Positions 1 through 32,000 of a stretch of DNA of 32,000 bases are shown piece by piece. The notes beneath the pieces are model-generated. The model did no database searches and was not told the origin of the DNA. It saw only the letters and a list, made by a program, of their open reading frames with translations. Made by a program: the position numbers and the translations under genes. The DNA comes from Edaphobacter aggregans (GTDB lineage Bacteria > Acidobacteriota > Terriglobia > Terriglobales > Acidobacteriaceae): positions 3,540,001 to 3,572,000 of the forward strand of contig NZ_RSDW01000001.1 of assembly GCF_003945235.1 (NCBI RefSeq), in the 5' to 3' direction. The stretch's first letter is position 1. Each line of letters opens with the position of its first letter.

Positions 1-1181
1 TACATCACTCCGAACGTACCCACAATCGACAGCGGCACCGCAACGGAAGGAATGATCGTCGCCGCAATCGACCGCAGGAACAGGAAGATGACCATGACCA
101 CCAGGGCGATGGTCAGGATCAGCGAGAACTGTACGTCCTTCACCGATGCCCGGATGGTGGCGGTTCGGTCGGTCAGCACCTGCACCGTCACACTGGTCGG
201 CAGCGTGGAGCGCAGTTGCGGCAGAAGTCGGTTCACCTCATCCACGACCCCAATGATGTTCGCGCCGGGCTGCCGTTGGATGTTGACGATTACCGCCGGC
301 TTGAGCGTCAAGTCACGCGCCGGCTGATTCCCAGCGGCTGGCCGCGCCGACATTCCAACCCAGGCCGCTTGATACAGGTTCTCTGCACTGTCGATCGCAG
401 TCGCAACATCCGACAGCCGCACCGGCGACCCATTCCGGTACGCGATGATCACCTGGTTGTAGTCTTTGCTCGAGAGCAGCTGATCGTTCGCGCCGATCGT
501 ATACGCCTGCCGCAGACCACTCAGATTTCCCTTGGCCTGGTCGACATTGGCCGTGCCCAGCGCTGTCCGTATGTCCTCGAGACTCAACCCATAGTTCGCC
601 AATGCTGTCGGATTCGCCTGAATCCGCACCGCAGGCTTCTGTCCGCCATTGATCGACACCAAACCCACGCCAGAGAGCTGCGAGATCTTCTGCGCCATCA
701 CCGTGTCGGCCAAGTCCTCGACCTTCGACAGCTCCAGCGTGTCGCTCGTCAAGGACAACGTCATGATCGGCGCGTCAGCCGGATTCACCTTGCTGTACAC
801 CGGCGGATTCGGCAGGTCCTTTGGCAGGTATGTAAACGCTGCGTTGATCGCCGCCTGCACATCCTGCTGGGCGATGTCGATCGACTCCGACAACTCGAAC
901 TGCAGCGTGATCACGCTGCCGCCGCCCGAGCTGGTCGATGTCATCTGACTCAGTCCTGGTATCTGCCCGAACTGCCGTTCCAGCGGAGCCGTCACCGAAG
1001 AAGCCATCACGTCGGGGCTGGCTCCCGGATAGAACGTCATTACCTGAATCGTCGGATAATCCACCTGCGGGAGTGCCGAAACCGGCAACTGGTAGTACGC
1101 GACGGCACCCGCAAGCAAAATGGCCACCATCAAAAGCGAGGTGGCCACCGGCCTAAGAATAAATGGCCTTGATGGGCTCAT
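1..1181 (-). CDS. RND (HAE1, MdtB/MdtC-like) efflux permease, N-terminal 393 codons; the rest lies beyond the window start
   Basis: Reverse translation from the ATG at 1181 reads [77 protein letters not shown]. The frame stays open to base 1 (...[52 protein letters not shown]). This is the classic RND TM1, porter domain and TM2-4 pattern. It is missing from the ORF track only because it runs off the window. Its ATG overlaps the adaptor stop codon (ATGA at 1178-1181). Confidence 0.9.
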
Positions 1182-2692
1182 GGACGCGTACCCCCTGCAT
1201 TACCCGGCTGTCCGTGCTGCTGATTCTGTCCGGCCTGTCCCGCATTGCCGGTAGGCGCCGAAGTTCCCGTTTGAGCGCCTATCGAGTCCGCCGCAAAAAC
1301 ACGAGTCGCCTTTGTCGGGATCACTCTGCTTCCGTTGCGCAGCTTCTCCTGGCCATCCACAACCACCGAATCGCCCACACTCACGCCGTCTTTCAGGATC
1401 ACCTGTGTGCCTTCCGTTACATCGACCGTTACCGGCCTTGCCTCGGCCCAGAAAGGCGCCTGATTCTGCTTTCCGCCGCCATTGCCTGCACCAGCACCTG
1501 CAGCTGGCGCCCCGGCATTCGTAGCTCCCGCAGCGCGTCTGCGCCTGCCCTGGGTGCCGCTATCGCTGCCGTTGGTCAGCAGATTCGCCGGAGGATCTCC
1601 CGGATGCACCAGGTACACAAAGCTCCCCTGGGTTCCGCTCTGTAGCGCAGCCGCCGGAATCACCAGCGAGTTCGCTCTCTGCTCCAGGATCAACCGCACG
1701 TTCACAAATTGGTTCGGGAACAGCGCCCCGTCCTTGTTGTCGAAGACGGCCTTTACCTTTACTGTGCCCGTCGTCGTATCAATCTGGTTGTCTACCGTCA
1801 GCACTTTGCCGCTCGCCAGGTGCGTCGTGCCCGACCGGTCATAGGCCTCAACAGCCAGGGTATGGCCGTTCCGCGTCAGCTTCAGCACATCCTGCAGATG
1901 ATCCTCCGGCAGTGTGAAGATCACAGCGATCGGCTGCAACTGCGTCACCACCAGCAATCCGGTCGTATCTGCGGCATGAACGATGTTGCCCGGATCAACC
2001 TGCCGCAACCCGACTACGCCATTGATCGGCGAGGTAATCTTCGTATAAGCGAGGTTGACCTTGGCTGCCTGGATCGCCGCCTTGTCCGCATCGATGGATC
2101 CCTCCATCTGACCGGCAGTCGATACCTGTGCCTGCTGGTTTTCCTTCGAGACCACCCCTGCGTCCAACAGCGCCGTATACCGCGCCGCTTCTGCCGTAGC
2201 ATTCGCCGCAGCGGCCTGGTCCTTCACCAACTGCCCTTCGGCCTGAGCCAGCGCCGCCTGATACGGTGCCGGGTCTATCTCGGCCAGCAACTGGCCCTGA
2301 TGCACCGTCTGCCCCTCGGTAACATTTACCCGGATCAGCTGCCCATCCACCCGCGACTTGATCGTCACCGTGTTGTACGCCGTCACGGTTCCCAGTTCGG
2401 TCAGGTAGATCGGCATCGTCTTCTGCTGCACGGCGACCACCTGCACAGGCGTCGGCCGGTCCAGCATCGCCGCCATCTTCTGACCCTGCGTCACCTGTTC
2501 CTGCGAGTTCTTGCGTATCTTCCACACGGCCGCGCCTACCGCCAGTGCGATTACCAGCACCACAATCCACTTCCTGAAGCCCGATCCCTTCGGTTTCTCC
2601 GGCTCAGGCAGCGATATCTGCGGCTTAGGCGCCGGCAGGGCTGCATTGGTCTCTTGTTCGCTTATCTGGGCTGACGACATGGGTGCGCTCAC
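1178..2692 (-). CDS. RND efflux periplasmic adaptor (membrane fusion protein, MdtA/HlyD_D23-like)
   Basis: 504-aa ORF. It has an N-terminal TM ([16 protein letters not shown]) followed by lipoyl, hairpin and beta-barrel adaptor sequence ([48 protein letters not shown]...). It sits directly upstream of, and is coupled to, the RND permease. The start is GTG 2692 or ATG 2680. It carries a G/A/N-rich low-complexity insert and a G/Q/N-rich C-terminal tail. Confidence 0.85.
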
Positions 2693-2903
2693 CGTGCTCT
2701 CAAAGATTTAGGGTTGAACCGAGGTTGTTGATGCGAGATTCTCGAAATCAGGATTCTGAGTTTTCTCTAGATACCTCAGAATAAATGATAATGACGTTGG
2801 CCGCCGCTGGAAGGTTTCGAAATCCAGCGTTCTCCATTTGGACAGATTCTGTCCTGCTTCATGGTGTTAGTCCGGTAATCGCGCTCATAAGGAAGGATTT
2901 TCT

Positions 2904-4400
2904 TTGCTCACTCCGGCCCCCGAACTCGCAACCTCCACCCTTCCCGCGCTCTGTGTCGACCTCGACGGCACTCTCGTTAAGTCGGATACGCTCGTCGACT
3001 CTACTCTCGCCCTCGCACGCCATCATCCTTCCGCACTCCTTCGTATCCCAGGCTGGCTCGCCCAGGGCAAAGCCGCACTCAAGCAGCACATCGCAGCTAC
3101 TGTTCAGTTAGACGTCGCCCACCTGCCTTACAACCGCGAACTTTTGCAATTTTTAGAGCGGCAGGGCTCCACGGGACGCCCCATCTACCTCGCCACCGCC
3201 GCCGACGGCGCTACCGCCCACCGCGTGGCGGATCACCTCGGCATCTTTGCCGGCGTCCTTGCCTCGGATGGAACCACTAATCTGTCTGGAAACAATAAGC
3301 TAGCAGCTTTCCGCGAACGCTTTGGCGACAACTTCGACTACATTGGCAACGCTCTTCCCGATCTTCCCCTCCTCCAGGCTTGCCACGAGCCGATGGTCGC
3401 CAATCCCACCGCTGGCCTCCGCGCCGCCCTCCGCCGTGCCCACATCACCCCCACCCGCACCTTCAGCGAGCAGGTCTCCCCCTTCAAAGCGTGGCCCAAA
3501 GCCATCCGCATCCACCAGTGGGCCAAGAACACCCTCATCTTTCTCCCCATGATTCTGGGACACGCCCTGTCCCCGGGCCTGATCGCAGCGGCCATTCTTG
3601 CCTTCTTCAGCTTCGGCCTCTGCGCCTCCGCCACCTATATCGTCAACGATCTCCTCGACATCGAAGCCGACCGCCACCACCCCCGCAAGCGCCGCCGTCC
3701 CTTCGCCTCAGGAGACCTCTCCGCCATCGCCGGCGTCCTCGTCATCGCCGTCTTCCTGGTCGCCTCCATCGCCCTTGCCCTCCTCGTTCCGCGAGCCGTC
3801 TCCACCTTTTCGCCCGGATTCTATCTCGCCCGGCCGCACAATTTCCTGGCGTGGCTGGCCTTCTACGCCGTGACTACTCTCGCCTACTCGCTCCGCTTTA
3901 AGCGCACAGTGCTGGTCGATGTCATCGTCCTTTCTGGTCTGTACACCGTGCGTATCATCGCCGGCTCCGCAGCCACGGGAGTTCCCGTCTCCACCTGGCT
4001 GGCCGGCTTCAGCATCTTCTTCTTCCTCTCGCTGGCGTTCGTCAAACGCTTCGCCGAGCTTGAAAATCTCCGCGAGCGCGGTGCAACCTCAGCCAAGGGC
4101 CGCGGCTACCACATCACCGACATCGAGCAGCTCCGCAGCTTCGGCTCCGCCAGCGGATACGCCTCCGTCGTCGTCCTCACCCTTTACATCTCCAACCTCA
4201 ACGCCGACGCCGGCCTGCTCTACAACCACATCCACCGTCTCTGGTTGCTGGTCCCCGTCCTTCTCCTCTGGCTAAGCCGCCTCTGGCTCCAGGCCTCCCG
4301 CGGCGAACTCAACGAAGACCCCGTCGTCTACGCCATCACTGACCGCCGCAGTCTCCTCATGGGCCTGCTAGTCGTGGCCATCGTCCTATCGGCCCTCTAA
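2904..4400 (+). CDS. HAD-like phosphatase domain fused to a UbiA-family polyprenyl-phosphate (phosphoribosyl)transferase-like membrane domain
   Basis: 498-aa ORF with a TTG start 6 nt after AAGGAAGGA. The N-terminal ~190 aa has HAD motif I (CVDLDGTLVKSD) and a HAD-IB-like layout. The C-terminal ~300 aa is multi-TM and carries the UbiA Asp-rich motif (YIVNDLLDIEADRHHPRKRRRPFASGDL), resembling the decaprenyl-phosphate phosphoribosyltransferase branch. Confidence 0.75.
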   Translation: MLTPAPELATSTLPALCVDLDGTLVKSDTLVDSTLALARHHPSALLRIPGWLAQGKAALKQHIAATVQLDVAHLPYNRELLQFLERQGSTGRPIYLATAADGATAHRVADHLGIFAGVLASDGTTNLSGNNKLAAFRERFGDNFDYIGNALPDLPLLQACHEPMVANPTAGLRAALRRAHITPTRTFSEQVSPFKAWPKAIRIHQWAKNTLIFLPMILGHALSPGLIAAAILAFFSFGLCASATYIVNDLLDIEADRHHPRKRRRPFASGDLSAIAGVLVIAVFLVASIALALLVPRAVSTFSPGFYLARPHNFLAWLAFYAVTTLAYSLRFKRTVLVDVIVLSGLYTVRIIAGSAATGVPVSTWLAGFSIFFFLSLAFVKRFAELENLRERGATSAKGRGYHITDIEQLRSFGSASGYASVVVLTLYISNLNADAGLLYNHIHRLWLLVPVLLLWLSRLWLQASRGELNEDPVVYAITDRRSLLMGLLVVAIVLSAL

Positions 4401-4464
4401 CAAGCCCTAATTTCCCATCACCTCCGCAGTTGTTCTTTCTAAGCCAGTACAAAAGATCGGGTGC

Positions 4465-4497
4465 CCCAATCATCGCAGTCTCATCGCGATGATTGGG
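4465..4497. repeat. Intergenic 12-bp-stem hairpin (REP-like element) between the UbiA fusion and pheS
   Basis: The arm cccaatcatcgc (4465-4476) pairs perfectly with gcgatgattggg (4486-4497) across a 9-nt loop. It is preceded by gggtgcc, a context typical of short dispersed hairpin repeats. It could also act as a terminator for the upstream gene, but there is no T-tract. Confidence 0.5.
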
Positions 4498-4585
4498 AAT
4501 GTAGAACCTTCCCCAACCAGCCTTCGCCGTTGCTCGTTCTCTCGGGCACACCCCACCCACCTCATTTATCCTGATCTTTACTCAC

Positions 4586-5701
4586 ATGAGCGACCACATC
4601 CCCCAACTCAACAGCCACGGCGAACCTGACCTGGAAGCCGCCTTCGCCACTCTCGCCGCAGAGGTCCGCACCGAAGCCGCCGCCCTCACTACCCCCGACG
4701 CGCAGGAAGCCTTCCGCCTCCACTGGCTGGGCCGCAAGCAAGGCCGCCTCAAGCTCATCAGCGACGCCTGGCTCAAGTCCGCCCCGGCTGAAGCCCGCAA
4801 GCCCCTCGGCATCCGCTTCAACCAGCTCAAGCAGCAGATCGAGCAAGCCCTCGAAGCCCCGCTAGCCACTGCAAGCACGGCAGCAGTGCAGGGAATTGAC
4901 GTCACTCTCCCCGGAGCCATCCGCACTCCCGGCATCCCCCACCCGCTCCTCAAGACCATGCAGGAGATCGTGCAGGTCTTCCACCACCTCGGCTACAGCA
5001 CCAACCTCGGCCCCCAGGTCGAAACCGACTTCTACAATTTCGAGGCCCTCAACTTCCCTCCGAACCACCCCGCACGCGACACCCAGGACACCCTGCAAAT
5101 CGCCCACCAGTCCTCCAAGCCATCACGCGACCGCCTGCTGATGCGCACCCACACCAGCCCCGTGCAGATCCGCACCATGGTCGCGCAGGCCCCGCCCATC
5201 CGCATCGTCATCCCCGGCAAAGTCCACCGCAACGACGCCGCCGATGCCACCCACTCCCCCATCTTCCATCAGGTCGAAGGCCTCTGCGTCGACACCAACA
5301 TCACCTTCTCCGACCTCAAGGGCACGCTCGACCACGCCATGAAGGCCCTCTTCGGCAGCGACGTCAAAACCCGCTTCTTCCCATCGTTCTTTCCCTTCAC
5401 CGAGCCCAGCGCCGACGTCCAGATCTCCTGTATCTTCTGCGGAGGCAAGGGCTGCCGCAAGTGCAAACACTCCGGCTGGATCGAGCTCCTCGGCTGCGGC
5501 ATGGTCGACCCCGCCGTCTTCGCTGCAGTCACCGAAGAACGCCGCAAGACCAACCCCGCCGACGACACCTACAATCCCGAGCGCATCACCGGCTTCGCCT
5601 TCGGCATGGGCGTCGAGCGCATCGCCATGATCCAGCACGGCATCTCCGACATAGGCCACTTCTACTCCGGAGACATGCGCTTCTTAGAGCAGTTCGCCTG
5701 A
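4586..5701 (+). CDS. pheS: Phenylalanine--tRNA ligase alpha subunit
   Basis: 371 aa with class II aaRS PheS motifs (FPPNHPARDTQDTL, HTSPVQIRTM, FFPFTEPSADV, GFAFGMGVERIAM) and the C-terminal GDMRFLEQFA. Confidence 0.95.
   Translation: MSDHIPQLNSHGEPDLEAAFATLAAEVRTEAAALTTPDAQEAFRLHWLGRKQGRLKLISDAWLKSAPAEARKPLGIRFNQLKQQIEQALEAPLATASTAAVQGIDVTLPGAIRTPGIPHPLLKTMQEIVQVFHHLGYSTNLGPQVETDFYNFEALNFPPNHPARDTQDTLQIAHQSSKPSRDRLLMRTHTSPVQIRTMVAQAPPIRIVIPGKVHRNDAADATHSPIFHQVEGLCVDTNITFSDLKGTLDHAMKALFGSDVKTRFFPSFFPFTEPSADVQISCIFCGGKGCRKCKHSGWIELLGCGMVDPAVFAAVTEERRKTNPADDTYNPERITGFAFGMGVERIAMIQHGISDIGHFYSGDMRFLEQFA
5636..5701 (+). repeat. Direct repeat copy 1: the functional last 66 nt of pheS
   Basis: cacggcatctccgacataggccacttctactccggagacatgcgcttcttagagcagttcgcctga. 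It matches 7738-7803 at 59/66 positions, and its last ~34 nt match 6473-6506. Confidence 0.85.
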
Positions 5702-5705
5702 AGCC

Positions 5706-5735
5706 GTTGTTCAGCGTCAAGTTGTTCAACGTCAA
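5706..5735. repeat. Tandem 15-nt direct repeat immediately after the pheS stop codon
   Basis: gttgttcagcgtcaa (5706-5720) is followed directly by gttgttcaacgtcaa (5721-5735), with 1 mismatch. Confidence 0.7.
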
Positions 5736-5787
5736 AAAGATAGCGCTTCAACATGCCTCCTGATATGCTCAGGGGGCATTTCCATTT

Positions 5788-6453
5788 TTGAGTTTATCCA
5801 GGGGTATTTGTTTGAGACTTGCAACTGTGTTTGCCTTGGTACTTATTGCACTATCTGCCCAATCTTTGCATGCTGATTTGATAGGCACCAGCGTCTCCGG
5901 TTCGCTCTATTACACGTACACCGGCCCCGCCCCAGCTTATGGCACTGTAGTTTCGTACAACTTGTACGACCCCTCATCCTATTCCAACGCTGTTCCGTCT
6001 ATTTACGGCAACTATGCGGGACCAAATAACATCACCATCGGATCTGCCACTGAATTCGGCTATGAAGACACGTCTTTGCTCATCATCACTTCAGACTTCA
6101 CGGATAGCGCTCTTACCATCACGGAAACCTGCCAATGGGCCTATGGCTGCGGAGTCTTCGGCGATTTATTCACGTTCACCGATCCTGCCTTCACAAATCT
6201 GACGCTTCTTTCCGACCCTTCGAACTTCATCGAATCCTATAGCCTCATAGGCGATACGATGACGATCCGGGCTGATTCTCCTACCTTGTACCTGACATCT
6301 CGGATTCTCTACGGAACAGATACTGCCGTATTCTCCATCGATCCCACTCCCTCAGTCCCCGAGCCAGGTTCACTCGTATTGCTATCCACCGGTGTCTTGG
6401 CAACACTAGGCTTCGCTCGTTGCAAAAAATCTCGCAAAAAAACTCAAGGATGA
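5788..6453 (+). CDS. PEP-CTERM sorting-domain secreted protein
   Basis: Signal peptide (LATVFALVLIALSAQSLHA). The C-terminus is PSVPEPGSLVLLSTGVLATLGFARCKKSRKK, i.e. a PEP motif, a TM helix and a basic tail. The TTG start at 5788 lies 11 nt after AGGGGG; TTG 5812 is an alternative start. Many codons end in A/T, unlike the flanking genes. Confidence 0.8.
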   Translation: MSLSRGICLRLATVFALVLIALSAQSLHADLIGTSVSGSLYYTYTGPAPAYGTVVSYNLYDPSSYSNAVPSIYGNYAGPNNITIGSATEFGYEDTSLLIITSDFTDSALTITETCQWAYGCGVFGDLFTFTDPAFTNLTLLSDPSNFIESYSLIGDTMTIRADSPTLYLTSRILYGTDTAVFSIDPTPSVPEPGSLVLLSTGVLATLGFARCKKSRKKTQG

Positions 6454-6472
6454 GCAGTATCGTCTAGGCTTT

Positions 6473-6506
6473 GAAGACAATGCGCTTCCTCGAACAATTC
6501 GCCTGA
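6473..6506 (+). repeat. Direct repeat copy 2: a short pheS 3'-end fragment
   Basis: gaagacaatgcgcttcctcgaacaattcgcctga. The atg cgc ttc ctc gaa caa ttc gcc tga portion reads MRFLEQFA*. Against 7770-7803 it differs by 3 substitutions and 1 inserted base. Confidence 0.7.
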
Positions 6507-6531
6507 TTGTCAGCAGCTTCAGGAATTGCTC

Positions 6532-7575
6532 TTAGCTGGCATGTACAAGTTGCCGCCGCATCGTCCGTCGAACCACATGTCCTCCAACAAGGATCAGCGG
6601 TTTTTCAATTGCCACATGCAGCAACGCCGGGACCGCGATCACTCCTGTTATGAGCACGGCAATACGGACCCACATTGGCGCGCCCGACATCGTGTGGAAC
6701 GCGAACCCCATCACAATCGTATGGCTTAGGTAGATTCCGTACGAGTGTTCCGCGATCCAATGCAACAGAGGCTGCAACACACCGCGCGAGACTTCTCGAG
6801 CGTTTGCATACAACAGGGCCAACAGCAGCGACACCACCCACGCACGCTGGAGCTTCACAGCCAGGTGCAGATTGTCGTGCGGTCCAAACAGTAAAATTGC
6901 GGCGGCGATCCCCATTGGCCATCCCCATGCCGGCAGCGTCCATCGCCAGCGTTTGCTCCGGATCACGTCGTACGCGACTATTCCCGATGTAAAGCACGGC
7001 GCATAGTGGAAAACGCTCAACCTCTCGCTTATCTCAGGCGTGATTAGCGCCAATACCACCGAGAGCGCCCATAATCCAATCGAAACATACCGGCGCTTAC
7101 CTCGTACTGCGAAGTAGAGCACTGGAAGCATCACGTACATCTGCACCTCAAGCGGCAAGCTCCACAGAACGCTCAGAATGTCCGGGCTGTAAGTCAGGTT
7201 CTGGGTCAACGTCAGGTTTGAAAGGTAAGCCTTCAGGCCGATCCAATGGTAGGTTTCCCCCGGATAGGCCGGAATCCTGAACATCACAATCAGCACCACA
7301 AACAAGATCGACAACGGATAGATTCTGAAGAACCGGCGGCACCAGAACCCCGTTACCAGCTCCCAGGAGCTCTGTGCGCTCGCCTGTAACCGCTCCAAAG
7401 AACCCATCAGCACAAAGCTGGTATGAACAAAAAAGATGACAACGCCGACGCGCCCGAGACTTCCAAAGCTTCGTATCCCGAATACATCCAACAAATGTGC
7501 GATAAAGACGCATAGTACGGCTGCCGCGCGCAGCATATCTAGATTAGGCGAGAGCGTCGCCTTCGGTGGTGGCAT
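6532..7575 (-). CDS. Acyltransferase family 3 (OafA/YrhL-type membrane O-acyltransferase)
   Basis: 347 aa and about 10 TM. The N-terminus NLDMLRAAAVLCVFIAHLLD...VVIFFVHTSFVLMGSLER is characteristic of acyltransferase_3 proteins. Confidence 0.8.
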   Translation of the reverse strand: MPPPKATLSPNLDMLRAAAVLCVFIAHLLDVFGIRSFGSLGRVGVVIFFVHTSFVLMGSLERLQASAQSSWELVTGFWCRRFFRIYPLSILFVVLIVMFRIPAYPGETYHWIGLKAYLSNLTLTQNLTYSPDILSVLWSLPLEVQMYVMLPVLYFAVRGKRRYVSIGLWALSVVLALITPEISERLSVFHYAPCFTSGIVAYDVIRSKRWRWTLPAWGWPMGIAAAILLFGPHDNLHLAVKLQRAWVVSLLLALLYANAREVSRGVLQPLLHWIAEHSYGIYLSHTIVMGFAFHTMSGAPMWVRIAVLITGVIAVPALLHVAIEKPLILVGGHVVRRTMRRQLVHAS

Positions 7576-7653
7576 GAAATTTCCTTAGATTAGTCACCTC
7601 AGAATATACCGGGACGTTCCGCCGCAGCCTACGACTAAAGCGGCAAGCCGCTG

Positions 7654-7740
7654 TCATCCGTCTAAAACAGGGGTCGATCGGGAGTAAAACTCAACCGGCC
7701 TGTTAAGGTCGGCGATAAAAGACAGCGAAACCGCGACCAC
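7654..7740 (-). pseudogene. C-terminal fragment (28 codons plus stop) of a third bestrophin-like/DUF4239-like paralog
   Basis: It reads ...VVAVSLSFIADLNRPVEFYSRSTPVLDG*. The full paralog at 8624-9373 has LVVAVSLAFIADLNSPRGGFIHTQP at the same place. The nucleotide similarity ends exactly at ccgcgaccac (7731-7740), where pheS homology begins. The 66-aa track ORF 7654..7854 is a chimera across this junction. Confidence 0.65.
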
Positions 7741-7803
7741 GGCATCTCCAATAGAGGTCACTTCTGCTCCGGAGACATGCGCTTCCTCGAGCAGTTCGCC
7801 TGA
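7738..7803 (+). pseudogene. Direct repeat copy 3: displaced or degenerate pheS 3' end
   Basis: cacggcatctccaatagaggtcacttctgctccggagacatgcgcttcctcgagcagttcgcctga, 59/66 identical to 5636-5701. It reads HGISNRGHFCSGDMRFLEQFA*. Its TGA lies 4 nt from the stop codon of the convergent gene at 7808. Confidence 0.8.
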
Positions 7804-7807
7804 GCCT

Positions 7808-8563
7808 CTAGTGCAGGCTGTCCCGCAAGCTCTGCAGGTTCTGTGGCTGCACACGAATTACGCCGCTGCGCGGACTATCGATATCCGCGATCAGAAAGAA
7901 CGCGATTGCAACCAGAAGCGGCAGCACGATCGCCAATTTGGGCTCAACGCGCCGGGCTTGAAATCCAAATAACACACAGCAGCAGATCGCAACTACAAAC
8001 AGCAGCATCCAGGCCGCCCCGGGAACCCGGTACCGCCACGCAGCTTCTGTATAACCCTGCGAGTTCAGTACGTCGTTCATTCCACCTACCGTCAGGGTCA
8101 CCACCGAAATCGGCTGCTGCTCCTTCACATGACCCGAAGCAGCAGTCCAGAGCTCACCCTGCACTCGCGCCGTATCTGCATTGACCCGCCGCAGATCATC
8201 GTCGCTTCGCGCCCCGTAGTGCTGAATCCGCAGGTCTAAATACTGCCGTAGAAGCTCACGCACCTGCGCTCCGTCCGCCTCGGGAAGCAAGTCCGCGCGA
8301 AGATACTCCGTTCCAATCGCGTTGGCCTCAGCCTCCTCATAATTCTTTCGCTGATCGTACCGGCCGACCGCCATCGAAAAGCTGAACCCGATCACCAGTC
8401 CAAGCAGCGTCAGCGCAGCGCCTAGAACCACATCGAAGTCTGGGCGCTCCTCCTCGGAGATGGACTTCCGTCGAAGGCGCAGCTGAGTCCCCAGCCAGTT
8501 CGCAAACCACAGAATCGCGAACGAAACAAAAAAAATCAGGACAGGATAATCCAAAAGCCTCAT
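7808..8563 (-). CDS. Bestrophin-like / DUF4239-like membrane protein, paralog A
   Basis: I chose the ATG at 8563 (MRLLDYPVLIFF...) because it is preceded by AGGAGG; the track ORF extends to 8590. It has one N-terminal TM, a second TM (VVLGAALTLLGLVIGFSFSM), a soluble helical middle and two C-terminal TMs. The family assignment is from memory of DUF4239 architecture and was not searched. Confidence 0.75.
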   Translation of the reverse strand: MRLLDYPVLIFFVSFAILWFANWLGTQLRLRRKSISEEERPDFDVVLGAALTLLGLVIGFSFSMAVGRYDQRKNYEEAEANAIGTEYLRADLLPEADGAQVRELLRQYLDLRIQHYGARSDDDLRRVNADTARVQGELWTAASGHVKEQQPISVVTLTVGGMNDVLNSQGYTEAAWRYRVPGAAWMLLFVVAICCCVLFGFQARRVEPKLAIVLPLLVAIAFFLIADIDSPRSGVIRVQPQNLQSLRDSLH

Positions 8564-8623
8564 GAAAAAAGCCTCCTGAGCACTCTTCAACCAACTGAGA
8601 ATAGTCCAGCGCGATCCCGCTGA

Positions 8624-9373
8624 CTACTGCAAGGTCCCCCGCAACCTCTCCAAATTTTTCGGCTGCGTATGAATAAACCCTCCCCGAGGGCTATTCAAAT
8701 CGGCAATAAATGCCAGTGACACCGCGACCACCAACGGCAGCACAATCGACAGCTTCCAGTCGGTACGTCTCGACCCATAGCCATACAAAACGTTGCAGCC
8801 CAGAGCAATCCCGAACATCAGAGCCCACGCGGCCACCGGAATGCGGTCCTCCCACACCTCCCGCGTCGCTCCCTCGGACTTAATCACATCGTTCACGCTG
8901 GCGACCGCAAGCGCCGCGACCGCAGTCGGCTGAGCCTGAGCCGGCTTACTCACAGCGGCCCAAAGCCCATGCTGCACCTGTGCCGTCTCCGCCGCAATTC
9001 TCTCTGTCTCCCTGTGCCCATTCACATAAAACTGAATCCGAAGATCCGTGTACTGACGCAGCAGATCGCGTATTCGAGCCGAATCTTCCTGAGGCACAAG
9101 CTCCGCTCGCAGATACGCCGTTTCAATCGCATTGGCCTCGGTCTCTTCATAGTCGCCGCGTAGCTCAAAGCGATTGATCGCCATCGAAAAGCTGAACCCG
9201 ATCACCAGCCCAAGCAGTGTCAGCGCCGCACCCAGAACGACATCGAAGTCCGGCCGCTCCTCCTCGCCGATACTCTTCCGGCGAACGCGCAGCCGAGCCC
9301 CCAACCAGTCCGCAAACCACAGCGCTGCGAATGAAACAAAAAAAATCAGGACAGGATAATCCAGGAGTTTCAT
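8624..9373 (-). CDS. Bestrophin-like / DUF4239-like membrane protein, paralog B
   Basis: 249 aa with the same architecture as paralog A. The first 65 residues are 58/65 identical to A; the rest is much more diverged. Confidence 0.75.
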   Translation of the reverse strand: MKLLDYPVLIFFVSFAALWFADWLGARLRVRRKSIGEEERPDFDVVLGAALTLLGLVIGFSFSMAINRFELRGDYEETEANAIETAYLRAELVPQEDSARIRDLLRQYTDLRIQFYVNGHRETERIAAETAQVQHGLWAAVSKPAQAQPTAVAALAVASVNDVIKSEGATREVWEDRIPVAAWALMFGIALGCNVLYGYGSRRTDWKLSIVLPLVVAVSLAFIADLNSPRGGFIHTQPKNLERLRGTLQ

Positions 9374-9440
9374 AGCAGCTCTCCCTCACACAGAAAAGCA
9401 GTGCCTTCGAAAGACACTGCCTTTCCGCCTTCGACTCCAG

Positions 9441-9797
9441 CTAAACGGGTTTCTTCTTCGGCCCATCCAGAAAACCAAACAGCAGATGCAGCAGTGCCAG
9501 CACCAGCGCGCCAAGAAATGCCGCCGTCCAGGTCGCTACGACAAAGCCCGGCACAAACACGCTCGAAAATTTCAGAATCACCGCATTGATGATCAGAAAG
9601 AACAGCCCAAACGTAAGAATCCCGAGCGGCAGCGTAATGATCTTCAAAAATAGCCCCAGCGTCGCATTCAGCAGCCCGATCACAATGACCGCAATTAAAG
9701 CCGACACAAAGCCACTGACCACAAAGCCCTGTACGAAATGCGAAACCACGAGCAGGGCCACAGCATTCAAAATCCAGTGCAGAAACAGACGAACCAT
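9441..9797 (-). CDS. Phage holin family IV / YvlD (DUF360)-type small 4-TM membrane protein
   Basis: 118 aa. LNAVALLVVSHFVQGF...ALIAVIVIGLLNATLGLFLKIITLPLGILTFGLFFLIINAVILKFSSVFVPGF closely follows the YvlD/Phage_holin_4_2 pattern. I preferred it over the overlapping 149-aa ORF 9370..9819. Confidence 0.85.
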   Translation of the reverse strand: MVRLFLHWILNAVALLVVSHFVQGFVVSGFVSALIAVIVIGLLNATLGLFLKIITLPLGILTFGLFFLIINAVILKFSSVFVPGFVVATWTAAFLGALVLALLHLLFGFLDGPKKKPV

Positions 9798-9913
9798 GGC
9801 TCGTTCCTTTCAGCCGCACAATTGAACACCCGGATTCGCCGTTAGCGTTTCCGCCACACGAGCATACCCCACCCAGCCCCGGCCCAGCATATTTTTCTCT
9901 TCCTGCTCGAAAC

Positions 9914-10405
9914 TTACTTCACCACGTCATGGTCGTAGCTGATCACCCGCGACACCTTCCAAGCCCCATCCTTGTACTGCCAAAGGTGAATGAACTTCGC
10001 CTCCCCCAGCACGTCATTCTGCACCCCGGGATGATGAAACCGATGCACGCCAATCTCCACGGCCCCATACCCCTTCAGCGGATAAACCTCCAGCGATCCC
10101 TTCACCAACTCTCGCGTCACCTTCCCGCAGATATTGTTCTTGATCGCAACCAGAAACGGCTGCTTCCCCACCATCAGCCCTGTCTTATCGTGATAAAACT
10201 CCAGATCGTCCACCACCAGCGAGCCCAGCTTATCGATATCGCAATTGTTGTAAGCATCGAAAAGCTGCGTATCCAGAGCCGAAATCGCACGCGTCAACTC
10301 CGCATCGCTCTTGATCGCCTCCAGCGCAGGAACAGCCTGAGCCTCCACCCGAACCAACGTCCCCGCCATCAAGCCCACCAGCACCAAAGCCGAAAACCTC
10401 TTCAT
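9914..10405 (-). CDS. Secreted NTF2-fold (SnoaL/DUF4440-like) protein
   Basis: I chose the ATG at 10405 (MKRFSALVLVGLMAGTLVRVEAQA, a signal peptide), which is preceded by GGAGGG. The body (LFDAYNNCDIDKLGSLVVDDLEFYHDKTG...WQYKDGAWKVSRVISYDH) looks like an NTF2-like fold. Confidence 0.65.
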   Translation of the reverse strand: MKRFSALVLVGLMAGTLVRVEAQAVPALEAIKSDAELTRAISALDTQLFDAYNNCDIDKLGSLVVDDLEFYHDKTGLMVGKQPFLVAIKNNICGKVTRELVKGSLEVYPLKGYGAVEIGVHRFHHPGVQNDVLGEAKFIHLWQYKDGAWKVSRVISYDHDVVK

Positions 10406-10503
10406 CGAACCCTCCGCGCTCAGAAAGTAAGCACCCTCCGCAATACGCAAGCATCTATAAGAATGTTCATCCGCATTAACCTCAAACCAGGAAACCGCAA
10501 CTC

Positions 10504-11079
10504 ATGGGCAAAAAATTCGAGCGCATCGAACCCGCTCACCTCGAATTCATCGAGCGTCAGCACATCTTCTTCAACGCCTCCGCCGCCCCCGAAGGCCGTG
10601 TCAACGTCTCGCCCCGCGACGCCGCCGCTCTCCGCATCCTCGACCCCAACACCGTCGTCTACCTCGATCGCACCGGCAGTGGCAACGAGACCGCCGCCCA
10701 CCTCCGCCTCAACCCTCGCCTCACCCTCATGTTCTGCGCCTTCGAAGGCTCCCCCATGATCCTTCGCCTCTACGGCCACGCCCGCATCCTGCCCCGCCAC
10801 AGCGACGAGTACGACACCCTCCTCGCCACCCACTTCAACAACACCGAATTCCCCGGCGCCCGCCAGATGCTCCTGCTCCACATCGACCTCGTCCAGACCT
10901 CCTGCGGCATGAGCGTCCCCTTCTTCGATTACGTCAGCGAACGCGACCAACTAGACCGCTGGGCCGAAGTCAAAGGAGAAGCCGCCCTAGAAGACTACCG
11001 CCGCCAGAAAAACACCCTCAGCATCGACGGCTACCCAACCGGCATGTTTGAAGAGATCAAAGAAACCACCGTCCCTTAA
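10504..11079 (+). CDS. Pyridoxamine 5'-phosphate oxidase (PNPOx)-like FMN-binding family protein
   Basis: 191 aa. FIERQHIFFNASAAPEGRVNVSPRD...VVYLDRTGSGNETAAHLRLNPRLTLMFCAFEGSPMILRLYG is the typical split-barrel PNPOx-like pattern. Confidence 0.7.
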   Translation: MGKKFERIEPAHLEFIERQHIFFNASAAPEGRVNVSPRDAAALRILDPNTVVYLDRTGSGNETAAHLRLNPRLTLMFCAFEGSPMILRLYGHARILPRHSDEYDTLLATHFNNTEFPGARQMLLLHIDLVQTSCGMSVPFFDYVSERDQLDRWAEVKGEAALEDYRRQKNTLSIDGYPTGMFEEIKETTVP

Positions 11080-11123
11080 AGCCGTTTCACTCGACAACCT
11101 TTTTGATTCGTCCGGCTTCTAGG

Positions 11124-11190
11124 TACCCCAAGGCTTCAGCCTTGGGTCTTTCAATACACCGAAGAAAAAGGCTTCAGCCCCTGGGGTATG
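11124..11190. repeat. Pair of short hairpin repeats built on the ggcttcagcc core
   Basis: cccaaggcttcagccttggg at 11127-11146 forms an 8-bp stem with a ttca loop. A second, related, inverted unit, aggcttcagcccctggggta, lies at about 11169-11188. The unit at 11125-11146 (taccccaaggcttcagccttgg) resembles the reverse complement of the second unit. Confidence 0.5.
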
Positions 11191-11208
11191 CCTTTACTAA
11201 ATTGCGCA

Positions 11209-11778
11209 TCATTTTCTACTAGAAGACTCATCCGACTTCGACAAACCCAACGTCATGATTTCGCTCCCGCCACTAAAGAGCGACCATCCCCCGCTATCTT
11301 CAGCCATCTCCACATAGGGAAACCTACGGTAGATCGCGGCAATAATCTCTTCCGCTTGCTCTTTGTTCACATGAGTCATGAGGCGGGTGGAACTCCAGCT
11401 GCCGAGTCGCGCATAAAGACCGCTTGGCTCATCTTCGCCACCCTCTCTATAGTCCAAACCCGAAATGCTCGACCATTGAAGACGTAAATTGCTGCTTGAG
11501 ATTCGACCAAGAGTACCAATGACCTCAATGCCCTCTTTCGTAATCAGTAGCTCTGCATGATCGTCACCAAGCCACCCGACAACGCCATGACCTATAGCAA
11601 CCACCAGCATGAGGAGGACAATCCAGCTTTGATTGCGCCAGAAGAGAAATGCCAGCCCCGCGATAACAAGAGCCTCCACAAGAAAATCAATCCAGCGCCT
11701 TTGTCTCGTGAACAAAACCTGCATTTCATCTTCTCGATCGAAGATCTCGAAACGAACGCTTGGCCCGAACCATTTCAT
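11209..11778 (-). CDS. Hypothetical 2-TM membrane protein (no family recognised)
   Basis: 189-aa ORF. It has two adjacent TMs (FLVEALVIAGLAFLFW, WIVLLMLVVAIGHGVVGWL) followed by a soluble domain. It is AT-richer than its neighbours and is divergent from pheT, 73 nt away. Confidence 0.6.
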   Translation of the reverse strand: MKWFGPSVRFEIFDREDEMQVLFTRQRRWIDFLVEALVIAGLAFLFWRNQSWIVLLMLVVAIGHGVVGWLGDDHAELLITKEGIEVIGTLGRISSSNLRLQWSSISGLDYREGGEDEPSGLYARLGSWSSTRLMTHVNKEQAEEIIAAIYRRFPYVEMAEDSGGWSLFSGGSEIMTLGLSKSDESSSRK

Positions 11779-11851
11779 GCAATGATCTTAGCTTTGCCGA
11801 ACCCCGTTTCAAGGAAAACAGGGCAAACATTTAGACTAGAAGCCGTCCATC

Positions 11852-14023
11852 ATGAAGATTCTCACCGCGTGGCTCCGCCACTACCTCCCCACCCTCTCCG
11901 TCACCGACCGGCAACTAGCCGACGACCTCACCCTGCGCGGTATCGCCGTCGAAGGCGTCCACGATCTCACGCCTGAATCTGAAAGACGACCTTCATACGC
12001 GTCTGGAGAGCTCAAGCGGCTACAAGAAAAATATGGATCCCTCTTCGAGATGGACATCACCACCAACCGTGTCGACGCCATGAACCACTACGGCATCGCG
12101 CGTGAAGCCGCCACCATCTACAACCTCCCGCTCGAGCACCTCAACACCAAGCTCCCCGTAGGCACCCTCGTCGACGGCCCATTCCCCATCCGCATCGCCC
12201 CCGACGCCAAAGGACTCTGCGGCCGTTTCACCGCGCAGGTTCTCCGTAACGTCACCATCGCCCCTAGCACCGGAAAAATCTCCGAATACTTCAACCTCCT
12301 CGGCCAGAAACAAATCTCGAACGCCGTCGACGCCAGCAACTACGTCCTCCTCGGCATGGGCCACCCCACCCACGCCTTCGACCTCGACAAGATCGAAGGA
12401 GGCATCGTCGTCCGCCTCGCCCACAAAGGCGAGAAGCTCAAGCTCCTCGACGGCACCGAGCGCACCCTCGAAGCCGACGACCTCGTAGTAGCCGACGAAA
12501 AGAAGGCCCTAGCCCTCGCCGGAGTCATGGGCGGCTGGGACTCCATGATTACCCCCGAAACCAAAAACATCCTCATCGAGGCCGCCTGGTTCGACCCGGC
12601 CACCGTCCGTCGCAGCTCCCGCCGCCATCTCCTCCACACCGACGCCTCCCACCGCTTCGAGCGCGGAGCCGACTTCAACGCCGCCCCCGTCGCCAACGCC
12701 CTCGTTGCGCAGCGCATCCTGCAAGCCGGCGGAAAGATCGAAGGCGAGCTCATCGACGTCATCGACCCCGACGTAGCCGCCCGTACCGCCAACCGTCCCA
12801 CCATCGAGCTCTCCGTAAAGCAGGTCCAGCGCCACCTCGGCAAAACCATCGACCCCGAAGGCATCACCGGCGAGATCGTCGCCCGCTACCTCTCCTCGCT
12901 GGGTTGCGAGCTCATCCTCCACGGACTCGACATCTACCGCACCAAACTCCCCTCCTGGCGCCTCGACCTCGAGCGCGAGATCGACCTCATCGAAGAAGTC
13001 GCCCGCGTCTACGGCTACAACCGCTTCGCCAACACCCTGCCCACCGCGCTCCCCGTCATCGCTCACCCCACGGCAGCCAAGGAAGCCGCCGTCCGCACGC
13101 GCCTCCTCGCCCTCGGCTTCAGCGAATCCATTTCTAGCAGCTTCGCCAGCCAGCAGGACAGCGACCTCTTCTACACCACGAAGCAGACAGGCCAGCAACC
13201 AGTCCCCATGGAGAACCCGCTCTCCGAAGAAGCCTCCCTCCTCCGTCCATCGCTCATCCCTGGTATGGCGACGATGCTCGCCCACAACCTCAACAGAGAC
13301 GTCCGCGAAGTCCGCCTCTTCGAACAGGGCCAGATCTTCACCGGCACGATCCCCGCCGACGCCTCCCACATCGCCGACGTCCACGAATCCCCTCAGCTCA
13401 CCCTCGGCCTCACCACCGCGAACCCGCAGACCATCGCGCCGCACATGGCCCAAGACGTCCCCTTCTTCGAGCTCAAGGGAGCCATCGAATCCCTCCTCTC
13501 CCTCTTCACCCTCCCCGGAGGCGCCGAGGCCGTCACCTTCACCCCCGAATCACCCGCCTGGCTCCAGCCAGGCCGCTCTGCCACCGCACTCCTGAACAAC
13601 CAACCCATAGCCCACTTCGGCGAACTGGCTCAAACACAGGCCCAGCACCGCAAACTCCGGCAGCCCGTCTATCTCGCCCAGGTCGACCTGGCCACCCTCT
13701 ACGATCTCTCCCTGCGCAAGATCACGGCCCACGACCTCTCCCGCTATCAAGCCGTCGAGCGCGACTTCTCCTTCGTCTTCCCCGACGCCGTCCAATGGCA
13801 CACCATCGCCTGCGCCATCCAGGCCCTCGCGATCCCCGAGCTACAAAGTCGCAAGCCCATCGAAGTCTGGCGCAATGAAAAGAAGTACCCCGGCGTCTAC
13901 TCCCTCCTGGTCCGCACCATCTTCCAATCGCTCGACCGCACCCTTCGAGACGAAGAGCTAGCGACCTGGTCCACCCAGATCATCGAGACCCTAACCAAAC
14001 TAGGCGGCACCCTCCGAGCCTGA
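11852..14023 (+). CDS. pheT: Phenylalanine--tRNA ligase beta subunit (short form, no OB-fold tRNA-binding domain)
   Basis: 723 aa. The N-terminus is the B1 domain (MKILTAWLRHYLP...). B3_4 motifs are present (NAVDASNYVLLGMGHPTHAFDLDKIEGGIVVR, LHTDASHRFERG), as are B5 and the C-terminal FDX-ACB-like region. Confidence 0.95.
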   Translation: MKILTAWLRHYLPTLSVTDRQLADDLTLRGIAVEGVHDLTPESERRPSYASGELKRLQEKYGSLFEMDITTNRVDAMNHYGIAREAATIYNLPLEHLNTKLPVGTLVDGPFPIRIAPDAKGLCGRFTAQVLRNVTIAPSTGKISEYFNLLGQKQISNAVDASNYVLLGMGHPTHAFDLDKIEGGIVVRLAHKGEKLKLLDGTERTLEADDLVVADEKKALALAGVMGGWDSMITPETKNILIEAAWFDPATVRRSSRRHLLHTDASHRFERGADFNAAPVANALVAQRILQAGGKIEGELIDVIDPDVAARTANRPTIELSVKQVQRHLGKTIDPEGITGEIVARYLSSLGCELILHGLDIYRTKLPSWRLDLEREIDLIEEVARVYGYNRFANTLPTALPVIAHPTAAKEAAVRTRLLALGFSESISSSFASQQDSDLFYTTKQTGQQPVPMENPLSEEASLLRPSLIPGMATMLAHNLNRDVREVRLFEQGQIFTGTIPADASHIADVHESPQLTLGLTTANPQTIAPHMAQDVPFFELKGAIESLLSLFTLPGGAEAVTFTPESPAWLQPGRSATALLNNQPIAHFGELAQTQAQHRKLRQPVYLAQVDLATLYDLSLRKITAHDLSRYQAVERDFSFVFPDAVQWHTIACAIQALAIPELQSRKPIEVWRNEKKYPGVYSLLVRTIFQSLDRTLRDEELATWSTQIIETLTKLGGTLRA

Positions 14024-14077
14024 CGCCCAACCAACTGCCGTCGCCGTGGGCGCGGTTTGTAGTTGCTCTTGCTTTTC

Positions 14078-14177
14078 TAGCTTGTCATCCCCGAAGGGGA
14101 CCTGCTGTCGCCGTTGCTGTTGTAGTGTAGTTGCTTGTCATTCTGAGCGAGGCGAAGAACCCCCGCATTTTGCTCGC
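14078..14177. repeat. Two tandem variants of the tgtcat(c/t)c...gaag(g/a)acc intergenic repeat family
   Basis: Unit 1 is cttgtcatccccgaaggggacctgctgtcgcc (14081-14112), containing a tcccc/gggga hairpin. Unit 2 is cttgtcattctgagcgaggcgaagaacccccgcattttgctcgc (14134-14177). The same family occurs at 17138-17196. Each unit is preceded by tgt/tgc-rich runs, which produce the spurious Cys-rich ORF 14046..14414. Confidence 0.65.
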
Positions 14178-14370
14178 AGCGCCACGAAAACTCCACGGCA
14201 GAGTCCCAAAAGTGCCATCCGCCAACCAGCTTTTCCACACTTCGCTCCATCAACCCACCACCAAAAACCACACGCTACACACCACTTCGCAACAAACCCG
14301 AACCCAGAAAGATACCCCAAAAAAATATCCACGGATTCACCCTCTATACTCTTCCACAGGAGTACAAGTA

Positions 14371-14628
14371 ATGACCACAGCCACCATCAGCGTCGACGAG
14401 TTCCAGGCCCTTGAACAGAAGGTCCTTCGCGCAGTAGAGATCGTCAAGCGGGAGCGCGAAGCCCGCGCCAAAGCCGAGGCCGAAGTCACCTCCCTCCGCG
14501 AGCAGCTCGAGTTCCAGACCCTCGTCGCCACCGAGGCCCAGACCGCCGTCACCACCCTCACCAAGGACCGCGACGCCGTCCGCCTGCGCGTAGAAAAAAT
14601 GCTCCAGCAAATGGACGACCTCCTCTAA
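14371..14628 (+). CDS. Small coiled-coil protein, ZapB-like (cell-division associated), upstream of zapA
   Basis: The ATG at 14371 follows AGGAG. The 85-aa product is a continuous heptad-like coiled coil (VDEFQALEQKVLRAVEIVKREREARAKAEAEVTSLREQLE...). It ends 33 nt before zapA. The longer track ORF starting at 14131 reads through the repeat element and was rejected. Confidence 0.55.
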   Translation: MTTATISVDEFQALEQKVLRAVEIVKREREARAKAEAEVTSLREQLEFQTLVATEAQTAVTTLTKDRDAVRLRVEKMLQQMDDLL

Positions 14629-14661
14629 AACCCGCGTCAACAGCGCACTTCAGGAGTAACG

Positions 14662-15018
14662 ATGGATCAGACTCTCACCCCGCCCGCACCACAACAGCTC
14701 GCTGAGAGTCAATCCATCGCCGTCGAAATTTACGACCAGATCTACAATCTCCGCGGCACTGATCCCGCCTACATCCAGCAGCTCGCCCAGGTCGTTGACG
14801 CCAAGATGCGCGCCGTCTCCGCCCTTGGCAACACTGTCGATTCGCTCCGCGTAGCCGTCCTTGCCGCCCTCAACATCGCCGACGAGCTTCAATCCCTCCG
14901 CCAGCGCCACGAAACCCTCGCCGGCAGCCTCTCCCTCTCGCAGGTCACCATGCGTTCCCGCGCCGGTTCTCTCGCCGGACTCCTCGACGAAGTTCTCGAA
15001 GATCGCAAAGTCGGCTAG
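14662..15018 (+). CDS. zapA: Cell division protein ZapA
   Basis: 118 aa. IAVEIYDQIYNLRGTDPAYIQQLAQVVDAKMRAVS...LRVAVLAALNIADELQSL matches the ZapA pattern. It is also in the conserved position downstream of pheT. Confidence 0.85.
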   Translation: MDQTLTPPAPQQLAESQSIAVEIYDQIYNLRGTDPAYIQQLAQVVDAKMRAVSALGNTVDSLRVAVLAALNIADELQSLRQRHETLAGSLSLSQVTMRSRAGSLAGLLDEVLEDRKVG

Positions 15019-15098
15019 CATTTTTCCTTGAATTTCCGCCGTCGCCGTTGAATGATGATGCTGCTGCTTCAATCAAGATCATCTTTCACGGAGCCCCG

Positions 15099-16142
15099 AT
15101 GCGTCCCCTTGTCGCACTTGTACTAGCCACTTTTTGCTGCCTCCCCACCATCAACGCCCAGGCCCCCCAAAGCTATAAATCCGACCCGAAATTCATCAGT
15201 GCCGTGGCCGAAGCCAAAAAACTCGCCAACCAGCACGAGTACTTCTTCGCCATCGACTCCTACAAAAAAGCCAACAAAATCGCGGGCGGCAAAGATTTCA
15301 ACTCTCTCGATGAAATCTTCACCATCCAGATGACCATCGCCAGGTACAAGGATGCAGCCAACACAGCATCCGAGATGGAATCCATCGCCACCAACCCATC
15401 CGACAAATCCTACGCCGAAGGTAGCCGCGGCTTCGCTCTCTATCAGCAGGCCGGCGACAAGGGTAAGCCCGAGTTCCTCAAAGCAGCAGATGAGTCCCTA
15501 AAAGCAGCGATTGCCAGCAATCCTAAAAACGCCACGGCGCACTTCTATGAAGGCAGAACACTTGCGCGGCTCAACCAGATCGACGCCGCCAGCGAGCAAT
15601 TCAAGGCATGTCTAAGCTGCCTCTCCCCAAAAGATCCAAGCTACGTCCGCACCGAGCATTTCGCCGCAAACCCTGCGCTATCGCTCGCCAAAATGGCTCC
15701 TCCTATCACCGTCACCGCCCTCGACGGCTCGCACTTCAACCTCGACGAGATGGGCGGACGCGTCGTCCTCATCGACTTCTGGGCTACATGGTGCGGCCCC
15801 TGCAAAGCCGAACTCCCCCACATGAAAAAAATCGCAAAAGAGTTCGCCAACGAACCCCTCGTCATCATCAGCGTCAGCTGGGACTCCGACGAGGCCAAAT
15901 GGAAGGACTTCATCGCCAAGAACGAGATGACCTGGGTCCAATACCGCGACGCCAACCACGATCTCTCGAACGCCTTCGGTATCAACGCCATCCCGCACTA
16001 TTTCACCATCGACACGGATGGTGTCCTCACCGCCGAGATGCTTGGAGAAGGTTCCGACGTCGAAGGCAAGCTCAAAAAACTCATCGCCAAAGCGAAGGCA
16101 GCCCGCGAAAGCGCACCTCGCTCATCCTCCACTGGCAACTAG
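15099..16142 (+). CDS. Secreted TPR-like domain plus TlpA/redoxin-family thiol:disulfide oxidoreductase
   Basis: The ATG at 15099 gives the signal peptide MRPLVALVLATFCCLPTINAQA. The C-terminal thioredoxin fold carries the WCGPC active site (VVLIDFWATWCGPCKAELPHMKKI). The N-terminal ~190 aa are helical-repeat-like. Confidence 0.8.
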   Translation: MRPLVALVLATFCCLPTINAQAPQSYKSDPKFISAVAEAKKLANQHEYFFAIDSYKKANKIAGGKDFNSLDEIFTIQMTIARYKDAANTASEMESIATNPSDKSYAEGSRGFALYQQAGDKGKPEFLKAADESLKAAIASNPKNATAHFYEGRTLARLNQIDAASEQFKACLSCLSPKDPSYVRTEHFAANPALSLAKMAPPITVTALDGSHFNLDEMGGRVVLIDFWATWCGPCKAELPHMKKIAKEFANEPLVIISVSWDSDEAKWKDFIAKNEMTWVQYRDANHDLSNAFGINAIPHYFTIDTDGVLTAEMLGEGSDVEGKLKKLIAKAKAARESAPRSSSTGN

Positions 16143-16202
16143 CGAATCTCGCGCCGACCGTTAGCCGCTACACTTGAAGCAAGCTCACAGTAGGAATCTA
16201 AC

Positions 16203-16838
16203 GTGTATATCCCCAAGTTCAACGAAGAGACCCGGCTCGACGTCATGCATGCCCTCATCGAGACGCAGCCGCTCGCCACACTCGTCACCATGAGCAACTC
16301 CGGCCTTATCGCGACGCATCTCCCCATGTTGCTCGCTCGCGGCGAAGGCCCGCACGGCACGCTGCGAGGTCACCTCTCCCGCGCCAACACACAGTGGCGG
16401 GATCTCAATGTCTCCCTCGAAGCCCTCGCCATCTTCGCCGGCGCCCATCACTACATCTCGCCCAACTGGTATCCCGAGAAAGCCGAAGACGGCAAAGTCG
16501 TCCCTACCTGGAACTACGCCGTCGTCCATGCCTATGGCCCTCTCAAAATCATCGAAGACCCGGCATGGCTGCGCTCGCACCTCAACGCTCTCGTCACCCA
16601 GCACGAGTCCAGCTTCTCCACCCCATGGAAGATCACTGACGCACCAGCCGACTACATCGCATCGCAGATCAAGGGAATCGTCGGCCTCGAACTCCCCATC
16701 ACCCGTATCGAAGGCAAGTGGAAGGTCAGCCAGAACAAGTCCGAGCGCACCCTCCGCGCCGTCGAGCAAGGCCTCGAAGACCTCAACACCCCCGAAGCCC
16801 TCGCCATGCGCGACCTCGTCCACGGCAAGCGGCCCTGA
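16203..16838 (+). CDS. paiB: PaiB-family FMN-binding protein (annotated as a negative transcriptional regulator)
   Basis: GTG start, 211 aa. MYIPKFNEETRLDVMHALIETQPLATLVT...HYISPNWYPEK...VPTWNYAVVHAYG...GKWKVSQNKS matches the PaiB family pattern. Confidence 0.8.
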   Translation: MYIPKFNEETRLDVMHALIETQPLATLVTMSNSGLIATHLPMLLARGEGPHGTLRGHLSRANTQWRDLNVSLEALAIFAGAHHYISPNWYPEKAEDGKVVPTWNYAVVHAYGPLKIIEDPAWLRSHLNALVTQHESSFSTPWKITDAPADYIASQIKGIVGLELPITRIEGKWKVSQNKSERTLRAVEQGLEDLNTPEALAMRDLVHGKRP

Positions 16839-16895
16839 ACACAACGCCCTTGTCAACTTGCATTGCTCCTCCGGCATAGGTAGGATCACAACCTA

Positions 16896-17095
16896 AGAGA
16901 CCGGCCTGCTAAGCAGGTGCCGCGATCCACGCTGGTTGAACCAACATTCATTGAACAGGGGCCTGGCTCGTATATATGGTTCGGTGTGCAGTGTCCGCCA
17001 GTCCGGAATGCCTAAAGAACCACGGCAGGGTCCCGCCGTCTTAGGACGGGTTCACCAGCGCTTCGCACACGGCCCCGCGGGTCGGTTTTCTTGTT
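16896..17095 (+). ncRNA. Candidate structured RNA of unknown class (rod-like fold plus a 3' terminator-like hairpin)
   Basis: There is no plausible CDS in the 370-nt gap.
Nested helices seen by eye:
- 16930-16942 (cgctggttgaacc) pairs with 17049-17060 (ggttcaccagcg): 12 bp with 1 bulge.
- 16958-16965 pairs with 17026-17034 (ggggcctg / cagggtccc).
- 16977-16982 (tggttc) pairs with 17017-17022 (gaacca).
- 16983-16987 pairs with 17008-17012.
- An apical uccg/cgga hairpin closes the rod.
The fold is followed by the hairpin and U-tract at 17070-17095. Confidence 0.35.
17070..17095 (+). terminator. Putative intrinsic terminator
   Basis: cggccc-cgc-gggtcg forms a 6-bp stem including one G-U pair, with a very small loop. 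It is followed by gttttcttgtt. Confidence 0.4.
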
Positions 17096-17137
17096 CCAAC
17101 GGCAGCGTTCTAAAGACTCGCCACGCCAAATGAAGAT

Positions 17138-17196
17138 GTGTCATCCTGAGCGAAGCCTCTGCGAAGCAGAGGCGGAGTCGAAGGACCTGCGGTTTC
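17138..17196. repeat. Copy of the tgtcatcctgagcgaagc...gagtcgaaggacctgc repeat family with an internal 8-bp hairpin
   Basis: The sequence is gtgtcatcctgagcgaagcctctgcgaagcagaggcggagtcgaaggacctgcggtttc, containing a gcctctgc/gcagaggc inverted repeat. Both ends are shared with 14134-14177. Confidence 0.65.
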
Positions 17197-17208
17197 CTCC
17201 TGCCACCC

Positions 17209-17955
17209 GTGTACCCCAATCTCATCCACCTCGGCTACTTCACCCTGCCCACCTTCGGCGCACTGGCAGCCATTGGCCTCATCGCCGGACTCACCCTAAG
17301 CCTCCGCACCGCCGCTAAAGTAGGACTTAGCCCCGAAAAAGTCTGGAACGCCGGCCTCTTCACCATTCTGGCCGCCTTCGTCCTCTCCCGCTTTTTGCTC
17401 GTCGTCACAAACCTCCGCGACTTCCTCACCTACCCCATCCTTCTCCTAATGGTTCCGTCGCTCACCGCCGCCGGCCTCTTCCTCACTGCCATCGCGACCG
17501 CCCTCTACCTCCGCTTCCGCCGCCTCCCGATCCTCCGCACCCTGGATGCCTGGGCCCCCTGTGCCACCCTCATCTGGGCCTTCCTCGCTCTAGGACATTT
17601 CGCCGAGGGCAGCGACCCCGGCCTCCCCTCCCGTCTCCCCTGGGGCATTGCCATCCCGCCTTCCGCACTGAAACTCCACCCAGTAGCCCTCTACGCCGCC
17701 ATCGCCGCGATCCTCATCACCCTCGGCCTCCTCCGTTACCTCACCCCGCACCGGCATGCTGGAGACACCATCGCCTCCGCCCTGGTCGCCACCGGAGTAG
17801 CGCAATACCTCCTCACCTTCCTCCGGCAGCCGTTCCCTTACCCCGTCCCACTCGGCAATCTCCTCGATCCCATCCAGTGGATCGCCCTCGGCATGATCGC
17901 AACCGCCGGTCTCATCTCGCTCCAATCCCGAAAGCTGGTCACCCATGCCGTCTAA
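17209..17955 (+). CDS. Prolipoprotein diacylglyceryl transferase (Lgt)-family-like membrane protein, divergent
   Basis: GTG start, 248 aa, about 7 TM. The layout resembles Lgt (N-terminal YFTLPTFGALAAIGLIAGL, HPVALYAAI, C-terminal LDPIQWIALGMIATAGL). The Lgt G-R-x-G-N-F-x-N-G-E signature is replaced by LGHFAEGSDPG. Confidence 0.55.
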   Translation: MYPNLIHLGYFTLPTFGALAAIGLIAGLTLSLRTAAKVGLSPEKVWNAGLFTILAAFVLSRFLLVVTNLRDFLTYPILLLMVPSLTAAGLFLTAIATALYLRFRRLPILRTLDAWAPCATLIWAFLALGHFAEGSDPGLPSRLPWGIAIPPSALKLHPVALYAAIAAILITLGLLRYLTPHRHAGDTIASALVATGVAQYLLTFLRQPFPYPVPLGNLLDPIQWIALGMIATAGLISLQSRKLVTHAV

Positions 17956-19069
17956 GAACATGCTCCCCAAGGGCCAGCGCCGCCGCACCGTCAAACACGA
18001 GTACCGCGCCACCAGAGGCGTCGAAGAGCCGACCCCCCTGCCCATCCCTGTCCTCGAAATCGACTTCGACGACGACGCCGAAGACCACATCCACACCTTC
18101 ACCGCCGCCCCCGAAGCCGCAGGCCTGCGCCTCGACCAATACCTCGCCCAGGCCATCCCTGACATCAGCCGTGCCCGCGTCCAGCTCCTCATCGAGCACG
18201 GCCAGGTCCGCGTTGCCGGATCACCAGCCAAGCCCAAACAAAAACTTCACGGCGGCGAGCAGATCGAGATCGAAGGCACTCCACACCCTCCGCCCCTCCA
18301 CGCCTTTCCCGAGGACATCCCCCTCGAGATCCTTCACGAAGACAAGCACCTCGCCATCATCAACAAGCCCGCAGGCATGATGGTCCATGCCGGCTCCGGC
18401 GCCACCGACGACTCCCGCAACCACGGCACCCTCGTTAACGCCCTTCTCTACCACTTTAACAAGCTCTCCGGCATCGGCGGCGACCTCCGCCCCGGCATCG
18501 TCCACCGCCTCGACAAGCAAACCAGCGGCATTATTCTTGTTGCCAAAGACGACAGCACCCACCGCAAGCTAGGCGACATGTTCGCCCAGCGCCACGTCGA
18601 AAAGACCTACATCGCCCTAGTCCACGGCCACATCGCCAAAGACAACACGACCATCAATCTCCCCATCGGCCGCGATCTAGTCCGTCGCAACCGAATGACC
18701 ACCCGCCGTTCCGCAGACAGCGAAGGTGTCCGCACCGCCGTCTCCCACGTCAAGGTTCTCGAGCGCCTCACCACCCCCTACGGCCCCTTCACCCTTGTCG
18801 AAGTCCGCATCGAGACCGGCCGTACCCACCAGATCCGCGTCCATCTCCAGTCTTTAGGCCATCCGGTCGTCGGCGATACCCTCTACGGTGCCCCCCACGT
18901 CATCGGCAGGGAAGGGAACACCCTCTCCCTCGACCGAAACTTCCTTCACGCCGCCCGGCTCGCCTTCACTCATCCCCAGAGTCAAAAAAGTATGCAGATC
19001 GAGGCTCCTCTCGCGCCCGAACTGAAATCGTTTCTCGCAGTAATTTCTGCGAGTTCCAATACAGATTGA
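17945..19069 (+). CDS. rluD: RluA-family 23S rRNA pseudouridine synthase (RluD-like) with an S4 domain
   Basis: 374 aa. It has an S4-like region (RLDQYLAQAIPDISRARVQLLIEHGQVRV), the catalytic HRLDKQTSGIILVAK motif and the GRTHQIRVHL motif. It overlaps the upstream gene by 11 nt. Confidence 0.85.
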   Translation: MPSKNMLPKGQRRRTVKHEYRATRGVEEPTPLPIPVLEIDFDDDAEDHIHTFTAAPEAAGLRLDQYLAQAIPDISRARVQLLIEHGQVRVAGSPAKPKQKLHGGEQIEIEGTPHPPPLHAFPEDIPLEILHEDKHLAIINKPAGMMVHAGSGATDDSRNHGTLVNALLYHFNKLSGIGGDLRPGIVHRLDKQTSGIILVAKDDSTHRKLGDMFAQRHVEKTYIALVHGHIAKDNTTINLPIGRDLVRRNRMTTRRSADSEGVRTAVSHVKVLERLTTPYGPFTLVEVRIETGRTHQIRVHLQSLGHPVVGDTLYGAPHVIGREGNTLSLDRNFLHAARLAFTHPQSQKSMQIEAPLAPELKSFLAVISASSNTD

Positions 19070-20226
19070 GTAAAATCAAACCAGTGACCGCAATTAATAG
19101 ATCCCCCCGCACGCTCTTTCGGTTGACCTGGGCCCTCCCGCTCGTTGTTGCACTCGCCGCCGCGCCGCTCCACGCGCAGTTGCAGCTGAATGCGCTCCCC
19201 GGTGCTCCTGTCCCCCAACCTCCCGCGCCTGCAACCACTTCCCCGGCACCTGCCGCCTCGCAGTCCACGCCCCAGGCTGCCATTCAGACGCCTAAGCCGG
19301 CTCCCCAGTCGACGCCTCAGACCGCGCCTGCGACGGCTCCTCAACAGCCCCCCGCCAACGAACAGGCCCCGGCCAGCGATCAACCCGTGACGACCCTCCA
19401 CGTTCAGGCCAACGAGGTCAACCTCATCTTCACCGTCACCGACAAGAAGGGCCGCTTCATCACTGGACTCAAGCGCGAAAATTTCGGCCTCCTCGACGAC
19501 GGCCGGCCGCCCATCTCAGTCCTTCACTTCTACCAGCAGACCAACCTGCCCCTCCGTGTCGGCATCATGCTCGACACCTCCAGCTCCATCCGCCAGCGCT
19601 TCCAGTTCGAGCAGGACTCCGCCATCGAGTTCCTCCTTCAGATTCTGCACCGCAACGACCGCGCCTTCGTCATGGGCTTCGACATCCAGACCGATATCGA
19701 ACAAGACTTCACCAATAACGTCGATCTCCTCAACCAGGGCATCCGCAGACTCCGCCCCGGCGGCGGCACCGCTCTCTTCGACTCCCTCTACAAGACCTGC
19801 CGTGATCAGATGCTCACCCTGCAGGAAGAGAACGCCGTCCGCCGCGCCCTCATCCTCGTCTCCGACGGCGACGACAATTACAGCCGCGTTCAGGAGTCCG
19901 ACGCCATCAAGATGTGCCAGCGTGCAGGCACCATCGTCTACACCATCAGCACCAACATCAGCCCCAGCAAAGACAAAGGCGACGAGACCCTCCGGGCCAT
20001 CTCCGAGGCCACCGGAGGCCAGCCCTTCTACCCCACCAAGCTCGAGGACGTAGCCGTAGGCTTCCGCAACATCCAGGAAGAGCTCCGCAGCCAGTACGCC
20101 CTCGTCTACCGTCCCGCCGACCTCAAACAGGACGGTGCCTTCCGAACCATCTACCTCCAGGCTCTAGACCCCCGCTACAGGGTCCGTGCGCAGAAGGGCT
20201 ACTTCGCCCCCAAGCCACCCCAGTAA
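19066..20226 (+). CDS. Secreted VWA-domain protein (acidobacterial VWFA-related family type)
   Basis: Signal peptide, then a P/A/Q/T-rich linker. This is followed by NLIFTVTDKKGRFITGLKRENFGLLDDGRP...VGIMLDTSSSI (MIDAS DxSxS) and LILVSDGDDNYS. The TTG start overlaps the rluD stop (TTGA); GTG 19084 is an alternative start. Confidence 0.8.
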   Translation: MSKIKPVTAINRSPRTLFRLTWALPLVVALAAAPLHAQLQLNALPGAPVPQPPAPATTSPAPAASQSTPQAAIQTPKPAPQSTPQTAPATAPQQPPANEQAPASDQPVTTLHVQANEVNLIFTVTDKKGRFITGLKRENFGLLDDGRPPISVLHFYQQTNLPLRVGIMLDTSSSIRQRFQFEQDSAIEFLLQILHRNDRAFVMGFDIQTDIEQDFTNNVDLLNQGIRRLRPGGGTALFDSLYKTCRDQMLTLQEENAVRRALILVSDGDDNYSRVQESDAIKMCQRAGTIVYTISTNISPSKDKGDETLRAISEATGGQPFYPTKLEDVAVGFRNIQEELRSQYALVYRPADLKQDGAFRTIYLQALDPRYRVRAQKGYFAPKPPQ

Positions 20227-20268
20227 ACTTAATCCGCTCAAAAAGAAAGCGTTAGGGAATGTCTACGA

Positions 20269-20296
20269 AGAGGCCCGGGTCGGGGCCTCTTTTTTC
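20269..20296 (+). terminator. Rho-independent terminator after the VWA gene
   Basis: agaggccc (20269-20276) pairs with gggcctct (20283-20290), followed by tttttt. Confidence 0.8.
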
Positions 20297-20527
20297 TGAC
20301 CGAAACATCGCCCCGCATGAAAAAAATGCTTCATGTCCCAACTATTTTTCGTGGAGGACATGACTTCACCGGCCGGAGATTTTGCTGCTAAATGCATGGT
20401 TTAACTTTGTTTCCACAGAAAAACATTTGTATTCAGTAATTTACAAGGGCACCCTTTTCTCTGAACAACTTGTGGCATGTGAGATGCACCACAACTGTCT
20501 GTAGTTCACAAAAAACACGGGATAGAC

Positions 20528-20884
20528 ATGAAATCAAAATGGTTGTTGGGCTTCGTTGCTGCTTCAGCTCTTTCGGCTCCTGCATTTGGGCAGATTCAGA
20601 TTTATATCGGGACACCACCCCCTCCGATTCGTTATGAGGCTCCTCCGCCGATGCCAGGCGAAGGCTTTGTATGGACCGCAGGATTTTGGGAGCCCTATGG
20701 TCCTCGTTATAGATGGGTTCCAGGAAGATACGTCCGGGCTCCTTACCCCGGAGCGTATTGGACTCCAGCTCGTTACGAGCACGGTGACAAAGGATGGAAG
20801 CTTCACAAGGGGTACTGGGTACACAGAGGTAATCCTCATTTCGATCATGACCACGATCACGGCCACGGACACGACAGGGACTGA
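20528..20884 (+). CDS. Small secreted W/Y/P/G-repeat protein with a His/Asp-rich C-terminal tail
   Basis: 118 aa. Signal peptide MKSKWLLGFVAASALSAPAFG. Aromatic repeats follow (FVWTAGFWEPYGPRYRWVPGRYVRAPYPGAYWTPARYEH...KGYWVHRG), reminiscent of YXWGXW-type repeat proteins. The tail is HFDHDHDHGHGHDRD. Confidence 0.7.
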   Translation: MKSKWLLGFVAASALSAPAFGQIQIYIGTPPPPIRYEAPPPMPGEGFVWTAGFWEPYGPRYRWVPGRYVRAPYPGAYWTPARYEHGDKGWKLHKGYWVHRGNPHFDHDHDHGHGHDRD

Positions 20885-20904
20885 TTAACCCACCAAAATG
20901 GAAG

Positions 20905-20928
20905 GCGGCAGCTAATGGCTGCCGCTTT
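20905..20928 (+). terminator. Putative terminator hairpin
   Basis: gcggcagc (20905-20912) pairs with gctgccgc (20918-20925) across a 5-nt loop. The T-tract is short (ttt). Confidence 0.55.
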
Positions 20929-20997
20929 CACGTTCGCGAGTGAATGTAGAACTATCCCGAAAAACCCGTGTCTAATAAGCAAGAGGCACTCTGCATA

Positions 20998-21570
20998 ATG
21001 ATCGGTCCCCTCCGCACTCTTCTCCTAACCGCACTCGCCATCGCCGCACCCTTCGCATCCGCGCAGCAGCCCGCCGGCATCAGCCAGAGCCTTAGCGAAC
21101 TGGCCCTCCAGCCCGCCACGCACATGTCGATGACCTTCGACCGCTCCATGCTCCAGCAGGCCCAGAGCTTCATCGACAACGGCAACGGTGATCTAAAACG
21201 TGCCGCGGCCGCGATCAACAGCATCACCGTCGACACCTACCACTACCACGAGCCCGCCTTCTACACCCCCGAGACGATGGGCTCCATCATCGCCACCTAT
21301 CACGCCGCCGGCTGGAAGCATCTCGTCAACGCCAACGCCACTCCGGCCCAGAGCGCGCAACCCCGCGCCACCATGACCGACCTCTGGCTGCACTTCCACG
21401 GAACCGAGATCGACGACGTCACCGTCCTCGTCCGCGCCCCACGCGACATGAACCTCATCCAGGTCTCCGGAGCCATGCGCCCCCTTGATCTCGTCCACCT
21501 CAGCGGCCACTTCGGCATCCCCAAAGTCGACCCCAATGCCGTCATGGTCCCCGCCCCCGACGGCCGCTAA
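20998..21570 (+). CDS. Hypothetical secreted protein (tentatively DUF4252-like)
   Basis: The ATG at 20998 gives the signal peptide MIGPLRTLLLTALAIAAPFASAQQ; GTG 20968 is an alternative start. The C-terminal LVHLSGHFGIPK and the overall pattern recall DUF4252, but this is unverified. Confidence 0.6.
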   Translation: MIGPLRTLLLTALAIAAPFASAQQPAGISQSLSELALQPATHMSMTFDRSMLQQAQSFIDNGNGDLKRAAAAINSITVDTYHYHEPAFYTPETMGSIIATYHAAGWKHLVNANATPAQSAQPRATMTDLWLHFHGTEIDDVTVLVRAPRDMNLIQVSGAMRPLDLVHLSGHFGIPKVDPNAVMVPAPDGR

Positions 21571-22608
21571 CTAATACCCATACCGCTCCACCGCTTTCAA
21601 CAACTCCAGCTTCCGCGCCGGCTCCAAAAAACTAGCCTCCACAGAGTTCGCCGCCAGCTCGCGCATTTGTTCCAGCGAAAACTCGAACCGATCCTGCACC
21701 AGAACGTACTCACCCAGCAGATCGCTCCCAAACATCGGTGGGTCGTCCGAGTTGATCGTCACCATCAACCCCGACTCAAAATAAAGCTTAACCGGATGCT
21801 CATCCAACCCCAGGCAACAACCTGTCTTCAGATTGCTGGTTACATTCAGCTCCAGCGGAATCTGCTTCGCCGCCAGCACATCGATCAACTCCGAGTCGTT
21901 CTGCGCCGTCAGCGCATGCCCAATCCGCTCCGCCCCAATATTGATCGCCGACCACACACTCTTCGGCCCCACTGACTCACCCGCATGAGCCGTCAGTCGT
22001 AACCCCGCAGCCTTGGCCTCCGCATACAGCTCCCGAAACTGGTCCGCCGGGCCACGAGCCTCATCGCCCCCAATCCCAATCCCCACAATGCTTGGATACG
22101 TCGCCCGTAGCTCCGCTGCCTTGCGAAACACCCGCGCGCCCTCTTCCACGCCAAAGTGCCGCACCGCATCGATGATCCACAGCACGGTCGTCCCAAAATC
22201 TTTCTCGCCGCGAACCCGACCACGCTCAATAGCCTCAACGTAAGGCTCAACCTCAGCCTTCTTCCAGTAATAAATAATCCCGAAAGAGATATAGACCTCG
22301 GCGTGTACCACGCCCTGCGATGCCAACTCACGAATCATGTTGTACGTAATCAGTTCATAGTCATCAGGCCCGCGCAGCCGCTCCGTCACCGCCTTGAACG
22401 ACATCAGAAACCCGACAAAGTCCTCATACGTATAAAGCTTCTTCGCCGCCTCCAGCGTCAGTGGCTCCGCATCATGCCGCTGGCTCAACTCCACCAGAGT
22501 CTCCGGCTTGATCGTCCCTTCAAGATGCAGATGAAGCTCCGCCTTAGGCAGCCCACGCAGCCACTCAACTACATCGATCTCTGGCTGTTTCGCTTCTTTT
22601 CGAGCCAT
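21571..22608 (-). CDS. add: Adenosine deaminase family protein
   Basis: 345 aa with the metal-binding signatures LPKAELHLHLEGT, TAHAGE and TINSDDPPMFGS. Its stop codon directly abuts the stop of the convergent gene (21570/21571). Confidence 0.9.
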   Translation of the reverse strand: MARKEAKQPEIDVVEWLRGLPKAELHLHLEGTIKPETLVELSQRHDAEPLTLEAAKKLYTYEDFVGFLMSFKAVTERLRGPDDYELITYNMIRELASQGVVHAEVYISFGIIYYWKKAEVEPYVEAIERGRVRGEKDFGTTVLWIIDAVRHFGVEEGARVFRKAAELRATYPSIVGIGIGGDEARGPADQFRELYAEAKAAGLRLTAHAGESVGPKSVWSAINIGAERIGHALTAQNDSELIDVLAAKQIPLELNVTSNLKTGCCLGLDEHPVKLYFESGLMVTINSDDPPMFGSDLLGEYVLVQDRFEFSLEQMRELAANSVEASFLEPARKLELLKAVERYGY

Positions 22609-22617
22609 CGCTCTATC

Positions 22618-24099
22618 CTAGGCCTCCGGCGCGTAAAACTCGCTCCGCTTCCTGCTATAGAACACATAGACCACGAGCCCAATCACCAGCCAAACAAAGA
22701 ACCGTATCCACGTCTTCGCCGGCAGTCCCGCCATCAGCAGCACGCAGAAGAGCACGCTCAACACCGGAATCACCGGTCCAAACGGCACCCTGAACCCACG
22801 ATGCCGCTTCGGATCCTTATACCGCAGCACGATCACGCCCATCGACACCAGTACGAACGCAAACAGCGTCCCGATGTTCGACATCTCCGCAAACGTCCCC
22901 ACGTCGAACAACCCCGCCGGAATCGCCACCAGCACTCCAGCCACCCATGTAGCAAACGCCGGAGTCCGGAACCGCGGATGCACCTTACTAAACGCACTAG
23001 GCAGCAACCGATCACGCGACATTGCAAACCAGACCCGCGCCTGCCCCAGCTGAAACACCAGGATCGACGAGATCATCCCCACAATCGCGCCCAGCAGCAC
23101 CGCCAACCTCACCCAGTGCAGTCGATGCCCTCCCGGCGTCAACGAAACCCGTTTCAGCGCATTCACCACCGGAGCGCCATCGCCAGCCACGCTCTGCCAC
23201 GGCACCATTCCCGTCAGCACCATCGCCACACCGATGTACAGAATCGTGCACACTACCAGCGTCGCCAGAATCCCTATCGGCACATCCCTCTGCGGATCCT
23301 TGCACTCCTCACTAGCCGTCGAAACCGAATCGAACCCGATGTACGTGAAGAAAATAATCGACCCGCCCGCCAGCACCCCACTCCATCCATTCGGCGAGAA
23401 CGGCACATAATTTCCCGGATGAATAAAGCTGATCCCGAAGAAGATGAAGACCAGAATCGCCGCAATCTTCACCAGTACCATAATGTTGTTCGTCTCTGCC
23501 GACTCCTTGATGCCCCGCACCAGCACCACCGTCAGCAACAACACGATCAGGAACGCCGGAATGTTGAATCCCCCATGCCACCCCGGCAAGTAAATATCCC
23601 GCCCCTGCAAATCCTGCAAACCCAGCGGCAGATAAGCTGGCGAAAGCCACTTCGGCGAAATCTTCAGCCCAAGCCAATCCAGCAGATCCACCACATGAGC
23701 CGCGAACCCCACGCTAACGCTCATATTGCTGAACGCATACTCCAAGATCAGGTCCCACCCAATGATCCACGCCACCAACTCGCCCAGCGTCGCATACGTA
23801 TACGTGTAAGCCGACCCCGCAATCGGAATCATGCTCGCCAGTTCGGCATAACAAAGCCCGGTCAGCGCGCAGACAATAGCCACCAGTATCAGCGAAACCG
23901 CCAGCGCCGGCCCAGCCCCCGGCCGCCCCGCTACCGCACCATGGTGCAGAATCAGGTCGATCACCGGCGAATCCGCCAACGAAGCCGCCGACATCTGATT
24001 GCCGCCAATGGCCACGCCAATCACGGTAAAGATGCCTGATCCGATCACCGCACCAACGCCCAGGGCAGTCAGCGACACCGGTCCCAGCGTCTTCTTCAA
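22618..24099 (-). CDS. APC-superfamily amino acid permease (the true start is probably further upstream, up to 24195)
   Basis: 493 aa from the TTG at 24099 and about 12 TM (LTALGVGAVIGSGIFTVIG...). The in-frame upstream sequence ILFEERTPLARQIFRTKSIDKLISESERPEHA looks like the conserved APC N-terminus but contains no ATG, GTG or TTG. Confidence 0.85.
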   Translation of the reverse strand: MKKTLGPVSLTALGVGAVIGSGIFTVIGVAIGGNQMSAASLADSPVIDLILHHGAVAGRPGAGPALAVSLILVAIVCALTGLCYAELASMIPIAGSAYTYTYATLGELVAWIIGWDLILEYAFSNMSVSVGFAAHVVDLLDWLGLKISPKWLSPAYLPLGLQDLQGRDIYLPGWHGGFNIPAFLIVLLLTVVLVRGIKESAETNNIMVLVKIAAILVFIFFGISFIHPGNYVPFSPNGWSGVLAGGSIIFFTYIGFDSVSTASEECKDPQRDVPIGILATLVVCTILYIGVAMVLTGMVPWQSVAGDGAPVVNALKRVSLTPGGHRLHWVRLAVLLGAIVGMISSILVFQLGQARVWFAMSRDRLLPSAFSKVHPRFRTPAFATWVAGVLVAIPAGLFDVGTFAEMSNIGTLFAFVLVSMGVIVLRYKDPKRHRGFRVPFGPVIPVLSVLFCVLLMAGLPAKTWIRFFVWLVIGLVVYVFYSRKRSEFYAPEA

Positions 24100-24346
24100 C
24101 GCGTGCTCCGGCCGCTCCGATTCAGAGATCAGTTTGTCGATCGACTTGGTTCGAAAAATTTGTCGGGCCAGCGGCGTGCGCTCCTCAAACAGAATTGGTC
24201 CGGATTACACCGGCTTCACAACACAACTTGAGACATATCTCTTATTCTGAGGAGCTTACTCCCTGAACAGAGCGTTCGAGACGTCAAGAAAGCGGGAGCC
24301 TCATCAACGTTTCACTCCGCTCAGGGAGCATCATCTGCTTATCGGC

Positions 24347-24502
24347 TTACCGCTTGCTCTGACCGCGTGAAGCCTTCTTGACCTTCTGCTTGTTCTCGCC
24401 GCGAGCGCCCGTGCGCGGTCCCTTGGGAGCAGCCTTCTTCCGTGCTGCCCGCTTTACCTTCTTGCGCTCGTCTTTATCTGTAATGCTCTTTGTATTTGCC
24501 AT
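24347..24502 (-). CDS. Unannotated small, highly basic ORF (51 aa)
   Basis: MANTKSITDKDERKKVKRAARKKAAPKGPRTGARGENKQKVKKASRGQSKR*. It has an ATG start, sits 39 nt downstream of the uvrD stop on the same strand, and uses host-like codons. It is too short to appear in the ORF track. Confidence 0.4.
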   Translation of the reverse strand: MANTKSITDKDERKKVKRAARKKAAPKGPRTGARGENKQKVKKASRGQSKR

Positions 24503-24541
24503 GTAGCTTTGCCAATCTTTCTTGTAGTTGCGATTCGGAAC

Positions 24542-27343
24542 CTAGAGGCGCTCCAGCTGGGCAAACTTCTCCACCAGCTTCTTTACGCCATGCTGTTGAA
24601 ATTGTACTGTAATCTTCGCATCATCCCCATCGCCTTCGCGACGAAACACGATTCCTTCCCCATACTTCGGGTGCCGCACCCGCGAGCCCTGCTTCAGCCC
24701 CGTCTTGCCCGTAGGCTCAGGAACATCCACCTTAGGCCGCGAAAACTTCTGTCCCGCTGCCTGTCCCCGCCCCGCAAAGAAGCTCGCAATATTGTCAATC
24801 GAGCCTCCACCACTCGCTGCCCGCGCACCAGACTTCGCCCGAGCCCCACTCGAAACCCCACCGCCACGCGGAGCGCTCTGATCCTCATCCTCATAGCTGT
24901 AGTGCCGCTCGCCCTCTTCGCGACCCGCGCCAAACCGGTTCGCCTTCGGATAAGGCGTCGCATACATCCCGCCATACCTCGACCCCGAAAACTGCGGCCG
25001 CGCCGGAGGACTCCCCAAATCCTCCACCAGCCGCGAGGGAACCTCCTCCAGAAACCGCGAAGCCACACTCGCTTCCGGCATATCGCTCCCATACCGCCGC
25101 CTGTATCGCGCCCGCGTCATCACCAGCGTATCCATCGCGCGCGTCATCCCGACATAGCAGAGCCGCCGCTCCTCCTCCATCCCCGACGGATCCATCAGCG
25201 TCCTCGAATGCGGAAACAGCCCCTCCTCCATCCCCGCCAGAAATACCAGCGGAAACTCTAGCCCCTTGGCCGCATGCAACGTCATCAGCGTCACCTTCGC
25301 CTCGGCCGAATACTGGTCCGCATCGCTCACCAGAGCCGCATGATCCAGAAACTCCTCCAACGTCTCCCCACGCTCCTGTGCATCCTGGGCAGCATTCGCC
25401 AATTCCTTCAAATTCTCAATCCGCGAGAAGCTCTCCGGCGTAGCCTCCTCCTCCAGCGCCCTGATATACCCACTCCGATCGTTCAAAAACTTAATCAACT
25501 CCGGCAAAGTAGCTGCATCCCCCGGCTTCCGAAACGCCGGCCTCTCCTCCAAATCTTTGCCCTCTCCCTTGTCATCCTTCGTTGAAGGCGGAGGATCTGC
25601 TTTTGTCCTTCGACTCGCCGCCGAACTCTTCAGCACCACCGGAGCAAACGGATTAAAACTAACCGCATCGATCCCATGCAACTCATCCGAGTCCCTGGCA
25701 TTCTCCGGAGCAATCGTAGAAAGCTCCTCGGTCGGCCCAAAATCAAACCCAAAATTAAAACTCGTATCGAACGAAGTATCCGCAGCGTCACCTGCCCCAG
25801 TCTCTACCGGCACTTCATCGTCGTCCGAATCCTCAGCCCCAAACCCAAACGAAGTATCCCCCTCCTCTTCCGCAAGGGGAGCGACATCCTCACTCAGCTT
25901 TTCCGCAAACCCCGGCCCCAGCATCGCCCGAGCATCTTCAATCAACCGCCTGAATCCGCTCAAATTAATCAGAGCCCGCTGAGGCAGCAGCTTGTCCTCA
26001 ATCGCCCTCCCCATCGCATCCCACGTACTCATCCCACTCGCCAGAGCCATCCGCTCCAGCGTCTCCATCGTCGTCTTTCCAATTCCTCGCGCCGGCGAAT
26101 TGATCACCCGATTCAGCGCAATCGAGTCATGCACATTCTGCACCAGCTTTAAATAACTCAGAATGTCCTTCACCTCAGCGCGGTCATAAAAGCTGAAGCC
26201 TCCCACCATGTGGTACTGAATCTGATACCGCCGCAGCGCCTCTTCCACCAGCCGCGACTGCGAGTTCGTCCTATACAGCACCGCACACCGAGGCTGCTCC
26301 TCCTGCTGCCCCGCCTCCCGCAGATACCGCTGCACCCGATCCGCAATAAACAGCGCCTCATTCTCGCCATCGGGAGCCTCATAGTACCCAATCAAGCTCC
26401 CGCCTTCGCGCGCAGTCCAAAGATTCTTCCCCTTGCGCTGCGTATTCTGTGCAACCACCGCGCCCGCACCCTCAAGAATCATCTGCGTCGACCGGTAGTT
26501 CTGCTCCAGCCGAATCGTCTTCACATCCGGAAAGTCCTTCTCAAAATCCAGAATGTTCTTGATATCTGCGCCGCGCCAGCTATAAATCGACTGGTCCTCA
26601 TCGCCCACCACGCAGATATTTCCATGCGACCCTGCCAGCAGTTTCATCAACTCATACTGCGGCCGGTTCGTATCCTGATACTCATCGATCATCACGTAGC
26701 GATAGCGCCTGTTATATCGCTCCCGCACCTCAGCCGAAGACTTCAGTAGCCGCACCGTCTCCAGCAACAGATCGTCAAAGTCCAGAGCATTCGCCTTGAA
26801 CAGCTCCTTCTTATAGATCTCGAAGATGTGCGCAATCTTCTCCTCCATCGGATTCGTCGAAGCAAGAAAATACTCCTGCGGATCGATCATGTGGTTCTTC
26901 GCCCACGAGATCCTCCCCAGCGCCACCCTCGGCTTCAGACTCTTGTCATCAATCGCCAGCCGCTTCAGTGCAGACTTCACCACCGCCTGCTGATCCGTCT
27001 CGTCATAGATCGCAAATGTCTTCGTCAACCCCACGCCATTCACGCGCAGAGCCTCAATATCCCGCCGCAATACCCGCACGCAGAAGCTGTGAAACGTAGC
27101 CAGCATCGGCTTCGCAAGCGACGTATGCCCCAGAATCTTATTGACCCTCTCCTCCATTTCCTTCGCGGCCTTATTCGTAAACGTCACCGCCAGAATCGAA
27201 TCCGCCGGCACACCGCGTTCCTGTATCAAATAAGCGATGCGATGCGTAATCACCCGCGTCTTTCCGCTACCCGCCCCTGCCAGCAAAAGCACCGGCCCAT
27301 CCACCGACTTGATCCCCTCCTGTTGCTGAGGGTTCATATTCAT
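24542..27343 (-). CDS. uvrD: UvrD/PcrA-family ATP-dependent DNA helicase, long form
   Basis: Helicase motifs are present: Walker A (LLLAGAGSGKTRVITHRIAYLI), VMIDEYQDTN, VVGDEDQSIYSWRGA, NYRST, LMTLHAAKGLEFPLVFL and RRLCYVGMTRA. The ATG at 27343 (MNMNPQQQEGI) is the probable start; the track ORF begins at GTG 27370. It carries an acidic disordered insert and a Gly/Ser/Ala/Arg linker leading to a C-terminal Tudor-like domain (GSRVRHPKYGEGIV...ITVQF). Confidence 0.9.
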   Translation of the reverse strand: MNMNPQQQEGIKSVDGPVLLLAGAGSGKTRVITHRIAYLIQERGVPADSILAVTFTNKAAKEMEERVNKILGHTSLAKPMLATFHSFCVRVLRRDIEALRVNGVGLTKTFAIYDETDQQAVVKSALKRLAIDDKSLKPRVALGRISWAKNHMIDPQEYFLASTNPMEEKIAHIFEIYKKELFKANALDFDDLLLETVRLLKSSAEVRERYNRRYRYVMIDEYQDTNRPQYELMKLLAGSHGNICVVGDEDQSIYSWRGADIKNILDFEKDFPDVKTIRLEQNYRSTQMILEGAGAVVAQNTQRKGKNLWTAREGGSLIGYYEAPDGENEALFIADRVQRYLREAGQQEEQPRCAVLYRTNSQSRLVEEALRRYQIQYHMVGGFSFYDRAEVKDILSYLKLVQNVHDSIALNRVINSPARGIGKTTMETLERMALASGMSTWDAMGRAIEDKLLPQRALINLSGFRRLIEDARAMLGPGFAEKLSEDVAPLAEEEGDTSFGFGAEDSDDDEVPVETGAGDAADTSFDTSFNFGFDFGPTEELSTIAPENARDSDELHGIDAVSFNPFAPVVLKSSAASRRTKADPPPSTKDDKGEGKDLEERPAFRKPGDAATLPELIKFLNDRSGYIRALEEEATPESFSRIENLKELANAAQDAQERGETLEEFLDHAALVSDADQYSAEAKVTLMTLHAAKGLEFPLVFLAGMEEGLFPHSRTLMDPSGMEEERRLCYVGMTRAMDTLVMTRARYRRRYGSDMPEASVASRFLEEVPSRLVEDLGSPPARPQFSGSRYGGMYATPYPKANRFGAGREEGERHYSYEDEDQSAPRGGGVSSGARAKSGARAASGGGSIDNIASFFAGRGQAAGQKFSRPKVDVPEPTGKTGLKQGSRVRHPKYGEGIVFRREGDGDDAKITVQFQQHGVKKLVEKFAQLERL

Positions 27344-27396
27344 CAAAAGTTCACTCAACGCGCTACACACTCCACTCCTTCAATCTTATCGCCCGT

Positions 27397-27447
27397 GAAC
27401 CATTCGTATCTTTCCACCATTCGTCACCACTAATCCACCACTCGTCA
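27397..27447. promoter_or_regulatory. Three direct CCAyTCGT-containing repeats in the divergent uvrD / Tat-protein intergenic region
   Basis: The three units are aaccattcgtatc (27397-27409), caccattcgtcac (27414-27426) and caccactcgtcac (27435-27447). Their function is unknown. Confidence 0.2.
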
Positions 27448-27562
27448 CATCGTCGAATCGAACGGAACTTTTGCAAGTCCAATCGCGTAAGTCTTCACCA
27501 ATCGAGCCTTCCGAACCATGGCGGCAGGCTCCCTTGAATCTTCGAAGTTACCTGGAGCCACT

Positions 27563-27901
27563 ATGAAACGTCGCAACTTTCTCGCTACTGTCGTCATCTC
27601 ATCTTCTCTGCTCGTTTCACAGGCTGTCTTCGCTGCGCCGGCAAGCATTCATTCGCCCGTCAACGCGATGTTCGGAAAACCGAAGACCGTCAAACTCACT
27701 CTCGTCAACGACTCTGGCGCACCCATGGAAGTCAAATGCGGCGATGATGTCGTCAAGCTGGACGCGGGCAAACCCGTCACCCTCAAGCTGACTACCGGAA
27801 CTCGCGTAGTCGCAAACAGCACCAGCCCTATGCATCAGCCGGGCTCGCTCATCGCAGAGGTCTCCGACTCTCTCAGCGGCGCGACCCTCCATATCAAATA
27901 G
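27563..27901 (+). CDS. Small secreted protein with a twin-arginine-like signal peptide
   Basis: The ATG at 27563 follows GGAG. The N-terminus is MKRRNFLATVVISSSLLVSQAVFA, followed by a ~85-aa beta-rich body. No family was recognised. Confidence 0.65.
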   Translation: MKRRNFLATVVISSSLLVSQAVFAAPASIHSPVNAMFGKPKTVKLTLVNDSGAPMEVKCGDDVVKLDAGKPVTLKLTTGTRVVANSTSPMHQPGSLIAEVSDSLSGATLHIK

Positions 27902-27920
27902 ATGTTGTAACTGCACTCCC

Positions 27921-27967
27921 AGCCGGTCGCCCTGCTTTTCTTAAGCGGGGAAGACCGGCTTTTTTTC
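27921..27967 (+). terminator. Strong Rho-independent terminator
   Basis: The extended stem is agccggtc-g-ccctgc / gcgggg-aa-gaccggct (27921-27960), followed by ttttttt. Confidence 0.85.
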
Positions 27968-27994
27968 GCAGTCAACAAAGTAGTAACCCATAAT

Positions 27995-28006
27995 GAACAA
28001 TTGTTC
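27995..28006. promoter_or_regulatory. Perfect palindrome GAACAATTGTTC (GAAC-N4-GTTC) upstream of the LOG gene
   Basis: Seen at 27995-28006, about 115 nt upstream of the ATG at 28120. It has the core geometry of Cheo-box-type LexA operators, but the identity of any binding protein is unknown. Confidence 0.25.
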
Positions 28007-28119
28007 CGAATCTCTTCGCTGTCGTCACCTCTGCCCATATCGCACATCGTTCACGCTGCATCAACTCGCAACGAGCCTTCCCCTGCAAAAGCAACCTGCA
28101 TCTTGATATCCTCTTGTTA

Positions 28120-28671
28120 ATGATCCACAACCTGGCCGTCTTCTGCGCCTCCGCCAACGGAGCCAACCCCATCTACTCCGAAGCCGCCGAGCACCTCGGC
28201 CGCACTCTCGCCCAACGCAACATTGGCCTCATCTACGGCGGAGCCACCGTCGGCCTCATGAGCGCTGTCGCCGAATCCTGCCTCGCCCACGGAGGCCGCG
28301 TCGTAGGCGTCATCCCCGAGGTCCTCGTCGATCTCGAAGTCGCCCACCAAGGCATCACCGAGCTCCACATCACCGACACTATGCACACCCGCAAGGCCCT
28401 CATGGGACAGAAGGCCGACGCCTTCCTCATCCTCCCCGGCGGCTTCGGCACTTTCGAAGAGATGTTTGAAGTCCTCGCATGGCAGACTCTCAAGCTCCAT
28501 CAAAAGCCCGTCGTCCTGCTCAACATCAACGGCTTCTACGACAAGCTCCTCACCTTCCTCGACCACTGCGTCGACGAAGGCATGCTCAAGCCGAAGAACC
28601 GCAAGATCCTCCTCGTAGCCAACACCGTCGAAGACGCCCTCGCCCAGCTCTCTGCCAACATAACCGCATAG
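28120..28671 (+). CDS. LOG-family nucleotide 5'-monophosphate nucleosidase (TIGR00730-type)
   Basis: MIHNLAVFCASANG...LIYGGATVGLMSAVA...ILPGGFGTFEEMFEVLAWQTLKLHQKPVVLLN contains the PGGxGTxxE signature. Confidence 0.9.
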   Translation: MIHNLAVFCASANGANPIYSEAAEHLGRTLAQRNIGLIYGGATVGLMSAVAESCLAHGGRVVGVIPEVLVDLEVAHQGITELHITDTMHTRKALMGQKADAFLILPGGFGTFEEMFEVLAWQTLKLHQKPVVLLNINGFYDKLLTFLDHCVDEGMLKPKNRKILLVANTVEDALAQLSANITA

Positions 28672-28682
28672 GCGAAGCAGCC

Positions 28683-29048
28683 TTACTTCGCCGCCGGATC
28701 AGCCTGCATCGCACCGAAGATGTGGCCTTCTGTGTCTTTGAAGTATGCCAGCCATCCAATACCAGGAATCGGCATCTTCGGCACCACACACTGCCCGCCC
28801 GCACCTTCAACGATCCCCACCGTTGCATCCAGATCTGCAACGTCCATCGTATTCACGCAAGGCTGTGCAGGATCACGCCGTGTCATCAAACCACCATTGA
28901 TCCCTGGCTCGCTCGTACCTGTATTGATGGTCCAGTACTCCATAGGCCCGCCCCACCGCTCAAACTTCCACCCGAATACCTTCTCGTAGAACCGCATCGC
29001 GCGTTCCGGTTTCTCAGCAGGAATCTCAAAATGAATAGGCCTGTTCAT
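28683..29048 (-). CDS. VOC (glyoxalase/bleomycin-resistance fold) family protein
   Basis: 121 aa. HFEIPAEKPERAMRFYEKVFGWKFE...IGWLAYFKDTEGHIFGAMQ is the typical VOC pattern. Confidence 0.85.
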   Translation of the reverse strand: MNRPIHFEIPAEKPERAMRFYEKVFGWKFERWGGPMEYWTINTGTSEPGINGGLMTRRDPAQPCVNTMDVADLDATVGIVEGAGGQCVVPKMPIPGIGWLAYFKDTEGHIFGAMQADPAAK

Positions 29049-29093
29049 CGATGTCCACCTCCGATGCCGACCATCCTACATCCCATCGACCAT

Positions 29094-29543
29094 CTAAGAT
29101 GAAGCCGAATCGCCTCGAGGTTTCACGCACATCTCACACTGGCAAACCCGCCGCAGATACTCCCACGAATAAATTCCGCTCTCATGCCCATCCGTCCATT
29201 TGAACTTCAGCGCATACTTGCCCACCGGCGTCACCTCAACCGGCCGCACTGGAGCCTCATACATCACCAGCAGAGTCTGCGCCTTGGGCTTGGCCACACC
29301 CACCGGTCGCCCACTCTTATCGCGCTCCTCATGACACGTCGCACACGGACACGCATTCCGCAGCCATGCAAAGCTCCACGCGCTGTGGTGCCCATCCTTC
29401 CAATTAATCTCGACCCCAGTGCCCTCCGTCTTCATCACGCGAACCTTCTTCGGAGTCACCGCATCCTCATGCAACCGTTCTTCCTCCGCGGACTCCCGCT
29501 GCGCCTGTTCCGCGCTCACAATTCGAATCCCTTCGTGGCTCAT
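29094..29543 (-). CDS. DUF971 (gamma-butyrobetaine hydroxylase N-terminal-like, Cys-rich) domain protein
   Basis: 149 aa. VEINWKDGHHSAWSFAWLRNACPCATCHEE and KFKWTDGHESGIYSWEYLRRVCQCEMC are DUF971 hallmarks. Its start overlaps the upstream stop codon (ATGA). Confidence 0.75.
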   Translation of the reverse strand: MSHEGIRIVSAEQAQRESAEEERLHEDAVTPKKVRVMKTEGTGVEINWKDGHHSAWSFAWLRNACPCATCHEERDKSGRPVGVAKPKAQTLLVMYEAPVRPVEVTPVGKYALKFKWTDGHESGIYSWEYLRRVCQCEMCVKPRGDSASS

Positions 29544-29833
29544 ACCCCTGTAATCTCCTTCACTGCATGGCGGTCAAAGTGCAGCTTCAGCACAAGAATG
29601 CTGATCGACAGCACAAACGTCACCGCGTTCGCCGCCGCAACCGGTGCCGAGCGCACCAGCACTCCATAGGTCAGCCACAGAGCCGTTCCTATCGAGAAGA
29701 TGGAAAACATCCCCAGCGAAATATCTCTCGCCGTCCGCAGCTTGACCACGCGAATCAATTGCGGCAGAAAAGATATCGTCGTGCATGTAGCCGCGACATA
29801 GCCGATAAAGTCGATCGTCTCCTGCCGTATCAT
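29540..29833 (-). CDS. SemiSWEET (PQ-loop, 3-TM) transporter
   Basis: 97 aa. FIGYVAATCTTISFLPQLIRVVKLRTARDISL contains the PQ motif, and there are three TMs. ATGA overlaps occur at both ends. Confidence 0.85.
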   Translation of the reverse strand: MIRQETIDFIGYVAATCTTISFLPQLIRVVKLRTARDISLGMFSIFSIGTALWLTYGVLVRSAPVAAANAVTFVLSISILVLKLHFDRHAVKEITGV

Positions 29834-30609
29834 CCATTCCTCCAGAAAAAATACGTTGCCGTAACGCAGCCCGTGATCACCACAATCCTGCGCAGCACAT
29901 CAGCATTCATTCGCCGCGCATACTGCGCCCCCACATAACCACCCAGCCCCGCAAACACCATCGAAATCAGGCAGTACCGCCAGATCACCGCGCCGCTAAA
30001 AATAAATATCACCACAGCACACAGATTCGCGAGGCAGGCCGCCAGCACTTTCAGCGAGTTCAGCGCATGCATCTCTTCCACGCCAAACAGCGCCAGCGCG
30101 GTCATGATCAAAAAACCCGATCCCGCCCCAAAGTACCCAATGTAGAAACTCACCGGCAGCAACACAAAGAACAGCGGCACCAAAGCCGGAGTTCTCGGCA
30201 AATGCGGCTCAGCCGACCTCCTCCGCAGCCACTGCGACACCGGCCCGCTAACCCAGAACAGCAGCGAAGCTATCAGCAGCAGCCAGGGCACAAGATGCAG
30301 AAACGTCATCTGCCCGGTCTTCAGCAGCACCACCGCTCCGCTTACCCCACCCAGAATCGCAGCCCCGCACACCACCGGCAGCAGGTCCCGACGCAAATCC
30401 CCACGCAACGCAGCCACCGAGGTCAACTGTCCCGGCCACAGCGCCACCGTGTTGGTCGCATTCGCCTGAATCGGCAGCACGCCCATAGCCAGCATCGCCG
30501 GAAATGAAAGGAACGATCCCCCTCCCGCCATAGCGTTCATCACCCCCGCAACCAACGAGGCGGTCACTAGCCACACGTAATGCCAATGCAAGTTGAATCC
30601 CGCTATCAT
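29830..30609 (-). CDS. TauE/SafE (TSUP, DUF81) family anion transporter
   Basis: 259 aa and about 8 TM. VAGVMNAMAGGGSFLSFPAMLAMGVLPIQANATN is the typical TSUP pattern. Confidence 0.85.
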   Translation of the reverse strand: MIAGFNLHWHYVWLVTASLVAGVMNAMAGGGSFLSFPAMLAMGVLPIQANATNTVALWPGQLTSVAALRGDLRRDLLPVVCGAAILGGVSGAVVLLKTGQMTFLHLVPWLLLIASLLFWVSGPVSQWLRRRSAEPHLPRTPALVPLFFVLLPVSFYIGYFGAGSGFLIMTALALFGVEEMHALNSLKVLAACLANLCAVVIFIFSGAVIWRYCLISMVFAGLGGYVGAQYARRMNADVLRRIVVITGCVTATYFFWRNG

Positions 30610-30640
30610 CCATCTTCCATTGTATCGGCTTCACGACCGA

Positions 30641-30820
30641 CCGCGGATCACACGGATCAGCGCGGATCAAAAGACAGACAGAAGCTCTTGTTCTTCACCT
30701 CTTTGCCTGTTTTGGATCGGTGTCATCGGTGTAAATCGGTGTTAAGTATTTACTCGGCGGCGGCGCTCCAGCTAACGGCTCGAAGATGCATTTAATCCGT
30801 TTTATCCGTGCAATCCGCGG
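30641..30820. mobile_element. MITE-like ~180-bp element with imperfect terminal inverted repeats and internal short tandem repeats
   Basis: The left end is ccgcggatcacacggatcagcgcggat (30641-30667). The reverse complement of the right end (30794-30820) is ccgcggattgcacggataaaacggatt. Inside, atcggtgt occurs three times (30716-30742). There is no coding capacity. The right arm overlaps the last 6 codons and the stop of the ABC ATPase. Confidence 0.5.
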
Positions 30821-31587
30821 TCGCCCGGCATCTCCGGAGTAGCCGCAATCAATCGCCGCGTGTACTCATGCGCCGGCTTCTCACAAACCTGCGCACACTC
30901 CCCCAGTTCCACCAGTCGCCCACGCTGCATCACCGCCACCCGATCACACAAATACCGTACCAGCGGCATCGAATGCGAAATAAACAAATAAGTCAGCCCA
31001 TACTGCCGCTGCAAATCCCGCAGCAGATTCACCACCTGCGCCCCCACGCTTACATCCAGCGCACTCACCGGCTCATCCAGCACCACAAACTCCGGCCTTA
31101 GCGCCAGCGCCCGAGCAATATTGATCCGCTGCCTCTGCCCTCCACTAAACTCATGCGGATACCGTTCCAGAGCCGACTCATCCAACCCAACCTCACGCAG
31201 CATCACCACCAACTGATCCCTGTTCCCTGATCCCTGTTCCCTATGAATAGCAAACGGCTCCGCCAGAATCTCCCTCACCCGCATCCTTGGATTCAGCGCC
31301 GCAAACGGATCCTGAAACACCACCTGCATCCGCCGCCGCATCTCTCTCATCTCACCCGAGCTCGCAGCCAGCAGATCGACGCCTCCATACCGCACCTCGC
31401 CCGCCGTAGGTTCTACCAATCGCAGCAGCATCCGCGCCACCGTACTCTTACCCGACCCCGACTCCCCCACCAAACCCAGCGTCTCCCCGCGTCGTATCGC
31501 AAACGAAACATCGTCCACCACCCGCGCCCCCGTGCCGTACTGCTTCACCAGCCCCCGCGTCTGCACCAATACATCATCCATCGCCAT
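30802..31587 (-). CDS. ABC transporter ATP-binding protein, Dpp/Opp 'F'-type, with no adjacent permease or binding-protein genes
   Basis: 261 aa with Walker A (GLVGESGSGKST), the signature FSGGQRQR, Walker B (FVVLDEPVSALD) and the H-loop (ISHS). Confidence 0.9.
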   Translation of the reverse strand: MAMDDVLVQTRGLVKQYGTGARVVDDVSFAIRRGETLGLVGESGSGKSTVARMLLRLVEPTAGEVRYGGVDLLAASSGEMREMRRRMQVVFQDPFAALNPRMRVREILAEPFAIHREQGSGNRDQLVVMLREVGLDESALERYPHEFSGGQRQRINIARALALRPEFVVLDEPVSALDVSVGAQVVNLLRDLQRQYGLTYLFISHSMPLVRYLCDRVAVMQRGRLVELGECAQVCEKPAHEYTRRLIAATPEMPGDRGLHG

Positions 31588-31624
31588 AGCCGGATGCTAC
31601 CATCCAAAAAACGTCTGCAAAAAC

Positions 31625-32000
31625 ATGGAACGAACCCATACCCCTCGATCAGCAACCAGCCTCACCGGCAAGACCGCCCTCGTCACCGGAGCTAGTGCCG
31701 GAATAGGCCGAGCTACGGCTATCGCGCTAGCCCATCACGGAGCCAACCTGGTCGTCACCGCCCGCCGCGAAGACCGACTCCGTCAGCTTTGCGACCACAT
31801 CGAATCCACCGGCGCCAAAGCCGTCTTCCACGCCGGGGACGCCTCCCGCGACGACACCGCCCGCCAGACCGTAGCCCTCGCCATCGCCGCCTTTGGCCAC
31901 CTCGACATCCTCATCAACAACGCCGGTGCAGGGAACTACAAAAACCTCGTCGACACCACCGTCGAGGATTACGACACCCTCATGGACGCCAACATGAAGT
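31625..32000 (+). CDS. Short-chain dehydrogenase/reductase (SDR), N-terminal part; continues beyond the window end
   Basis: The ATG at 31625 opens MERTHTPRSATSLTGKTALVTGASAGIGRATAIALA...LDILINNAGAG, which contains the TGxxxGIG and NNAG motifs. The frame is open to the window end. Confidence 0.85.
   Translation, partial: MERTHTPRSATSLTGKTALVTGASAGIGRATAIALAHHGANLVVTARREDRLRQLCDHIESTGAKAVFHAGDASRDDTARQTVALAIAAFGHLDILINNAGAGNYKNLVDTTVEDYDTLMDANMK

Follow-up and report, generated by a model that had tools for sequence, protein, structure and literature searches.

Three copies of the pheS 3' end in Edaphobacter aggregans, probable scars of recombination in a variable pheS-pheT gap

Results

The window, by which we mean the whole 32-kb stretch of Edaphobacter aggregans DNA that was analysed, carries a pheS gene whose orthologs at 80 Acidobacteriaceae loci share 67-89% amino acid identity. 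Its 3' end (c1) is followed by two cargo segments, A and B, and each of these runs into a further copy of the pheS end (c2 and c3) before the bestrophin-like gene Best1 is reached (Table 1).

Table 1. Features of the pheS-pheT region (coordinates are those of the window)
Feature	Position	Strand	Remarks
pheS	4586..5701	+	Phenylalanyl-tRNA synthetase alpha subunit, functional; Pfam tRNA-synt_2d (E 3e-92) and Phe_tRNA-synt_N
Copy c1	5636..5701	+	pheS end currently used, final 66 nt; 59/66 identity with c3
Segment A	5702..6472	+	15-nt tandem repeat, terminator-like hairpin, PEP-CTERM protein gene
15-nt tandem repeat	5708-5737		In segment A
Terminator-like hairpin	5753-5779		In segment A, with a T-run in addition; terminator scan
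PEP-CTERM protein gene	5788 or 5812 to 6453	+	Pfam PEP-CTERM
Copy c2	6473..6506 (27-nt core 6480-6506)	+	Displaced pheS end; 34 nt including 1-nt indel
Spacer	6507..6531	.	pheS end to acyltransferase 3' end; corresponds in alignment to the L166 and L168 pheS/AcylT3 spacer
Acyl_transf_3	6532..7575	-	OafA/YrhL-type O-acyltransferase, main cargo of segment B; Pfam E 3e-29
Acyltransferase upstream region	7576..7696	-	Native
Bestrophin-like (Best2-type) remnant	7697..7740	-	Reads VVAVSLSFIADLNRP; internal piece, last ~20 codons missing
Copy c3	7738..7803	+	Former pheS end of 66 nt, ancestral, now displaced and decaying
Spacer GCCT	7804..7807	.	Ancestral pheS/Best1 junction; also in L174 and L082
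Best1	7808..8563	-	Bestrophin-like (PF14023, Pfam E 4e-20), convergent to pheS; right border of the variable site
Best2	8624..9373	-	Bestrophin-like paralog, nearest relative of the remnant
pheT	11852..14023	+	Closes the variable pheS-pheT gap (5702-11851) on the far side

The repetition of the last 66 nt of pheS as c3, first noticed in a sequence-only reading of this DNA, was confirmed; the translations are HGISDIGHFYSGDMRFLEQFA for c1 and HGISNRGHFCSGDMRFLEQFA for c3, each followed by the stop. Of the shorter copy reported in that reading, the 27-nt core of c2 stands (23/27 identity with c1, 25/27 with c3), but the full 34 nt align only with a 1-nt indel, as homology back to 6473 requires an inserted nucleotide (GAAGACA-A-TGCGC versus GGAGACATGCGC). 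Matches to the 27-mer with up to three mismatches are exactly the three copies, the number expected by chance from shuffles being 0.00. Alignment detected no homology between the copies outside the pheS-derived part on either side, which excludes a plain segmental duplication. The differences among the copies in the last eight codons are all synonymous, and the synonymous variant of each copy is the pheS end of some relative, in agreement with the proposal that each was once a real pheS end. The last 27 nt of c2 are the native pheS end of L166 except for the stop codon. None of the changes AAT, AGA, GGT and TGC in c3 recurs in the roughly 35 pheS ends compared. The use of ATA and TTA in c1 had been regarded as unusual, yet both codons occur in native pheS ends of relatives (TTA in L175 and L007; ATA in L007, L166, L002, L006 and L011); a TTA-type ending like that of c1 is found in the native pheS of L175, which is devoid of segment A, and c1 itself is identical in L081 and L082. 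It cannot be recognised as foreign DNA. In L168 and L178 the pheS terminus carries independent tandem duplications of 16 nt, a hint of a local tendency beyond what our best explanation accounts for.

Both segments had been judged AT-richer by eye. This holds for segment A, whose GC content of 0.49 is the lowest of any 771-nt stretch in the window (0.2th percentile), but not for segment B, which at 0.548 (10.6th percentile) does not differ from the genes that follow on the right (Best1 and Best2, 0.578; Holin4, 0.518). Only segment A is compositionally foreign; the entire pheS-pheT gap is AT-richer than core genes. Homologs of the segment A protein were found only in L081 (97% amino acid identity) and L082 (79%), at the same location, and the segment is not present in L173, L174, L171 or L175.

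The acyltransferase of segment B matches an NCBI protein of Edaphobacter aggregans at 100% identity. Orthologs with 74-81% amino acid identity lie convergent to pheS in L166/L167, L168 and L003, and a collection of 5.8 billion proteins contained no homolog above 81% outside this genome. About 50 nt of its upstream region (7597-7646) are 79-84% identical to the regions upstream of the acyltransferase genes of L166-L170. The gene fragment noticed earlier in segment B could be identified as the Best2-type remnant: it matches 8688-8731 at 34/44 nt and Best2 at 13/15 amino acids, a similarity reached by 0/300 shuffles. The remnant and c3 share CAC (7738-7740), a 3-nt microhomology, and this overlap is an illegitimate joint that forms the right junction of segment B. 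Taken in order, c2, the 25-nt spacer, the acyltransferase, its upstream region and the remnant are homologous to the native pheS/acyltransferase/bestrophin arrangement of L166, L168 and L003. As segment B is collinear with this native neighbourhood, it is a piece of the allele that a relative has at this locus.

Across 69 loci the pheS-pheT gap ranges from -4 to 6804 nt with variable cargo, the two genes overlapping in 20 of the 69 relatives; it is a gene-turnover hotspot in Acidobacteriaceae. Extra pheS ends or the triple repeat occur in 0/80 species-representative loci. Alleles from close relatives, recovered from metagenomes, form a series in which the predicted empty site and intermediates are both found. 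In L174 the full-length pheS ends ...CTCGAACAGTTCGCCTGA GCCT CTAGTGCAGGC against the homolog of the gene at 7808 (in short form ...TTCGCCTGA-GCCT-CTA); the spacer is identical to the 4 nt that separate c3 from the stop of the convergent gene, and with the Best1 stop it is the same as window 7801-7818, TGA-GCCT-CTA being identical. The nucleotide identity of L174 with the window is 89.6% in pheS and 91.3% in Best1. L173 shows the same empty-site arrangement with the spacer TGCCT, and an unbroken alignment of window 7738-11048 to L173 begins 66 nt before the end of the intact pheS there. The ancestral state in the E. aggregans clade is therefore, on the basis of L174 and L173, pheS convergent on Best1 across a 4-nt spacer, and the distal copy c3 is the ancestral pheS end, as had been suggested. 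In L082 segment A stands alone, followed by a 6-nt pheS remnant, GCCT and Best1, with no acyltransferase. L081 carries segment A, c2 and a different cargo gene, DinB_2 (its pheT homolog has the domains B3_4, B5, tRNA_synthFbeta and FDX-ACB). In L171 and L175 the order is pheS-(orf182)-DinB_2 before Best1. No allele with segment B alone was found among these relatives.

The window and L081 are 97-100% identical overall, with zero mismatches at 5624-6323, apart from a tract of 6-16% divergence from about 6345 to about 8700 that spans the swapped cargo and the whole of Best1. Within Best1 identity is 84-94%, returning to 99-100% from about 8700 on, which marks the right end of the swapped tract. 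These divergence profiles show that whole alleles are exchanged at this locus through active homologous recombination. The window and L081 share the left boundary of c2 exactly, whereas the tail of c2 in L081 and the sequence downstream of it match another native allele, of the L171 type. The shared boundary and the differing tails fit recombination into different alleles.

Discussion

The allele series, the junctions and the tracts of homologous recombination can be read directly from the sequences, and with both empty and intermediate alleles in existence they support successive additions behind pheS, the copies being junction scars. Based on these data we propose, with a probability of roughly 0.6, that the copies are scars of homology-anchored and illegitimate (or single-crossover) recombination in the variable pheS-pheT gap. 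In a first event, DNA of a relative would have entered from an allele in which pheS converges on an acyltransferase gene, with a Best2-type gene beyond it in the orientation of the acyltransferase. The donor pheS part would have recombined homologously with the resident pheS, while the donor end, lying within the bestrophin-like gene, would have joined illegitimately at CAC, 66 nt before the resident pheS stop; an equivalent route would be the entry of a circularised fragment through one crossover within the pheS end. The incoming pheS end would then have become the functional one, leaving the former 66 nt as c3. A second event of the same type may have added the AT-rich PEP-CTERM segment, with 34 nt of the preceding pheS end remaining as c2. 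This order of the two events is inferred, and so is the route, whether by homology-facilitated illegitimate recombination (HFIR) or by a single-crossover circle. Bounded by pheS including c1 on its left and by c2 on its right, segment A could subsequently move into any pheS allele by ordinary homologous recombination, the recipient retaining its own pheS tail and downstream genes. Such spread would account for its presence in three backgrounds, namely empty-type (L082), DinB_2 (L081) and acyltransferase (window). A dedicated recombinase is unnecessary in this scheme. Weighing against it, HFIR is rare in experiments, natural transformation is not known to be established for Acidobacteria, and neither an allele with segment B alone nor an acyltransferase closer than 81% was found elsewhere.

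Every junction falls within the final 66 nt of one gene, as site-specific recombination would also predict. Under the recombination-scar explanation this clustering must be put down to selection for an intact essential gene and to the end of conservation at the stop codon; as pheS is essential, only products in which an intact end had been restored would survive. The sequence-only reading had instead taken A and B for small integrative elements, either decayed or dependent on mobilisation in trans. Their attP would carry a surrogate pheS 3' end, and an integrase of the tyrosine or serine type encoded elsewhere would have inserted them serially at an attB in the pheS end, making c1-c3 att repeats. 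Tandem accretion of integrative conjugative elements (ICEs) and IMEs at gene 3' ends is familiar, and such elements would explain why direct repeats of the 3' end of a conserved housekeeping gene surround each segment and why the final 66 nt of pheS were used repeatedly, as well as the empty and intermediate sites, the foreign composition of segment A, and its single position and single c2 left boundary in three allele backgrounds. We nevertheless regard this origin as unlikely. Probing with one XerD and one resolvase sequence covered only the 32-kb window out of the 6.15-Mb genome and the retrieved flanks; no recombinase was found in the window, and a phmmer probe of 82 related loci (L001-L082) detected no integrase or other mobility gene within 10 kb of pheS. 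The copies of A or B that might have been expected beside a recombinase elsewhere did not turn up, neither segment having a copy in plasmids, phages or viral contigs, and the protein homologs are confined to this locus. Segment B consists of genes that are native beside pheS in relatives and stops within a truncated gene of host type, at a 3-nt microhomology, and the repeats are unequal in length (34 and 66 nt) with junction-specific boundaries. Finally, the recent identity patch shared with L081 begins in pheS upstream of the repeats and ends within A, limits that fit homologous recombination and not the transfer of a whole element.

The same structure, with the Best2-type remnant, CAC and c3, would also be produced by the mirror image of the first event, in which pheS-acyltransferase-Best2-type was the original state of the lineage and empty-type DNA (the last 66 nt of pheS, GCCT, Best1 and the sequence beyond) came in. 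Homology on the Best2/Holin4 side would have anchored this DNA, and its other end would have joined illegitimately within the resident Best2-type gene; c3 would then never have been the pheS end in this genome. The arrangement of pheS next to the acyltransferase is common across the family and could be the older state. However, none of the closest relatives (L081, L082, L171-L175) has the acyltransferase, and all carry the empty type or a derivative of it. Homologs of the acyltransferase elsewhere do not exceed the 81% limit given above, and L082 retains a pheS remnant and GCCT beside Best1 with no acyltransferase at all. These observations make this polarity improbable. Duplication of the pheS end in situ, segmental or in tandem, followed by divergence and involving no foreign DNA, has a precedent in the 16-nt units of L168 and L178 but is effectively refuted by the allele series and by homology that stops exactly at the pheS-derived part, A and B being moreover unrelated to each other, A missing from empty-site relatives and of GC 0.49, and B collinear with another allele type.

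Several known systems resemble the pheS locus in part. Both HFIR (de Vries and Wackernagel 2002; Prudhomme et al. 2002; Meier and Wackernagel 2003, as cited in PMC5361080) and the single crossover of a circle with a partial gene end duplicate the gene end (E. coli lacZ study, PMC3240628). The pheS locus shares with them an anchor in a conserved gene, a few nucleotides of microhomology (CAC) on the other side and the gain of foreign DNA with no dedicated recombinase, and the single-crossover variant likewise duplicates part of the gene end, 109-950 bp in PMC3240628. Unlike in those experiments, the process is here deduced from natural alleles, less sequence is duplicated (34 and 66 nt), and two events are stacked.

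Orphan 3' ends are left by sequential displacement at Rhs, CDI and T6SS effector loci (Kirchberger et al. 2017, PMC5361080), where displacement of C-termini with orphan ends and immunity genes has been described (Jackson et al. 2009, as cited there). As at pheS, each incoming module lodges in the 3' part of a conserved gene and displaces the earlier end downstream, which builds an ordered array, and whole arrays then travel between strains by homologous recombination. The displaced ends in those systems, however, encode differing toxin domains that are kept with immunity genes under selection, whereas pheS is a housekeeping tRNA synthetase gene with an unchanged protein end, its displaced ends are short non-coding scars and the cargo consists of unrelated surface or accessory genes.

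A protein-gene target had been called unusual for integrative elements, which is overstated: ICEs and IMEs with tyrosine integrases use the conserved 3' ends of the housekeeping genes rplL, rpsI, rpmG, guaA and lysS, the last being the lysyl-tRNA synthetase gene (PMC4701971). Like these elements, the inserted DNA at pheS is flanked by direct repeats of an exact essential-gene 3' end and the functional end is regenerated; their repeats are typically 12-54 bp, and a tRNA-synthetase gene is among their targets. In contrast, the pheS segments have no integrase, excisionase, relaxase or other element backbone, measure 0.8 and 1.2 kb with one gene apiece, and include one that consists of neighbouring genes of the host family and has one of its boundaries inside a truncated gene of host type.

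Where hotspots between core genes lack recognisable mobile elements, diversification proceeds through homologous recombination in the core genes on either side (Oliveira et al. 2017, PMC5635113). The pheS-pheT interval agrees with them in its span, from overlapping to 6.8 kb, in its changing cargo, in that no mobility genes were found and in the mosaic identity tracts across pheS and Best1. Clean double homologous recombination, however, duplicates no gene ends, and the pheS scars record the rarer illegitimate steps by which new alleles form.

Results

Three copies of the pheS end and their origin

Searching the window with the 27-mer at up to three mismatches returned exactly three sites, the functional end of pheS (c1), a middle copy (c2) and a distal copy (c3), with a shuffle expectation of 0.00. 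In the alignment the c2 core is identical to c1 at 23 of 27 positions and to c3 at 25 of 27. These direct repeats, each carrying the pheS 3' end, surround segment A (c1 and c2) and segment B (c2 and c3), as the sequence-only reading had reported. Since there are exactly three sites and similarity among the copies ends at the copy borders, the repeats are confirmed and are not the product of a plain segmental duplication; homology reaching far past the pheS end, as such a duplication would leave, was not seen.

Features of the pheS-pheT region (window coordinates)
Feature	Position	Strand	Remarks
pheS	4586-5701	+	Pfam tRNA-synt_2d, E 3e-92
c1	5636-5701	+	final 66 nt of functional pheS
Segment A	5702-6472
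PEP-CTERM protein gene	5788/5812-6453	+	inside segment A
c2	6480-6506 (27-nt core)	+	34 nt when a 1-nt indel is permitted
Segment B	6507-7737
Acyl_transf_3 O-acyltransferase gene (AcylT3)	6532-7575	-	inside segment B
c3	7738-7803	+	59/66 identity to c1
Best1, bestrophin-like	7808-8563	-
Best2, bestrophin-like	8624-9373	-
Holin_4_2 family gene	9441-9797	-
DUF4440 gene	9914-10450	-
PNPOx gene	10504-11079	+
ORF without assigned family	11209-11778	-
pheT	11852-14023	+

Each synonymous variant of the three copies occurs as the functional pheS end of some relative (pheS-region loci of relatives carry L numbers): the c1 type, TTA GAG CA(G/A), in L175 and L007; the c2 type, CTC GAA CAA, in L166, L017 and L025; the c3 type, CTC GAG CAG, in L168, L014 and others. 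This bears out the impression that each copy was once a real pheS end. The suggestion that the codons of c1 mark a foreign origin had to be given up, as ATA and TTA are present in native pheS ends of relatives. The c3-specific AAT, AGA, GGT and TGC are unique among ~35 pheS ends, which fits decay, as had been proposed for this copy. All five nucleotide changes specific to c3 fall in its first 32 nt and none in its last 34 nt (p ~0.03 if uniform), the change-free part being the exact extent common to c2; the clustering could stem from conversion between copies or from a crossover that came later.

Composition of the two segments

Both segments had been described as AT-richer. This stands for segment A, whose GC of 0.49 is the lowest among equal-sized stretches of the 32-kb window, and fails for segment B, which at 0.548 lies at the 10.6th percentile and is not distinguishable from the genes on its right. 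The pheS-pheT gap (5702-11851) as a whole has a GC of 0.548 versus 0.63-0.65 in pheS, pheT and UbiA, and acyltransferase orthologs in other genomes have a GC below that of their own pheS. Only segment A looks compositionally foreign.

Straight after the pheS stop, segment A has two tandem 15-nt units, GTTGTTCAGCGTCAA / GTTGTTCAACGTCAA (5708-5737), and 3' of them a strong terminator-like hairpin of 11 pairs with a T-run (5753-5779), so that the pheS terminator would be provided by the inserted segment.

Empty, intermediate and alternative alleles in close relatives

Metagenomic contigs of the same clade were reached from PEP-CTERM protein and Best1 homologs, and close alleles were obtained through homolog searches and contig look-ups; the contigs are ~88-97% identical to the window at the nucleotide level, varying by stretch. 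The PEP-CTERM protein has homologs at no other locus, and these are all in the same clade. Exact-protein look-ups gave no record for the window PheS and PEP-CTERM ORF and, for Holin4, only the L081 contig and truncated contigs. A metagenome scan with Best1 yielded, among the matches listed, only distant homologs (at most 65% aa) and no close alleles.

Alleles of the pheS end in the same clade
Locus	Arrangement	Remarks
L174	empty site: full pheS ends ...CTCGAACAGTTCGCCTGA GCCT CTAGTGCAGGC	spacer and Best1 stop as window 7801-7818
L173	empty site, spacer TGCCT	window 7738-11048 aligns contiguously from the last 66 nt of intact L173 pheS
L175	pheS-DinB_2 / Best1
L171	pheS end-orf182-DinB_2 / Best1
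L082	pheS[c1]-segment A-GCCTGA-GCCT-Best1	segment A only; 6-nt pheS-end remnant and GCCT spacer
L081	pheS[c1]-segment A-c2-orf182 remnants-DinB_2 / Best1	without acyltransferase, without c3

The empty site that the sequence-only reading had predicted, a c3-type end abutting the homolog of the gene at 7808, is present in L174 and L173. The one-segment intermediates that it had also predicted were recovered as L082, with segment A only, and as L081, the closest relative (~97-100% identity in the flanks), with segment A, c2 and other cargo. Assembly collapse across repeats was considered for L082 and rejected, as this locus is without the repeat core that a collapse would keep. The empty site and the allele series support successive additions at the pheS end, with the distal copy as the ancestral end that was displaced.

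The pheS-pheT gap across the family

A PheS scan of species-representative genomes gave 80 Acidobacteriaceae loci, and neither a peptide motif nor a nucleotide self-search showed a second pheS end in any of them. Across these and 88 later loci (L083-L170), extra pheS-end copies were found only in the L081 contig, apart from chance 13-14-mers. Among 69 loci, pheS and pheT overlap (ATGA) in 20, and the size of the gap varies between -4 and 6804 nt, its cargo comprising bestrophin-like, holin_4_2, DUF4440, PNPOx, AAA_16 and acyltransferase genes; in L002, L005 and L025 a bestrophin-like gene abuts the pheS end. Over the 69 loci the gap thus has the variable content between core genes that is expected of a hotspot of horizontal gene transfer free of mobile elements.

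Several alleles have features of their own. L003 (Acidobacteriaceae bacterium KBS 89) carries a second acyltransferase-like ORF of 383 aa (11107-12258), whose start overlaps the pheS stop and which precedes the ortholog of the window acyltransferase, giving two acyltransferase genes in one allele. In L168 a 16-nt unit of the pheS terminus, CAGTTCGCATAACGCC, is repeated ~4 times after the pheS stop (~3905-3975, minus strand, which is the pheS orientation), ahead of the convergent acyltransferase gene. A second terminal duplication in the family, independent of that in L168, is found in L178, L179 and L180, where a tandem duplication of 16 nt gives pheS the terminus ...GAACAGTTCGCCTAA C GAACAGTTCGCCTGA (L178 reverse complement ~2630-2830). 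There ~180 nt separate pheS from the Best1 stop and contain a GC-rich, REP- or MITE-like hairpin (GAGACGCGCGCTTTTTGCGCGTC...). Compared with the window PheS (371 aa), the PheS proteins of L178 and L179 (396-427 aa called) have ~26 aa inserted in their N-terminal region.

Segment B resembles another allele of the same locus

AcylT3 orthologs (74-81% aa) are frequent among the Acidobacteriaceae, where they are located at the pheS locus itself; the window protein is 100% identical to an NCBI Edaphobacter aggregans protein. In L166 and L167 pheS is followed after 31 nt by AcylT3, Holin4 and DUF4440, all convergent with it; in L168 by convergent AcylT3, Best and Holin4; and in L003 the acyltransferase adjoins a bestrophin-like gene. 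The last 27 nt of c2 are the native pheS end of L166 except for the stop codon, alignment with the L166 and L168 junctions covers both the 25-nt spacer and the 3' end of AcylT3, and ~50 nt upstream of the window AcylT3 match the upstream regions of its orthologs. Directly left of c3 lies a 44-nt Best2-type remnant (VVAVSLSFIADLNRP; 34/44 nt match, a score reached by 0 of 300 shuffles), which overlaps c3 by CAC at 7738-7740. An origin of this remnant from a bestrophin gene of the L168/L003 type was rejected, the remnant being Best2-type.

The shared order and the alignments with native loci show that segment B is one continuous piece of a different allele of this locus. It consists of a pheS end, the acyltransferase and the start of the neighbouring bestrophin-type gene, and is joined illegitimately to the resident pheS, 66 nt ahead of its stop. 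Its collinearity with the native pheS neighbourhood of L166, L168 and L003 speaks against the element cargo that it had been taken for.

Homologous recombination at the locus

The window and L081 are in general 97-100% identical. Identity is 84-94% from ~6345 to ~8700, a stretch that begins in the 3' part of the PEP-CTERM gene and takes in c2, the swapped cargo and the whole of Best1, and is 99-100% again from ~8700 on. Window 5624-6323, which holds c1 and most of segment A and its PEP-CTERM gene, matches L081 ~9798-10497 over 700 nt without a mismatch and is bordered on both sides by 6-11 differences per 100 nt; it is a homologous-recombination patch of very recent date. Within pheS, patches of 86-93% identity are found, and sliding identity against 30 relatives gave no clear donor signal for a mosaic tract inside the gene. 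This mosaic indicates that whole alleles and patches are swapped by homologous recombination, and such signs in flanking genes are a further property of hotspots free of mobile elements.

The left boundary of c2 (GCTTTGAAGACA/ATGCGC) is the same in the window and L081; the c2 tail and the sequence downstream differ between them, matching different native alleles. This pattern fits recombination of segment A, lying between pheS on its left and the 34-nt c2 on its right, into different pheS alleles, each recipient keeping its own pheS tail and downstream genes.

At 4401-4549, in the UbiA-pheS intergenic region, ~136 nt are missing from L081; they include a hairpin CCAATCATCGC...GCGATGATTGG. The alignment with L081 is indel-rich at 11981-12130, where pheT encodes the N-terminal part of its product, and at 14081-14211, shortly past the end of that gene. 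Window 4516-4561 resembles 9828-9877 in the Holin4-DUF4440 spacer, both with GCA(C/T)ACCCCACCCA, and may represent a small repeated element or a common regulatory motif.

Search for mobility genes and for copies elsewhere

The absence of a recombinase gene noted by the sequence-only reading was upheld. Pfam analysis of window ORFs of at least 150 aa judged plausible genes found no recombinase families in the 32 kb, housekeeping or accessory families only. A phmmer search with XerD and resolvase probes, of limited sensitivity, gave no match in the window nor, for L001-L082, in the 10 kb around pheS on either side. No integrase was among the top 25 Pfam families for 85 gap ORFs, a survey that a divergent integrase could escape. 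A XerD-like ORF in L117 was set aside as not near a pheS. Segments A and B have no match in plasmids or phages and their proteins no relatives in viral contigs; homologs are at this locus only.

Discussion

Based on our data, a mechanism using host recombination only is the best supported explanation of the pheS-end structure. Pairing at pheS as an anchor, followed by an illegitimate joint at the other end, would amount to homology-facilitated illegitimate recombination (HFIR). An equivalent route would be integration, by a single crossover, of a circularised piece of DNA that bears a pheS end, and a single-crossover circle carrying a gene end is known to duplicate part of that end (PMC3240628). 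Either route places one junction in a homologous anchor, and pheS indeed lies left of each insertion, the incoming ends c1 and c2 being bona fide pheS-end variants of relatives. For segment B the other junction has microhomology (CAC, 7738-7740), and the inserted piece is contiguous, being collinear with the neighbourhood of the anchor in L166, L168 and L003. That only end-restoring products are seen would follow from selection for an intact, essential pheS. Which of the two events came first is inferred, as is whether the B event imported the acyltransferase block or the Best1 block.

Integrative elements bringing a surrogate gene end, as the sequence-only reading had it, would leave direct repeats with the target 3' end and an empty attB in relatives, and both are found here (the empty site in L174 and L173). 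They are not supported, as segment B is native-locus DNA and no integrase, of the element itself or serving it, was found in the window or the pheS flanks of L001-L082; nor does the same element occur independently of its neighbourhood in plasmids, phages or viral contigs. That a site-specific mechanism operated in trans is, in our estimate, improbable. Its target would not be exotic: integrative and conjugative elements (ICEs) use 3' ends of housekeeping genes, lysS included (PMC4701971), and the remark that a protein-gene target is unusual goes too far. We consider it very doubtful that Acidobacteriaceae have a cassette system, integrase-less or served in trans, with the conserved pheS terminus as its portable recombination site. 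In such a system single-gene cargo flanked by pheS-end copies would be captured and stacked behind pheS, much as cassettes are at integron attI, and its activity would also have left the 16-nt duplications of L168 and L178.

Under host recombination, the locus offers a natural record of accessory genes stacked behind an essential gene without mobile-element machinery, with empty, intermediate and alternative alleles recovered. Rare illegitimate steps that make new hotspot alleles leave displaced gene-end scars, and the scar then serves as a second homology arm through which the new gene spreads into other alleles by ordinary homologous recombination, a concrete mechanism for hotspots without mobile elements. 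For annotation, direct repeats of a gene 3' end around AT-rich cargo do not by themselves signal an integrase-type island. The cargo genes, which encode a PEP-CTERM protein, an O-acyltransferase and a DinB_2 protein, vary among strains and probably have to do with the surface or with stress; their functional consequence is ordinary.

The pheS-end structure is a real, lineage-specific and well-resolved recombination footprint, a variation on known processes rather than an element of a new kind. In its ordered array of displaced pheS ends it is comparable to T6SS and Rhs loci, for which sequential displacement has been described (PMC5361080), and the pheS-pheT gap is a setting like that of hotspots without mobile elements, which diversify via recombination in flanking core genes (PMC5635113).
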